This document shows, piece after piece, positions 1-64,000 of a stretch of DNA of 64,000 nucleotides. Origin of the DNA: Myxococcota bacterium (GTDB lineage Bacteria; Myxococcota_A; Polyangia; Nannocystales; Nannocystaceae); assembly GCA_039028615.1 (NCBI GenBank), contig JBCCHT010000004.1:192001-256000 (forward strand), written 5' to 3'. Position numbers and translations under genes: made by a program. Position 1 is the first letter of the stretch; each line of letters starts with the position of its first letter. A model generated the notes under the pieces. The model was given only the letters and a program-made list of their open reading frames with translations. It ran no database searches and was not told where the DNA came from.

Positions 1-1658
1 AGGCGGGGCGCCTGAGCGAGCCGGGCGGTCCGGGAGACGGAGCGGGGCTCGCCCCCTGCCCCGAGCATCCCGAAGGACTGGCCGCGATCTATCGCCGCAT
101 TCCCGTGTGGCCGCGGCGACTGATGATGCTGCAGCTCGCCGTCTTGTACTTCACGACCGGCATCCTCAAGCACGGCACGGTGTGGCAGCAGGGCGACGCG
201 ATCTACTACGCGCTCAACCTCGACCACTTCCACCGCGTGCCCATGCAGTGGCTGACCTCGATGCTCGGCACCACCGTGTTGCGGGCCATGACCTGGTTCG
301 TGCGCTTCGGCGAGATGGCCTTCGCCCTGGTGTTCGTGGGCGCGGTGCTGCGGTTCCAAGAACACGAAGAGCCCGCGTGGCCGCGGCCATGGGTACGAGC
401 GCTGCTGTGGCTCGGCGTGTTCACGACCGGCATCGGGCTGGTGGTCGCGGCCTGGCCTGCCCAAAGCCCCGCCCCCTCGATCTGGAGCTGGGTGTTCGTC
501 GCCGCGGCCGTGGTAGGGCTGCCGCTGACCTGTCGCCTCCTAGGACGCACCTTCATCGCGCACTGGCTCTTCGGGCGCCGCATCTGGCTGACCTGGGCCG
601 TGCTCACCATGGGCGGCATCTACCTGGTCATGAACATCGGCCAGTTTCAGACGATCATGCTGACCCTGTGCTTGGTGTACCTGCGGGGCGAAGAGGTCGC
701 CCGCGCGCAGGCCTGGCTACGCCGACGCGAGGCCACCACCCCGGCCGAAGACCCTGCCCTCCCCCACCTGCGTCGAGATGGCCAGGTCCTGCCCGGCTGG
801 GTGCTGTGGGGTGCGTGGCTCGGGGGCACCATCGCGGTCATCGCCCATGCACACCAGGGTCCCGGCGGGTGGATCATGCTGGTCGTCCTCGCCTTCATCC
901 TCGGCGTGACGTGGACCAAAGCCCGGGGCAAGGCGGGCCGTCGCCCCGCCGTGGCCCGCCCGTGGGCGTATGGCCCCTGGGGTCGCCTGCTCGTGAGCGC
1001 GGGCCTGCTGTGGCACATCTGCGCGGTGGGTCTCTGGCTGATGCCCAGCTACGACGCGCTGAAGTCGGCTCGCACGCCCGCCCGGGCCCTGGTGCGCCGC
1101 TGGCTCGTGACCACGCAGACCGACCAAGGCTGGGGCATGTTCGCGCCCAACCCTCCGCGTCACAATCGGTTCTTGCAGGTCTTGGTCACCGATGCCGACG
1201 GCGAGGTCTGGGATCTTCGCACCGACCTGTACGCGCCTGAGCGCCGCGAGTTCCCCTTCGTGTGGAACGACCGCTCGCGCAAGATGAAGCGCGTGCTCAT
1301 TCGCAAGAAGGGCAAGGGCAGCCGCTACCGCAAGTGGTACGCGCGCTACTACTGCCGGACGTGGGCGCTGGAGCACGAGGGTCGGGTTCCACGGCAGGTC
1401 CAGCTGGTGCACCACTGGTATCGCATTCCGAGCCCCGAGCAGACCCGAGACAAGGGCTGGTACGACCCCGCCGATCTCTTCGAGCGCTCGGGCAAGGCCA
1501 AGGTGTTGCACACCGAGCGCTGCCCGGCTGTGCCCCTCGGTCAGCCCACGCCGGAGATGCGACGGCGCCATGGTCTTCCCGAGGGCGACTTCAAGCCGTG
1601 GGTGCGTCGCAAGCGAGCCCGCTGGGAGGCACGCAAGCGGCGGGCGGACGACGGCTGA
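1..1658 (+). CDS. HTTM-domain membrane protein, 5'-truncated by the window edge
   Basis: Frame is open from position 3. Contains 'LQLAVLYFTTGILK...W..G.A', several TM segments, 'MNIGQF' and a C-terminal 'QGWGMFAPNP', as in HTTM / vitamin-K-carboxylase-like proteins. Confidence 0.75.
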   Translation, partial: AGRLSEPGGPGDGAGLAPCPEHPEGLAAIYRRIPVWPRRLMMLQLAVLYFTTGILKHGTVWQQGDAIYYALNLDHFHRVPMQWLTSMLGTTVLRAMTWFVRFGEMAFALVFVGAVLRFQEHEEPAWPRPWVRALLWLGVFTTGIGLVVAAWPAQSPAPSIWSWVFVAAAVVGLPLTCRLLGRTFIAHWLFGRRIWLTWAVLTMGGIYLVMNIGQFQTIMLTLCLVYLRGEEVARAQAWLRRREATTPAEDPALPHLRRDGQVLPGWVLWGAWLGGTIAVIAHAHQGPGGWIMLVVLAFILGVTWTKARGKAGRRPAVARPWAYGPWGRLLVSAGLLWHICAVGLWLMPSYDALKSARTPARALVRRWLVTTQTDQGWGMFAPNPPRHNRFLQVLVTDADGEVWDLRTDLYAPERREFPFVWNDRSRKMKRVLIRKKGKGSRYRKWYARYYCRTWALEHEGRVPRQVQLVHHWYRIPSPEQTRDKGWYDPADLFERSGKAKVLHTERCPAVPLGQPTPEMRRRHGLPEGDFKPWVRRKRARWEARKRRADDG

Positions 1659-1664
1659 GCCCGC

Positions 1665-3002
1665 CTACCCGACGGGCATCGCGACCTCGGGACCGACTTC
1701 GTAGAAGCTCCCGGGGTCGTCTTGATTGTTGTACTCGGTCGCGATCCAGTCGCCCGACAGGACCTGCTTGCTGATGCGCATCTCGTCCCGCGGCCCTCCG
1801 ATGATGTAGTCGTCGGCGTAGGGCAAGCGCAGCGGATTGTCGTCGACGGTGTCGAGCGGCGTCGTGAGTTGGGCGTCTTGGATGAGCTGACCGTTGGCGT
1901 AGATCCGCAGGCTCAGATCGCCATCGTAGACCGCCGCGTAGTGCACCCACTCGTCGAAGCCGGAGCCGCCCTCCGAGATCGACCAGTTGGCGTTCTGGCT
2001 CCATTCCCCGCCCACGCTGAAGCTCACCGCATCGGAGCCCCGGGTGATGCCGTAGCCCGTGTACAGGCAGCAACCCCCCCCGAGCCGGCCGATGCCGAAG
2101 ATGCCCCCCCACGTCGTCGCCTCGTAGTGCTGGATGTTGGCCCACACGCTGAAGGTTCGCGCGGCGTCGCTGTGAATGCCCAGGTCGCTGGCGTAGGGCC
2201 CCTCGATGCGATCGTCGATCCCATCCAGCATCAAGGACCGGCCCAGCTTGCCCTCCACGGCCTGCGGCTCCCCCAGTAACGAGCCGTCGAAGCCGTTGAT
2301 GGTGCTGTCGGTGGTCAGCCCGGCATCGTCGGAGCCCATGTGCCACACGAGCTCGTAGTCCGCTCCCCAGACCCCGATCTCGTCGCCGTAGAGGCCACAG
2401 GGCAAGCCGTAGTGCAGGCTGATGACCGTGTCCTCCGTCGCGGCCAACGACGGGATCCGGACCCACGCCGCGAGCTTCGCCTCGGTCTCCGTGTGGTCGC
2501 GCTCGAACTGCTCCAGCTCGAAGTCCAAGGGGGTCGCCCCCTGGAAGAACGCGATATCGCAGCCGCTTTCGGTCGCACGGTCGTGCAGGTCGGCATCGAC
2601 GAGCGAGACGAACACGGGAAAATCGGTCAGGGCTTCCGTGCCGCTGACCTGCGCCCCCGCGATGCGAATGGTCTTGGAGTAGCTCGGCTCGGTCTCGTCC
2701 TCTGCCCCGGTCTCGCTGCCTCCGTCGCTGCTGCCCTCGTCTGCGCCCTCGCTGCCTTCGCTGCTCTCGCCGCCTTCGCTGCTCTCCTCGCCGACAGCCC
2801 CGCTGTGGCCTCCCGTGTCGCTACCGCTGGCGCCGTCGTCATCGTCCGCGACGCTCGTCGACCCGGTGCCGCTCATCAGCGCGGTCCCTTGATCGCTCTC
2901 GTCGATGGGCTCGCCCACCGAGCACCCGAGCGTCGAGATCGAGACGGTTCCGAGCAGCAAGGAGGAGGCAGTGACGATGAGGCGAGACGCTGATGGGGGC
3001 AT
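1665..3002 (-). CDS. Lipoprotein with DUF2341 and LamG/concanavalin-A-like domains
   Basis: Lipobox LGC and acidic Ser/Gly linker. 'DFPVFVSL...DIAF...LDFELE...AWVRIP' is DUF2341-like; 'WVHYAAVYDG..LRIYANG...DEMRIS' is LamG-like. Confidence 0.75.
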   Translation of the reverse strand: MPPSASRLIVTASSLLLGTVSISTLGCSVGEPIDESDQGTALMSGTGSTSVADDDDGASGSDTGGHSGAVGEESSEGGESSEGSEGADEGSSDGGSETGAEDETEPSYSKTIRIAGAQVSGTEALTDFPVFVSLVDADLHDRATESGCDIAFFQGATPLDFELEQFERDHTETEAKLAAWVRIPSLAATEDTVISLHYGLPCGLYGDEIGVWGADYELVWHMGSDDAGLTTDSTINGFDGSLLGEPQAVEGKLGRSLMLDGIDDRIEGPYASDLGIHSDAARTFSVWANIQHYEATTWGGIFGIGRLGGGCCLYTGYGITRGSDAVSFSVGGEWSQNANWSISEGGSGFDEWVHYAAVYDGDLSLRIYANGQLIQDAQLTTPLDTVDDNPLRLPYADDYIIGGPRDEMRISKQVLSGDWIATEYNNQDDPGSFYEVGPEVAMPVG

Positions 3003-3107
3003 GGGGCTCCTCCATCAGTCACCGGCCTCCGAATTATCTGTTCACCGCGGCCTCAAAAAAACAGTGCCAATGCACGGTCCGCACGCCGTCGCTCGAAAAC
3101 GGGGTTT

Positions 3108-3968
3108 CTACGGCACCTCGGGACACTCCGCGAGGCCCTCGTCGAAGCCGTTGCCGTAGCCATCGTCGTAACCCGTCGACAGCCCGGTCTCGTAGCCCTC
3201 GTCGAAGCCCGCGACGTAGCTGTCGTCGTAGACCTCGTCGTAGCACAGGTAGAACGACACCTCGTAGCCTTCGATGTAGCCACTGTCGTAGCCGTCGAAG
3301 TACCCGTCGTCGTAGCCGTCGATGCGGCCATGGGCGACCCCTTCGTAGTAGGCCAGGTCATAGGCCTCCACGTAGCCCGCCTGGTAATCGGCATTGTCGG
3401 CCTTGCCCGCGCTGACCCCTTGCCCGTAGGCGAGACGGTTGAGCGCACGCCGATAGCCGCGTGCCCGGCAGGTCTCGATGTCGTCCGGGTCGGCCTCCCG
3501 CTTGGCGCTGCGGTAGCAGCTGTTGGTCCCATCGACGTAGCCCGACTCGTAGCCCTCGTCGTAGGCGACGTCGTAGCCTTCGTCGTAGCCGCTCGCCGAG
3601 CCGTAGTCGTAGCCATCGGCCTGGCCTGCGCTGGTGCCTTCGCTACACGCGTTGGTGTCGAGCAAGCCGACGGTGTGGCCTGCGGCATAGCCGGCGTCGA
3701 CCCCCGCGGGGTAACCGTGGGGTCCGTGGTAGCCGTTGGAGTGACCATCGCGATAGCCGTCGGCGTCACCTTCGAACTGTCCGTCCGCGAAGGTGAAGGT
3801 CTGGCCGTGGTCGTAGCCCGACGCAAACTCGCGATCGTTGACCTCGCGCGCGGTGGCCTGCCCCTCACGATAGGAGGCCTCGAGCTCGCCGTCGTCGAAG
3901 CAGTCGACGCACCCGTGCAGTAGCGCCAGCGCGAAGCACAACAGCGTACGGCCCAGTCCAATCCCCAT
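3108..3968 (-). CDS. Hypothetical lipoprotein with Gly-Tyr (GYxxGY) repeats
   Basis: Signal peptide ending LHGC, then acidic GYDDGY/GYDEGY period-4 repeats over most of the length. Confidence 0.7.
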   Translation of the reverse strand: MGIGLGRTLLCFALALLHGCVDCFDDGELEASYREGQATAREVNDREFASGYDHGQTFTFADGQFEGDADGYRDGHSNGYHGPHGYPAGVDAGYAAGHTVGLLDTNACSEGTSAGQADGYDYGSASGYDEGYDVAYDEGYESGYVDGTNSCYRSAKREADPDDIETCRARGYRRALNRLAYGQGVSAGKADNADYQAGYVEAYDLAYYEGVAHGRIDGYDDGYFDGYDSGYIEGYEVSFYLCYDEVYDDSYVAGFDEGYETGLSTGYDDGYGNGFDEGLAECPEVP

Positions 3969-3989
3969 GTCTTCAACCTAGCAACGCGT

Positions 3990-4007
3990 ACGGATTCGTA
4001 AATCCGT
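3990..4007. promoter_or_regulatory. Perfect inverted repeat ACGGATT-N4-AATCCGT, candidate operator
   Basis: 7-bp arms in the divergent intergenic region, about 20 bp upstream of the start at 3968. Confidence 0.35.
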
Positions 4008-4302
4008 GGGCCCCCGGGTCCGATGCGGATTTCTACCGGGGGATCACCCCCGAGGGGACCGCCGCTCGATGCCGACAGGGGGAGTTTCCCCCCGGTGAAG
4101 CCACGATCGCGCAGCCCGAAGCGCGCTCGGGAGCGACCGCCTCGGCTCGAGCCATCGTGGAGCCACGACCCGATTGCCATCGTGACACGGCCGTGAGCTC
4201 GTCGATGACGCGACGACGGCCGAGCGGTACCGCTTCGTGCCCCAAGTGGGCGACAGCAAAGGACAATGCGGCGATGGCCAGCGCTTTGCTCTTTCGACCG
4301 GC

Positions 4303-5292
4303 ATGGAGTGGTTGCTGCGACGAAACTTCTGGATGGTCAAGATGTTCGGCCTCTTGATCGTGACCGCGCTCCTGGCGAATACGGCCACCACTCTGTTCGC
4401 GCTGTACGTCGTGTCGGGCCGATCCGAGCTGCCGCCTGGAGATCTCGAAACCGACGAAGAACCCCCCGTGCTCGCACGTGGAGCCTCGAACCTCGACCGA
4501 CGAGGGAGGCAGACCCAGCGCAGCGCGGAGACGATCCTGGGCTACAACTCGTTCTGCCCCACGTGCAGGCCCGAGCAGGCGCTGGGCGACCCTCCACCGC
4601 CCGGCGGTCCCACCGGTCCCACCGGCCCCGACGATCTGTCGGGCGCCCAACGCAGCACGCTGCCCTTGGTCGTGGCCGCGACCATGGAATCCGACGACCC
4701 CTCGCTGTCGATGGCCACCCTGGTCGACGTTCAGCGCGGCACGGGCGGGCTCTTCGGCATCGGCGACATGCTCGATGGCACGGTGGAAGTCGTGGGTGTG
4801 ACCTCGGGCATGGTGCACATCCGCAACGGCGGCCGGCTCGAGTACATCCCCTTTGGCGCGCCTCCGCCCACGCCGGTCGCCAAAGACCCCGCGGCTCCCC
4901 CTCCAAAGCGTAAGCGCGAGCCGAAGAGTTCGTCGCTCCCCGGCGCCGAAGAGGCGATTCAGTGCAACGCCAAGGGCAACTGCGTGGTGGATCGGGCCTT
5001 CGTCGAGTCGCTCATCGCCAACCCGCAGCAGCTGGTGACCCAGGCCGCCGCCAGCCCGGCCACCACGGGCGACGGGTCCCCCGGCTTCAAGCTACGCCGC
5101 GTCCGAAGAGGCTCGCTCCCTCACCTGCTGGGGCTGCGCAACGGCGACGTCATCACCGAGGTCGGGGGCACCCCGCTGACCCTCGATGCGCTGGCCGGGC
5201 TCTTCGGCAAGCTCCGGCATGCCTCCCACATCGAGGTGATGGTCGACCGTCGCGGGAAGACCATGGCGCGCTCGCTGGAGATCCGCTCGTAG
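4303..5292 (+). CDS. Type II secretion GspC-like protein (TM, HR-like domain, PDZ)
   Basis: N-terminal TM, 'LPLVVAATM...SMATL', Pro-rich linker and PDZ 'LGLRNGDVITEVGG...VDRRGK'. Start placed at ATG 4303. Confidence 0.7.
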   Translation: MEWLLRRNFWMVKMFGLLIVTALLANTATTLFALYVVSGRSELPPGDLETDEEPPVLARGASNLDRRGRQTQRSAETILGYNSFCPTCRPEQALGDPPPPGGPTGPTGPDDLSGAQRSTLPLVVAATMESDDPSLSMATLVDVQRGTGGLFGIGDMLDGTVEVVGVTSGMVHIRNGGRLEYIPFGAPPPTPVAKDPAAPPPKRKREPKSSSLPGAEEAIQCNAKGNCVVDRAFVESLIANPQQLVTQAAASPATTGDGSPGFKLRRVRRGSLPHLLGLRNGDVITEVGGTPLTLDALAGLFGKLRHASHIEVMVDRRGKTMARSLEIRS

Positions 5293-5313
5293 CGAACCTC
5301 CAGCACCACGGCC

Positions 5314-7578
5314 TCAGTAGCGGTCCGCGTCGATGGCCCGCACGCCGGTCTTGCCGAGGGCGAGCACGATCTGATCGAGCATGCCGAAGCGCGGGTCCTT
5401 GGTGTAGCCCTTCTTCCAGCGGTAGTAGATCTGCTGCACGATGCCCGCGATCTTGACCAGCGCGAAGCAGTAGTAAAACAGCATGTTCGAGACGTCGCGC
5501 CCCGTCTTCTCCGCGTAGCGCTCGGCGAGCTCGAGGCGGGTCATCGCCCCCTTGGAGTTGGTGGGCCCGAACGCCATGGCCTGCCAGCGCGGATCGTCGT
5601 CCCGCTGCACCCAGTAGCCCAGCGTCGTGCCCAGGTCCATGAGCGGGTCGCCGACGGTGCACATCTCCCAGTCGAGCACCGCGACCACGCGGGTCAGGTC
5701 CTCGGGGTCGAGCATGACGTTGTCGAACTTGTAGTCGTTGTGCACCAGCGTGGGCGTGCCGTCCTCGGGGATGCGCTCGAGCAGCCAGGCGCCGATCCGA
5801 TCGATGTCGGGGACTTCGCTGGTCTTGGCCTTCTCGAAGCGAGCGAGCCACCCCTCGACCTGACGTCGAGCATAGCCCTCGGGGCGCCCGAAGTCGGCCA
5901 GGCCCGCCGCCTCGAGGTCGACCCCGTGCAGGGCCGCCAGCTCGTCGACCAACGACTCGCACATGCGCTTCAGCAGCGGTGGGTTGACCCCCAGGGCCTT
6001 GGGCACCGTCTTGCGCAGGATGATGCCCCGACGCCGCTCCATGACGTAAAACGGCGCGCCGAGGACCCCTTCGTCCTCGCACGAGGCCAGGGGCCGGGGC
6101 GCGGGCGGGTACACCCCCTGGAGCGCCGACAAGACCCGGTACTCGCGGCTCATGTCGTGGCCGGACTTCACCTGCACGTTGAAGGGCGGGCGACGCAGGA
6201 CCAGCTCGGTGCTGCCCTTCTTCAGCAGGTAGGTCAGGTTGGAGTACCCGCTGGGGAACTGCTCGACGCTCAGGTCCCCCGACAGCTCGGGTGCGGTCTT
6301 CTTCAGGTAGCCATCGAGAGCGCCCAGGTCGAGTTCCTCGCCCTTGCGCACCGCCTTGGTGCCATCGAGGTAGTCCGACGCTCCGCTGCGGCGGTAGCGA
6401 CGGAGGATTCGCTTGGCGACGACCGTCTTGTGGACCTCGTCGGGACCGTCGTAGATGCGAGCGCCTCGCTCGTGGCGATAGATCCACGACAGGATGGTGT
6501 CCTCGGTGATCCCCAGCGCGCCGTGGCACTGGATCGCTCGGTCGACGACCCGCATGAGCACGCCCGCCGCGTGGAACTTGATGAGCGAGATGGCCTCACG
6601 GGCGGCCTTGACCCCGACGTTGTCGATCTGCCAGGCCGCGTGCAGCACGAGCAGGCGGGTGGCGTCGATCTCCGCCCGACACTCGGCGATCCAGTGCTGG
6701 ATGGTCTGCGTGTCGCCCAGGCGCTGCTCGGGGGAGAGCTTGCGCGTGACCGCCCGCTCCGCCATGGCATCGAAGGCCCGCTCGCACAGCCCCATCCAGC
6801 GCATGCAGTGATGAATGCGGCCCGGTCCCAGGCGCGCCTGCGCCAACGCGAAGCCCATGCCCGCGCCGCCCAGCAGGCTACCGGCGGGCACGCGTACGTT
6901 GTCGAAGCGGACCTCGGCGTGGCTCATCCACCCCTCGCCCGCCTCGCCCATCACTGGGATGTTGCGGACGATCTGGAAGCCCGGGGTGTCGGTGGGCACG
7001 ATGATCATGCTCGCGCGCTGGTGCGCGGGCGCGTCGGCCTCGGTCACCGCCATCACGATGCAGAACGCGGCCCCGTCGGCGGCGGTGGTGAACCACTTGT
7101 GCCCGTTGACGACCCACTCGTCGCCGTCCCGCCGCGCGTTGGTACCGAGCCACACAGGGTTGCTGCCCGCGTGCTCGGGCTCGGTCATGCCGAAGCAGCT
7201 GCGAATCTCACCCGCGAGCAAGGGCTCGAGCCAGCGCTCGCGCTGCTCGGCGGTGCCGAACTCGATGAGCAGCTCCATGTTGCCCGCGTCGGGGGCCTGG
7301 CAGTTGAGCGCGTAGTGACCCAGCGGCGAGCGCCCCAGCACCTCGCTGACCTGCCCGTGCTCCTGCACGGTGAGGCCCATGCCGCCGTGTTCCTCGGCGA
7401 TCTGCGGCAGCCACAGGCCCTGGGCGCGGGCCTTGGCCCGGACCTTCTGCAGCCGCTCTTGCACGGCGTTGAAGCCGTCGTCTCGAGCCGAGGCCTCGAG
7501 CGGGACGACCTCTTCGTCGACGAAGCGACGGAGCTTGGCGAGCAGGGTGGCCAGAGAGTCGGAGATTGCGAAGTCCAT
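5314..7578 (-). CDS. Fusion of acyl-CoA dehydrogenase (N-term) and APH-family phosphotransferase (C-term)
   Basis: ACAD motifs 'NCQAPDAGNME', 'FGMTEP', 'NGHKWF', 'RLGPGRIHHCMR', 'RIYDGPDEVH'. Kinase motifs 'QFPSGYSNLTY', 'LVLRRPP', 'HNDYKFDN', 'LDWE'. ATG overlaps the upstream stop (TAATG). Confidence 0.9.
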   Translation of the reverse strand: MDFAISDSLATLLAKLRRFVDEEVVPLEASARDDGFNAVQERLQKVRAKARAQGLWLPQIAEEHGGMGLTVQEHGQVSEVLGRSPLGHYALNCQAPDAGNMELLIEFGTAEQRERWLEPLLAGEIRSCFGMTEPEHAGSNPVWLGTNARRDGDEWVVNGHKWFTTAADGAAFCIVMAVTEADAPAHQRASMIIVPTDTPGFQIVRNIPVMGEAGEGWMSHAEVRFDNVRVPAGSLLGGAGMGFALAQARLGPGRIHHCMRWMGLCERAFDAMAERAVTRKLSPEQRLGDTQTIQHWIAECRAEIDATRLLVLHAAWQIDNVGVKAAREAISLIKFHAAGVLMRVVDRAIQCHGALGITEDTILSWIYRHERGARIYDGPDEVHKTVVAKRILRRYRRSGASDYLDGTKAVRKGEELDLGALDGYLKKTAPELSGDLSVEQFPSGYSNLTYLLKKGSTELVLRRPPFNVQVKSGHDMSREYRVLSALQGVYPPAPRPLASCEDEGVLGAPFYVMERRRGIILRKTVPKALGVNPPLLKRMCESLVDELAALHGVDLEAAGLADFGRPEGYARRQVEGWLARFEKAKTSEVPDIDRIGAWLLERIPEDGTPTLVHNDYKFDNVMLDPEDLTRVVAVLDWEMCTVGDPLMDLGTTLGYWVQRDDDPRWQAMAFGPTNSKGAMTRLELAERYAEKTGRDVSNMLFYYCFALVKIAGIVQQIYYRWKKGYTKDPRFGMLDQIVLALGKTGVRAIDADRY

Positions 7579-8297
7579 TAGCGAAACGTCCACGCCCGGG
7601 GATCGGGCAGGTGAGGGAGCGCGTTGAAGCCGTCGAGGGTGACTCGCCCCTGACGATCGAAGACGAGGGTGGTGAGCGAGGCGTTGCGAATGCGCCACGC
7701 GGTACGAAAGCTGGTGGCGTCGTCGGTCTCGAGCGCGCGCTGCAACAGGACCGCCAGCGGCCCGACCGAAGAAAACGCGATCGCCCGCGAGCCGGAGCCC
7801 ATCTGCGCCTGCATGGTGTCCAGCGCCTGGAGCACGCGGCTTTTGAACTGCGGCCAGGACTCGACACCCTCGACGCTCAGCTCGCCCGCGAGCCAGCGGA
7901 GCATGATGACCTCGAACAGGCGCTGGAAGTTCTGCGATCGGGCGGCCGGAGTCTGCGCCTCGAGCAAGCCCTTTTGGCGCGCGGCGATCTCGGGGTCGTC
8001 CGCCAGCATGCTCACCGCCCCGCGCACGAGTGAGAACGCATCGTGCTCGTCGAGGGTCGGCACCGAGACCGCCTCGGGCCAGTCCTTGCCCGCCGCGACC
8101 ATCGCCTCGCCCGCCAGCCCGGCCGTGTCCCGGTGGCGGCGGGCGGGGCCGACGAACACGGTGTCGAACGCGATGCCCTGCGCCGCGAGGTGCTCACCGA
8201 GGGCCGTGGCCTGCGCTCGCCCCTTGTCGGACAGCTCGTCGTAGTCGGCCTTGTGGATCGAAGCCTGACCGTGACGAACGACGACGAGACGCGGCAT
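7578..8297 (-). CDS. Histidine phosphatase (phosphoglycerate mutase) family protein
   Basis: N-terminal 'VRHGQAS...YDELS..G..QA' and C-terminal 'FNALPHL'. Confidence 0.88.
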   Translation of the reverse strand: MPRLVVVRHGQASIHKADYDELSDKGRAQATALGEHLAAQGIAFDTVFVGPARRHRDTAGLAGEAMVAAGKDWPEAVSVPTLDEHDAFSLVRGAVSMLADDPEIAARQKGLLEAQTPAARSQNFQRLFEVIMLRWLAGELSVEGVESWPQFKSRVLQALDTMQAQMGSGSRAIAFSSVGPLAVLLQRALETDDATSFRTAWRIRNASLTTLVFDRQGRVTLDGFNALPHLPDPRAWTFR

Positions 8298-8367
8298 GCC
8301 CGGCGCTTATACCAACCCCCGGCCACACACGGCGACCAGGGGTAGGATCGCGCCTCGCTCGTGCCGA

Positions 8368-10746
8368 CTACCGACGACGACGCCGTCGCATGAGCCCCAG
8401 CAGGCCCAACAACGCGAGGCCGAGACCGTGGCCGCCCGTCTCGGACGTGCTACGGCAGCTACAGCCTTCGTCGCCCGGCACGGCCGGCGTGCCGCCGTCG
8501 GTCCCCGAGCCCGAGCCCGAGCCGTCTTGTCCCGAGGTCGCGATGTCGGTATCGCCGGCGTCCGTCCCGCTACCGCCGCCTTCGGCCGTCTCGTCGTTGC
8601 CGCTGTCCGTGTCATCGGCCCCGGTATCGGTCGAGGTGCCCGGCTCGACCTCGCTGAGGCACTCGGCCGAGCAATCGTCACCGTCTTCGTCGTTGCCGTC
8701 GTCGCACTCCTCGCCCGCCGTGACGTTGAGGACCCCGTCTCCGCACTCGGCCACGCTGCAGTCGTCGTTGCACTCGGCCGACTCTCCCGCGTCGTCGCAG
8801 TCCTCGCCCGCCGTCTCGTTGACGGTCCCGTCGCCGCACGACGACACGGTGCAGTCGAGGTCGCAGCTGATCGTCTCGCCTTGCTCGTCGCAGCTCTCGC
8901 CTGCAGCGGGGTTGACGGTGCCGTCGCCACACTCGGCCGGGGTGCAGTCGAAGTCGCACGACTCGGACTCGTCCATGTCGTCGCACTCTTCGCCCGCGGT
9001 CACATTGAGGACGCCGTCGCCACACTCGGCCACGGTGCAGTCGGAGTCGCAGGTAGCCGTCTCGGCCAACTCGTCGCAGTCTTCGCCCGCGGCTTCGTTG
9101 ATCACCCCGTCGCCGCAGGAGGCGGGGGTGCAGTCGTCGTTACAGGCCCCGGACTCGCCACCGTCGTCGCAGGCCTCGCCCGCGGTCACGTTGGTGACCC
9201 CGTCGCCGCAGACTACCACCGTGCAGTCGGAGTCACACGTGGCCGTCTCGCCCGCCTCGTCGCAGTCCTCGTCGGCCGCTTCGTTGACGACCGAGTCGCC
9301 GCACATCGCAAAGGTGCAATCGAGGTCACAGGCCGCGGTTTCGCCCGGCGTCCCGGCACCATCTCCGTCGCAGGCCTCGCCCGCGAACATGTTGACCACC
9401 CCGTCGCCACAGGTCACCGCCGTGCAATCGGAGTCGCACATGGCCGAGCCGCCGTCGTCGCAGGTCTCGCCCGCGACCGCGTTGACATAGAGGTCTCCGC
9501 ACACGGCGAAGGTGCAGTCCGGGTCGCAGCCGAACGAGTCGCCCGCGTCGTCGCACTGCTCGCCCGCGGTGATGTTGGGGAAGCCATCGCCACAGGCAAC
9601 GAGGGTGCAGTCAGCGTCGCAGGTGGCCGTCTCCCCCATCTCGTCGCACTGCTCGCCCGCGGTCGTATTGACCACACCATCGCTGCACACCACGGCCGAG
9701 CAATCGGAGTCGCAGGTGGCCGACTCGCCCGACGTGTCGCACTGCTCGCCCGCGGCAAAGTTGGCCACCCCGTCGCCGCACGCCACGGGAGAGCAATCGG
9801 AGTCACAGGCCGCCGACTCGCCCGCGTCATCGCAAAGCTCGCCCGCGCTCGTGTTGGTCACCCCGTCGCCGCAGATGACGAAGGTGCAGTCGGCGTCGCA
9901 CATCGCCGACTCGCCCGCGTCGTCGCACTCCTCTCCCACGGCGACCACCGAGTCACCGCAGAAGCAGGGGTTGGGCGCCCCGGGCGTGTCGCCGGGGCCC
10001 GGATCGAGCAGGCTCGAGCTGAACGCGCCCACCAGGTCGGGGCAACGAAACACGTGCCGCGGCGTGGACATGGGCTCTTCGACCTCTTGGCAGGTCGGCG
10101 ACGCCACACACAGCACCCCGGGTCCGTAGGCTTCCTCCTCGCCATCGTCCTCGAGCACGGTGACCACATCGACCAATGCGGTCCACGGCATGGCGTCGAT
10201 GATCAGGTCGTCGCCCATGTCGATGTCATCGCCGATATTGCCCGTGAAACCGGTCGCCAGGATGTGGTTGACCGTGTCGGTGTTCTCGAAGTTGACGTCG
10301 ACCTCGTAGTCGGGCACCGCGAGGCTCAGCGAATCCTCACCGAACACGAAGTAGCCATCGGCGGGAATGACCTGCCCGGACAGGTCCACGACCTCCTCGA
10401 TGGTGCCGTCACCTCCGCCACCGTCACCGATGACGAAGTAGGTGTAGCCATTGAGCGAGGTCCCCGGAGGCCCCAGCAGCTCGACGTACTCGTCGTTGTC
10501 GTTGCCCGTCTGGTCGATGCGGATCTCGTTGATCACGACCAAGCCACCACCACCCCCGGGCGTAGGCTCGAGGGTGAAGCCGCGGGTGGACGTGGGATTG
10601 GAGGCGGGCGTAGAGGCCGGGGCCGACCTCACCGTCGGGGCGGCGGGTGCAGCCGGCACCGCCGCGCTGGCGGCCGGGACGAGCAGCAGCGTGCAGAGGG
10701 TCGAGCACGTCGGCAAGAAGCGAGAGCGGATCGTCGAAGTGGGCAT
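8368..10746 (-). CDS. Surface protein: lamin-tail-like domain, about 14 DUF4215-type Cys repeats, MYXO-CTERM
   Basis: Signal peptide and 'VINEIRID...EYVEL'. Tandem 'CGDG..N..AGE.CDD.G.S..CD.DC' repeats. C-terminal 'GCSC...[16 protein letters not shown]'. Confidence 0.85.
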
Positions 10747-10772
10747 CGTAAGTCTCGTTTCGTCCGCAAGAG

Positions 10773-13391
10773 CTAGGGGAAGAGCGCTTCGTAGCGCTGC
10801 AGCTGGATGTCGCGATCGATGAAGTCATCGTCGCCCTGACTCCACACCGCCACGATGTCGTCCACGGCACTCACCGCCACGTCGGGATCCTCTTGCAGGC
10901 CGTCGATGGTGGGATTGACGAGGAACTCCCCGCTCGCCGGGAGACCGAGCTGGTCGAAGCGCTGGCCGAACACACCGGTCAGCAGGCCATCGTCGGCGGT
11001 CTGCCACACGATGATGAAGTCGCCGTCGGGGTTCAGCGCCACCGCAGGGTTGTTCTGCGCCCCTGCGGTGGTGGTGTTGACGGGGAACTCGGGCCCGAAG
11101 GGTGCCCCCAGCGAGTCGTAGCTGTGGGCGTAGACCCCGGTGGAGCTACCGTCCTGGTCGTCGCTGGTCCAGGTGATCACGAACTCGCCCGACTGGTTCA
11201 TGCCGATGGCCGGGCCCTGCTGATCGAGCGCGGTGAAGTCGTTGACCTGCTCGTCCTCGGCCGTGAGCGGGATGCCGACCGCGATGAAGCGACGCATGAA
11301 CACGCCCACCCCGTCGCCGTCTTGCGAGGCCGAAGACTGCCACGCGACCACGAAGTTGCCCGTCTGCGAGACCTCGACGACGGGCAGGTTCTGCTCGGAG
11401 ACCAAGGTGTTGTTGGCGGTGATCTGCACGCCGACCCGTGCGTTCGCGTCGTCGAAGCGCTGGCAGGCGATGTCCGCGAACACCGCGAGGCGGTTTTCCC
11501 AGCAGGCCACGAGGTTCCCCGCCGGGGTGATCGCGATGTCCGGCCGCCGCTGCTCACCGTCGGGGCTCTCGGACAGCTCGATCTCCGAGCCCACCAAGGC
11601 CCCGGCCCAGCTGACACGCTGGGCGAAGACCCCGACGCCGTCCCCGTCGGGCCCCTCCCATGCGATCACGAACCCACCGTCGTTGGCATCGATGGAGGGG
11701 AAGCTCTGGTCGCCCATGAAGGAGGTGTTGATCTGGATCTCCGGGCCTTGCGGCGTGCCGTCGCCGTCGTAGATCCGAGCGAAGATCGCCGCCCCGTCGC
11801 CGTCTTGCGAGGCGCCCAGCACGGGGAAGCTGGCCCAGGTCACGGCAAAGAAGTTCCCGTCCACCGAGGCCGCGACCGCGGGTCGGACCTGGAAGTCGAA
11901 GGTGGTGGTGTTGACGGTGGACTCGCCGCCCAGCGAACACGGCTGCGAACAGATCCCCGCGCAGTCCACCCCGCCCTCGGTGCCGTTTTCCACCCCGTCC
12001 TCGCACGTGGGCGCGATGCAGACCCCGAGGATGCAGACGCCCTCGGCACAGTCGTCACCGTCGTCGCAGTTTTGCCCGGGCAGGCAGGTCGCTCCGCACG
12101 AGGCTCCGCAGTCGACGTCGGTCTCGTTGCCGTTGACCACCCCGTCGTCGCAGACCGGAGGCAGGCAGACGTTGGCCACGCACACGCCGTGCTCGCAGTC
12201 CCCTCCGCCCGTGCAGCTCTCCCCGATGACGCAGGTCGCCCCGCAATCGAGGCCGCCGCAATCGACGTCCGTCTCGTCCCCGTTGGTGACGCCGTCGTCG
12301 CAGTCGGGCTCGGAGCACTGGCCGAACTCGCAGACCCCCTCGACGCAATCCGCCGACGAGTCACAGTCGAGACCGGGCACGCAGGTCGCCCCGCAGGACC
12401 CTCCGCAGTCGAGATCCGTCTCGTCTTGGTTGAGGACCATGTCGTCGCACTCGGCGTTGAGACAGATCCCCGCGATGCAGACCCCGGGCTCGCAGTCGGG
12501 GCCGTCGTTGCACCCTTGACCGGGCTGGCAGGGGTCGCACTGCGGGCCGCCACAGTCGACGTCGCTCTCGTCTCCGTTGGCTACGCCGTCGGTGCAGCTG
12601 TCGTCGACGCAGGTCCCCATGTCGCAGACGAGCTCGACGCAGTCGCCACCGTCCTCGCAGGTCCCTCCCAAGGGACAGGGGCCGCACGACCCTCCGCAGT
12701 CCACATCGGTCTCGTCGCCGTTGAAGACCCCGTCGTCGCAGGCCGCCTCGAGGCAGATTCCTCCCGTGCACACCTGCGTCTCGCAGTCGGCATCGGAGGC
12801 ACACCCGTCACCCGGATCACAGTCGGGGCAATCGGGGCCGCCACAGTCGACGTCGGTCTCGAGAGTGTCCTGTTGATCGTTGTCGCATGACGATGGTTCG
12901 CAGTCGCCATCGCTACAGAACTGACCGTCGCCACACTGCGCGTCGGTCTCACACTCGCTGCCGGGGCAAGTGTTGGGACACGTGCCGCCACAGTCGACAC
13001 CTTCTTCATCCCCGTTGCGCTGCCCGTCGTAGCAGGTCGGGGTCTGGCAGAACCCGCCCGCACAGATCGCGGTATCGCAGTCGTTGTCGGATTCGCACAG
13101 CCCACCGGGACCGCAGGGCGGACACGCGCCACCGCAGTCGACATCGGTCTCGTCGTCGTCGAGCGCTCCGTTTTCACATGGCCCCATCGGGCCACCACCG
13201 GTCGAGTCTCCGGGTTCACCACCCGTCGCCCCCGTCGACGCTTCGCCAGTGCTCATGGCGCCACCGTCGAGGGACGCGATTCCATCCCCGGAATCGGTGG
13301 TCGCTTCCACTCCGTCGTCGTTGCACCCGGCCAGTCCGAGCGTGGGCAAGATCAGCAGGCCAAAGCCAAAAGGCGAGAGTCGGCGCTTCAT
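10773..13391 (-). CDS. Cys-rich repeat lipoprotein with C-terminal beta-repeat (propeller-like) domain
   Basis: Lipobox LAGC and about 9 'ETDVDCGG'-type repeats. C-terminal 'VNTTT...Q..P.VA...G.F...W' repeats. Start placed at ATG 13391. Confidence 0.8.
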
Positions 13392-13690
13392 TTTGGGGCT
13401 AGTCCTGTCCTTCAATAGGAGGTTTTCAAGTTACAGATTTGGAAGGATTGGAGTTATTGGAGGTATATGGGTTCTAGGGTGTTCCATTACGGTTCTAAGC
13501 GTTTGATATGACTAACAATATTCTTGCCGCCCCGACTCGTGTGGAGATATACCCCAAAGCCATTCGCCATCGAAGCCAAATTTTCACTGATTACCTCTCA
13601 ATATTTTGGGATTCCAAACTACATTTGAACCCCGATAGGATATCCGCTCAGGGTGCGGGACTCCCGCGTCGCACGCTCAGGAAAACCCTC
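13392..13690. promoter_or_regulatory. AT-rich divergent promoter region with short direct repeats
   Basis: Visibly much more AT-rich than the flanks. TTGGA at 13439/13448/13457; GGTTCTA at 13470 and 13491. Confidence 0.55.
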
Positions 13691-15877
13691 ATGCTTCGGC
13701 TTCGTTTTCATGTTTTCGGCCTCGCTTCATTGGCGCTTTGCGCCTGCGGTGGGGATGACGGTGTGCCGGCAACTTCTGTCGGTGCGAGCAGCGATGGAGG
13801 TCCCGTGACCTCCGACGGCACCACTTCGGGAGGCACCGAGACCGGCAACGGTTCGGGAGTCGCGACCCTGGGTTCGGGCGGCAACTCGGCCGGCGCCACT
13901 GCGGCCGACGACACCACGGGTGCATCCGCGAGCGGAGACGGAGCCGACGACGGTGCGGACCCGGGTCCCGTGCCCGGTCGCTTCCCCGGCCTCGAGCTCG
14001 GCCTGTGTGCCCCTCCGGGCGCGGTTCGTTATTGCTACACGGGCTCGCCCACGACGTATGGCGTCGGCGAGTGCACCCCGGGTACGCAGCAGTGCCAAGC
14101 GCTCGACCTCGACGTCGGCGAGTGGGGTCCCTGCGAGGGCGAGACCTTGCCCACCATGGAGGTCTGCGACGGCACCGACAACGACTGCAATGCCGAGGTC
14201 GACGAAGGCCTGGGCACCACCGTGTGCGGACTCGGCTTGTGTGAGCACGAGGTCGAGAACTGCTTCGACGGCGAAGAGCAGCTGTGTGATCCCTTCGAGG
14301 GAGCCACCCCCGAGGTCTGCGATGGCATCGACAACGATTGCGACGCGGACATCGACGACGGCCTGAGCGAAGAGCAGATCACCTGCGGCGTCGGGGTCTG
14401 CGAGCACAGCGTGGCCGCGTGCGTCGACGGCATGCCGATGGAGTGCGACCCCTTCGAGGGCGCGGGCCCGGAGACCTGCGACGATCTCGACAACGACTGC
14501 GACGGCGCCACCGACGAGGGCCTCGGGGACATCACCTGCGGCTGCGGTGACTGTGAGCACACCGTGCCCGCGTGCATCAACGGCTTCCCTCAGGTCTGCG
14601 ATCCCTTCGAGGGCGCGTCCGAGGAGGTCTGCGACGGGGCCGATAACGACTGCGACTGCATCACCGACGAGGACCAGGGCAACTGGACCTGCGGCGAGAA
14701 CGAGTGCCAGGTCTCCGTGCCGACCTGCATCGAAGGCGTGCCTCAGGCCGAGAACACCTGCGTGCCGATCCCCGGCGGGCCGGAGATCTGCGGCGACGGC
14801 ATCGACAACAACTGCGATGGCATCGAGGCTTCGTGCGCCGAGACCTTCTTGGTCGGCACCGACACCGTGGCCCGTCCCATCGAGGTGATCTGGGCCGTCG
14901 ACTCCTCCGGCTCGATGGAGGACGAGATGGCCACCGTCGAGGCGGAGATCAACGCCTTCGCCTCCATGCTGGAGGCGGCCGGCTCGAGCACCCAGCTGCA
15001 CCTCATCGCCGACCGCGGCATCGAGAACTTCGAGATCTGCGTGCAGCCTCCGCTGGGCGGCCCCGGCTGCACCGACGACCCCGCCAACGGCTTTTGGCAG
15101 TACGACACCAACGGCGACGTCAACGGCGACGAGATGGTCCACTCCAGCAACGCGCTGGGCCGGATCATCCACCAGGCCCCGGTCTGGATGCCGCGGCTGC
15201 AGCCCTACGCCTACGTCGCGTTCCTCGTGACCACCGACGACAACGGTGACGATCCCGAGTGGGGCCTCGCCGACGGCGATCCCTCCGAGGTCGATGACTG
15301 CAGCAGCTTCAGCTACATCGACGACGACACCACGGGCAACGTCTGCCGCGTGGTCGGGCCCGACGGGCTCAACTACACCTCGCTCGCCTACGACCACGCC
15401 GGGCACCTGGGCTTCGCCACCTTCATGGAGAACGTGCTGCCCACCCTCGACCCCGGGGACGACTGGTCGCTGTACCCGATCATCGGCAACACCGGCACCA
15501 CCGTGCTGTCCGGGGCGGACGACGCCTACGAGTTCAACGACTGCCAGAGCAACCGCGAGGACGGCGAGGAGTTCGTCAAGCTCGCCCTGCTCACGGGCAC
15601 CGTGCCCTCGATGTTCTCGATCTGCGACGCGCCGTGGGACTTCACCTCCCTGGCCGATGCCATCATCGGCTCCGTGCCCAACGATCTGTACGTGCTCAGC
15701 GGCGTGCCCGAGGGCACCTGCCTGATGATCGACCCGGCCACCATCACCGTGACCGTCAACGGCATCCCGCTGCCGCCCACGAGCTGGAACTACGACGCTC
15801 CCTCGTGCACGATCCAGATCACCGACAACGTTCCGGGCGTCGGTGACAGCGTGAGCATCGTCTACGAGAACTTCTAG
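13691..15877 (+). CDS. Lipoprotein with Cys/Asp metal-binding repeats and a vWA domain
   Basis: Lipobox LCAC, five 'E.CDG.DNDC'-type repeats, MIDAS 'VDSSGSM' and later 'TTDD'. Confidence 0.8.
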   Translation: MLRLRFHVFGLASLALCACGGDDGVPATSVGASSDGGPVTSDGTTSGGTETGNGSGVATLGSGGNSAGATAADDTTGASASGDGADDGADPGPVPGRFPGLELGLCAPPGAVRYCYTGSPTTYGVGECTPGTQQCQALDLDVGEWGPCEGETLPTMEVCDGTDNDCNAEVDEGLGTTVCGLGLCEHEVENCFDGEEQLCDPFEGATPEVCDGIDNDCDADIDDGLSEEQITCGVGVCEHSVAACVDGMPMECDPFEGAGPETCDDLDNDCDGATDEGLGDITCGCGDCEHTVPACINGFPQVCDPFEGASEEVCDGADNDCDCITDEDQGNWTCGENECQVSVPTCIEGVPQAENTCVPIPGGPEICGDGIDNNCDGIEASCAETFLVGTDTVARPIEVIWAVDSSGSMEDEMATVEAEINAFASMLEAAGSSTQLHLIADRGIENFEICVQPPLGGPGCTDDPANGFWQYDTNGDVNGDEMVHSSNALGRIIHQAPVWMPRLQPYAYVAFLVTTDDNGDDPEWGLADGDPSEVDDCSSFSYIDDDTTGNVCRVVGPDGLNYTSLAYDHAGHLGFATFMENVLPTLDPGDDWSLYPIIGNTGTTVLSGADDAYEFNDCQSNREDGEEFVKLALLTGTVPSMFSICDAPWDFTSLADAIIGSVPNDLYVLSGVPEGTCLMIDPATITVTVNGIPLPPTSWNYDAPSCTIQITDNVPGVGDSVSIVYENF

Positions 15878-15923
15878 CGAACGGGCCCGGCATGGCTGGT
15901 AGGCTCCCGCTGGAGCCCCGGCC

Positions 15924-16937
15924 ATGCGCGAGCTGACCTCTGTCCCCCGCCGATCCAGCGCCGACGCGCTCGTGGACCACTTGTTGGTGCACGGCATCGA
16001 AGCGCTGGTGCGCGGCGAGGACCCCTGGCAGGTCTGGGTGGTCGAGAACAGCCAGCTCGAGGACGCCAAGCAGCGATTGGCCGCGTGGAGCCCCGAGGCG
16101 GGCACCGAGGACGACAAGCGCCGCGCGGCCAAGCTGAGGCAAAAGCGCGAGCGGGAAGACGAAGCCGCAGCTCAACGGGCGGTCGATCCGCGGCGACGAT
16201 GGGAGACCCCGGAGCAGACCGGGCTCGGCCCGCTGACGATCACGCTGTGCATCGCCGCCGCCCTGGTCGGAATGGCCAGCGACTTCGGCGATCCGGGCAC
16301 CATCACCATCCAGAACCTGAGCATCGAGCCCTGGGCCTCGCACGAGCTGTTCGGTCGCGTCCGCCAGGGCGAGATCTGGCGGCTCATCACCCCGATGTTC
16401 ATCCACTTCGGGGTGCTCCACCTGGCGTTCAACGTGCTGTGGCTGTGGCGGCTGGGCCAACAGATCGAGCACAACCACGGCTTCACCATGATGGTGCTGG
16501 TGGTCCTGGCCAGCGAGATTCCCAGCTCGATCGGGCAGTACCTGCTGGTCGGGCCCAACTTCGGCGGGCTGTCGGGGGTGGTCTACGGCGTGTTCGGCTT
16601 CGTGTGGATGTACGCCCGCTACGACCGACGCCGCGGCTATGCCATCAGCGACCGCGACTCGGTGCTCATCATGCTGTGGTTCGTCGCGTGCGCGACGGGG
16701 CTGTTCGGGCCCATCGCCAACATCGGGCACGCGGGCGGGCTGATCGCAGGGCTGCTGCTCGGGTTGCCGCCCTATGTACGCCAGCTCCGCGCGCAAAGCG
16801 AGGGTCCCAAGTCCGACGGCAACGACTGGGCGAGCGTGCACGGCAGCGGGGCGCGGCGCATCTTTCGACGCGTCGTGACCCCCTACGTGCCCCTGTGGTT
16901 CATGCTGCTGGCGATCGTGGTCATCGCGGTCGACTGA
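15924..16937 (+). CDS. Rhomboid intramembrane serine protease (GlpG-like)
   Basis: 'WRLITPMFIHFGVLHLAFN', catalytic 'GLSGVVY' and 'IANIGHAGG'. Confidence 0.9.
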   Translation: MRELTSVPRRSSADALVDHLLVHGIEALVRGEDPWQVWVVENSQLEDAKQRLAAWSPEAGTEDDKRRAAKLRQKREREDEAAAQRAVDPRRRWETPEQTGLGPLTITLCIAAALVGMASDFGDPGTITIQNLSIEPWASHELFGRVRQGEIWRLITPMFIHFGVLHLAFNVLWLWRLGQQIEHNHGFTMMVLVVLASEIPSSIGQYLLVGPNFGGLSGVVYGVFGFVWMYARYDRRRGYAISDRDSVLIMLWFVACATGLFGPIANIGHAGGLIAGLLLGLPPYVRQLRAQSEGPKSDGNDWASVHGSGARRIFRRVVTPYVPLWFMLLAIVVIAVD

Positions 16938-16943
16938 GCGGGC

Positions 16944-17891
16944 TCAGCCCCCGCCCAGGCCCATCGCGTCGACGTCGGCGCAGCTCAGGGGGAAGACCGT
17001 TGGCCGCTCGCTGCGATCGGCCAGGCGCACCGCGGCAAAGGTCGAGCCCTCCAAGGAGGCCATGATGGGAGAGGTGACGTTGCCGCTGAGCGTGCCGCAC
17101 CAGGCCGCCTGGCTTCGAACCTCACCGTCGAGCACGGCCTCGAGCTCGATGTCCGACCCGGTGATCGGATTGGCAGCCCCCGTGACCTGAACCATGCCCA
17201 AGTCGAGCTCGAAGGTCATGTCGGCGACCTCGGTCATCACCAACAGCGGGTCGCCCACTTCTTCGCGCGGGGTATCGGTGCTGCCCACGTCGAGCGACAG
17301 CGGCTGCAGCTCGAACATCGCGGTGCCGTTGCCCGCGTCGTTGAAGTCGGTGGTGACCTCGGCGATGAACTGAAACGGCAAGCCCGGCGCGACGATGCTG
17401 TCGAGGGCGAGCAAGTAGGTCCCGGTCAGCAGGTCCTCGACGGGCGGATCGTCCTTGTCGCCACAGAGCCCGGAGCCCAAATTGCAGGTGGCGCCGAAGC
17501 ACTCGGAGTCGTCGCGGCAGTCCCAGCAGGCCATCTCGTCGAGGTCGAGCTGCCACAGGTTGCGGCGGGCATCGATGCACGCCTGCGAGCACACGGCCAG
17601 CGTGTCCGGGGTCCAGCAGCTTCCCTCCGGGCCGTACTGCTCCACGGCTTGGCCGACCTGCGCCGGATCTACCGCGGCCACGCACTCGATGTAGCGCGCA
17701 CATACGCCGGCTTGGTCAACATCCTCGGTGGGCACGGTCGCGGTCTCGTCCGCCCCGTCGTCGGTGCTGGTGTTGGCTTCACCCGAGTCGCCCGAGCCCG
17801 CCGCGTCACTCGGGCTGGGCTCGGCGCTGCAGGCCAACCCCAGCGACACCCCTCCGAGGGCCATGACACCAATCAGTCTAGATAAGTTCAT
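16944..17891 (-). CDS. Hypothetical lipoprotein (Cys-rich N-domain, beta-rich C-domain)
   Basis: Lipobox LAC, paired Cys residues, coding-like codon usage. Confidence 0.7.
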   Translation of the reverse strand: MNLSRLIGVMALGGVSLGLACSAEPSPSDAAGSGDSGEANTSTDDGADETATVPTEDVDQAGVCARYIECVAAVDPAQVGQAVEQYGPEGSCWTPDTLAVCSQACIDARRNLWQLDLDEMACWDCRDDSECFGATCNLGSGLCGDKDDPPVEDLLTGTYLLALDSIVAPGLPFQFIAEVTTDFNDAGNGTAMFELQPLSLDVGSTDTPREEVGDPLLVMTEVADMTFELDLGMVQVTGAANPITGSDIELEAVLDGEVRSQAAWCGTLSGNVTSPIMASLEGSTFAAVRLADRSERPTVFPLSCADVDAMGLGGG

Positions 17892-17956
17892 GCCTCATCG
17901 TGGCAAAGACCTCCTGCGCCGTAAAGGACGCGGGGGCGCCCGACCGAGGCGATTGG

Positions 17957-19186
17957 CTACAGCAAGGCTCCCGCCACGCAGGCGGACGCGAAGTTGGACA
18001 GCGTGGCAGCGATGAGCGCCCGGACACCGAGCCGGGCGATGTCTTGCTTGCGCGAAGGCGCCAGCCCCCCGAGCCCACCGATGAGGATCCCGATGCTCGA
18101 GATGCTCGAGAACCCGGTGATGGCAAAGGTGGTGATCGCCTGCGAGCGCGCGGAGAGCTGGCCGCCGAGCTCGCGGATCATGTCGAACGCATAGAGTTCG
18201 TTGAGCACCACCCGGGTGCCCAGCACGCTGCCCACCGACTGCGCTTCCTCCAGCGGCACGCCCATCAGCAAGGCCACGGGGAAGAACAGCCACCCCATGA
18301 AGCGCTCGAGGGTCAGCGGCTCGCCGCCGACGGGGATGACGCCCAGCATGACGTTGATGAGCGCGACCAAGGCCACGAAGGCGATGAGCATGGCGCCGAC
18401 GTTGAGCGCGAGCTTGAGCCCGTCGCTCGCCCCGCTGGCCGCCGCATCGAGCACGTTGACGTCGGTCTTGGGGATGTCGACGTCGATGGTGCCCATGGTC
18501 TCGGGCGTGCCCGTCTCCGGCACCATCAGCTTGGCCATGACGATGGAGACGGGGGCGGTCATGGCCACCGCGGTGAGCAGGTGGGCAATGGGCACCCCGC
18601 CGATCGCCACGTAGGCCCCGAGGATCGCCCCGGACACCGAGGCCATGCCCGCGACCATCACCACGAACAGCTCGGACTCGGTGAGTCGATCCAAAAACGG
18701 CTTGATGGTGAGCGGCGCCTCGGTCTGGCCCATGAACACGCTGGCCGCCACCGACAGCGACTCGGCCCCGCTGGTGCCCATGGTCCGCATCATGATCCAG
18801 GCCAGCCCGCGCACGATGAGCTGCATGATCCCCAGGTAGTAGAGGATGGAGAACAGCGAGGCGATGAACACGATGGTGGGCAGCACCTGAAACGCGAAGA
18901 TCGTGCCGAGCCCCGAGCCCTCGCCCCCCTTGGCTCCGAGCGAGGCGAACACGAACTCCGAGCCCTTGTAGCTCTGGTCGAGCACGGACTGCACGACCGC
19001 GGAGGCCCCCGCCAGCAGATCGCGCCCTTGGGGCAAGCGCAGCAGCAGCAGACCCATGGCCCACTGCAAGCCGACGCCCCACAGCACCAGGCGAAGCTTG
19101 ACGCTGCCGCGGTGCCTCGACAGGGCATAGGCCACGCCGACCATGGCCAGCGCGCCAACGATGGAGACGAGGCGGGAGGGATCCAC
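17957..19186 (-). CDS. nupC: NupC/CNT-family nucleoside transporter
   Basis: 'FAFQVLPTIVFIASL..ILYYLG', 'GAES', 'FMGQTEAPL', 'LIAFVAL', 'NE'. Start is GTG 19186 or 19204. Confidence 0.9.
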   Translation of the reverse strand: MDPSRLVSIVGALAMVGVAYALSRHRGSVKLRLVLWGVGLQWAMGLLLLRLPQGRDLLAGASAVVQSVLDQSYKGSEFVFASLGAKGGEGSGLGTIFAFQVLPTIVFIASLFSILYYLGIMQLIVRGLAWIMMRTMGTSGAESLSVAASVFMGQTEAPLTIKPFLDRLTESELFVVMVAGMASVSGAILGAYVAIGGVPIAHLLTAVAMTAPVSIVMAKLMVPETGTPETMGTIDVDIPKTDVNVLDAAASGASDGLKLALNVGAMLIAFVALVALINVMLGVIPVGGEPLTLERFMGWLFFPVALLMGVPLEEAQSVGSVLGTRVVLNELYAFDMIRELGGQLSARSQAITTFAITGFSSISSIGILIGGLGGLAPSRKQDIARLGVRALIAATLSNFASACVAGALL

Positions 19187-19242
19187 GATGGTCGGTGGTA
19201 CCACGGAACCGAGGCCAATGAGGCATAATCGCGCCTGCGGCC

Positions 19243-21987
19243 ATGCTCAGCTTCGTGCGTGCGACAGCGATGGGGCTCGTCATCGGGTCCTTTTTGGGCG
19301 TGGGCTTGGCCGGCCCACGACCCGCTGCGGCCGAGCCGTCGACGGAGCAGGCCCCGCCCGAGATCGAGCCGCCGCAGCTCCGCGAAGGGGTGAGCATCGA
19401 CTATCCGGCCGAGGCGGCGCAGCTCGATCCACGCCCGGCGGGGCGAGTGACCGTGGAGGTGACGATCGGCGTCGACGGTATTCCGCGTGAACCCGTGGTC
19501 GTGACCGGAGTGCATCCGCTGCTCGACGAGGCGGCGGTCGAAGCGGTCGTGCAGCTGCGTTACGACCCCGCGCGGTGGCAAGGACGCGAGGTCGAGGTGG
19601 TGGTGCCGATCCCCATCGATTTCGAGCCGCCGCCCCTTCCCGCCCCGACACCCGAGCCCGCCGAGGCAGGGCCCGAGCCCGCTGAGGCCGAGCCCGAGCC
19701 CGCGGAGGCCGAATCGACGACCGACGACGAAGACCAACCGATAGGCCCTCTGCGGCTTTCGGGGCAACTGCTCGAGGCCGGGCAACGCACGCCGCTGCCC
19801 GATGCCCGCATCATCGTGATCCCGGCCGACGCGGACGCGAAGCTCGGACCCGTCCGCCGCCAAGACTATCGGCCCGCGCCGCCGCCCGAGTGGCAAGAGC
19901 GCGCGACCACGGACGAGCAAGGCCGCTTCACCTTCCACGGCGTGCCCGACGGCAAGGTACGAGTCATCGTGCTGCTCGAGGGTTTCGAACGCCTCGAGGT
20001 CGTCGAAGAGCTCGCCCCGCGCCAGGCGCTGAGCGTCCGCTACTACGCGCGTCGTCTCGAAGACAATCCCTACCGCACCGTCGTCGAGGGCGATCGCATC
20101 GAACGCGAAGAGGTCACGCGACGAACGATCACCACCGAGGAGATCCGCAACCTCCCCGGCACCCAAGGCGACGCCCTCAAGGCGATTCAGAACTTCCCCG
20201 GCATCGCCCGCGCGCCCGTCGGCATCGGCCTGCTCGTCATCCGCGGCTCGGACCCCACCGACTCGGCCGTGTTCCTGGCCGAGCACGAGATTCCCCAGCT
20301 GTTCCACTTCGGCGGGATCACCAGCGTCTTCAACTCCGACGTCCTGGACAAGATCGACTTCATCCCCGGCAACTTCGACGCCCGCTACGGCGACGCGATC
20401 GGCGGGGTCGTGGACGTCACGCCCCGCAAGGGCCGACGCGACGGCTACCACGGCTATATCGACAGCGATCTGTTCGACACCGGGGTGCTCGCCGAGGGGC
20501 CCGTGGGCAAGGGCTCGTTCGTCCTCAGCGGGCGCCGCAGCTACATCGACCTGCTGCTGCCCGCCGTCATCCCCGACGACGCCGGGCTCGACGTGGCGGT
20601 GGCCCCCCGCTACTACGACTACCAGGCGCTGTTCGACTATCCCGTCTCCGAGGGCAACCTCTCCGCCAAGGTCTTCGGGTCCAACGATCAAACCCGGCTC
20701 ATCGCCGCGAGCCCCAACGACATCGAGCCCAGCGACCGCGACCAGTTCGAGACCTCGCTGGTCTTCCACCGCGCCGACCTGGCCTATACCCGCCGCGAGG
20801 GGCCCTGGGAGTTCCTCGTCACTCCGTCGTATCGCTACGACGACATCGGCGCGGCAGCGGGCGGGCTGTTCCGGTTTCGACTGATCTCCCACAGCCTCTC
20901 CGGCCGCGCCGAGATCGGCTACCGCCCGAGCCCGAAGTTCTACTGGGGCGTGGGGGCGCAGGCCTTCGGCGGGCGGCTCGAGATCGACGCCGAGTCGGTC
21001 CCCGTGCCGACCCCGGGCGCAGGCGGCAACGGGACCAGCCTCGTCCTGACCTCGCGCGAGCGCTTCTTCTCACCGTCGCTTTACACCACCTTCGTGATGC
21101 ACGTGGGGCCGCGGCTGGTGCTCTATCCCAGCGTTCGGCTCACGCAGTACTCGCTGCTGTTTCGGCAGATGACCACCGACCCGCGCTTTCGCTTCGCGTG
21201 GCAGCTGGGCGACCGCACCAGCCTCAAGGGCGGCGTGGGCCTGTATTCGCAGATCCCCGACTTCCCCGAGTGGAACCCCCGCTTCGGCAACCCGCGGGTC
21301 CTGCCCGAGCGAGCCTTCCACGCCAGCGCCTCGCTCGGCCGCGACTTCGTGCACGACATCCGCGTGGAGGTGACCGGCTTTTACAAGTACCTGTGGGACA
21401 TCGCCGCGCCCTCGACCAACCTGGTCATCCGCGACAACGGCCAGGTCGGCCTGGAGAACTTCGACAGCACGGGCCTCGGTCGGATCTACGGTGGTGAGTT
21501 CTTCGTGCGCAAAGCCCTGACCCGCAACGTGTTCGGCTGGCTGTCGTATACGCTGTCCCGCTCCGATCGCCGCCCCAACCCCTCGGAGGAGTTCCGCGTC
21601 TTCGACCTCGACCAGACCCACATCCTGACCTTGATCGGCGTGTACCGCTTGCCCAAGGGCTGGCAGGTCGGCGCTCGCTTTCGAGTCGTCTCGGGCAACC
21701 CGTTCACCCCGGCCGTGGGCGGCACCTTCGATGCGAGCAGCGGCGGCTACATCCCAATCTCGGGCGCCCCCAACTCCGAGCGCATGCCCATGTTCCACCA
21801 GCTCGATCTACGCGTCGACAAGCGCTTCGTGTGGAAGCGCGTCAGCCTGACCACCTACCTCGACGTGCAGAACGTCTACAACCGCCAAAATGCCGAGTTC
21901 GTGAACTATGCCTACGACTTCTCGGCCTTCAGCATCATCCCCTCGCTGCCCATCATCCCCTCGGTGGGGGTGAAGCTCGAGTTCTGA
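19243..21987 (+). CDS. TonB-dependent receptor with N-terminal TonB-C domain
   Basis: 'YP..A...GRVTVEVTIG.DG...LDEAA' (TonB C-domain), a carboxypeptidase-regulatory-like domain, plug 'LPGTQGD...IRGS', barrel 'QLDLRVDK', terminal Phe. Confidence 0.88.
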   Translation: MLSFVRATAMGLVIGSFLGVGLAGPRPAAAEPSTEQAPPEIEPPQLREGVSIDYPAEAAQLDPRPAGRVTVEVTIGVDGIPREPVVVTGVHPLLDEAAVEAVVQLRYDPARWQGREVEVVVPIPIDFEPPPLPAPTPEPAEAGPEPAEAEPEPAEAESTTDDEDQPIGPLRLSGQLLEAGQRTPLPDARIIVIPADADAKLGPVRRQDYRPAPPPEWQERATTDEQGRFTFHGVPDGKVRVIVLLEGFERLEVVEELAPRQALSVRYYARRLEDNPYRTVVEGDRIEREEVTRRTITTEEIRNLPGTQGDALKAIQNFPGIARAPVGIGLLVIRGSDPTDSAVFLAEHEIPQLFHFGGITSVFNSDVLDKIDFIPGNFDARYGDAIGGVVDVTPRKGRRDGYHGYIDSDLFDTGVLAEGPVGKGSFVLSGRRSYIDLLLPAVIPDDAGLDVAVAPRYYDYQALFDYPVSEGNLSAKVFGSNDQTRLIAASPNDIEPSDRDQFETSLVFHRADLAYTRREGPWEFLVTPSYRYDDIGAAAGGLFRFRLISHSLSGRAEIGYRPSPKFYWGVGAQAFGGRLEIDAESVPVPTPGAGGNGTSLVLTSRERFFSPSLYTTFVMHVGPRLVLYPSVRLTQYSLLFRQMTTDPRFRFAWQLGDRTSLKGGVGLYSQIPDFPEWNPRFGNPRVLPERAFHASASLGRDFVHDIRVEVTGFYKYLWDIAAPSTNLVIRDNGQVGLENFDSTGLGRIYGGEFFVRKALTRNVFGWLSYTLSRSDRRPNPSEEFRVFDLDQTHILTLIGVYRLPKGWQVGARFRVVSGNPFTPAVGGTFDASSGGYIPISGAPNSERMPMFHQLDLRVDKRFVWKRVSLTTYLDVQNVYNRQNAEFVNYAYDFSAFSIIPSLPIIPSVGVKLEF

Positions 21988-21996
21988 GCGGGGCGT

Positions 21997-23355
21997 TCAC
22001 GGGGCGGCTTCGGCCAGCAGCTGCTCCATCAATGCTTCGTGGTCGCGTTTGAGTTCGTCGTAGGCCGCGCCCGTGGCTGGCCCGGAGAAGCCGCTGTAGA
22101 TCTTGCGCACCGTGCCGTCGCGGCCGATGAACAGCGTCGTCGGGTACGCCGCGACCTTCGACAGATCGGGCAGCGACTCGCTCGCGCCCTTCTTGCCGCT
22201 CGTGCCCCCCAGCACCAGCGGATACTTCACGTCGTAGCGCTTCGCGTAGCGCCGCAGCATCTCCATGTCGTCGGCTTCGTCGCCCGTGAACTCGTAGGCG
22301 ATGCCCACCATCTCGAGCCCTTGCTCGCGGTACTTGGCGTACCACTGGCTCATCAGCGGCGCCTGGTCGTTGCAGTTGGGGCACCAGGTCCCGAAGATCT
22401 CGGCCACCACCACCTTGCCCGCGAACCGGTCGTCGTCGTTGTTCAGCCGACCGCCGCCGAGCATGGGGAAGTCGAAGCGAAAGCGCCGATCGTCCGCGGT
22501 CATGCTGACGATCTCGTAGGGGTCGGCCAGGCCCGCGGCGCCCTCGCCCTCCACCGGGTCCCCAAGGAAGGTCGCGTGATAGGTGTCGCGCGACCAAAAG
22601 TGCCCGTCGCGAAGCGCCCCGTCTTCGACCGTGGCCCGAAACAGAAACGCGTGGGCGCCATCGAAGACCGAGAGCATGAGCTGGTCCCCCGCGACCACGC
22701 CTTCGAGGAACCGATAGTCCCCCGTGTCGGTGGTGATCGTCCCCTCGATGGTGGACTGGCTCAGGGTCTTCACCGTGCGCAGCGTGGCCACGCCCGTGTA
22801 GTTCGACCCGTCACTCTCCGCGAAGGTCAACCGCCAGCGCCCGTCGAGCGGCTGCAGCGGGGCCTCGGTGTCCGAGAAGCGCAGGCCCTCGGCCGACTTC
22901 ACCGCGGACATGCTCATCTCGGTGTACGAGTCCTTGCCGGGCGAACGCCGCCGCCACGTCCCGGACAGCGCCCCCGGTCGCGCCTCGTCGGGCCGCAGCT
23001 CCAGCGTGGAGTCGTAGTTGTCGATCTCGAGCCGCAGCGACTGCGCCCACGCGGTCACCGACGAAAAGGGCAGGCGCTCGTGCGCATCGACCAGCGCCCC
23101 ACGCTTCGCCTCGAGCTCCACAAAAAACGGCAGTTTTCCGCCCGGGGAGTCCAGCTCGAAGCGCCAGCGCCCCTGCCAGGCCCGCGGCACTGAGTGCTCG
23201 GCGACCACCTCCGGGGGCTTGATGACCGGCTTGGGCGCGACATCCGGCGGCGTCGCCTCCGTCTTCGTCTTCGGCGTCGACTCGCCCGAGCTGCTCTGCC
23301 CGGTACACCCGGCAGCGAGGAACAGAGCGAGGATTCGCGGGGCCCAGACCTTCAT
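21997..23355 (-). CDS. TlpA/thioredoxin-like disulfide oxidoreductase lipoprotein
   Basis: Lipobox AAGC, 'TGDYRFLEG', 'GKVVV...GTWCPNC', 'AYPTTLFIGRDG'. Confidence 0.85.
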   Translation of the reverse strand: MKVWAPRILALFLAAGCTGQSSSGESTPKTKTEATPPDVAPKPVIKPPEVVAEHSVPRAWQGRWRFELDSPGGKLPFFVELEAKRGALVDAHERLPFSSVTAWAQSLRLEIDNYDSTLELRPDEARPGALSGTWRRRSPGKDSYTEMSMSAVKSAEGLRFSDTEAPLQPLDGRWRLTFAESDGSNYTGVATLRTVKTLSQSTIEGTITTDTGDYRFLEGVVAGDQLMLSVFDGAHAFLFRATVEDGALRDGHFWSRDTYHATFLGDPVEGEGAAGLADPYEIVSMTADDRRFRFDFPMLGGGRLNNDDDRFAGKVVVAEIFGTWCPNCNDQAPLMSQWYAKYREQGLEMVGIAYEFTGDEADDMEMLRRYAKRYDVKYPLVLGGTSGKKGASESLPDLSKVAAYPTTLFIGRDGTVRKIYSGFSGPATGAAYDELKRDHEALMEQLLAEAAP

Positions 23356-23378
23356 CGCGGGCATCGTACTGCACCCCG

Positions 23379-24341
23379 TCAGTCGTCGAGCAGCTGCAGC
23401 ATCGCGCGGTTGAACAGCTCGGGGTACTCGAGGTTCGGCGCGTGTCGAGCCTTGGGCAGCACGTGCAGCGGCGCGTCGTACATCCCCGAGATCCGCTGAG
23501 CGATGGACAAGGGAAACACGGGGTCGTCCTCGCCCCAGATGAGCCCGAGCGAGACCGACAGCTCGTGCGACCCGGTGTAGTGCTCGCGCTGGCGGACCAC
23601 GGCCTCGAGCAACGCCGTCTGCGGCTCGCGATACGGCTCGTACATCTGAGCCATGACCTGTCGCAGCACGAAGTCGGGCGCGTAGGGCGGGTCGCCGTAG
23701 GCCAGCTCCAGCAGGCGCTGCACCCCCGCCTCGTCCTGCGGGATGATGATCTCGGCCGCGCTGCCGACCTGGAATCGCTGCAGCAGGCTCTCGAGGTCCT
23801 CGGCCCCATAGATGCCGCCCGGGCTGTCCACGAGCACGAGCCGTCGCACCCGATCCCCGTGCTGCCGCGCGAGCAGGTAGCCCACCATGCCCCCGTAGGA
23901 GATTCCCACCACGTCGACCTGCGACAGCCCCTCGTGGTCGAGCACGCCGACCATCGCCTCGACCTGGTGCTCGAGCGAGGGGTCGTCGCGAGTGGAGCTC
24001 GAGTCCCCAAACCACAGCAAGTCGGGCACAACGACCCAGCGATCGGCGCTCAGCGGCGGCAGCTGCTCGCCCCACTGCCACACCGCCCCGCCGCCGAACC
24101 CGTGCAGCAGCAGCACGGGCGTCTTGGCGGTTTCACGGACGCCCCCGTGCCACAGGTGCACGCGGTCCTCGCCCTGGGTCAGGACCTGCCGCTGCAGCCC
24201 CGCCCGCTCGAAACCTCGCTCCAGGCGATGCCGCTGCAGCCGAACGACATTGCAGGCCAGCGCCACCGCGGTGAGCACCAAGAGCAAGGCCACCGACGCG
24301 AGCGCCCACCTGGAGCGAAGGACACGGGTTCGGTGCGCCAT
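23379..24341 (-). CDS. Alpha/beta fold hydrolase, probably a lipoprotein
   Basis: 'LLLHGFGG', 'PDLLWFG.S', nucleophile 'GISYGG', 'WGEDD', 'HAPNLE'. Confidence 0.88.
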   Translation of the reverse strand: MAHRTRVLRSRWALASVALLLVLTAVALACNVVRLQRHRLERGFERAGLQRQVLTQGEDRVHLWHGGVRETAKTPVLLLHGFGGGAVWQWGEQLPPLSADRWVVVPDLLWFGDSSSTRDDPSLEHQVEAMVGVLDHEGLSQVDVVGISYGGMVGYLLARQHGDRVRRLVLVDSPGGIYGAEDLESLLQRFQVGSAAEIIIPQDEAGVQRLLELAYGDPPYAPDFVLRQVMAQMYEPYREPQTALLEAVVRQREHYTGSHELSVSLGLIWGEDDPVFPLSIAQRISGMYDAPLHVLPKARHAPNLEYPELFNRAMLQLLDD

Positions 24342-24428
24342 GCCCTTCACCATAGCTCGGTCCCGCTCATTGCTCGCCCCCACCGCGGCAGACGTGCTAT
24401 CGGTGAAAAAGTGATCGACTCCCCCGGC

Positions 24429-25010
24429 ATGCTGCTCAAGCGCGCGTTCGACCACGCGGCCTTGTGGCACGCGCAGCAGGTCCGCAAGTACCCCGAAGCG
24501 AAGGTCCCCTACCTCAGTCACCCCGCCGGGGTGGTGGCCATATTGGCGCGGTACGGCTTCGACGAGACGGTGCAGGCCGCGGGCGCGCTCCACGACGTGG
24601 TCGAGGACACCGAGGCCACCTTCGACGATCTCGACCGGCTCTTCGGCGACGAGGTCAGCACGCTGGTGCGGCACGTCACCGAGGAAGACAAGAGCCTCCC
24701 CTGGGAGCAGCGCAAGCAGCAGAGCCTCGATCGCTTCCCCAGCAAGCCCTGGCCGGCCCAGGCCCTGAAGCTGGCCGACAAGATCGACAACCTCCGATCG
24801 ATCGTGGCGTGCGCCGCCGAGTTCGGGAATCCCTGGTCCGGGCTCAAGCGGGGCCGCGACGCGCAGCTCGAGCGCTTCGACGCCCTGCTCGAGGCGGCCC
24901 AGGCCCTGCCCGCCCATCCCCTGGTCGAGGAGTTCGCCGAAACCGTCGCCGCCGTGCACCGAATCGGCGAAGACGGCCAGGTCCTCGATCCGCCCGACGC
25001 GGCCCAGTGA
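24429..25010 (+). CDS. HD-domain small alarmone hydrolase (SAH/Mesh1-like)
   Basis: 'H..Q.RK...PYLSHP', 'ALHDVVEDT', 'KLADKIDN'; no synthetase domain. Confidence 0.8.
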   Translation: MLLKRAFDHAALWHAQQVRKYPEAKVPYLSHPAGVVAILARYGFDETVQAAGALHDVVEDTEATFDDLDRLFGDEVSTLVRHVTEEDKSLPWEQRKQQSLDRFPSKPWPAQALKLADKIDNLRSIVACAAEFGNPWSGLKRGRDAQLERFDALLEAAQALPAHPLVEEFAETVAAVHRIGEDGQVLDPPDAAQ

Positions 25011-25089
25011 GCCCGGCTGGCCCGCCCCCGGCCGCTTTGACGGCCCGCACTGGACGCACCTTTCGACCGGGGCTATCGTCTCGCGCGCC

Positions 25090-25788
25090 ATGATCCGCGT
25101 CCGCGGTATGCAAAAGAGCTACCGCACCGGGAAGCTCGTCACCCCGGTCCTGCACGGGGTGGACCTCGACATCGAGGACGGCGAGATGGTCTCCATCATC
25201 GGCCCCTCCGGCTCGGGCAAGAGCACGCTGCTGCACGCGATCGGCGGCCTCGACCGCGACTACGAAGGCACCATCGAGGTGGGCGAGCGCGACCTGCATC
25301 GCATGTCCGATCGCGAGCTCAGCGAGTATCGCAACCTGCACGTGGGCTTCGTGTTCCAGGCCTTCAACCTGCTTCCGCACCAGACCTGCGCCGAGAACGT
25401 AGCCCTGCCCGCGCTGTTCGCCCGCGGCGACCGGGCGCTGGCTCCGGCCGATGCGCTGGCCCAGGCTCGCAAGGCGCTCGAGCGCGTCGACCTGGGCGAC
25501 AAGGTCGAGGCACCGCCCACCACGCTGTCCGGCGGCCAGAAGCAGCGCGTCGCCATCGCGCGGGCCCTGTTCAACAAGCCGCGCCTGATGCTGTGCGACG
25601 AGCCCACCGGGAACCTCGACTCCGTCATGGGCGACGCGATCATCGAGCTGTTCAGCCAGCTCAACCGCGACGACGGCATCACCGTGGTGCTGGTAACCCA
25701 CGATCCCAAGATCGCGGCCTCGACCTCCCGCACGGTGAAGGTCAAGGACGGCAAGGTCCTCGAGGAGACGAAGGAGGCGGAGGCATGA
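25090..25788 (+). CDS. ABC transporter ATP-binding protein (LolD/MacB family)
   Basis: Walker A 'GPSGSGKST', 'GFVFQAFNL', 'LSGGQKQRVAIARAL', 'DEPTGNLD', 'VTHD'. Confidence 0.95.
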   Translation: MIRVRGMQKSYRTGKLVTPVLHGVDLDIEDGEMVSIIGPSGSGKSTLLHAIGGLDRDYEGTIEVGERDLHRMSDRELSEYRNLHVGFVFQAFNLLPHQTCAENVALPALFARGDRALAPADALAQARKALERVDLGDKVEAPPTTLSGGQKQRVAIARALFNKPRLMLCDEPTGNLDSVMGDAIIELFSQLNRDDGITVVLVTHDPKIAASTSRTVKVKDGKVLEETKEAEA

Positions 25789-27536
25789 GAGGCGCGCGAC
25801 TGTTCACGGTCGTGCTCGGGAACCTCCGACGCAGCCGCAACCACTTCCTGCTCGCCTCCATCGGCATCGTGGTCGGCATCGCGACCTTCGCGTTCTTCCT
25901 GTCGCTGGGCCTGGGGGTCCGCCAGGTCGTGCTCGGCAAGATCTTCCCCCTCGACAAGCTCGAGGTGGTGCCCAAGAGCCTCGAGCTCAACATCAGCGTG
26001 CTGCGCATGGGCATGGGCCAGGACTCTCTCGACGACGAGATGGTCCAAAAGCTCGCCGAGATCCCAGCCGTCGAGGCCGTCTACCCCAAGATGAAGCTCA
26101 CCGTGGGCTCCATCGCCTACGGCGGCGAGGCGCTGTTCGGCAGCGACCTGCGCTCCGAGGTGGTCGCCGACGGCATCGACCCCAAGCTCGTGGCCGACGA
26201 GGTCAACGAGGATGGCTTCGAGTTCATCGACTTCGACGCACCCGAGCGCCTGGCGGCGGAAGAGGTGGTCGAGTGCACCGAGGACTCGCAGTGCGGCGAA
26301 AAGATGTACTGCGGGCGGCCGGCGGGCACCACCACGGAGCCCCAGAGCCGGCGGCGGAAGGCCAAGCGCAAGCCGAAGCCGAAACCCAAGCCGAAGCCCA
26401 AGCCCAGACCCAAGCTGAAGACGGACCCGAGGACCCCGGCGAGCACTCGCTTGCCCACGCAGTGGCAGCAGCCCAGCGTCCCCTCGACCCCGAGCAAGCC
26501 GGCGCCCAAGACCGACGCCAAGGCGCCCGCCCCCGGCAAGGCCGACGCCGACAAACCGACCGCGCCCCCCACCGACGACGAGGTCGCCAAGGCCAAGGCC
26601 GCGGCGATCAAGGCTGCCGCCGACAAGGCCGCGGCAGAGAAGAAAGCCGCCGACAAGGCCGCCGCCGAGGCGGAAGCGGCCAAGGCCGAGGTCAAGGTCT
26701 GCCGCCACTACGTGCCCGTCGTCGTCTCCGACCACATCGTCGAGCTGTATAACGGCACGCTACGCCGCGCCCACGGGTTCCCCCAGCTCAACCCCGATGC
26801 GGTCCGCGGCTTCAAGTTCGACCTCATCATCGGCCAGTCGATGGTGGCCTCGTCCAACAAGGATCGGGTCATCCACGACCGCGGCATGTTCGTGGGCTCC
26901 ACCGACAAGGCCATCCCGCTGGGCCTCACGCTGCCGCTGGGCTACGTCCAGCGCTACAACGTCGAGTTCGGCAACGAGAGCGACGCCGAGAGCTACCACT
27001 CGGTGATCGTGCAGGTCCGCAACAAGGACGACGTCGCTGCGGTCGCCAAGGCAGTCGCCGACCTCGACCTCGAGGTCAAAGACACCAACGCCGAGGAAGC
27101 CGCCATGCTCATCGCGGTGTTCATGATGGTCTTCGGCCTCGTCAGCGCCGTCATCGTCGGCATCGCGGCGGTGAACATCATGCACGTGTTCTTCATGCTG
27201 GTGTACGAGCGCCAGCGGGAGATCGGCATCATGCGGGCGGTGGGTGCCTCGCAGGGCGACATCGGTCGCATCATCCTGGGCGAGGCGGCGTCGCTGGGCA
27301 CCATGGCCGGCACCGCGGGCATCCTGCTCGCGTGGGGTGCCGCCGAGCTGTTCGACTACGTGTCGGCGCAGTACGTGCCCGACTTCCCGTACAAGCCGAC
27401 CACGTACTTCGAGTTCCCCTGGTGGCTCGTCGCGGCTGCCCTCGCGTTCTCGATCAGCTTCTGCGTTCTCGGAGCGCTGCTGCCCGCTCGCCGAGCCGCT
27501 CGCATGGAGCCCGCCCGCGTGCTGTCGGGCAACTGA
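25785..27536 (+). CDS. FtsX/MacB-like ABC permease with a low-complexity periplasmic insertion
   Basis: ATGA overlap with the ATPase gene. 'ER.REIGIMRAVGA', 'LPARRAARMEP'. K/P/A-rich insert. Confidence 0.88.
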   Translation: MRGARLFTVVLGNLRRSRNHFLLASIGIVVGIATFAFFLSLGLGVRQVVLGKIFPLDKLEVVPKSLELNISVLRMGMGQDSLDDEMVQKLAEIPAVEAVYPKMKLTVGSIAYGGEALFGSDLRSEVVADGIDPKLVADEVNEDGFEFIDFDAPERLAAEEVVECTEDSQCGEKMYCGRPAGTTTEPQSRRRKAKRKPKPKPKPKPKPRPKLKTDPRTPASTRLPTQWQQPSVPSTPSKPAPKTDAKAPAPGKADADKPTAPPTDDEVAKAKAAAIKAAADKAAAEKKAADKAAAEAEAAKAEVKVCRHYVPVVVSDHIVELYNGTLRRAHGFPQLNPDAVRGFKFDLIIGQSMVASSNKDRVIHDRGMFVGSTDKAIPLGLTLPLGYVQRYNVEFGNESDAESYHSVIVQVRNKDDVAAVAKAVADLDLEVKDTNAEEAAMLIAVFMMVFGLVSAVIVGIAAVNIMHVFFMLVYERQREIGIMRAVGASQGDIGRIILGEAASLGTMAGTAGILLAWGAAELFDYVSAQYVPDFPYKPTTYFEFPWWLVAAALAFSISFCVLGALLPARRAARMEPARVLSGN

Positions 27537-27895
27537 GATCCGGCGACTCGAACCCTCGCGAGTCGTTGAAAAAGACGGCACACGAGTTCAATAGCGGCCG
27601 GCCGTCCGAACGATCTCGTTCGCGCGTTTCATCACCGCATGCGAACACGCCCAACAAGGCCTGATCGTTTCGGCAGATGTTTCGATGCGGTCGAAATCTG
27701 GCCGCTCGATCAGCGACCACGACGGTCGGAAGATGCCGCGTTCTGCGGACTCGCGACTCGGTGACCGCATCTGATCATTCGAATGAAACGATACGAGGGC
27801 CACACAGGAGAGCACAGGGGATCCCTGACAAAGTGTACGAAACCCGTGGACAATCCCGACATGTAGGCTTATCCCCGAAATGGGGGTTGGGGGAC

Positions 27896-28621
27896 GTGCG
27901 AGCAGGGTTTCGCCGGCAATTGGGATTCGGGGCGATGGCGTTCGTCCTCGGGGCGTGTGCAGCCGATCAGAGCCGTCCCGCCGCCGCAGAAGCCACGCCG
28001 AGCGCCGTGCCGTCGGGAACGGATGCAGTCGTTCCGGCGAGCCCCAGCGAACCCGGAGCCGTCCTCGGCGACTTCCAGTGGACGTACTACTGGGTCGCGG
28101 AAGAGTCCTCCTACGACGGCCCTGCCACGACCTCCCTGTACGCCACGGAAGGCTGCCGACCGCTGGCCAAGGTCTCCGCCGACTTTGCTCGCGCCATCAC
28201 CCTCGAGGGCACTGGTCGCCTCACCGAGGGTCAGTTGCTCAACGTGTCCGGGCGGTGCTCCTGCCCCCGGTCTCCGTGCTTCCTGGTGGCCGACGAGCAG
28301 CACCCGTGGGGCTATGGCGTCCGTGGCCGGGCTCTGCGCCCTTTTCGGTCGGTCGCCGTCGACCGCAACGTCATCGAGTACGGCACCCGCCTGTACATCG
28401 AGGCCCTCGACGGGGTCCGTGTCCCGGCCATGCCAACAAGTCCCGAATTCGTCCACGACGGCTGCGTCACGGCCGAGGACACGGGTAACGCAATCAACGG
28501 CCAGCACCTGGATTTCTTCGCGGCCACCAAGGCCAGCTACCGCGCCCTCGATGCCTCCCTCGGCCTGACTCAGGTCACGGTGAGAGAGGGTGGCACACAA
28601 TGCGATGTTGCCTCACCATGA
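27896..28621 (+). CDS. 3D-domain (MltA-like) cell-wall lipoprotein
   Basis: Lipobox LGAC, 'SVAVDRNVIEYGTRLYI', 'AEDTGNAINGQHLDFF'. Start is uncertain (27896 or 27935). Confidence 0.8.
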   Translation: MRAGFRRQLGFGAMAFVLGACAADQSRPAAAEATPSAVPSGTDAVVPASPSEPGAVLGDFQWTYYWVAEESSYDGPATTSLYATEGCRPLAKVSADFARAITLEGTGRLTEGQLLNVSGRCSCPRSPCFLVADEQHPWGYGVRGRALRPFRSVAVDRNVIEYGTRLYIEALDGVRVPAMPTSPEFVHDGCVTAEDTGNAINGQHLDFFAATKASYRALDASLGLTQVTVREGGTQCDVASP

Positions 28622-28674
28622 GGTTCCCTCGCACGGAGCGGCTCGCCCCCCGAGTCGCTTCGTGCACCCCGACC

Positions 28675-28719
28675 GCCCCGCCGTGGAGCTCCCCCTCCAC
28701 GGCGGGGCACTTTAGTTTT
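28675..28719 (+). terminator. Intrinsic terminator after the 3D-domain gene
   Basis: 14-bp perfect stem GCCCCGCCGTGGAG/CTCCACGGCGGGGC followed by ACTTTAGTTTT. Confidence 0.7.
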
Positions 28720-28767
28720 GACAGCTAACCGATGTAATCGCGGCGGAGCCCCGGCGTTGGCTTCGCA

Positions 28768-29853
28768 GTGAGGCGCTCGGTCGTTCGGCACTGCTCGATG
28801 CTCGCGTTGGCTTTGGCCGCGTGCCAGCCCCTGCCCGAGGTCGAGTACGAGACGGAACGCCTGTCGCTCGCCACCGACTTCGATGAGCCCGTGTGCGCGG
28901 GGACCTTGGCCGCATTGGACAGCGCCGCCGCTCACATCGACGACACCTTTGCCCGCGACGACAACGACGATCGCTACGTCGTGTATTGGCTCGAGGACGA
29001 GCTGTCCGACTTCTGCGACGACGATGCGTCCGGTTGCTACTACCCCGGCACGCGGGTGGTGTTCGCCCACGCCGAGAGCATCGCGCACGAGCTGGTGCAC
29101 GCGACCATCGACTCCCCGGGCGATGCGTTCTTCATGGAAGAGGGCATCGCGGAGCTCTACGGAGGCACCGGGGTTCGGCATCGAGCGTCGAACATCGAAG
29201 GCCGGCTCGCGTCGCAGCTGATGCTGTCGCGGCGGGACTACGAGCACGGGCGGCTGAGCTATCCGCAGGCGGCCCACTTCACCCACTGGCTGCGAGAGAC
29301 CGAGGGCATCTCGGCGGTGCAGCGGCTGGCCTCCCATCTGTCGGAGGGCGCCGACGATGCGGAGATCGGGACTCAGCTCGAGCTGATCTTCGGGGAGCTG
29401 CTGCCGACCATCGAAGACCGCTATCGCGAAGAGGCGCCCCGGCTGTACCGAGGGATCTACGACGACCAGATCGAGACGGCCCAGCTCGGCGACACCACGC
29501 TGTGGGCCAAGATGCGGCTCAACTGCTCCAGCGAGCACGTGCTCGGCCCCTTGCCCGGGCCCACCGAGGGCATGGCGCGACTGCTGCGGCTGGAGGTTCC
29601 GCAGCGGCGAGATGCTCGACTGGTGGTGCATGGCGATCCGGGGACCTGGGTGGAGATCGTGGATCCCTATGTGGCCGACCGCGAGTTCTCGACACCGTGG
29701 TGGCCGACCCGAGACCACGAGGGACGGCTGGTACGAGCCGAGCCCGGCATGTCGGCCAGCGTGACGCTCGACGCGGGCACCTACCTCGTGGTGTTCGCGT
29801 CCATGGGCACGACGCCTCGGCTCGTCGAGCTGCAGATCCTCCGCGGACGCTGA
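28768..29853 (+). CDS. Lipoprotein, putative gluzincin zinc metallopeptidase
   Basis: Lipobox LAAC, 'HELVH' and downstream 'EEGIAE'. Confidence 0.7.
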   Translation: MRRSVVRHCSMLALALAACQPLPEVEYETERLSLATDFDEPVCAGTLAALDSAAAHIDDTFARDDNDDRYVVYWLEDELSDFCDDDASGCYYPGTRVVFAHAESIAHELVHATIDSPGDAFFMEEGIAELYGGTGVRHRASNIEGRLASQLMLSRRDYEHGRLSYPQAAHFTHWLRETEGISAVQRLASHLSEGADDAEIGTQLELIFGELLPTIEDRYREEAPRLYRGIYDDQIETAQLGDTTLWAKMRLNCSSEHVLGPLPGPTEGMARLLRLEVPQRRDARLVVHGDPGTWVEIVDPYVADREFSTPWWPTRDHEGRLVRAEPGMSASVTLDAGTYLVVFASMGTTPRLVELQILRGR

Positions 29854-30013
29854 GCCCCGCCGATCCCGCGTCGCGGCGCCGTCGGGGCATCGTCTCGTCG
29901 GCGTTCGCCCTGGACTGACGCCCACGCGCACGGCTTGGACGTGTCGTCGGCCCGAACCACGCGTCAGCGCGCCGCCGCGTCGGCGGGCGCAGACATGACC
30001 GCGGGACGGCCCC

Positions 30014-30517
30014 TCACTCCGGGGGTTCGGAGCTCAGGGGCGGCTCTTCGCTCTGGCGGGACTCGACACACTCGACGCACGATTCCTCGGCCTCGTTGCA
30101 CTCGAGTTCACCCTTGCGGCACAGGTCGCGATAGTCGTCCTCGCCGGGGAGGTCGTCCGCGATATCGCAGAGCTTCTCCTTGACGGTGCAGATCTGCGAC
30201 GCGAGAGAGCAGAGTTCTTCGCAGACGCCGAAGGTGGCATCGGAGGTCGCGGAGACCTCGGCATGGCGCGTGCGCAGGGCCTGCAGCAGCTCGGCGTGGC
30301 GACTGATGTCGCTCGTCTGCTCGTGCGGGCCTTCGGGATCGGGACCGTCGGGGACGGCATGGTTGCCCCGCCCCGGAGTCACGGTGCCGCTGCCGGCCTG
30401 GGCTCGACAACCGCCGAGCGCAGCCACCACGCACAGGACTACGCCCAATCGTGCGCCCGACCCCGCCATGCGGCGGGCGAGCCCTCGCGGGAGGCTTCGT
30501 CGTTGCGTGACCCTCAT
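30014..30517 (-). CDS. Cys-rich hypothetical lipoprotein
   Basis: Lipobox LGGC, eight Cys in a helical C-terminal segment, ATGA overlap with the upstream gene. Confidence 0.7.
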   Translation of the reverse strand: MRVTQRRSLPRGLARRMAGSGARLGVVLCVVAALGGCRAQAGSGTVTPGRGNHAVPDGPDPEGPHEQTSDISRHAELLQALRTRHAEVSATSDATFGVCEELCSLASQICTVKEKLCDIADDLPGEDDYRDLCRKGELECNEAEESCVECVESRQSEEPPLSSEPPE

Positions 30518-31065
30518 GGTTCCAGCTCCTGGCGCAGCAGAGACATCATCTCGATCGACCGCGCGTAGCTACCCGCGGCCAGAGCATCATCGCCGGTCTT
30601 CACGGCGGCATCACCCAACACCACCAGCGCTCGGGCGGTGGCTCGGTCGAGCGGCAGCGAGCGCTCGACGGTGAGCATCGGTTGCAGCAACTCCCGGGCG
30701 GCTCGAGCCCCGTGGGGATCGGCGAGCAGTTCCTCGCCGAGTCGGGCCGCCAAGTCGAGGCGCATGATCTCGGCCTCGGCGAGCCCCGCCGGAACGGGGA
30801 GCGCCAGGCCGCGGCGCAGCGCCCTGCGTCGATCGTCGCCCGTGCGAGCGTCGGCGTCGGCATGAACGTCGGCGACCGAGCGCAGGTACACGAGCCCCTC
30901 GGGCGTGGGCGTGCTGGGGTCGACCGCGTGGGTGCGAAGCGTGGCGTCGGGCTTGCCGACTTCCTTCGGCGAATCGCCGGTCGGGTCACAGCCCGCCGTG
31001 GCTACGGTGGCCAGGACGGTCACGGCCATCCACGGGCCGAGCCAGCGATGGACGAGCTTCGGCAT
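30514..31065 (-). CDS. Hypothetical helical (TPR-like) lipoprotein
   Basis: 'MPKLVHRW...TAGC' signal; TGATG overlap with the upstream gene. Confidence 0.65.
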   Translation of the reverse strand: MPKLVHRWLGPWMAVTVLATVATAGCDPTGDSPKEVGKPDATLRTHAVDPSTPTPEGLVYLRSVADVHADADARTGDDRRRALRRGLALPVPAGLAEAEIMRLDLAARLGEELLADPHGARAARELLQPMLTVERSLPLDRATARALVVLGDAAVKTGDDALAAGSYARSIEMMSLLRQELEP

Positions 31066-31628
31066 CACTCGCCTCCCCGAGTCGCCCGTAGGCGAGCTTC
31101 GTAGTCGGCGGCGACCGAGCTGGCCCGAGCGCCGTCTTTGTCGCCGAGAATGTCGATGGCCATGCGAGCCGCCTCGCCCGCGCTCTGGGTGGCGGCCTGG
31201 CGCTCTTGCGAGGCCGGCGGCGCGACGTCGAAGCGAGGGATCAAGGCGAGCCCCGCCACCAGGCCGAGCCCGGCGACCATGCCTCGCCAGCCGCCCAGGC
31301 CGTTGGCCGCGGGCGACTCGCTCGGGTCGACCACGGGAGCCGGCGTGCGGGAGGCGATCTGTCGCCACACCCGATGCCGCTCGAGCGGAAGCAGGGCGTC
31401 CATGGACGGAGCCGGCCCCGTCCAGCGCGACAGACCCACCAAGGTCGCCACCGTGCCGACGTCTTCGTCGTCGAGTCCCGTCGCGGTCGTGCTGGCGAAG
31501 GCCAGCTCGTCGTCGGCGATCGGGTCTTCCCCGAGCGCAGCCAACTCGGCGGCAATGCGCTCGGCATCGGCCGCCGCGGCGGGTGGTGCCCCCGAGGGGG
31601 TCGCGTGATCATGCTTTGGTTGCATCAT
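31065..31628 (-). CDS. Putative single-pass anti-sigma factor
   Basis: Coupled (ATGA) directly after the ECF sigma gene. One TM 'GMVAGLGLVAGLALI'. The function is inferred from position only. Confidence 0.5.
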   Translation of the reverse strand: MMQPKHDHATPSGAPPAAAADAERIAAELAALGEDPIADDELAFASTTATGLDDEDVGTVATLVGLSRWTGPAPSMDALLPLERHRVWRQIASRTPAPVVDPSESPAANGLGGWRGMVAGLGLVAGLALIPRFDVAPPASQERQAATQSAGEAARMAIDILGDKDGARASSVAADYEARLRATRGGE

Positions 31629-32248
31629 GGGTGCCCGAACTCGCGCTTGGGTCCGTCGCCATAGCGTTGAACGTAAACCTTGCGGAACGCCTTACACGCG
31701 CGGAAGAGCAGCACGTCGAGGGTACCAATGGAGACTTCCATCGTCTCGGCTGCATTGTCTCTTGCCATGCCTTGCACCAAACGAAGCTCCAGTACCCGGC
31801 GGTATCGAGGGTTGATCTCCTCGAGGCACTCGTCGATGCGTTCGCGCAACAGCCCGGTGATTTCCTTGTGGGCGGCAAGAGTCTCGCCGTTCCACTCCCC
31901 GGGATCGGGGATGAGCTGTTCGTATTCCGTAGGCCAAGCCCCGACACGACCCGACTTGCGGAGGTGATCGAGGCAGAGATTCTTGGCGATGCGGATGAGC
32001 CAGGGCAGCACGCCCTTGCCCTGCCACTGGAACCGCCCGATGTTTTCCATGGCCCGAACGAATGTGTCCGCCAGGAGATCCTCGGCCAGCGTGCGGTCGT
32101 GGACCAACGGGAGGATCGCGTACCGAAACACCGACGGTGCGTAGCGCTTGTACAGCGCCCGAAACGCAGCGGCTTCGCCAGCTTGCGCCCGCACCACGAG
32201 GGCACGCTCATCGTCGGGAGACAGAACATTGGGATCGGATCCGTTCAC
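31625..32248 (-). CDS. ECF RNA polymerase sigma-70 factor
   Basis: 'DERALV..AQAG..AAF..LY..Y', 'AEDL...TF', 'WLIRIAKNLCLDHLRK' and a region 4 HTH. Start is uncertain. Confidence 0.92.
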   Translation of the reverse strand: MNGSDPNVLSPDDERALVVRAQAGEAAAFRALYKRYAPSVFRYAILPLVHDRTLAEDLLADTFVRAMENIGRFQWQGKGVLPWLIRIAKNLCLDHLRKSGRVGAWPTEYEQLIPDPGEWNGETLAAHKEITGLLRERIDECLEEINPRYRRVLELRLVQGMARDNAAETMEVSIGTLDVLLFRACKAFRKVYVQRYGDGPKREFGHP

Positions 32249-32584
32249 GCTGAGTCGCTCGGCGGGCCTCGGAACTGCGCTTGTCACGCAAATTCGCACC
32301 TGGGATTGGGCCATCGGCGCCGGGCACACAGGGAAACATCGCTCCTCGTGGGTGGCAACGGGGGCCCGCCCGCCGCCTTACATCGGCCCACGGGCCGGCC
32401 CTTCGTGAGCGGTCGCTCGGCCGAGAAATCTTAGCGTTGAGCCAGACGAAACCGTGATTGGACCGATGACGTCCAAGGGGTACGAGCAGGGTCGATCACG
32501 GCCTCGCTTGACCCCGATGGTGCGCGGCGGTATCCGCCCGAACGCAGATCGGGGCCTCGCCAAGTCCCCGCTCGTGGGGTTTCC

Positions 32585-34321
32585 GTGCACCTTCTCACGA
32601 ACATTGCCGCTCTGCTTCTCGTCGCGCCCGCTCCCCAAACGCCGCCGGAGCCCGCTGCCGACGATTCCACCACCGCGCCCGCGGCTGCTCCTGCAGCTGG
32701 GCCCGCGGTCGCCGATCCTCCGGCCGAGCCGGGCCCGGCCCCTGCTCCCGCGACGGCGCCCGACGATCCGCCCGCGCCTTCGGTCGAGATGACGGGGCTG
32801 TCGGACGGCTACGAGCCGCCCTTCCCCAGCGACGAGCTCGAGCTTTCGGCCGTGCTGCAGCGCTCGCTCGAGACCAACCTCGACCTGAGCGTCAACGCCA
32901 TCGACATCGACATCAGCGAGGCGCAGGTCCTGGCCGCGCTCGGGGCCTACGACGTGTTCATCACCGCGGGTGTCAACGGCAACATGTCCCAGACGCCGCA
33001 GCGTGGTTCTGCCTTCACCTTCGCTCTCGGTGCCCGCACGGTGGGCGCCAACTTCGGGGTGTCGCGTCAGCTGGAGACGGGCGGCAACGTCTCCGTCGAC
33101 ATCCGGGCGAGCCGCAACCTCACCGACCAGCCCATCAACTTCTTCGACGCCGACGCCGGCTCGCTGTCGCTGGCGACGTACTCCGTCGTGCCCACGCTGA
33201 CCGTCTCGCATCCGTTGCTCAAGGGCGCCGGGCTGCGAGTCAACCGAGCCGACATCAACCGGGCCAAGATCGCGGTCAGCCAGGCCGAGGCCACCCGTCA
33301 GCTCACCGCCCAGAACCTGGTGCGCGACATCATCAGCGCCTACTGGGATCTGCTCTTCACCCACCGCGACCTCGAGAACAAGCGCCGCAGCGTCGAGCTG
33401 GCCCAGAGCCAGCTCGAGCGTACGCGGGCGCTGGTGGCCGCCGGTCGCCTCTCGCCGGTCGACGCCAAGGCGGTCGAGCAAGCCCTGGCCGCGCGCGAGA
33501 GCGACGTCATCAATGCCGAGAACGCGCTGCTCGACGCCAGCCTCAACCTGCGCACCTTGATGGGCGAGTCGCTCGCCGACCAAGACACGCTGGGCGTGCT
33601 CCCCATGACCGATCCCGTGGTCAAGCCGCGACCGGTCGACATCAAGAGCGAGCTGCAAAACGCCATGGCTCAGAACCCGCAGGTGCGGCAGCTGCAGCTG
33701 GGCATCGAGAGCCGTCGCATCGACGAGCTGGTCGCGGCCAACAACCGCCTGCCGCAGCTCGACGTCAGCGGCTCGTTCACGCCGCAGGGTCGAAGTGTCG
33801 ACACCGTGCCCGACGCCCAGACCGGCGATCCCGGCACGCAGGGCAGCTGGCCCGAGGCCTTCCGCAACATCTTCAGCGACGACGTCCGCAACGACGGGCT
33901 GCTCGCCGACTGGACCCTCACCGGGCAGATCAGCCTGACCTGGGACGTGCAGAACCGCGGCCCCAAGGGTCAGCACGAGGCCGCCCTGCTGCAGCTGAAG
34001 AAAGCCGAGGTCCAGCTCGACCAGGTGCGTCAGCAGGTCGCGGCCGGCGTCATCCGGGCCGCCAACGGTCTGCGCACCGCCTCCAAGGTCATGGAGGTCG
34101 CCGACATCTCGCTCGAGCTCGCCAAGGAGAACCTCGAGGCCGAGCAGGCGCGCTTCGAGGTCGGTCGCTCGACCAACTACGACGTGCTCCAGCGCCTCGA
34201 CGAGGTCGACACGGCCGCCGCCTCCGCGCTCAGTACGCAGATCAACTACCTCAAGGCGTTGGTCCAGCTGCAGGCACTCAACGGCGAGATCCTCCCCGCC
34301 TACGGGCTCGATCTCCCCTAG
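32585..34321 (+). CDS. TolC-family outer membrane protein
   Basis: Signal and Pro-rich N-terminus, duplicated OEP pattern, 'N.RLPQLD', 'AEQARFEVGRST'. Confidence 0.88.
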   Translation: MHLLTNIAALLLVAPAPQTPPEPAADDSTTAPAAAPAAGPAVADPPAEPGPAPAPATAPDDPPAPSVEMTGLSDGYEPPFPSDELELSAVLQRSLETNLDLSVNAIDIDISEAQVLAALGAYDVFITAGVNGNMSQTPQRGSAFTFALGARTVGANFGVSRQLETGGNVSVDIRASRNLTDQPINFFDADAGSLSLATYSVVPTLTVSHPLLKGAGLRVNRADINRAKIAVSQAEATRQLTAQNLVRDIISAYWDLLFTHRDLENKRRSVELAQSQLERTRALVAAGRLSPVDAKAVEQALAARESDVINAENALLDASLNLRTLMGESLADQDTLGVLPMTDPVVKPRPVDIKSELQNAMAQNPQVRQLQLGIESRRIDELVAANNRLPQLDVSGSFTPQGRSVDTVPDAQTGDPGTQGSWPEAFRNIFSDDVRNDGLLADWTLTGQISLTWDVQNRGPKGQHEAALLQLKKAEVQLDQVRQQVAAGVIRAANGLRTASKVMEVADISLELAKENLEAEQARFEVGRSTNYDVLQRLDEVDTAAASALSTQINYLKALVQLQALNGEILPAYGLDLP

Positions 34322-34602
34322 CAAGCACCCGGCGCGCAGCCGTCATCGCACCCGCGTGCGGTGCGATCGCGTCGTGTCGTTCAGTCCCCACCATGGCGCG
34401 TGTGCTCGGCCCGCGATGGCCCGTGCACGGGTCGGGATCGCCGCCAGAAAACCCTGCAATGTCGAGGGGTGTCTGAACATTGCCGCCTCACTCGCGGACG
34501 CGCGAACGCTTGTCGTCGTCGGGCCGCACGTGATAGCTTGAAAATCCCCGAGGGTGTGATTCGCGCTCACATTTCAAGCCCACGGGACCACGGAGTTTCC
34601 AA

Positions 34603-34836
34603 ATGTCCTCAGCCGAGATCGCCGATAACAAGTGGGAGCTCAGCTCCACCAAGCCCCCTCTCAAGAGCGCGGGCGGAATCATGCAGTTGGCTCTCATGGG
34701 TGGCTTCGTTGCGCTGTTCGGCTGGTTGATCGGCTCTTCGGTCATCGGCCTCGTCACGCCCAAGGCCGAAGATGGCGGCCTCGCGGGCAAGTACAAGAAC
34801 ATGGGCGTCGACGGCGAAAAGGCCGCGGAAGAATAG
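34603..34836 (+). CDS. Small single-TM protein (77 aa)
   Basis: GGAG ribosome-binding site upstream, GC-rich third positions, one hydrophobic helix. Confidence 0.65.
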   Translation: MSSAEIADNKWELSSTKPPLKSAGGIMQLALMGGFVALFGWLIGSSVIGLVTPKAEDGGLAGKYKNMGVDGEKAAEE

Positions 34837-34860
34837 TCGCCCTCGCGGGCTCGTTCCGCC

Positions 34861-35739
34861 ATGTCACGCGATCGCGTGATCCATAGCGACGATCTGCCCT
34901 GGACCTCGGAGGAGCGCGGAGAACTCTTCGCGCGCCGTCGTCGTCGTCTGGCGGACTCGACCGAAGCGCAGAACCTCGGGTGCAGCATGATCGAGCTGGA
35001 CCCGGGGAAGACCGCGTTCCCGTTCCACTATCACCTGGCGAACGAGGAAGCGCTGTACGTGCTCGCGGGAGAGGGCACGCTGCGCTTGGGTGCCGAGCGC
35101 GTGCGCGTTCGAACGGGGGACTACATTGCGTTCCCACCAGGCCCCGAGCACGCCCATCAGCTGACCAACACGGGCAGCGAGGTGCTGCGCTACCTCGTGG
35201 TCTCCACCATGGCTCGACCGGAGATCGCGGTCTATCCCGACTCGGGCAAGGTCGGCGTCTACGGCACGCTGCCGCCCGACAAAAACGGTGAGCCCCGCGG
35301 CGGTGCCATGTTCCCCATGGACGCACGGGTCGGCTACTGGGACGGCGAGGTCGAGCCCTCGGGCGATGCCGAGCGGGCCGAGTCGAGCGAGGCTCCCGAA
35401 GATCCCGTCGAGGCCCAGCGCCAACGCGAGGCGGCTCTCGACGAGAGGGTCGAGTCCGATCTCGAGGCGCTCAAGCGCAAGCTCGAAGCCGAGGGGCACA
35501 CACAGCCCTCAGCGCCCGAACCACAGCCCGAGCCCGAGCCTGCGCCGTCGTCCGACACCGCGGGCGACAGCGACATCGAGGACGATCTCGAGGCGCTCAA
35601 GCGCAAGATCGCGGCCGAGCGAGCGGGCGGTCAGTCGAAGGCCGACGCCGAACCGGCCGCCTCGTCGAGTTCATCCGCGAGCCCGAGACCCAGCGACGAT
35701 CTCGACGAGCTCAAGCGTCAGCTCGACTCCGATTCCTAG
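34861..35739 (+). CDS. Cupin-domain protein with an acidic C-terminal extension
   Basis: 'PFHYHLANEEALYVLAGEG...GDYIAFPPG..HAHQL.N', 'YPDSGK'. Confidence 0.85.
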   Translation: MSRDRVIHSDDLPWTSEERGELFARRRRRLADSTEAQNLGCSMIELDPGKTAFPFHYHLANEEALYVLAGEGTLRLGAERVRVRTGDYIAFPPGPEHAHQLTNTGSEVLRYLVVSTMARPEIAVYPDSGKVGVYGTLPPDKNGEPRGGAMFPMDARVGYWDGEVEPSGDAERAESSEAPEDPVEAQRQREAALDERVESDLEALKRKLEAEGHTQPSAPEPQPEPEPAPSSDTAGDSDIEDDLEALKRKIAAERAGGQSKADAEPAASSSSSASPRPSDDLDELKRQLDSDS

Positions 35740-35750
35740 TTCGAGACGGC

Positions 35751-36182
35751 TCAGCCCTGCGGCAAGCGAACCGGCACCATCGTCGTGCCCGGCTCCCCCA
35801 AAAACAGCCCGCGCACCTCGAGTCGGCGCTCCCGCTTGAACACCTGGAGCCGGTACCGACCCGCGGGTGGCTCCTCGATGGCGAAGACCCCCTGGTCGTC
35901 CGTCAAGGTGGTCAACTCCACCACCTCGGGCGCAGCGTCTTCGGCGACCTCGCGCTCGAGGAACACCGTGGCCTGCGCCAGCGGTATCGCGGTCTCCGCC
36001 GTCACCACCTGCCCCAGCAAGCACGAGTTGGCGGTGGCGCAGCGCGGCTGCACGAAGGTCACGCCACCCCGATGGGACGCGCGAACGGGCGGATTCGTGG
36101 GCGCAGGCACCGTACAGGCGGGGCCAAACCCCAGTGCGGTCATGAGCAAGGCTCTTACGGCGGTACGCATACCCTTCTTCAT
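35751..36182 (-). CDS. Carboxypeptidase-regulatory-like domain lipoprotein
   Basis: 'GQVVTAET..PLAQATV', 'TDDQGVF.I...PAGRYRL'. Confidence 0.65.
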   Translation of the reverse strand: MKKGMRTAVRALLMTALGFGPACTVPAPTNPPVRASHRGGVTFVQPRCATANSCLLGQVVTAETAIPLAQATVFLEREVAEDAAPEVVELTTLTDDQGVFAIEEPPAGRYRLQVFKRERRLEVRGLFLGEPGTTMVPVRLPQG

Positions 36183-36463
36183 CCCTCCGGCGCCCTGCCC
36201 GATCCCGTCCAGGCCCGCCCACCACGCTACCGGTGGTCCAGGGCCTCGTCCAGAGCCGCGGCAGGCGGCCATCGTGGTCTGCTCGAACTAACGCTGGCTC
36301 TGCCGCCGGCTTTCACCGGCGCCACCGACACTCGCGCCCCGCGGGACCAAACCCGGCAACGGCCCGTGAATGCTCCCGCAGGTGCTCTCGCTCGCCTGCC
36401 CTTTGCACGAGCGTGGACCGCGTCGTACGCTGAAGGCTCGAAACCGAGGCCGGAGCATTCAAC

Positions 36464-37189
36464 ATGGTGGGAATTCGCCGCGCGATCGCGCTTCTCTTCC
36501 TCAGCTTCTACGTCACGTACTTCGGGCTGACGGCAGCGCTGAATCCTGACTTCTTTGCCTGCTTCTTCGGCCTGACCATGGTCTACGGCATCGCGTTCGT
36601 AGGCCTGTCCGCGGAGTGGTTCTGGGCCCGGTGGTTCGCCATCGGGGTGGGCAACTTCGGCTCGTTGATCTTGCTGGTGTTGTTCCAGGCCGAGACCGTC
36701 GACCCGATCATCGTGTTCGTCGGCGGCACGCACTTGGCCATCTGGCTCATGCTGCTGGGGGAGGGCATGGCCGCCAAGTACGAGTACTCCGAGGCCACGG
36801 CCGAGCGCTGGAACCTGCAGGAGGAGTCGCTCATCCTCATGCGCCGCGCCATCAAGTCGGCCGGCACCACCCTGCCCTTCCTCATCCTGTGGGCCCTCGG
36901 TCCTCGCGAGGAAGCCCCGGAGATGCTGGCCCTGGGCCTCGGCGTCGCCGGCCTCATCGGCCTGCTTCGCGGCCGCACGTGGGGCGTGTTTGCGCTGGGT
37001 GGCGCGGGTGCCCTGGCCTTGGCCGCTGGGCTCGGCGCCTTTGGCCCTCCGGGCATCGGCGTCCTGCTGCTCACGCCCTCGGGCTCCACCGCCATCGCCG
37101 GCACCATCGCGGGGCTCCTGGCGGGCGGCCTGCTCATCGTGCCGCTCATCTACGCTCGCCCCATGCTCCGGTTCCTGCGGGCGCGCTGA
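36464..37189 (+). CDS. Hypothetical polytopic membrane protein
   Basis: GGAG ribosome-binding site and about 7-8 hydrophobic segments. Confidence 0.75.
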   Translation: MVGIRRAIALLFLSFYVTYFGLTAALNPDFFACFFGLTMVYGIAFVGLSAEWFWARWFAIGVGNFGSLILLVLFQAETVDPIIVFVGGTHLAIWLMLLGEGMAAKYEYSEATAERWNLQEESLILMRRAIKSAGTTLPFLILWALGPREEAPEMLALGLGVAGLIGLLRGRTWGVFALGGAGALALAAGLGAFGPPGIGVLLLTPSGSTAIAGTIAGLLAGGLLIVPLIYARPMLRFLRAR

Positions 37190-37213
37190 GCGAACCTCTC
37201 GCGGTTTGCGATC

Positions 37214-37254
37214 AACGAAGGCCGAGCTCTCCCGAGCTCGGCCTTTGTTCGTTT
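37214..37254 (+). terminator. Intrinsic terminator
   Basis: Stem AAGGCCGAGCTC/GAGCTCGGCCTT with a 4-nt loop and a T-rich tail. Confidence 0.7.
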
Positions 37255-37272
37255 GGGCGTATCCTCCCCCCG

Positions 37273-39171
37273 ATGTCGCCCCTGGATCCCGGTCGCCTCC
37301 GCCTGGCCCTGTTGGTCCTGCTCACCGCCCTGACCGCGTGTGCCCTGCCTCGCCGCGCCCACGCCAAGCCACCGACTCCCATCACGTATCGCCTCGAGAT
37401 CCCCGATCCGCATCGGCAATACGTGCACGTGACCATGGAGCTGTCGCCCGCCCGCGGCAAGCACTCGACCTTGGCCATGCCCGCGTGGACTCCCGGGTCG
37501 TATCTGGTGCGCGACCACGCTCGCCACGTCTACGACGTGCGGGCGACCGATCGAAAGGGCGCGGCGCTGCGGGTCGAGCACACCGACAAGCAGAGCTGGA
37601 CCGTGCACCACGGCGGCCGCCCCTTCACCGTTCGCTACCGGGTGTTCGCCAACGAGGCCAGCGTGCGCACCAGCCACGTCGACGATCGCCACGCGAGCCT
37701 GATGGGCACCAGCATCTTTCTGTACGTCGTGGGCGAGCTGTCCCGCGGCGCCCATGTCGACATCACCTTGCCGCCGAAGTGGTCGGCCCATACCGCGCTG
37801 GCTCCGGCCGAGCACTCCGCCGACGGGCACGCCGTGTTCTCGGCGCCCGACTACGACACCCTGGTCGACTCGCCGATCGAGCTGGGGACGCCCACCATCG
37901 CGACCTTCACCGTCGACGACACTCACTTCGAGTACGTGCTCACGGGAGCCGAAGGCACGAAGATCGACCTGGACCGGCTCAGCAAAGAGGCCGAGCAGAT
38001 CGCCCGAGCCCAGTCCGCCCTCATGGCGGGCCTGCCCATGCCGCGCTACCTGTTCCTGATGCGGGTGTCCCCGGTCGGTGGCGGCGGCCTCGAGCACGCC
38101 ACCAGCACCTCGATGATGATGTCCCGCGCCTCCTTCGACACGAGCGCGGGCTACAAGCGAGCGACGCGACTGGCCGCCCACGAGATGTTCCACCTGTGGA
38201 ACGTCAAGCGCATCCACGACCGTGTGCTCGGGCCCTTCGACTACTCCCGCGAGAACCACACGAAGCTGCTGTGGTTCCACGAGGGCTTCACCGAGACCAT
38301 GGAGGGGCTGAGCCTGGTGCGGGCCGGGATCGTCGAGCCGTCCGAGCACGTCGCGTCGCTGGGCAAACGCTGGACCACCTACCTCGGCAAGGCGGGGCGT
38401 AACCACGATCCCATCGAAGACATCAGCTTCGACGCCTGGACCAAGGCCTATCAGCCCTCCGCCAACCATCCCAACGTCTCCATCAGCTACTACGAAAAGG
38501 GCGACTTCATCGGGATCGTCCTCGACATCGAGCTGCGGCTGCGCTCGGCCAAAAACGGCCGGTCGGGGTCGGTGCCGGGGCTCTTTCGTCGGCTCATGGC
38601 CAGCCACGGCGCCTCCAATACCGGCATCACCCACGCGGACATCGTCGCGGCGGCGACCGCCGAGGCCGGGGAGCCCATGGATTGGTTCTTCGAGCGCTAC
38701 GTGCAGGGCACCGAGGAGATCCCACTCGAGACCCTGCTGCCGCAGATCGGCGTGAAGGTGGAGCAGAGCGCGGTGTGGCTCGACGACGACGGCAAGCTGC
38801 TGCCCGAGCTCACCCCGGCCCAGCGCCTCGCTCGCATCCACATCGGCCTCAAGCTCGACTCCGGGGCGACGGTCCGCAATGTGGAGCCCGGATCACCGGC
38901 CGATGGTGCCGGGCTCATGCGCGACGACCAGATCATCGCGGTGGCGGGTCGACGCACCGACGACCGCCGAACGGTCAACGTTCGGCTGGGCGAGCACGAC
39001 CCCGGGCAGCAGGTCGAGCTGTCGCTGTTCCGAGCTGGCCGCCTGCTACACCGCACGGTGACGCTGGCCGAGAACCCGCGGCGGACGTATCGCTTCTCGC
39101 TGCTGCCCACCGAGGAACTCAGCCCGGTGGTCGCCAAGCTGCGCGACGAGTGGCTCGCCGTGCTGCCCTAG
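37273..39171 (+). CDS. M61-family glycyl aminopeptidase with PDZ domain
   Basis: 'MPAWTPGSY', 'GGGLEH', 'HEMFHLWN', 'LWFHEGFT', 'YYEKG', PDZ 'GSPA..AGL'. Confidence 0.92.
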   Translation: MSPLDPGRLRLALLVLLTALTACALPRRAHAKPPTPITYRLEIPDPHRQYVHVTMELSPARGKHSTLAMPAWTPGSYLVRDHARHVYDVRATDRKGAALRVEHTDKQSWTVHHGGRPFTVRYRVFANEASVRTSHVDDRHASLMGTSIFLYVVGELSRGAHVDITLPPKWSAHTALAPAEHSADGHAVFSAPDYDTLVDSPIELGTPTIATFTVDDTHFEYVLTGAEGTKIDLDRLSKEAEQIARAQSALMAGLPMPRYLFLMRVSPVGGGGLEHATSTSMMMSRASFDTSAGYKRATRLAAHEMFHLWNVKRIHDRVLGPFDYSRENHTKLLWFHEGFTETMEGLSLVRAGIVEPSEHVASLGKRWTTYLGKAGRNHDPIEDISFDAWTKAYQPSANHPNVSISYYEKGDFIGIVLDIELRLRSAKNGRSGSVPGLFRRLMASHGASNTGITHADIVAAATAEAGEPMDWFFERYVQGTEEIPLETLLPQIGVKVEQSAVWLDDDGKLLPELTPAQRLARIHIGLKLDSGATVRNVEPGSPADGAGLMRDDQIIAVAGRRTDDRRTVNVRLGEHDPGQQVELSLFRAGRLLHRTVTLAENPRRTYRFSLLPTEELSPVVAKLRDEWLAVLP

Positions 39172-39189
39172 AACGCTCGTTGGCGTGGT

Positions 39190-40086
39190 TCAGCGCGAGG
39201 GTGCCTGCTCTTCGGCGGCGGGCAAGTCGGGCTCGAAGCCCGGGTCGGACTCCTCGTTGGGCAAGAACGAGGGCGGGTGCATGGTGCGAGCCCGACGGGA
39301 CAGCTGCCCCCACACGAGCGAGACCACCGTCCACGAGGTCGGCATCAACGCCATGAACTCGGGCAACACGCGGCCGAAGCCACACACGACGCCGGCCACC
39401 GCGTTGCTCACCACGAAGATCGTCAGCGCCTTGCTGCGGAGCCGGCCGAGCTTGGGCGTGGGCAGGTTGGACGCCATGAGGAAGGCGCCGACCAGCATCG
39501 CGGCGGGCATGTAGCCCCACACCGACATGGGGATCACCAGGTCGCCCAGCAGCCGCGGCCCTCGCATGAGCGCAGCCTGGCCCGTGGTCGTACCCAGCGG
39601 CGTGTACTGGAGGAACACCAGGTACCAGATGACCAGCGCGCCCGCGGCCAGCGTGGTCGGCACCCCGAAGAACATGTTGTTGGCCGTCGACGCGTCCTCG
39701 GTGATGACGTTGAATTTCGCCAGGCGAAACACGTTCGCCAACACCCAGACCGCACACGAGCCGAGCAGCAGAGTTCGCCCCACCCCCGCATCGAGGCCGA
39801 GCTCGGGGACCGCGCTGAGCGTGCAGTACATCAGCACCGCGGGCGCGACCCCGAAGTTGATCGCGTCGGCGAACGAGTCCATCTGCACGCCGAAGTTGCT
39901 CGTGGCCTTGAGCAGCCGCGCGACCATGCCGTCGATGCGGTCGACCAGCACCGCCCAGACGATGAGCCAGCCCGCGTCGGCGAAGCGCCCTTCGAAGCTC
40001 GCGACGATCGACAACAGCCCGAACAAGATTCCCGCCGAGGTGACGAGGTTCGGTGCCAGATAACGAAGCAAGCGTAGCGCGGGCAT
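39190..40086 (-). CDS. pssA: CDP-diacylglycerol--serine O-phosphatidyltransferase
   Basis: 'PNLVT', 'DRIDGMVAR...S.FG.QMDSFADAINFGVAPA', 'RLAKFN', 'FFGVP'. Confidence 0.8.
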   Translation of the reverse strand: MPALRLLRYLAPNLVTSAGILFGLLSIVASFEGRFADAGWLIVWAVLVDRIDGMVARLLKATSNFGVQMDSFADAINFGVAPAVLMYCTLSAVPELGLDAGVGRTLLLGSCAVWVLANVFRLAKFNVITEDASTANNMFFGVPTTLAAGALVIWYLVFLQYTPLGTTTGQAALMRGPRLLGDLVIPMSVWGYMPAAMLVGAFLMASNLPTPKLGRLRSKALTIFVVSNAVAGVVCGFGRVLPEFMALMPTSWTVVSLVWGQLSRRARTMHPPSFLPNEESDPGFEPDLPAAEEQAPSR

Positions 40087-40406
40087 GCGGGCGGCCAGTA
40101 GAGCAGCAACGCCGCCCACAGGGCAACTGGCCGCGGATCGAGGGAGGTTCGACGTCGTCGGGGGACCGGGTGTCGGGGGGTATGGGGCCGCACGACCCCC
40201 GAAGTGGGCGCCGAACGCACGGCCTGCGCACGACCCCGGCAGTGCCCGTTCCGGCCCCGCCTTCGACTCCAGTCATCTCGAATGGCAGCGCCATCGAACG
40301 GGGCCGTGTGCTCACCCCGAGAGTCGGCGCACGGTGCTGCGGGGACCGCACCTGCGGGGATCCACGTCGTAGCGCGATGCCCCGCCGACCAGGCACCATC
40401 GATGGC

Positions 40407-41216
40407 GTGGACGCCTGCATCCGAGAGCCAGCCGTCGCCGGACGCTTCTATCCCGGACATCACGAGTCGTTGCGGGCCGAGCTGCAGGGCTTCATGCCGG
40501 ACGATGTCGATCCGCAGCTGACGATCGCGATGGTCGGACCGCACGCGGGCTACATGTACTGCGGGTCGATCCTCGGGGAGACCTACGCCCGCACCGTGGT
40601 GCCGCCGCGGGTGATCCTGTTGTGCCCCAATCACACCGGACGGGGTGTCGCTCGCTCGTTGTGGCCGAGCGGCGGGTGGCGCCTGCCCAGCGGTACGGTG
40701 CCCGTCGACGACGATCTGGTCGCGGCCGTCGAGCGTCACTGCGGCGCCACGCCGGATCAGGCGGCGCACCTGGGCGAGCACGCGATCGAAGTCCACCTGC
40801 CCTTCGCCCACGCCTACCAGCCGGACCTTCGAATCGCCGCGCTGTGCCTGGCCGGCCTCGACGTGGATGCCTGCGAAGTCGTGGGACGAGGACTCGCCCG
40901 GGTCGTCACCGAGAGCCCCGAGCCGGTCCTGCTCATCGCCAGCACGGACATGTCCCATTTCCTGTCCGCGTCCGAGGCCTCCCATGTCGATCACCTCGCC
41001 ATCGATCGCGTGACCGCCCTCGATCCGAGCGGCTTGTTCCGCACCGTTCGCGACCATCGAATCTCCATGTGCGGGGTCATTCCCACCACCGTTGCTCTGT
41101 TCGCGGCACGAGCTCTCGGTGCTCGCGAGGCGCAGCTCGTTCGCTATGGTCATTCGGGCCAAGTCAGCGGCGACCACGATCGCGTCGTCGGCTACGCGGG
41201 CTTCCGCGTGTACTGA
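40407..41216 (+). CDS. amrB: MEMO1-family protein (AmmeMemoRadiSam protein B)
   Basis: 'R.PAVAGRFYP', 'PHAGY.Y', 'PNH', 'EHAIEV.LPF', 'STDMSH', 'SMCG', 'VVGYA'. Confidence 0.9.
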   Translation: MDACIREPAVAGRFYPGHHESLRAELQGFMPDDVDPQLTIAMVGPHAGYMYCGSILGETYARTVVPPRVILLCPNHTGRGVARSLWPSGGWRLPSGTVPVDDDLVAAVERHCGATPDQAAHLGEHAIEVHLPFAHAYQPDLRIAALCLAGLDVDACEVVGRGLARVVTESPEPVLLIASTDMSHFLSASEASHVDHLAIDRVTALDPSGLFRTVRDHRISMCGVIPTTVALFAARALGAREAQLVRYGHSGQVSGDHDRVVGYAGFRVY

Positions 41217-41326
41217 CCTCATCCCACCCCGCGCCAGAACATTGATTGCCCCTGGCGCCGACCGTGATTTCACGGCGCGGTGAAACAATCGTTACGCCAT
41301 TTGCGCGCGCTGGATATGATCGGAGC

Positions 41327-41938
41327 GTGGGTCGGGGGAATTCGGGGGACGACGAGCAGGGAGACGGGCCGCTCGAACAACAGGTCAAGGGGCTCACCTT
41401 CCTCACCGCACGCAAACACTTCATCGCGCAACTGGGTGAAGAGGGATTCGGCGAACTCATCGGTCCGCTGGACGACGAGCTGTGCTCCTTGTTCGTCGAT
41501 GCCGAGCTCAACGGTTGGTACCCCGAGTCTCAGCTGCGCACGTTCATCTACCGCGTCCACAGCCACCTCGCGCAGGGTGACGACGAGCGCTTCATGGAGA
41601 TCGCACGCGACCTGGCGCTGGCCGGGATCAGCCGGTTCTTCCGCATGCTCATGAACCTCGCCTCCGCGCGCTTCGTGCTACGCAAGGTCCCCGTCGTCTG
41701 GACCCGATTGCGACGCGGCCCCGCCACCCTCGAAGCCGAGGTCACCGACGACGGTCGCGTGCTCGTCCACTACCGCGACTACTGCTACAGCGACGACCCC
41801 GTGTACCGCTTGCTCTCCGTCGCCAACTGCCAGGCCCTGGTCGTCGCCGCGACCGGCAAGGTCCCCGTCAGCGAAGTCGCCACCTTCGACGCCACCAGCA
41901 TGACTTTGTCCTTCGTCCTCCCCCAAAAGGGCGCCTAG
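41327..41938 (+). CDS. Myxobacterial DUF2378/TIGR02265-like hypothetical protein
   Basis: 'VKG..F...' then 'WYP'. Start is uncertain (ORF open from 41246). Confidence 0.55.
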   Translation: MGRGNSGDDEQGDGPLEQQVKGLTFLTARKHFIAQLGEEGFGELIGPLDDELCSLFVDAELNGWYPESQLRTFIYRVHSHLAQGDDERFMEIARDLALAGISRFFRMLMNLASARFVLRKVPVVWTRLRRGPATLEAEVTDDGRVLVHYRDYCYSDDPVYRLLSVANCQALVVAATGKVPVSEVATFDATSMTLSFVLPQKGA

Positions 41939-42036
41939 AGCTGCTCTCGGCACCCGCACGCGGCTCATCGCCCGTCGCCAAGGGGTCCGCACTCGGCACG
42001 TCTCGCACCGACCCTGCGTGCTACGTTCCTTGCCAC

Positions 42037-42255
42037 GTGGAGCCGCTCGACCCCATGGATCTGACCTTCGAATCCTTCGAAGCACACGAGCGCACCCGGG
42101 GCGGCCCTGCCCGACGGGCCGCGATCGAGGCCGGCATCGATCCAACCGTCGTCGACTACAACCTCACGCTGACCCCGGAGCAACGCCTCGCCCAGCACGA
42201 CGCGATGCTCCGCCTCCTGCTTCACGCCCGAGCCGTGGTAGGCGGTCGGGGCTAG
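42037..42255 (+). CDS. Small hypothetical protein with an LTPEQRL motif
   Basis: 'GIDPTVVDYNLTLTPEQRL'; fills the gap between 41938 and the convergent phosphatase gene. Confidence 0.55.
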   Translation: MEPLDPMDLTFESFEAHERTRGGPARRAAIEAGIDPTVVDYNLTLTPEQRLAQHDAMLRLLLHARAVVGGRG

Positions 42256-42776
42256 GTCTCGCGGGCGAGGACCGACTCGAGGATGGCTTCGCAGCCGGCT
42301 TTGATCAGCTCGTAGGCGGCGGCGTAGTTCTCTGGGCCGCCGCGGACGGGATCGGGGACGTCGGCATCGCGTCCCTTGGCCTTGGGATCGACGAAGTGCC
42401 GCAGCAGGGTGACGCGGGCCTTGCCGCCGACGACGGGACCGAAGGCGGAGATCCGACGCAGGCGCTCGACGTCGGCGAGGTTGCGCCGATCCATGACGAC
42501 GATGTCGGCGAAGCGATCGAGGTCGTCGGGCGAGATGGAGCGCGAGCCGGTCCCCAGCAGGGCAGCATCGATGCCATGCTGACGAGCGACTTCGACGCTC
42601 AGGTAGTGCGGCGCGACGCCGTCGGCCGCCCAAGCCCCGGCGCTGTCGATGTCGAAGCGATCGGCGAGGCCCCGCTGCTGTACGAGGTGGCGGAAGATGC
42701 CCTCGGCGAGCGGGGAGCGGCACATGTTGGCGTGACACACGAAGAGCACGCCGTGGCGACGAGCGCCTTCGGTCAT
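42252..42776 (-). CDS. Low-molecular-weight protein-tyrosine phosphatase
   Basis: P-loop 'VCHANMCRSP', 'IDSAG', 'VMD', 'VPDP'. Confidence 0.92.
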   Translation of the reverse strand: MTEGARRHGVLFVCHANMCRSPLAEGIFRHLVQQRGLADRFDIDSAGAWAADGVAPHYLSVEVARQHGIDAALLGTGSRSISPDDLDRFADIVVMDRRNLADVERLRRISAFGPVVGGKARVTLLRHFVDPKAKGRDADVPDPVRGGPENYAAAYELIKAGCEAILESVLARET

Positions 42777-43600
42777 TTCAGCAGAGCCCGTACGTCGGGA
42801 TCATCCTTGAGAATCTCCCACATGGGGTCGAACTCGATCTGCTGAATCAGACGCTTGCCTCGCCGACGCTTGCGGGTCTCGGCGAGCCACTTCTTGGCCT
42901 CCTCGAGCTCGCCCAGCACGGCCGCCTGCTTGGCGAGGTTGAAGGCCGGCAGGGCGTACTTGTCGTTCTTCTCCGCGGCCCACTCGAAGAAGACCTTGGC
43001 GCGATCGGGGGTGGCGTGCAGGTACTGGCCGCGGGCGTTGGCTGCCTCGGCGAGCTCTTCGGCTTCGGCCCCGAGTTCCTCCGCCTCGGCCAGGGCCGCG
43101 AGGGCACGCGCGTCCTTGGTTCGGCGACGCTTGATCTCTTTGATCAGCGCATCCCAGTTGGGACCCCCGGTGCTCTCGCCTCCACCCGTAGCCGGACCAC
43201 CGGTGCCGCCCTCGGTTGCGGCGGCGCCCGTCGCTCCGCCCGTGGCCGGTCCACCCGTCGGCGCACCGCCCGTCGCTGCTCCACCCGTGCCGCCGCCAGT
43301 CGCCGGCGCGGCTTCGGTGGCGGCGGCAGCGGCTCCACTGCTGCCCGCCGCGGGACCTCCCGACGCAGCTGGCGTGCCCGTCTCGGCTTTACCCCCCTCC
43401 ATCGATCCGTCGGCGGCAGCGGGTCCGTTGGCGGGCAACGTGCCATCGGCTTTGCCGTCATCGGCCGAGACCGGTGTTTTGGCCTCGGTCTTGCCGGTCG
43501 TGGCCGGCTTGGACGACGAACCGCCACAGGCGGCGGGCATGGTGAGGAGCGCAAAGGTGACGAGCACCTCGGGCATCGCAGCGAGTCGAGGGATCCGCAT
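42773..43600 (-). CDS. Lipoprotein with Gly/Ala/Thr linker and C-terminal TPR
   Basis: 'PAAC' lipobox and 'PAFNLAKQAAVLG..EEA..WL...FDP'. Overlaps the phosphatase start (ATGA). Confidence 0.7.
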   Translation of the reverse strand: MRIPRLAAMPEVLVTFALLTMPAACGGSSSKPATTGKTEAKTPVSADDGKADGTLPANGPAAADGSMEGGKAETGTPAASGGPAAGSSGAAAAATEAAPATGGGTGGAATGGAPTGGPATGGATGAAATEGGTGGPATGGGESTGGPNWDALIKEIKRRRTKDARALAALAEAEELGAEAEELAEAANARGQYLHATPDRAKVFFEWAAEKNDKYALPAFNLAKQAAVLGELEEAKKWLAETRKRRRGKRLIQQIEFDPMWEILKDDPDVRALLK

Positions 43601-43737
43601 GGGCGACGATGCTACCCGAAAGCGAGAAACGACTCATCACTCCGGCGCCAATCCGCGCGTCGATTCGGGCCAGCGATCCGGTGCGAGCGCCGCTTTCATG
43701 CCGGCCGCCCGGCTGTCTATGGCCGTCGAGTTGACGT

Positions 43738-45096
43738 ATGCTCGGCGCGAGCATGGGCCTGTCTTCATCTGTTGCCATCGCCCTCACGACACTGCTGTAC
43801 AGCGCTCCCGAGCCTGCTGAGGAGGCAAAGGTCAAGGAGATCTTCGACGAGTGGTGCACCTCGTGCCACTCCGGCGGAGGGAATCCGGCCTCGGATCCCG
43901 GCGCCCTCGACCTCGACGTACCGCTGTCCAGTCTCGTGGGGATCCCATCGGCCGCCAACGGCAAACAACTGGTGGTCCCCGGTGACCCCGATGCCTCGTA
44001 CCTCCTCGTCAAGATGCGAGGCGGCGAGGGCATGGAGGGTGACATCATGCCGCTCGGCGACGACCCGCTGCCACCCGAGCAGCTGAAAGTGGTCGCCGAC
44101 TGGATCTCCTCGCTCCCGCCCCCGGTCACCGATCCGGGCAACGGCGACGACAACGGCGGCGAGGAGACGCCACCGCCTCCGCCGAAGAAGGGGACCAAGC
44201 CCTTCCACGGCACCACCCAGATCTCGCTGCCCACCACGACCACGCTGGGCAAGCGCACGCTGCAGTACCGCATCGACCACCGCTTCGGTCGCATCGGCAC
44301 CGAGCGCGGAGCCTTCGGCCTCGATGCCGGCGTGCAGATGGCCATGGGCCTGCAGTACGGCATCTTCGACGGCTGGGACGTGATGCTGCGCCGCGCCAAC
44401 TCCCGCAAGACCTGGGAGCTCGGCACCAAGTACATCCCCATCCGCCAGGAAGACGGCCACGCCTTCAGCGTCGGCGGTTACGCGGCGCTGTCGTTCCTGC
44501 GGGACTTCGACGTCGCGAACCCGTGGGTCGGCGACTTCCAGGCGATGATCAGCCACCTGTGGTTCGACCGGTGGAGCACGATGTTCGTCATCGGCTACCA
44601 CCTCAACACGAACCACGACACGCGGGTGAACGTGGACTTCGGCGACGGCAACCCCGTCCCGGTCAACGACCGCCGCGACACCATGACGATGGGCCTGGCG
44701 TCCACCGTGTGGGTCGACAAGAAGAAGAAGTGGGGCATCGACTTCCAGTACGTGCTGCCGATCCCCGACGGCTCCAGCCCGAACGTCTTCTACTACCGGG
44801 GCGGCGACGCGGACCCCAACGGCTTCTCCATCGGCTCGTGGGGCCTGGGCGGCTCGCTCAAGACGGCCAAGCACGTCTTCCAGGTGTTCTTCACCAACAA
44901 CCGGGAAATCGCGACCAACCTGTACGCGCCCGGTGGCCAGAGCGGCAACCCGTTCTCGACCCCCGGGGTCGACAGCAGCAACCCCTTCCACAAGTTCAAC
45001 TTCTTCTTGGGCTTCAACCTCGAACGCCGCTTTTCGATCAAGGCTCCCAAGAGCCGCAAGAAGAAAGCGGAAGCGAAAGCAGGAGGTGCATCGTGA
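43738..45096 (+). CDS. Monoheme cytochrome c fused to a DUF5777 beta-barrel
   Basis: 'CTSCH...VVPGDPDASYL..K...MP...V..WI' heme domain. 'HRFG...FGLD...YG' and 'HVFQVFFTN' are DUF5777-like. Confidence 0.75.
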   Translation: MLGASMGLSSSVAIALTTLLYSAPEPAEEAKVKEIFDEWCTSCHSGGGNPASDPGALDLDVPLSSLVGIPSAANGKQLVVPGDPDASYLLVKMRGGEGMEGDIMPLGDDPLPPEQLKVVADWISSLPPPVTDPGNGDDNGGEETPPPPPKKGTKPFHGTTQISLPTTTTLGKRTLQYRIDHRFGRIGTERGAFGLDAGVQMAMGLQYGIFDGWDVMLRRANSRKTWELGTKYIPIRQEDGHAFSVGGYAALSFLRDFDVANPWVGDFQAMISHLWFDRWSTMFVIGYHLNTNHDTRVNVDFGDGNPVPVNDRRDTMTMGLASTVWVDKKKKWGIDFQYVLPIPDGSSPNVFYYRGGDADPNGFSIGSWGLGGSLKTAKHVFQVFFTNNREIATNLYAPGGQSGNPFSTPGVDSSNPFHKFNFFLGFNLERRFSIKAPKSRKKKAEAKAGGAS

Positions 45097-45998
45097 GCAC
45101 CATGACTCGCACCACCCTCACCGGCCTCGCGAGCCTGGGCCTGCTGCTCGGCGCCAGCGCCTGCAACGAACTCGAGCGGCTCGATGACGGCGGCTCGGGC
45201 GAGGCGGCGATCCCCGACGAGGTCCAGCGGGTCTTCGACGACGGCTGCGCCATCGCGGGCTGCCACGACGCCAACTCGCGCCAGGCGGGGCTCGACCTCA
45301 CAGCCGGCGCCGCCGCGGGCATCATCGGCGGCTCCGCGACGCAGTCGTCGTTGCCCATGGTCACGCTGGGCGACGTGCAGGGCAGCTACCTCGCGCACAA
45401 GCTGCTCCCCGAGAGCGAGATCCGGCAGGGCGACCGCATGCCGGTAGGACGCGACTTCAACGACGCCCAGGTCGCCCTCGACAACGCGATCATCCTGGGA
45501 TGGATCGCGGGCGCCGAGCTGCCCGGTGGCGGCGACGACTCGGCCACCGGAGACTCCGGCGGCGAAGAGGAAGGCCAGGCCACGACCGCGGCCGAGGTGG
45601 TCGCCTGCGGCGTCTCGGACGTCGCCCCCATGGCCACCAACCCCTTCGACATCGGCACCGCGGCGGGGCAGATCCCCGAGGACATCGGCGCGGCCCTGAC
45701 CAACAACTGCGGCTGCCACGGGCCCGCCTCCGAGGAGTTCGCCGAGGGCGTCTCGGGCTACTTCGGCCAGCTCAACTTCTCGACCATCGCCGAGTTCCAG
45801 GGCGACTTCATGGGCCGCCCCGCCTACGAGGTGGTGCTCGAGCGCGTGCAGAGCACGGAGTTCAGCCGCATGCCGCCGAGCTACTACTGCGTGCTCGAGG
45901 ACGGGGAGCCCATCACCGCCGCCGACCAGCAGCTGCTCATCGATTGGCTCACGGCCGGAGCGCCCGACGCGGCGACCTGGGATCCCGCGGCCGGCTAA
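45093..45998 (+). CDS. Putative diheme cytochrome c lipoprotein
   Basis: AGGAGG ribosome-binding site, GTGA overlap, lipobox ASAC. 'CAIAGCH...RMP...WIAGA' and 'CGCH...RMPP...WLTAGAP'. Confidence 0.7.
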   Translation: MSTMTRTTLTGLASLGLLLGASACNELERLDDGGSGEAAIPDEVQRVFDDGCAIAGCHDANSRQAGLDLTAGAAAGIIGGSATQSSLPMVTLGDVQGSYLAHKLLPESEIRQGDRMPVGRDFNDAQVALDNAIILGWIAGAELPGGGDDSATGDSGGEEEGQATTAAEVVACGVSDVAPMATNPFDIGTAAGQIPEDIGAALTNNCGCHGPASEEFAEGVSGYFGQLNFSTIAEFQGDFMGRPAYEVVLERVQSTEFSRMPPSYYCVLEDGEPITAADQQLLIDWLTAGAPDAATWDPAAG

Positions 45999-46149
45999 GA
46001 CGCGGTACGATCGTGACCGTCGCAAGGGCGCCATCTCCTCGGGGTTGGCGCCCTTCGTGCGTGATGCATACGGGCGAACGAGGAGCCACACGCGCCCCGC
46101 GGTTGAGCCTCGGCCTTGCTCGGGTATGCTTCCGAGCCGCCCGCACGAC

Positions 46150-46437
46150 ATGAACGACGCCGTCCACCACCGCTTGAACCTCCGTGTCCGTGGCCGCGTA
46201 CAAGGCGTGGGCTACCGCGCCTTCGTCCGCAAACAAGCGCGCGCGCTCGGCCTGCTGGGCTGGGTCCGCAACGAGCAAGACGGCTCGGTCTCGGTCGAGG
46301 TCGAAGGCCCTCGCGAGGACCTGCGCTCGCTCCGAGATCAATGCGACGAGGGCTCGCCCTTCGCCCGCGTCGACCAGGTCGAAGCGATCTGGGACGAGGC
46401 CACCGGGGAGTTCCCGGGCTTCGACATCCGCCTGTAG
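46150..46437 (+). CDS. acyP: Acylphosphatase
   Basis: 'GRVQGVGYR', 'GWVRN..DGSV', 'F.I'. Confidence 0.95.
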   Translation: MNDAVHHRLNLRVRGRVQGVGYRAFVRKQARALGLLGWVRNEQDGSVSVEVEGPREDLRSLRDQCDEGSPFARVDQVEAIWDEATGEFPGFDIRL

Positions 46438-46451
46438 CCCACGAAGCATCC

Positions 46452-46474
46452 CGCCCCGGGCTCTAGCCGGGGCG
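46452..46474. terminator. GC hairpin between convergent acyP and topA
   Basis: CGCCCCGG/CCGGGGCG stem; no clear T tail. Confidence 0.35.
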
Positions 46475-46501
46475 CGTGCATCGAATCGTCGGCCGTGAGG
46501 C

Positions 46502-49456
46502 TCAGACCCGCGCAGACGCGCTGGGCGCACTCGGCTTGGCGGTGACCTCGGCGGCCTCGGCCGCGGCGATCTCGGCCATCGCCTCTTCGTGGATCTCGAG
46601 CTCCGCCACGCCGCCGGGGATCACCAGCGACGCCACGGGCGTGCCCTCGGGAATCACCGAGCCGTCCATATGGGTGATGTCCGGCACGGGGTGGTCGGCT
46701 TCGTGCGCCACCAGCTTCTTCTCGAGCGACTTCTGCTCGGCCTCTTCGAGGGTCGTCCACCCCAGGCGACCGCGGCACTTGGGGAAGCGCGAGCAGCCCA
46801 GCCAGGGGCCACGCTTGCCGCGGCGGAGGTTGAGCGGCGCCTGCTCGCACTTGGGGCACTCGAGGTCCGTCACGAAGGGCGGCGGGGCGGGATATTTGAT
46901 GCCGGCCTTCTTGTCGAGGTTGATGACGTACGTGGTCTCCGGGTAGTTGACCGAAGCCAGGAAGGGCCCGAAGCGACCGTTGCGAAGCTCCATCTTGGAG
47001 CCGTCCTCGGGGCACTTGACGTCGACCAGCTCGGGCAGCAGCGGCCGCCCCTTGCGGTCGATGGGCGCCGAGTAGTCGCACTCGGGATAGGCGGTGCACG
47101 ACAGGAAGCGACCGTTGCGACCGAAGCGGTACTCGGTCCGCGACCCGCACTTGGGGCACTTGTAGATCGCCGGCTGCGTCTCCGCCTTGGCGTGGGTCAT
47201 CACGTCGTGGGCGCTCTCGAGCGCCTCGGCGAAGGGCCCGTAGAACGAGTGCAGCATGCCGATCCAGTCGGCGCTCTGCTCTTCGATCTTGTCGAGCTGC
47301 GCCTCCATGGCGCGCGTGTAGCCCAGGTCCATGAGGTCGGGGAACGCCTCTTGGAGCTTGTCGGAGACCACCTCGCCCAGGTCGGTGGCGTAAAACCGTC
47401 GGTCGAGCTGCTCGACGTACTTGCGGTCCTGGATGACGCCGATGATCGACGCGTAGGTCGACGGTCGGCCGATGCCCTCGGACTCGAGGGTCTTGACCAG
47501 CGACGCCTCGGTGTAGCGCGGGGGCGGGCTCGAGAAGCGCTGGTCGGCATCGATGCCGAAGGGCGCCGTCGTCTGGCCCTTCTCGAAGGACGGCAGGGTC
47601 TGCTCGTCCGACGCGGTCGGCACCCCGGCCACCCGATAGAAGCCGTCGAAGGCGAGCACGCGACCGGTGGCCTTGAGCACGGCGCCGGTCTTGCGATCGC
47701 TGCGCTCGAAGAACACCGCGGTGGCGTCCCACTTGGCGGGCACCATCTGGCTGGCCACGAAGCGGCGCCAGATGAGGTCGTAGAGCTTGAGCTGGTCGGG
47801 GGTCAGGGCCGCGGCCAAGGCCGACGGCTCGCGATGAACCCCGGTGGGCCGAATCGCCTCGTGAGCCTCCTGGGCGTCCTTGTTGGCCGAGGAGTACACG
47901 TTCGGCTTCTCCGGCAGGTAGTCGGGGCCGAGCTCGGTGATGTGCTTGCGAGCCTCCTCGATCGCCTCGGGGGCGATGTTGGTGGAGTCGGTTCGCATAT
48001 AGGTGATGAGACCGACCTGGCCCTCGCCGGGGACGTTGACACCTTCGTACAGCGACTGGGCCGTTCGCATGGTCCGCTGGGCGGAGAAGCCCAGGCGGTT
48101 GGCGGCCGCGATCTGCAGGCTCGAGGTGATGAACGGGGCCGACGGGCGGCTGGTGGTGCGCCGGGTCTCGATGTTCTTGACCGAGTAGCGGCTGCTCGCA
48201 TCGACCTGCCCGCTGAGCGTGCGGCGGAAGCGAGCGGGGCCGCGCCCCTCGGGATCTTCTTCGCTGGTGACCTGCACCTTCACCAGGCCGACCGCTTCGG
48301 CCACGGCCTTGATCTCGCCAGACAGATCGCGCGGGTCGTCGGCCTTGCAGCCCAGGGAGAAGCGCTTCCCGTCGAGCTCGACCAGCTCCGCCCCCAGGCC
48401 TCCGTTGGCGGCCAGCCAGGCGTTCTTGCTCTTGAGGGTGGGGCCCTTGCCCTTCTCGTCGACGGTGGCCAGCAGCTCGCGCCACTGCGTCCCGAGCGTG
48501 GTGGAGGCGTCGACCTTCAGCGCGAGCTGGGCGGTCACACGCCACGACTCGTCGGGGATGAAGGCTCGAATCTGGCGCTCGCGCTCGACCACCAGACGCA
48601 CGGCCACCGACTGCACGCGGCCGGCCGAGAGCCCTCGCGCCACCTTCTTCCACAGGAGCGGCGAGGCCTGGTAGCCCACGATGCGATCGAGGATCCGCCG
48701 CGCCTGTTGCGCGTTGACCTTGTTCTCGTCGATGGGGTGCGGCTTGGCGAAGGCGCGATGCACCTCGGTCTTGGTGATGGCGTTGAACACCACCCGCTTG
48801 GCCTCTTTGGGAGCGATGCCCAGCTCTTGTGCGAGGTGCCAGGCAATGGCCTCTCCCTCGCGGTCGAGGTCGGTCGCGAACCAGACGTCGGAGGCTTGCT
48901 TGGCCAGGCGCTTGAGCTCGGCGACCGTCTTGGCCTTGCCGCTCAGCACCGTATAGGTGGGCTTGAAATCGTTATCGAGGTCGACGCCGGGGACCGGCTG
49001 TTTGACCCCCTTGGGGGCCTTCTGCGGCAGGTCGCGAATGTGGCCGACCGAGGCGTGTACGATAAAATCCGACCCGAGATACTTGTTGATGGTCTTGGCC
49101 TTCGCCGGACTCTCGACGATCACCAGCTGACGGCCCTCGCCCGAAGGCGGAGCAGTTTGGGTTCGAGTCCGAGCTTTGCTCGTCTTCTTGAGGCCGGTGG
49201 TCTTCGTCGCGGCCTTCTTCTTCGCCGCGGTCTTCTTCTTCGCGGTCGTCTTCTTCTTCGCCGCGGTCTTCTTCTTCGCAGTCGTCTTCTTCTTGGCTGC
49301 GGTCTTCTTCTTGGCCGTCGTCTTCTTGGCTGCGGTCTTCTTCGCGGCCGTCTTGGCAGTCTTCTTCGCCACCTTCTTGGCGGTCTTCTTGGCCGCCTTC
49401 TTGGTGGTCTTCTTTGCCGCCTTCTTGGCGGTCTTCTTCTTCGTCGTTGCTGCCAT
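46502..49456 (-). CDS. topA: DNA topoisomerase I (type IA) with N-terminal Lys-rich repeats and C-terminal Zn ribbons
   Basis: 'LVIVESPAKAKTI', 'ATDLDREGEAI', 'SAGRVQS', 'ITYMRTDS', 'QEAHEAIRPT', 'GIGRPSTY', CxxC ribbons. Confidence 0.97.
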   Translation of the reverse strand: MAATTKKKTAKKAAKKTTKKAAKKTAKKVAKKTAKTAAKKTAAKKTTAKKKTAAKKKTTAKKKTAAKKKTTAKKKTAAKKKAATKTTGLKKTSKARTRTQTAPPSGEGRQLVIVESPAKAKTINKYLGSDFIVHASVGHIRDLPQKAPKGVKQPVPGVDLDNDFKPTYTVLSGKAKTVAELKRLAKQASDVWFATDLDREGEAIAWHLAQELGIAPKEAKRVVFNAITKTEVHRAFAKPHPIDENKVNAQQARRILDRIVGYQASPLLWKKVARGLSAGRVQSVAVRLVVERERQIRAFIPDESWRVTAQLALKVDASTTLGTQWRELLATVDEKGKGPTLKSKNAWLAANGGLGAELVELDGKRFSLGCKADDPRDLSGEIKAVAEAVGLVKVQVTSEEDPEGRGPARFRRTLSGQVDASSRYSVKNIETRRTTSRPSAPFITSSLQIAAANRLGFSAQRTMRTAQSLYEGVNVPGEGQVGLITYMRTDSTNIAPEAIEEARKHITELGPDYLPEKPNVYSSANKDAQEAHEAIRPTGVHREPSALAAALTPDQLKLYDLIWRRFVASQMVPAKWDATAVFFERSDRKTGAVLKATGRVLAFDGFYRVAGVPTASDEQTLPSFEKGQTTAPFGIDADQRFSSPPPRYTEASLVKTLESEGIGRPSTYASIIGVIQDRKYVEQLDRRFYATDLGEVVSDKLQEAFPDLMDLGYTRAMEAQLDKIEEQSADWIGMLHSFYGPFAEALESAHDVMTHAKAETQPAIYKCPKCGSRTEYRFGRNGRFLSCTAYPECDYSAPIDRKGRPLLPELVDVKCPEDGSKMELRNGRFGPFLASVNYPETTYVINLDKKAGIKYPAPPPFVTDLECPKCEQAPLNLRRGKRGPWLGCSRFPKCRGRLGWTTLEEAEQKSLEKKLVAHEADHPVPDITHMDGSVIPEGTPVASLVIPGGVAELEIHEEAMAEIAAAEAAEVTAKPSAPSASARV
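49200..49440 (-). repeat. Coding Lys/Ala/Thr tandem repeats (TAKK, TAAKKK, TTAKKK) in the TopA N-terminus
   Basis: 12- and 18-bp imperfect units rich in TTCTT on the + strand. Confidence 0.85.
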
Positions 49457-49867
49457 GAGCCGAGGTCCAAAAAGAGCGCAAGTTGCGCTCGCCCACCGAC
49501 GTGGGCGCCCGAATGTAATGGAACCGAGTTGGCCCGGCTACCCGGGAAGCTCGGACCCCGCCGATTGGCATCGGGCGAGGTCGGGCGCTCAGCATGGGTC
49601 GGGCAGCGACGTCCGCAACCGCAGGCCTCTGAGTACCGGTCAATGTGCGTAACCCCCCGCCGTGGTGCCTCGGCGGAGATCGGCCCCCTACTCCCGATCA
49701 ACGCCGGTTGTTGGATCTCCGACGCTCGCCGATCCCGCCGAGCCGCCCGCGCATCGCGCACAGCCCGCAGCTCGTTGATCGAGCGGTCGATCTCACACCG
49801 CAATCGACGACGCCGCCGCTCCGAAGAGCCGCGGCGTCAGTAGCGTGGTCGTTCGGAACGGAATCGC

Positions 49868-50599
49868 TCAGACGCCGGCGCCGCCGTTGAGCGACGTGCA
49901 CGCGTCCACGAAGGTCGGCTGGTCGGTCGGGCAAGTCTGCCCGGCTCCGAGCGCCATGCAGAAGCCGCGCTGGTTGGCGACCGAAAGCTGGCGAACACAG
50001 TCCTGGAAGATCGACGAGGTGTTGTCACCCCCGGCGAGCCCGAGGCAGCCGTCGCCGTTCGGGTCCTGGTGGGTCGCATGGTCGGCGGGACGCCAGCTGG
50101 TGAGACCACCGATGTCGTTGCCGTCCACAGGCCGGAACGAGCCACCGTCCTGAACGCAGTCAGGAGCCTCGATAGCGACCGTTTGGCAGCAAACGCGGGC
50201 GGGGCCGCACACGTCGTCGATCCACTCCGCGTCCCACGTGGGGTTGCACGGGATGGGGCAGTTGAGCGCGGCGAGGTCTTGGAGACCCTGGCCTTGAATG
50301 TCGTCGACTCGGACGCACATGCCCGAGGTGCCGACGTTGTTGTTCGCTCCCGAGAAGTAGGGCGCGCCCACGGGGTCCGGGATGGACCGGTTGGTGTAGT
50401 CGGGCTTGTTGCCCTCCTCCGCAGCCGGGTCGTCGGAACAACAAAAGTGCGTCGCCGGGCAGTTGTTCTCCTGCCGAGGATTGCAACGGAACGCCACCAG
50501 TGGGTAGTCGACTCCAATACAGGAGGTGCCCACGATCGCGCCGAGCCCAATGGCACCGCCGTTGACCAAGACGAAACGAAGCATCATTTCGGACCGCAT
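49868..50599 (-). CDS. Cys-rich hypothetical lipoprotein
   Basis: Hydrophobic signal ending 'GTSC', many Cys including two CC pairs. Confidence 0.7.
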   Translation of the reverse strand: MRSEMMLRFVLVNGGAIGLGAIVGTSCIGVDYPLVAFRCNPRQENNCPATHFCCSDDPAAEEGNKPDYTNRSIPDPVGAPYFSGANNNVGTSGMCVRVDDIQGQGLQDLAALNCPIPCNPTWDAEWIDDVCGPARVCCQTVAIEAPDCVQDGGSFRPVDGNDIGGLTSWRPADHATHQDPNGDGCLGLAGGDNTSSIFQDCVRQLSVANQRGFCMALGAGQTCPTDQPTFVDACTSLNGGAGV

Positions 50600-50845
50600 T
50601 GCTGATTCGGACCGTGGCATGGCCGCGCGCTGATGTAAAGCTTCACGCGCCCTGTGGTTTCTGGTCCTCCCGGCATGGATGATGCCGCTTCATGCAGTAT
50701 TCGCGACACCGGGGCGGCGGTGCGCCCGGCCCGAGACCTGGCGATTCTGACACTTCGGGCCGGCCTGGAATCGGCCTGTGCTTTGGCGCGTAAGCCGAGC
50801 ACGGGCTAGGATCAGAAGGAACCGACAATGGCAGAGAAGGAGCGG

Positions 50846-53029
50846 ATGGGTCCAATGGCGACGACTCGACCTATGAGACTCGAGCGCATACCGGCCGGGG
50901 TTCCCCGACGGATCGTGAGAGGGGCGATTTGCGGCGGTTTGCTGCTCGCCTTGGCCTGCTCTGGGGCGAAAAGCGTCGGCGAGGAACCGCCCGCCGCGGG
51001 GCTCGGCGCAGCTGCGCCCAGCGATCCCGAGGAAGCGCCCGAGGTCGAGCACATTCCTACTGAAGAAGAGCTCGGGCCCGTGACGAAGAACAGCTTCCGT
51101 GAGCACCCCGCGGAGCAGGTGTGGATCTTCGAGTCCGGCCAGGAGCCACGGTCCGTCCCCATCGGTGCCGCCGAGTCCTGGGGCTATTCGGTCATCGACC
51201 TATCCAACGACTGGACGCCGTACATTTTCAGCGACAAGACGGCCGGGGCCGACGACACCCAGGCCAACCTCTACCGGGAAAAATATATCGGCCTCGCCAA
51301 CGATCGCATCGATCACTACGGCGACGAGCTGAGCGAGCACCAGCACAACTTCTTGGAGCTGTACGGCATCCCGCCCTCGCTGGCCGTGCTCCAGCGCGAG
51401 TGGGCCTGGATGGACGCCGAGGTCAAACCCTGTCTCGAGCAGGCCGGCTTCGACCCCGAGGTCTTCCACGGCTACGACCGCACCATCGCGTACCGCAAGG
51501 CGGGCCAGGGCAAGCGCAACAAGAGCGCCCGACGACGTCGGGCCATGCTGGGCAAGGCCATGCGCAAGGCGGGGCTCGACCCCAGCTCCGAGGAAGACCT
51601 CGCCAAGGCGGCCGAGGACCCGGCCACCCAAAAGGCGCACAAGCGCTGGCGCCAAGACCAAGACGTCATCGACATCATCGACCACGCCCAGCGGCGCTTC
51701 CGCTGCGAGCGGCTGTTCAACGGCAACCAGGGTCGCGGCAAGTTCAAGCCGGGCATCTACGACTCCGCCACCACCCACGCCCTCGCCAACTTCGAGCGCA
51801 AGCACGACGTGATGGGCTGGGGGCACTTCAAGCCCGACAACCGGGCCGCCTTGGCCATGAGCACCGACGCGTCGACCCACGCGCGCCTGCTCCGGGTCAT
51901 CACCGAGCGCGTGGTCATGTCCACCGGCATCATCGAGGACGGCTCGGCCGCCCAGATGGACGAGGGCTTCCGCTGGACCGACGCCGACGGGGTCGAGCAC
52001 GAGCTGCCCAACCTGGTCGACGACTACACCGAGACCGTCATCGAGGCCCTGGGCGTGGGCACGCCCGACGACGCCAAGGCGGCGCTCGCCATGCTCTCCG
52101 ATCTCGGTGAGGGCGGCTTCGAAAACCTACTGATCGCGGTCAAGCTCCCGCCCCGCCCCGCCTACCACTCCGACGACATGCAGCTGTCGGCGGTCATCGA
52201 TCGGGGCGACGTCTGGTACGACTTCCCCTACGACGACGAGGGCAACAAGGTCGGGCAGCCACGCAAGCGCTATCCCCACGTCACTCTCTTCGTCGAGTAC
52301 GAGGGGCAAAAGATCCCGGTCGTCCACTGGCGCACCACCATCGGCTCTTGGCGCACCGAGCTGTCCGAGGGCGAGGTGATGCTCAAGTACAAGAACTCCG
52401 ACGTCGGACCGCGGGTGTGGAAGAACATCGTCGCCGCACCGGTGTGGATTCCCCCTCCCACCACACCCGCCAAGGAGCTGGTCAAGTCCAGCTGGCGCAA
52501 GGGCAAGTTCAAGACCGACGTGCACTACTCGGAGATCGGGCCCGGCTATAAGTCGGCCTACGGCCTCGTCGCCGCGTACCACGTCAAGCAGATCAAAAAC
52601 GAGGACGGCACGGTCCGCGCCGAGATTGACAACGGCATCCGAACGCACGGCAGCGTCGACTACATGTCCATCCTGCGGCGCTACTCGCACGGCTGCCACC
52701 GGCTCTACAACATGGATGCGGTGCGGCTTTTCTCCTACGTCCTGCGCCATCGGGACTACACCCGACACGGGCAGCAAAACGTGGGCGTGCGCCGCAACCT
52801 CGAGGTCGACGGCAAGTCCTACCTCATGAAGATCGACACCCGCGGCTACAAGTACGAGCTGGTGGAGCCCATCCCCATTCGCGTGCTCGAGGGTCGTATC
52901 CGTGGGTCCCGGCAGTATCCGGTCGACGACTACGTGCCCAAGCCGGTCAAGCCGTCGGAGTTCGAGGCCGAGAGCGCGGACGGCGAGCTCGTCGTCGATA
53001 CCCCCGTCGCCCCGGTCACTCCGCAGTGA
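50846..53029 (+). CDS. L,D-transpeptidase (YkuD-like) lipoprotein with a PG-binding-like segment
   Basis: Lipobox LAC, 'GIYDSATTHALANFE', 'PVWIPP', 'IRTHGS...SHGCHRL'. Confidence 0.75.
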   Translation: MGPMATTRPMRLERIPAGVPRRIVRGAICGGLLLALACSGAKSVGEEPPAAGLGAAAPSDPEEAPEVEHIPTEEELGPVTKNSFREHPAEQVWIFESGQEPRSVPIGAAESWGYSVIDLSNDWTPYIFSDKTAGADDTQANLYREKYIGLANDRIDHYGDELSEHQHNFLELYGIPPSLAVLQREWAWMDAEVKPCLEQAGFDPEVFHGYDRTIAYRKAGQGKRNKSARRRRAMLGKAMRKAGLDPSSEEDLAKAAEDPATQKAHKRWRQDQDVIDIIDHAQRRFRCERLFNGNQGRGKFKPGIYDSATTHALANFERKHDVMGWGHFKPDNRAALAMSTDASTHARLLRVITERVVMSTGIIEDGSAAQMDEGFRWTDADGVEHELPNLVDDYTETVIEALGVGTPDDAKAALAMLSDLGEGGFENLLIAVKLPPRPAYHSDDMQLSAVIDRGDVWYDFPYDDEGNKVGQPRKRYPHVTLFVEYEGQKIPVVHWRTTIGSWRTELSEGEVMLKYKNSDVGPRVWKNIVAAPVWIPPPTTPAKELVKSSWRKGKFKTDVHYSEIGPGYKSAYGLVAAYHVKQIKNEDGTVRAEIDNGIRTHGSVDYMSILRRYSHGCHRLYNMDAVRLFSYVLRHRDYTRHGQQNVGVRRNLEVDGKSYLMKIDTRGYKYELVEPIPIRVLEGRIRGSRQYPVDDYVPKPVKPSEFEAESADGELVVDTPVAPVTPQ

Positions 53030-53112
53030 TCTCACGCCGCTTCGCCCATGCGACATAGCGCGGGCCTCGATCGGGTTGGCCCGACCGAACCAAGCTGCTA
53101 ACGTCCCGCGCC

Positions 53113-53931
53113 GTGCAAGGGCAACAGGTGGGGTTCGAGAGCAGCTTCCGGCGGCACCTCGACGCAGAGCAACGGCGAGCCGTCCTCGAAGCGATCGGGG
53201 CGAGCATCAACCCCGATTCCACTTTGGGTGAGGTCGTCGATGCAGCCGAAGCTCTGGGGTGGAGTCAGCAGATGGGCGACCTGTCGCTCGCCGATCTCGC
53301 CGAAGCCCTATTGGCGCCCGAGTCCGACGAGCCCGAAGAGGTAGAGGCCGCGGCCGACGAAGAAGAGGACGAGGTCGAAGAAGAGGAAGAGGAAGAGGAA
53401 GAGGAGGAAGAAGAGGAAGAGGAGGAAGAAGAAGAAGAGGAGGAGGAAGAAGAGGAAGAGCAGCTCGAGCTCGAGACCGCCCCTCGTCGCGGCCGCAAGA
53501 AGGCCGCTTCCAAGAAGAAGGCCGCTTCCAAGAAGAAGGCCGCCTCCAAGAAGAAAGCCGCTTCCAAGAAAAAGGCCGCCTCCAAGAAGAAGGCCGCTTC
53601 CAAGAAGAAGGCCGCTTCCAAGAAGAAGGCCACTTCCAAGAAGAAGGCCGCTTCCAAGAAGAAGGCTTCTTCCAAGAAGAAGACCGCCAAGAAGTCCTCG
53701 CGCAAGCGCAAGCCCACCGCAGCCGACGTGGACGACCGGATGAGCCTCGATCAGGCGGCCGAGTTCTTCGTGCCCTACGTCGAGGAACTCGGCGAGGCCA
53801 CGATGCAGGACCTCGAAGAGAACACCGGGGTCGCCCGCCGCAAGCTTCGCTTCCACGTGGGGCAGCTGGTGCGCAACGGCTACCTCGAGCGCCACGGCAT
53901 GGGCCGCGGCACCTACTACACCGTCTGCTAG
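53113..53931 (+). CDS. Putative nucleoid protein: helical N-domain, poly-Glu tract, H1-like repeats, winged helix
   Basis: 28 consecutive Glu codons, ten AASKKK-type units, C-terminal 'LVRNGYLERHGMGRGTYY'. Confidence 0.75.
   Translation: MQGQQVGFESSFRRHLDAEQRRAVLEAIGASINPDSTLGEVVDAAEALGWSQQMGDLSLADLAEALLAPESDEPEEVEAAADEEEDEVEEEEEEEEEEEEEEEEEEEEEEEEEEEEQLELETAPRRGRKKAASKKKAASKKKAASKKKAASKKKAASKKKAASKKKAASKKKATSKKKAASKKKASSKKKTAKKSSRKRKPTAADVDDRMSLDQAAEFFVPYVEELGEATMQDLEENTGVARRKLRFHVGQLVRNGYLERHGMGRGTYYTVC
53377..53460 (+). repeat. Poly-Glu tract (GAR)28
   Basis: 84 bp of mixed GAA/GAG codons. Confidence 0.95.
53503..53682 (+). repeat. 18-bp tandem repeat x10 (GCCGCTTCCAAGAAGAAG; AASKKK)
   Basis: Counted directly; most variation is synonymous. 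Confidence 0.95.
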
Positions 53932-55043
53932 CTGGCCGGGGCGGCGAAGCCCACCCGCTCGAGCAGCTTGGCAGTCACACGGGGCAGGCCTCCATCGGGG
54001 CGCTGCCCCGGGGTGATCCAGCACTGGCGTTCGGCCGGAACCTCATTGAGCTTCGGCTTGCGGGCGGCCTTGCCGATCAGCGGATGGAGCTTCCAGATCC
54101 GGTGCGTGAACACGTGGCGGACCTCGGCCAGCGGCGCATCGGCCCAGCGCGGCGCCGCCGAGAGCAGAGCCGAGGCGGCATTCGAGTCGAATACGGGCAA
54201 CGCGGGGGCCGAGACCAAGGGCAGGCACCACAGGTCCGCCAGGAGACCCTCCCCGGGACGACGTACCAGCAGCAAGCGGCCCCGCCAGGTCACGGCCAGG
54301 GCCAGCCACGCGTCGACCGGTTGAGCAACCTTCTTACGGGGGGCGGGGATCCGGTCGGTGCTCCCATCCCGAAGCGCGTCGCAGTGCTTGGTCACCGGGC
54401 ACTGCGCGCATGACGGAGACTTGGGCGTGCACACCGTCGCGCCCAGCTCCATCAGCGACTGTGCGAGCAAGCGCGGCGTGCCGTGCTGGAGAATCCCGGC
54501 CACCCGTCCCCAGTGGCGACGCGCGGTGGCCTGCTGCTGCTTGGGCTCCTCGATGCCCTCGATGCGAGACAACACCCGGGCGACGTTGCCGTCGACCAGC
54601 GGCTCCGGCCGATCGAACGCGATGGACGCGATGGCTCCGGCCGTGTAGTCGCCGATGCCGGGGATCGAGCGTAGCTGTGCCGCCGCCTGCGGGATGGTGC
54701 CCCCGAGCTCGCGGGCCACGAACTGCGCCCCTTTGTGCAACAGCCGCGCCCGTCGGTAGTACCCGAGCCCGCTCCACTGCTGCAGCACGGCCTCCTGGTC
54801 GGCCGAGGCCAGCGCCTGCAGCGTGGGGAAACGGCGCAGGAACGCGTCGTAGAAGCGCTCCACCGTCTCCACCCGGGTCTGCTGGAGCATGATCTCCGAG
54901 ACCCAGATCGAGTACGGGTCTCGGGTTCGCCGCCACGACATCTCTCGCTGGTTGGCCACGAACCATGGCTCCAGCGCCCGCGCCAGCGCCCGCGAGCGCT
55001 CATCGTCGACCGGCTCTACCGGCTGCGCTTTCCGCCCCGCCAT
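53928..55043 (-). CDS. mutY: A/G-specific adenine glycosylase
   Basis: 'WR...DPY.IWVSEIMLQQT', 'W.GLGYYRRA', 'PGIGDYTA', 'VDGNV.RV', Fe-S 'CTPKSPSCAQCPV...C'. Confidence 0.95.
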   Translation of the reverse strand: MAGRKAQPVEPVDDERSRALARALEPWFVANQREMSWRRTRDPYSIWVSEIMLQQTRVETVERFYDAFLRRFPTLQALASADQEAVLQQWSGLGYYRRARLLHKGAQFVARELGGTIPQAAAQLRSIPGIGDYTAGAIASIAFDRPEPLVDGNVARVLSRIEGIEEPKQQQATARRHWGRVAGILQHGTPRLLAQSLMELGATVCTPKSPSCAQCPVTKHCDALRDGSTDRIPAPRKKVAQPVDAWLALAVTWRGRLLLVRRPGEGLLADLWCLPLVSAPALPVFDSNAASALLSAAPRWADAPLAEVRHVFTHRIWKLHPLIGKAARKPKLNEVPAERQCWITPGQRPDGGLPRVTAKLLERVGFAAPAS

Positions 55044-55153
55044 GGGGGCCGAGCATGCAACGGCTGGCGCCGTCCCGCGACCCCGTGGGCTCACGTGGCG
55101 CCGCGGTTGTACCGCTGGCATCGAGATCGGTACATTCCCCCGGCTGAGGCCTC

Positions 55154-56539
<1,386 letters not shown>

Positions 56540-56583
56540 GCCGCCACTTTTGTCGGGGGCGTCGCCGCGGTACGTTCCCCGGC

Positions 56584-56841
56584 ATGTCCCATCACCCCAC
56601 TGACTTTCAGGGCTCCGTGATCGATGCCATCCGCGAAGCGGTCGAGGCAGCGATTCCCGACAGCAAAGCGCAGGTCGACGGCGGCGGCGGGCACTACACC
56701 ATCGAGGTCACCGCGGCCGCGTTCGAGGGTAAGTCCATGCTGCAGAAACAACGCATGGTCCTGTCCTCCATCAAGCACCTGATGGCCGGAGACCGGGCCC
56801 CCGTGCACGCGGTCGACAGCATCAAGACCCACCTGGCCTAG
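56584..56841 (+). CDS. BolA/IbaG family protein
   Basis: 'GGHY.I.V....FEGKS.LQKQRMV', 'VHA'. Confidence 0.88.
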   Translation: MSHHPTDFQGSVIDAIREAVEAAIPDSKAQVDGGGGHYTIEVTAAAFEGKSMLQKQRMVLSSIKHLMAGDRAPVHAVDSIKTHLA

Positions 56842-56930
56842 GCCGAACTCTCGGCCGGCACATCCGACATCTGCCTACCTATTTCGGACTCATGCCGGAA
56901 AAACGGGCTCGGGTGGCATCCAAAGAGACG

Positions 56931-58298
56931 GTGAGGCGCAAGACCATCGTAGGTCTCGGCCGAGCCCCGCTGAGCGTCGTTGGTTGGACGCTGGTCGGGC
57001 TCGTCGGGAGCGGCTGCCAAGACCTCCCCACGGAGGCCCAAGGAACGGGCGGCGACACGGGTTCCGCGACCGAGCCGATGGCCACGACGGTCGACGAGAG
57101 CATGCTCGCCGACACCACCGCGACCGGCACCGACAGTTCCGCAGGAGCCGGTGAGAGCACGAGCACCACCTCGCCGGGCACGACCACCGAGGACGACGCG
57201 AGCGACTCCAGCAGCGAGACGACCGCGGCCCCCGAGCCCTTGTGCGGAGACGGCTTCGTCGTGCCCACCGAGCAGTGCCACGTGCTCGGCCCGGCCATCG
57301 AGCTCACGCCCTCCCCCGAGCGCCTCGCGATCGTCGACTTCGACGAGGACGGTGCCCTCGACCTGTTGGTCAGCAACCGCCTCTCTCCCGAAGTGCATGC
57401 CCTGTGGGGTGTGGGCACGGGTGATTTTCTCGCGCCCCAGCTGCTGGTCACCGCGAGCGCCAACGTCGAAGACCTCGTCGCGGCCGACTACAGCGGCGAC
57501 GGCACCCCCGATCTCGTGCTCACCGACACCCCGGGCCTTCGGGTCGTGTCCTACGCCGGTAGCGGCGACGGAGGGCTGTTCTTCGCCGGGCAATACCCTC
57601 TGCCGCTGGCCCCGACGCGGCTGGTCACTGGCGACATCGATGGCGACGGCACCCCCGATCTCGTCGCGGCCGGCAACACCGTCGCGACGCTCATGCGAGG
57701 CAACGGCCTCGCCGGGTTCATCCCCCAGCAAGACCTCTCCATGCCCACGGGGCCCCACTACTTGGGCCTGCCCGACCTCGACGGCAACGGCGACCTGGAC
57801 TTCGTCACCGTCAATCAGGGGCGCGGCGGCAACACGACCTGCTTTTTCAACCAAGGCACCGAGTTCGGCGAGAGCACCATCCACGACACCGCCTCGGCGC
57901 CGCGGGGCCTCGCGTGGGGCGACATCGACGAAAACGGCACGCTCGACCTGCTGGTCACCCACATCACGGGCGCCTCCGTCGGCATCCTGCTGGGCGAAGG
58001 CGCGGGTGGGATCGCGGCCCAGTCGCTGCTCATGCTCGAGGATACCGACCCCCGCTCGGTGCAGCTCGCCGACTTCGATCGCGACGGGCACCTCGACATC
58101 GTCGTCGCGCACTTCAACCCGGGCCTCGTCGTCATGCACATGGGCCTCGGTGACGGGACCTTCGTCCCCGGACCGCGCTTCGAGGTCACCACCCCCGGCG
58201 ACCTGTGGGTCGACGACCTCAACGACGACGAGGTCCCCGACGTGGTCATCATGCGACCGCTGTCCGGTGCCCTGCAGGTGCTCTACTCGCAGCCGTAG
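56931..58298 (+). CDS. FG-GAP/VCBS repeat lipoprotein
   Basis: Lipobox 'GSGC', Thr/Ser linker, about 7 'D.D.DG..DL' repeats. Start is 56892 or 56931. Confidence 0.85.
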   Translation: MRRKTIVGLGRAPLSVVGWTLVGLVGSGCQDLPTEAQGTGGDTGSATEPMATTVDESMLADTTATGTDSSAGAGESTSTTSPGTTTEDDASDSSSETTAAPEPLCGDGFVVPTEQCHVLGPAIELTPSPERLAIVDFDEDGALDLLVSNRLSPEVHALWGVGTGDFLAPQLLVTASANVEDLVAADYSGDGTPDLVLTDTPGLRVVSYAGSGDGGLFFAGQYPLPLAPTRLVTGDIDGDGTPDLVAAGNTVATLMRGNGLAGFIPQQDLSMPTGPHYLGLPDLDGNGDLDFVTVNQGRGGNTTCFFNQGTEFGESTIHDTASAPRGLAWGDIDENGTLDLLVTHITGASVGILLGEGAGGIAAQSLLMLEDTDPRSVQLADFDRDGHLDIVVAHFNPGLVVMHMGLGDGTFVPGPRFEVTTPGDLWVDDLNDDEVPDVVIMRPLSGALQVLYSQP

Positions 58299-58305
58299 TA
58301 CGCCG

Positions 58306-58725
58306 TCAGCCGTCGAGCATCGCCAACGCAGCGGCCTCGGTGATGCACTCCCGCTCGCCGGCCATCGCATAGCCATCGGGCTTGCGATCGATGAACCACT
58401 CCTTGACCAGGCTGACGCCGCTGCGGTCGTCGAGGCTGCCCAAGGTCACCGACGTCGTGCCCTGGTAGGGGCCTTCGGCCGTCAGGCGCCAGAACAGGCT
58501 GGAGCCGCAGCGGTTGCAGAACGCCCGCTGCGCCAGATCCGACGACTGGAACCAGGTCAGCGACTCCTGCCGCTCGAACTCCAGCGACTCGACGAAGACC
58601 GCGATCCACGGGCCGCCCGACCAGCGCTGGCACATCTCGCAGTGACACACGCTCGCCCGATCCGGCTTGGTGCCCCGCGCCGTGAAGGCCACGGCGCCAC
58701 ACAGACACTTCCCGCTTCGGTCCAT
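58306..58725 (-). CDS. GFA (CENP-V) family Zn protein
   Basis: 'G.CLCGAV', 'CHCEMCQR', 'R.FC..CGS'. Confidence 0.92.
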   Translation of the reverse strand: MDRSGKCLCGAVAFTARGTKPDRASVCHCEMCQRWSGGPWIAVFVESLEFERQESLTWFQSSDLAQRAFCNRCGSSLFWRLTAEGPYQGTTSVTLGSLDDRSGVSLVKEWFIDRKPDGYAMAGERECITEAAALAMLDG

Positions 58726-58874
58726 CGTTGCCCTATAGCACGGCGCGAGAACGCACCCGAACGCCCCTGCTGGCCGCAGCGAATCACCGTCGTCTTTTTT
58801 TCGAGCCGAGGCTGTAACGATTCGGCCGCTCGTGAATCAAGGGATGTGCGGGGAGAAATGGCTCGAGACAAACG

Positions 58875-59846
58875 GTGCAGGCCCTAGGATTTGACTCAGC
58901 ATTCGGCGACGAACGGTTCACTCCACCGACCGAGCACGCGCAGCTGTTCATGCCGCTGCGCCCCGCAGCGAAGACACCCGCGGCGGACCTGTCGCCGTGG
59001 CTCGTGGGCTGGGCCGAGAACGTCGGGCTCACCGAGCACGTATCGCCATCGAGCATCGTCGAGCTCCGGTTCGGCGTGCTCGTCGACGCCGCCTTCCCGC
59101 ATGCCTCCGAGGACCGACGACGGCTCGCGGCGGCCTGGATGCTGCTGCTGTGCCTGCTCGACGACTTCGCCGAGACCCACGAGGGCTCGAGCCGAACGCT
59201 GGCCGCGAGGCTCGAGTGCCTCCAGCTACGGCTCGGCGGCACCCGGCGCCTGGGCTCGAGCCCCGACGTGCTCGGCCGGGCGTGTGACCGCTTCCATCGC
59301 CTGACGACGCGAACGGGCACGATGCATCGCTTCCATCGCGAGGTGGGCACGTTGTTCGCGGCGTACGTCGAGGAGCACGCGTTCCACGGTCACCCACCCC
59401 ACACGGGACTGCAGCGCCATGTCGCGCTGCGCCGAACGACGTCGGGCGTGGCCACGGTCCAGGCGCTATTTCCGTTGATGACCGGCTACCTGTGGCCCGA
59501 ACGGCGCCGCCGAGTCCAACAGCTCGCCGAGTGGGCGAGCGACCTCATCGCGTGGAGCAACGACCTGTGGACGGCCGAGGTCGAGCGAGACACCCGGGCG
59601 CACAACCTGCTGTTCGTCCTCGAACGAGCCCACGGTCTCGAGCCGCTCTACGCCCGCCGAAGCCTGGTCTCCATGCACAACGTGTTGATGCGCCGGTTCG
59701 TGTCGCTGGTGCGGGTCCTGCTCCACAACGACCTCGAGCCCACGACGCGGGCCTTCGTCGCGATGCAGGTGGCCATGGTCCGCGCCCACTACGACTGGGC
59801 CGGGGTCACGGGTCTGTACGCAGAGCTGGCAATGGACCCGCGCTGA
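58875..59846 (+). CDS. Class I terpene synthase-like protein, divergent
   Basis: 'LDDFAE', 'RRTTSG', 'NDLWTAEVE...HNL', C-terminal 'WAGVTGLY'. Confidence 0.7.
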   Translation: MQALGFDSAFGDERFTPPTEHAQLFMPLRPAAKTPAADLSPWLVGWAENVGLTEHVSPSSIVELRFGVLVDAAFPHASEDRRRLAAAWMLLLCLLDDFAETHEGSSRTLAARLECLQLRLGGTRRLGSSPDVLGRACDRFHRLTTRTGTMHRFHREVGTLFAAYVEEHAFHGHPPHTGLQRHVALRRTTSGVATVQALFPLMTGYLWPERRRRVQQLAEWASDLIAWSNDLWTAEVERDTRAHNLLFVLERAHGLEPLYARRSLVSMHNVLMRRFVSLVRVLLHNDLEPTTRAFVAMQVAMVRAHYDWAGVTGLYAELAMDPR

Positions 59847-59850
59847 GGCC

Positions 59851-60735
59851 TCAGCCGTCGCCTTCGACCCTCGCCAGCACCCACTCCTCGAGCATCTCCA
59901 TCACGGGCGCCCGCAGCTCGGTCGGCTCGTTGTGCAGCTCGTGGTAGTAGCCGGCGAAACAGTGCAGGCTATGCCCGCGGTCGCCCGCGTCGGGGATCGA
60001 GCGAAACGCAGCAATGCCCGCCTCGTGGCTGCAGACGGTGTCGCCCGTGCCCACGTACCAGAGCATCGGCACGTCGATGCTGCCGACGTCCGCCTTCACC
60101 CGCTCGGCCGCGCGCTGCATGGCGCCGAACCACCCCGCGGTCACCACCCCGACCCGGCGCGGGTCCTTGCGGTAGCGCTCGACCTCGGCCGGGTCGCGAC
60201 AGATGGCCTCCTCGGGGATCCCGGTGGGCAGGCTCAGGCCGGGGGCCAAGCGAGAGGCGACGTTGCCGACCCAGCGCTTGACCGGGTTGACCTTCACCGC
60301 GACCTCGATGAGCGGGCTGCTGATCATCGCCCCCGCCAGCGGAATCGCCTTGGCGTGGTCGAGCAGGTAGGTCAGCGAGATGAGCCCCCCCATGCTGTGC
60401 CCGAACAGAAACCAGGGGATCTCGCCCGGCCGCTGCTCGGCGGGCAGCGACTCGGCGTAGGTCTCGATGACCCGCCGGAGGTCCCGCGCGTAGTCCTCGA
60501 AGGCGTCGACATGGCCGCGGCGGCCCCCCGAGTGGCCCTGCCCGCGGTGATCGAGGCCGAAGCACCGGGCCCCCAGGGCACCGAAGATCTTGGCGAGCCG
60601 ATCGTAGCGCCCGATGTGCTCGGCGCCCCCGTGCACGATCACCACGACGAAACGCGGCTCGTTCTTCGGCTCCCAACCCTCGACTCGCAGGGTCGTACCG
60701 TCCGCCGCCTCGATCGTGCGCTCGTGATGGTTCAC
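59851..60735 (-). CDS. Lysophospholipase / monoacylglycerol lipase family hydrolase
   Basis: 'VHG.AEH.GRY', 'DHRGQG.S.GRRG', 'GHSMGG', 'YHELHNE'. Confidence 0.92.
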   Translation of the reverse strand: MNHHERTIEAADGTTLRVEGWEPKNEPRFVVVIVHGGAEHIGRYDRLAKIFGALGARCFGLDHRGQGHSGGRRGHVDAFEDYARDLRRVIETYAESLPAEQRPGEIPWFLFGHSMGGLISLTYLLDHAKAIPLAGAMISSPLIEVAVKVNPVKRWVGNVASRLAPGLSLPTGIPEEAICRDPAEVERYRKDPRRVGVVTAGWFGAMQRAAERVKADVGSIDVPMLWYVGTGDTVCSHEAGIAAFRSIPDAGDRGHSLHCFAGYYHELHNEPTELRAPVMEMLEEWVLARVEGDG

Positions 60736-60828
60736 GCCCGGGATTAGAGCGCACGAGCGGCCATGAAGGAAGGGCGAGCCTCGATCCCGAGACTCGCCCT
60801 ACTCTTGCGCCATGAACCTCGATGGCGC

Positions 60829-62118
60829 TTAGAACATCTCGCGGACCCAGCTGGTGAAGCGACGCGCCAGCCCCGGCCCTTCGTCACGGGGACGCATGCC
60901 GCCGCCGACACGCGGCGCGGCCTCGATGGGCATGGGGTCGTGAGTGGCTCCGTAGAGCACCAGACCGACGCCGGTCGAGAACTTGGGGTCCTGAATCATC
61001 CCGGCGAAACCGCCTTCGGTGAGTCGAATCTTCTGACGCCCGGCGGTCGCGGTGGCCACCCCGGTGGGCACGCCCTTGCGAACCGGCATCTGGAAGATGT
61101 CCTCGGCGATCTCCAGCATGCCCTCCATCTGCGAGGCGCCACCGGTGAGCACGAGGCCGCTGGCGGCCAATTCGGCGCACCCGCTCGCGAGCAGCTCCTG
61201 CTGAGCGAGCAGGAAGATCTCCTCGACCCGCGGCTCGATGACCTCGGCCAGGAAGCGACGCTTGAACTCGCGGGGCGGACGGGGACCGACGCCGGGCACG
61301 GCGATCTGGTCGTCCCCCTCGATCATGCTGATGAGGGCACAGCCGTGCTTGCGCTTGATCTGCTCCGCCTCGGCGACCGAGGTCCGCAGCCCATGGGCCA
61401 CGTCCTGGGTGATGCGATGCCCGCCCATGACGATGACCGAGGTGAAGACGTTGCTGCCCTCGCTATAGACGGCCACGTCGGTGGTGCCGCCGCCGATGTC
61501 GATGAGCGCGACCCCGAGGTCCTTCTCGTCGTCGTGCAGCACCGCGGTGGAAGACGCGATGGGCTCGAGCACGACCTCGATGACCTCGAGCCCTGCCCGG
61601 TTGCAGCACTTGATGATGTTCTGGACCGAGGTGACCGCCGCCGTGATGACGTGGGCGCGGACCTCCATGCGCACCCCGTTCATGCCGATGGGGTCGCGGA
61701 TCTGGCCCTGGCCGTCGATCATGTACTCGAGCGGCACGGTGTGGATGATCTGGCGATCGAGCGGAATATTGACCGCCTTGGCCTGCTCGATGACGCGGGC
61801 GACGTCGGTCTCTTCGACCTCGCGCGAGCGCATGCTGACCTGCCCCAGGCTGTTGAAGCCTCGGACATGACCGCCCGCGATGCCCACGAACACCGACTGC
61901 ACGTCGGCCGCCGCCATCTGCTCGGCCTCCTGAACCGCCTGCGCAATCGAGTTGGTCGTGGCCTCGATATTGACCACCACGCCCTGCCGTAGCCCCTCTG
62001 AAGGGCTGGTGCCGACGCCCAAGATCTCGATGCCCGCCTCGGTCACCTCCCCGATGAGGGCGGCGATCTTGGTGGTCCCGATGTCCAAGCCGCAGATGAT
62101 CTCTCCCACCTCTGCCAT
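60829..62118 (-). CDS. ftsA: Cell division protein FtsA
   Basis: 'GLDIGTTKI', 'GVVVNIE', 'DIGGGTTD', 'AEQIK', 'VLTGGASQ'. Confidence 0.97.
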   Translation of the reverse strand: MAEVGEIICGLDIGTTKIAALIGEVTEAGIEILGVGTSPSEGLRQGVVVNIEATTNSIAQAVQEAEQMAAADVQSVFVGIAGGHVRGFNSLGQVSMRSREVEETDVARVIEQAKAVNIPLDRQIIHTVPLEYMIDGQGQIRDPIGMNGVRMEVRAHVITAAVTSVQNIIKCCNRAGLEVIEVVLEPIASSTAVLHDDEKDLGVALIDIGGGTTDVAVYSEGSNVFTSVIVMGGHRITQDVAHGLRTSVAEAEQIKRKHGCALISMIEGDDQIAVPGVGPRPPREFKRRFLAEVIEPRVEEIFLLAQQELLASGCAELAASGLVLTGGASQMEGMLEIAEDIFQMPVRKGVPTGVATATAGRQKIRLTEGGFAGMIQDPKFSTGVGLVLYGATHDPMPIEAAPRVGGGMRPRDEGPGLARRFTSWVREMF

Positions 62119-62151
62119 GATCGTCTCCGCTGTCGCTTTCCGTCGGGCGGC

Positions 62152-63270
62152 CTAGTGGTACCGGGGCAGCTTGCCCTTGACCTTGCCTTTGCCCTTGTTC
62201 TTCTTGGATTTGTTCTTGCCCGCGTTGGCCTGTAGCTCGGCCTTGCGTGCAGCCTCGGCCGCCCGATCGGCGGCCCGTGCCTCGGCCTCCACCACCAACG
62301 AGGGGGCTTCCTTGGCCGGGAAGAAGCTGGCCACGATGCGATCGGGTCGCCCCGGGGCTCGGCTTCCGTCGAGATGAATCAGTGCGAGCTTCTCCGCCTC
62401 TTCACCGAGGGCGGCTCGCAGCGCGTCGTAGCGAGCGAGCGCAGGCTCGACGTCGCCGCGACCCAGTCGCAGCTGCGTGCCCATCTCCGCGGTGTAGAGC
62501 GTCAGCTCGCCGGTCTCTCCGACGTGCAGCTCCGACAGTCGCGGGCGTCGCTTGTCTTGGTACGCGCCCAGTGCCTCGAGCCCCTCCATCACGCGCTCGT
62601 GCATGAGCTCGGGCCGAGAGAAGAGGCCGGAGTCGTCGAAGCCGGTGAGCACGGGAAGTCGCCCCCGCTCGCCAGCCTCGAGAGCCTTGAAGGACACCCC
62701 CTCGTCGTCGACGAGGACCAGACGCCCCGCGGCGAGCAACACCGCGACCGGCTCGTGCTCTTCCACGGTGACCGACAGGCTGTCCGGCAACACCCGCACC
62801 ACGGACGCCTTGGCCACCCAAGGGTCGGCCGCAATCCGAGACGCGACCTCGTCGAGGTCGAGCGAGAGGATGTTGGTGCCCGGCGACAGAGCCATCAGCT
62901 CACGCAACCGGGCGTCATCGATGTGTGGGGTCGGCTCGTAGGTGAGCCCCCGAACCTCGAAGCGAGGCGAAGTCGTCGCGTACGCGTAGCCCTCTTTGAC
63001 CCCCACCAGCAGGCCCCAGGCGAGGGTCCCGACGATCCCCAAACGCAGGCTCACGCCCGCGATCCGACGGGGCCAGCTCGGGCCACGGGGGGTCGCCTCA
63101 GTGCGACGGGCCTTGCGCAGGGCCGCCGCAGAGCCCCGATCGGCCTTCGTTTCGGCCTTGGAGCTGCTGGGCTTCCGCCGGGCGCCCGTGGTCTGGCGAC
63201 GACGGTTCCCACGTCGGGCCGGACCGGTTCGGCGCTTGGTCAGGCGGGCAGCTAGGCGACTGATCTGCAC
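62152..63270 (-). CDS. ftsQ: Cell division protein FtsQ
   Basis: Basic N-tail, TM and POTRA 'NILSLDL......DPWV..ASV.R.LPD.L.V.VEE..P'. Directly upstream of ftsA. Start is uncertain. Confidence 0.85.
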   Translation of the reverse strand: MQISRLAARLTKRRTGPARRGNRRRQTTGARRKPSSSKAETKADRGSAAALRKARRTEATPRGPSWPRRIAGVSLRLGIVGTLAWGLLVGVKEGYAYATTSPRFEVRGLTYEPTPHIDDARLRELMALSPGTNILSLDLDEVASRIAADPWVAKASVVRVLPDSLSVTVEEHEPVAVLLAAGRLVLVDDEGVSFKALEAGERGRLPVLTGFDDSGLFSRPELMHERVMEGLEALGAYQDKRRPRLSELHVGETGELTLYTAEMGTQLRLGRGDVEPALARYDALRAALGEEAEKLALIHLDGSRAPGRPDRIVASFFPAKEAPSLVVEAEARAADRAAEAARKAELQANAGKNKSKKNKGKGKVKGKLPRYH

Positions 63271-63436
63271 TGGAATTCGCGTCCTAAGCCCCGTTTGGAG
63301 GCCGATTTCGGGAATAACGCCCTCGGCTCGACAACGCAAAAAATCACCAAGCACGAGACCTCGTCCGGCGATTTTGGGGTGGTCGCAGGCCCAGCGAGAT
63401 CCACTCGTAGATCTCGGTCCAAACCCGGCCGCACGA

Positions 63437-63460
63437 AATTCGGCCGAATTCGGCCGAATT
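63437..63460. repeat. Perfect 24-bp palindrome / 10-bp tandem repeat AATTCGGCCGAATTCGGCCGAATT
   Basis: Read directly; self-complementary. Confidence 0.9.
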
Positions 63461-63464
63461 GGGC

Positions 63465-63492
63465 TTGCCACGAGATCGCACTCGCCTACAAT
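63465..63492 (+). promoter_or_regulatory. Sigma70-type promoter for the histone gene
   Basis: TTGCCA-N16-TACAAT about 70 bp upstream of the ATG. Confidence 0.6.
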
Positions 63493-63563
63493 CGCGAGCG
63501 CGGCGCCCTAGAGTGCCGATCTCGACCGTTACCGAACCCAAGCTGTTCCGCGAGGAAAACCCC

Positions 63564-63773
63564 ATGGCGAAATCGAAGAAAACCGCGAAGAAGAAGGCCC
63601 GTGAAGTTGTTGTCGTTGGCTCGAAGGTCAAGGACGTGATCCGTAACGCTGGCTTGCGCAGCGACGGAGAGCTCGTCCAGGCCGTGTCCGACAAGGTTCA
63701 CGATCTACTCGAGGCGGCCATTGCCCGCGCCCAGTCCAACAAGCGCGGCACCGTTCGTCCCTACGACCTGTAG
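63564..63773 (+). CDS. Bacterial histone-fold protein (Bd0055/HBb-like) with a Lys-rich N-tail
   Basis: GAGGA ribosome-binding site, 69 aa. 'EVVVVGSKVKDVIR...A..RA.SNKRGTVRPYDL' matches the histone R-x-T-V-x-x-x-D L2/alpha3 signature. Confidence 0.85.
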   Translation: MAKSKKTAKKKAREVVVVGSKVKDVIRNAGLRSDGELVQAVSDKVHDLLEAAIARAQSNKRGTVRPYDL

Positions 63774-63802
63774 TCGACGATCGGCCTAAAGGCCAATCGA
63801 GG

Positions 63803-63840
63803 AAGGCGGCATCCCCAACCGGGGAGCCGCCTTTCTCTCG
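63803..63840 (+). terminator. Intrinsic terminator after the histone gene
   Basis: AAGGCGGC-A-TCCCC/GGGGA-GCCGCCTT stem with a pyrimidine tail. Confidence 0.7.
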
Positions 63841-64000
63841 TTCGAAGACCGGTTCGATCTAGCGACCGTAGCCGTCTTCGCCCCGGCGCCGCAGGAAGGC
63901 GGGAATCTCCGAGGGATCGGGAGCAGCACCATCGCCTCGGCTCCATCCGGCATGCGAGGCCGAAGCGGAGGGTCGACGACCGGTGGTGCTCATCGTGGCC

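Follow-up and report, generated by a model that had tools for sequence, protein, structure and literature searches.

The window, by which we mean the whole stretch of 64,000 nucleotides analysed here, carries near its end the gene of a small histone that is, by its sequence, of the face-to-face (FtF) type like HLp and not an HBb-type dimer; it is one of two old, long-retained paralogues, A (long-tailed, the gene in the window) and B (short-tailed), which occupy distinct loci and differ in sequence features. This conserved long-/short-tail pair is the new element, the A gene alone being one more tailed FtF histone. Probably, the observations are jointly explained by an FtF tetramer whose tails grip DNA, the A/B pair tuning compaction and lysine acetylation possibly acting as a bulk charge effect. 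A preliminary description had presented the gene as a Bdellovibrio-like histone with a possibly eukaryote-like tail; it holds as an observation, but the type is that of HLp and not of HBb, the tail is not new, and no code is indicated. Coordinates refer to the window unless a contig (C) of the source genome (G000) is named; G, L and P numbers are handles for genomes, loci and homologues.

The histone gene and its surroundings

The gene lies between ftsQ, from which it diverges, and ftsZ, with which it converges:

63564..63773, plus strand: FtF histone gene, type A (long-tailed paralogue), 69 residues, net charge +8
63552..63556, plus strand: Shine-Dalgarno sequence GAGGA, 7 nt ahead of the ATG (from the sequence)
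63465..63492, plus strand: sigma70-type promoter TTGCCA-N16-TACAAT, layout conserved in type-A loci
63459..63563, plus strand: rejected 35-codon extension of the 104-residue ORF call, unconserved in type-A orthologues
63799..63837, no strand: stable hairpin flanked by the stop codons of the histone gene and ftsZ, which converge (from fold stability)
62152..63471, minus strand: ftsQ, divergent from the histone (ORF call; the true start is probably downstream of the called GTG)
60829..62118, minus strand: ftsA (ORF call)
63859..64000, minus strand: ftsZ 3' end, convergent with the histone, the remainder lying beyond the window (L001)

The reading frame of 69 residues that had been described translates exactly as given, and the ribosome-binding site ascribed to it is present, with an SD-like word in 32 of 32 type-A orthologues. 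The first in-frame ATG, GTG or TTG after the histone ATG is codon 25, inside helix 1, which leaves no usable codon for translation to begin just after the tail; a start downstream of the tail is rejected. Within the tail itself, start codons are lacking in all 32 type-A orthologues. The longer call of 104 residues (TTG at 63459) was rightly suspected of masking the gene: it is a mis-call, rejected since it begins upstream of the -35 box and since its 35-residue extension is unconserved, with a mean identity of 11% and a stop within the 35 codons in 9 of the 32 orthologues. An upstream GTG (63513) was likewise rejected as the histone start. The gene also has the promoter of its own that had been claimed, in the same layout in most orthologues; a scan of 62800-64000 yields this one promoter, where 0.1 are expected in shuffles, and transcription would start near 63499.

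The terminator stands in a modified form. The consensus terminator scan returned none at the histone gene and the U-run is weak; the hairpin is nevertheless very stable (z = -6.2, with 0 of 200 shuffles equally stable), and it is labelled a terminator because of this fold, of similar hairpins in relatives and of the ends of RNA contigs, being probably a bidirectional one. In all four marine metatranscriptome runs compared, from one study (run X5, with a share of 0.12, was left out), Logan RNA contigs with 1-5 letters different span 63514/63515 to 63781-63840; as such contigs are blind to starts, strand and level, they give a weak hint of a monocistronic histone mRNA. Most of the length of ftsQ and ftsA had no near-identical RNA contigs in the same runs, which is no evidence of their silence.

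The division cluster itself (55154-64000 and L001) is rearranged: ftsZ precedes ftsQ-ftsA on the minus strand, the plus-strand histone gene is placed between them, and murC, also on the plus strand, is several kb off. The order ftsZ-ftsQ-ftsA is kept in two genomes without histone A. The C-terminus of FtsQ is a basic, Lys/Gly-rich stretch (62152-62230).

Fold and oligomeric state

63603..63770, plus strand: alpha3-truncated histone fold, with helices at residues 19-28 and 37-58 and a single turn at 66-68

The Pfam match, to DUF1931, is barely above cut-off; the fold is predicted concordantly by AlphaFold2, Foldseek, the PDB sequence search and a profile, which answers the doubt whether a histone fold is present at all. 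The AlphaFold2 monomer has a pLDDT of 80, falling below 50 in residues 1-9, and combines the histone fold with a shortened alpha2 and an alpha3 of 3-4 residues, as expected of an alpha3 histone. Its top Foldseek match is HLp (9QT0; rmsd 0.8 Å, TM(target) 0.95), with HBb chains at 1.0-1.2 Å. HLp 9QT0 is also the top match of the PDB sequence search (E 5e-10, against 0.045 for HBb, and 0.045-0.07 for HBb and HTkC), and a profile of 137 sequences gives the same order (3e-24 for HLp, 1e-12 for HBb). The resemblance to HBb/Bd0055 from which the preliminary description started is thus real, but second-best.

The tetramer interface comprises R55, S58, N59, and R61, with a clamp formed by R61, T63, and D68. 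Five of these residues (R55, N59, R61, T63, D68) never vary among the 81 copies compared (32 of A, 49 of B), and R55, N59, and R61 correspond to R49, N53, and R55 of HLp, which hold together the tetramer with which HLp wraps about 60 bp (Hu 2025, PMC12701072; here and below, cited work is drawn on for the parts consulted). The positions that contact DNA in HLp (S20, K21, K23, R27, S33, G35) are conserved in the histone. In PMC11390915, as far as consulted, FtF histones are defined by the interface Arg and Asn and by the motif RxTxxxxD without a conserved basic residue at x; here the motif reads R61-G62-T63...D68-L69-stop, the chain terminating directly after alpha3. The assignment to the FtF type rests on the presence and family-wide invariance of the HLp tetramer residues R55, N59, and R61, and the protein would most likely form a ring-shaped homotetramer around which about 60 bp are wound regardless of sequence, judging by its fold and interface residues.

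That the protein is instead an HBb-like dimer, bending or coating DNA and carrying the tail as a supplement, is highly improbable. Such a dimer would share the alpha3-truncated fold, with its matches to HBb chains, and the S-K motif; however, HBb carries S and D at the positions of R55 and N59, and an HBb-type dimer was rejected on this ground. The same partly consulted source (PMC11390915) defines bacterial dimer histones by the absence of the FtF interface Arg and Asn, and the consulted part of a preprint on HTkC reports that the interface Arg decides between wrapping and bending, loss of the equivalent Arg turning the protein into a dimer-like bender.

Homologues with a named source belong to Plesiocystis, Paraliomyxa, Enhygromyxa, and a Nannocystaceae bacterium, which points to Nannocystaceae as the host family. 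According to the legend of Figure 1A in Hu 2024 (PMC11317129), three genera of that family (Plesiocystis, Enhygromyxa, and Nannocystis) already have their histones in a published alignment.

A basic tail of conserved charge

63564..63602, plus strand: 13-residue basic N-terminal tail, 6 Lys and 1 Arg, net +7, pLDDT below 50 in residues 1-9

The tail carries most of the charge of the type-A protein (+7, against +1 for the core) and consists of two basic patches flanking a variable neutral linker; in histone A it includes Ser4 and Thr7. Its conservation, which had been proposed as a check, is one of charge near +7 across lengths, with a variable middle and variable Ser/Thr. Among 118 close homologues (three over-long proteins dropped), whose tails are biased toward similarity as the hits were chosen with the tail in the query, 88 have exactly 7 K+R at tail lengths of 8-23 residues, and K+R rises by 0.16 per added tail residue, where composition would give 0.50, the extra residues being mostly neutral; the 32 genome-derived A tails concur, with 6-9 K+R over 11-23 residues. 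The ends of the tail are conserved (A2 is present in all 118; counted back from the fold, K at -3/-4 and R at -1 recur in 109-112 of them), and its middle varies in length and sequence, with Ser or Thr at position 4 in 32 of 118. As the tail conserves charge and not sites, an electrostatic grip is the favored role: the disordered tail would supply a near-neutral core with most of its charge and a flexible hold on wrapped or linker DNA, which probably raises DNA affinity and compaction.

Among 72 distant single-domain homologues, 46 have at least 5 K/R ahead of the fold. Positively charged N-terminal tails on bacterial FtF histones have been published, with Myxococcota listed (Schwab et al., 2024, PMC11390915, consulted in part), and since such a tail is thus expected on an FtF histone, the tail as a headline is not new; most bacterial singlets lack long tails (Hocher 2023, PMC10627809, likewise in part). 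Within the source genome, Lys-rich N-termini are rare, 12 of 8,948 rough gene calls having at least 5 Lys in 13 residues. Topoisomerase I is likewise Lys-rich at its N-terminus (C4:238502-241456, about 46502-49456 of the window, minus strand), and further Lys/Ala/Thr-rich N-terminal tails occur at C46:11447-13084, C30:29005-30537, C22:83565-84530, C54:76294-76635, and C77:24333-24572; four of these five proteins gave no Pfam match over cut-off, the C77 protein lying outside the scan.

The preliminary description had gone further and taken the tail for a eukaryote-like one and a target of modification. The tail is in fact what one would look for in a eukaryote-type extension: basic, disordered, and translated. 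A site-specific code decoded by readers is not indicated. The reading that dedicated proteins write, erase, and read marks on specific Lys or Ser/Thr residues, with local regulation of chromatin as in eukaryotes, is improbable. It could draw on the conserved anchors at the two ends of the tail and on the preference for Lys over Arg in the tail (691:118, despite a genome of 68% GC), which is as compatible with modification as with plain charge and leaves room for acylation. It could further draw on the three Sir2 genes and one HDAC-family gene of the source genome; these are weakly informative, as Sir2 is found in 10 of 14 control genomes and the HDAC family in 9 of 14. Acetylated Lys-rich tails are known from Asgard histones (bioRxiv 2026.07.02.735847) and from Streptomyces HupS, where acetylation lowers DNA binding under the control of Sir2 (PMC11229371), both sources being used in part. 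Against a code stand the variable middle of the tail, with its inconstant position 4, and the distribution of SET proteins: the search of the source genome found none, and their co-occurrence with the long tail was rejected, SET being present in 18 of 29 genomes with A and in 17 of 22 without. A search for bromodomains returned no match, and its positive control was also silent, which makes it uninformative. Searched against the PDB, the first 22 residues gave no match at E≤10; the first residues of the tail may resemble the N-terminus of H3. What is plausible, by analogy, is a tuning of the tail's charge by lysine acetylation, which within the gripping-tail explanation might dampen the grip as a bulk effect.

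A conserved pair of long- and short-tailed paralogues

The source genome encodes a second FtF histone, type B (C5:108394-108585), with a tail of 8 residues and a core 82% identical to that of A; its net charge is +1 and that of its tail +3. At least one FtF histone is present in 51 of 51 family genomes. Of 55 genomes (G016, with a fragment at a contig edge, was dropped; the truncated B copy of G018 was counted as present and left out of the tail statistics), 27 from 8 genera have both types, 23 B only, and 5 A only. The two types are separated by the tail together with core positions 56, 60, and 62: K+R ranges are disjoint (6-9 in A, 1-4 in B), K60/G62 is found in 31 of 32 A copies; of the 49 B copies, 47 have C56 and all have S62. 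They are also separated by locus without any cross-over, A lying near ftsZ/ftsQ/ftsA in 28 of 32 loci and B after tsaE in 47 of 49. In a tree built on the 56-residue core, the B copies of 13 genera group as a starred clade (97/93); the A copies form no resolved clade on these 56 columns, and their orthology rests on synteny and the diagnostic residues. A duplication at the genus level, with the copies of the source genus held together, was rejected (p-AU 0.007). A and B are thus old paralogues, long retained at distinct loci and with distinct sequence features, as expected of histone variants.

The promoters differ as well: most of those of A read TTG-N16-TAnnAT and are preceded by phased A/T tracts, and those of B read TTT-N17/18-TATnGT. 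In the window, the tracts are:

63437..63460, no strand: three AATT tracts with 10-bp spacing, upstream of the -35 box (from the sequence)

Among the 4-mers upstream of type-A genes AATT ranks first, and the tracts may represent bent DNA or a UP-like element.

It is quite unlikely that A and B are redundant dosage copies between which tail length has drifted without meaning, for instance if Lys/AAA codons aid translation initiation. Either copy is indeed absent from some genomes (23 B-only, 5 A-only), and AAA is commoner among the Lys codons of the A tail (54 of 191) than in the core (7 of 134). Against redundancy stand the disjoint tail charges, the class-specific core residues, the distinct, conserved promoters, the joint retention in 27 genomes of 8 genera, and a tail charge held near +7 across lengths. 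If the two variants instead differ in grip, as the tail-grip explanation proposes, high- and low-affinity tetramers, or mixed ones, would tune compaction; mixed A/B tetramers are the speculative part of this step.

A was not found in 23 of the 55 genomes, a one-contig genome included, and in two B-only genomes the ftsZ-ftsQ interval holds no histone (of 5 fetched loci, these 2 had kept that order), so that the long tail is dispensable in several lineages. The source genome further carries three HU/IHF genes, so that the histones need not be its main nucleoid proteins. A divergent third class of single-domain histones, with Lys-rich tails of 17-18 residues, occurs in 4 of 4 genomes of a genus lacking A (g2: L052, L053, L100, L101; L034 belongs to the same set of observations), and two g4 genomes without A have a lengthened B tail; both could possibly compensate for the missing A.

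Several other relatives of the histones were seen. A third histone fold of the source genome stands behind a Cys-rich domain and has D at the FtF Asn (C1:401885-402076; L177:865-1698, minus strand); it is found in many family genomes and resembles the ZZ-type alpha3 histones described in the consulted part of PMC11390915. A group of B homologues has N-termini that by eye look like signal peptides (P0122, P0123, P0126, P0131, P0133, P0142, P0145, P0146, P0160, P0176, and P0254; also P0124, P0127, P0134, P0140, P0150, and P0211), some of them doubled and some joined to an RRM domain (P0124 and P0140 match Pfam RRM_1); these are possibly exported proteins of histone fold. P0152 and P0208 are mosaics, real or artefacts of assembly, in which a piece of histone is joined to fragments that resemble other small abundant proteins (GroES-like, pilin-like, and RRM-like).

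GATC sites and a candidate methylase

63474..63477, no strand: GATC in the promoter spacer, at position 4 (from the sequence)

Of the 32 A promoters, 27 have a GATC between the -35 and -10 boxes (at position 4 in 26, at position 3 in one), as has 1 of 46 B promoters, three B loci without a recognisable promoter being left out. It is retained where ftsQ is 2-3 kb off (G009, G015, G018) and absent in 4 of 12 genera; genus-weighted, its columns score 0.64-0.91, other spacer columns reaching 0.83. The site could also belong to a more extended site bound by a protein, or reflect common descent. As a general feature of promoter spacers in the source genome GATC was rejected (5 in 51, against 3.8 expected).

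Upstream of dnaA, GATC ranks first of 136 4-mers, with 85.5 occurrences against 36.5 expected (29 loci of 11 genera, L162 left out; background ratio 1.01), in a test whose shuffle is approximate and whose z-scores are all inflated by kinship; upstream of B it is also raised (21.6 against 13.6). A family-wide enrichment upstream of ftsZ is unsupported (rank 20 of 136; in the source genome alone, 4 in 175 bp). Single regions of the source genome stand out: the intergenic region of smc and an ftsY-like gene (C62:33300-33643, L176) has 9 GATC in 250 bp, the top of 3,442 upstream regions, and that upstream of dnaA on C18 (L151) has 11 in 700 bp, within the top 1%. Between dnaA and dnaN lies an AT-rich stretch suggestive of oriC.

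The candidate enzyme is a beta-class DNA methylase (C3:455556-456353; L175:3557-4354, minus strand), single-copy in 42 of 42 high-quality family genomes. It is 50-56% identical (55% to one) to the middle genes of operons in which a D12 methylase, a beta methylase, and DpnII follow each other, the next group being at 40-42%; the three-gene operon of the 55% match ends in a Pfam DpnII nuclease, a type that was found in 0 of 51 family genomes. Its match to the CcrM model is far below cut-off, and it is a candidate for an orphan, DpnA-type regulatory methylase of GATC, the sequence methylated by DpnA (PMC11904264, consulted in part), its target being judged from the 55% identity. The match in G005 has one TAG inside. 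A D12-class adenine methylase (C2:8377-9378; L135:5378-6379) is present in 51 of 51 family genomes, mostly in one copy and 56-65% identical in 9 of 9 fetched loci, with no nuclease seen beside it in the source genome; as a Dam it was rejected (24.9 bits on TIGR00571, cut-off 114.85), and no true Dam exceeds this cut-off in any of 51 genomes. At least 5 additional N6/N4 methylase matches occur in the source genome. The literature consulted, PMC12772301 included, holds no methylome of the family; partial m6A at GATC is reported from Myxococcus hansupus, a different lineage (PMC4765838).

GATC promoters, an orphan methylase, and the dnaA clusters together make a replication-timed expression of A possible, a proposal that extends the tail-grip explanation and does not replace it: A would be coupled to replication by methylation of its promoter GATC, hemimethylated after passage of the fork, and B would be independent of it. 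Such methylation-timed expression is speculative and rather unlikely. The contrast between A and B promoters speaks for it, as do the persistence of the site away from ftsQ, the place of A inside the ftsZ/ftsQA cluster, the single-copy DpnA-like enzyme in a family without DpnII, and the GATC richness before dnaA and smc; there is also precedent in E. coli, where Dam sites act on oriC and on the promoter of dnaA (PMC12369378, in the part consulted). It is weakened by an enzyme target that rests on 55% identity, with no family methylome found, by spacer columns other than GATC that are conserved to a similar degree, by genera without the site, by the enrichment upstream of B and the rank at ftsZ, by the lack of a true Dam, and by the inflated scores and approximate shuffle of the 4-mer test. 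The fullest version, a two-variant system with A timed by DpnA-type GATC methylation that also acts on dnaA and smc, B constitutive, A/B tetramers and Sir2-reversible acetylation, is unlikely. If true, it would parallel the replication-coupled and replication-independent histones of eukaryotes; if confirmed, the orphan DpnA-like methylase and the GATC clusters at dnaA and smc would represent a separate route to Dam-like cell-cycle epigenetics.

Comparison with known systems

The tail-grip explanation starts from a ring-shaped A tetramer that would wrap about 60 bp by homology to HLp of Leptospira perolatii (PDB 9QT0-9QT2, PMC12701072). As far as that source was consulted, the two proteins share the fold (rmsd 0.8 Å, 39% identity), the truncated alpha3, the tetramer residues, the DNA-contact positions, and a disordered N-terminus; in histone A, however, the N-terminus is about 6 residues longer and strongly basic. 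Beside A, its genome encodes a paralogue and HU/IHF, but Leptospira lacks HU and has a single histone; the HLp gene lies beside smc, that of histone A in a cell-division cluster. The tailed FtF histones of PMC11390915 have the same positively charged N-terminal tail; an A/B pair with separate loci and promoters is not mentioned in the parts of that paper examined. No paper on such a long-/short-tail pair in bacteria was found, although the supplementary figures of the same, partly consulted paper may already list it.

HBb/Bd0055 of Bdellovibrio (PMC11317129, PMC10627809, each in part) shares the alpha3 fold, the S-K motif, and the R-T-D clamp, but has neither equivalents of R55 and N59 nor the basic extension, and it is a dimer that bends DNA. 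With E. coli Dam at oriC and dnaA (PMC12369378) and DpnA of DpnII systems (PMC11904264), the family has in common GATC clusters upstream of dnaA and, in its case nuclease-free, a candidate GATC methylase; unlike Dam, the enzyme here is of the beta class, DpnA-like and predicted from sequence. HupS/HupB (PMC11229371, in part) is likewise a bacterial nucleoid protein with a Lys-rich tail and a charge-tuning model, but it has an HU fold and a long C-terminal repeat tail and is not homologous.

The literature examined yielded no functional test of a bacterial histone tail. The pair makes the role of prokaryotic histone tails directly testable, as it constitutes a natural matched control, two folds 82% identical with tails of +7 and +3, in cultured, harmless myxobacteria; type A is carried by the cultured Plesiocystis and Paraliomyxa. 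Among archaeal variants, in the parts consulted, those of Thermococcales (bioRxiv 2021.09.07.455978) are likewise long-retained paralogues, and the tailed ones of Asgard (bioRxiv 2026.07.02.735847) have Lys-rich, acetylatable tails; they are nucleosomal, whereas A and B are a bacterial FtF pair, known here from its genes, with which one can also ask whether variant-based tuning of chromatin occurs outside the archaeal-eukaryotic line.
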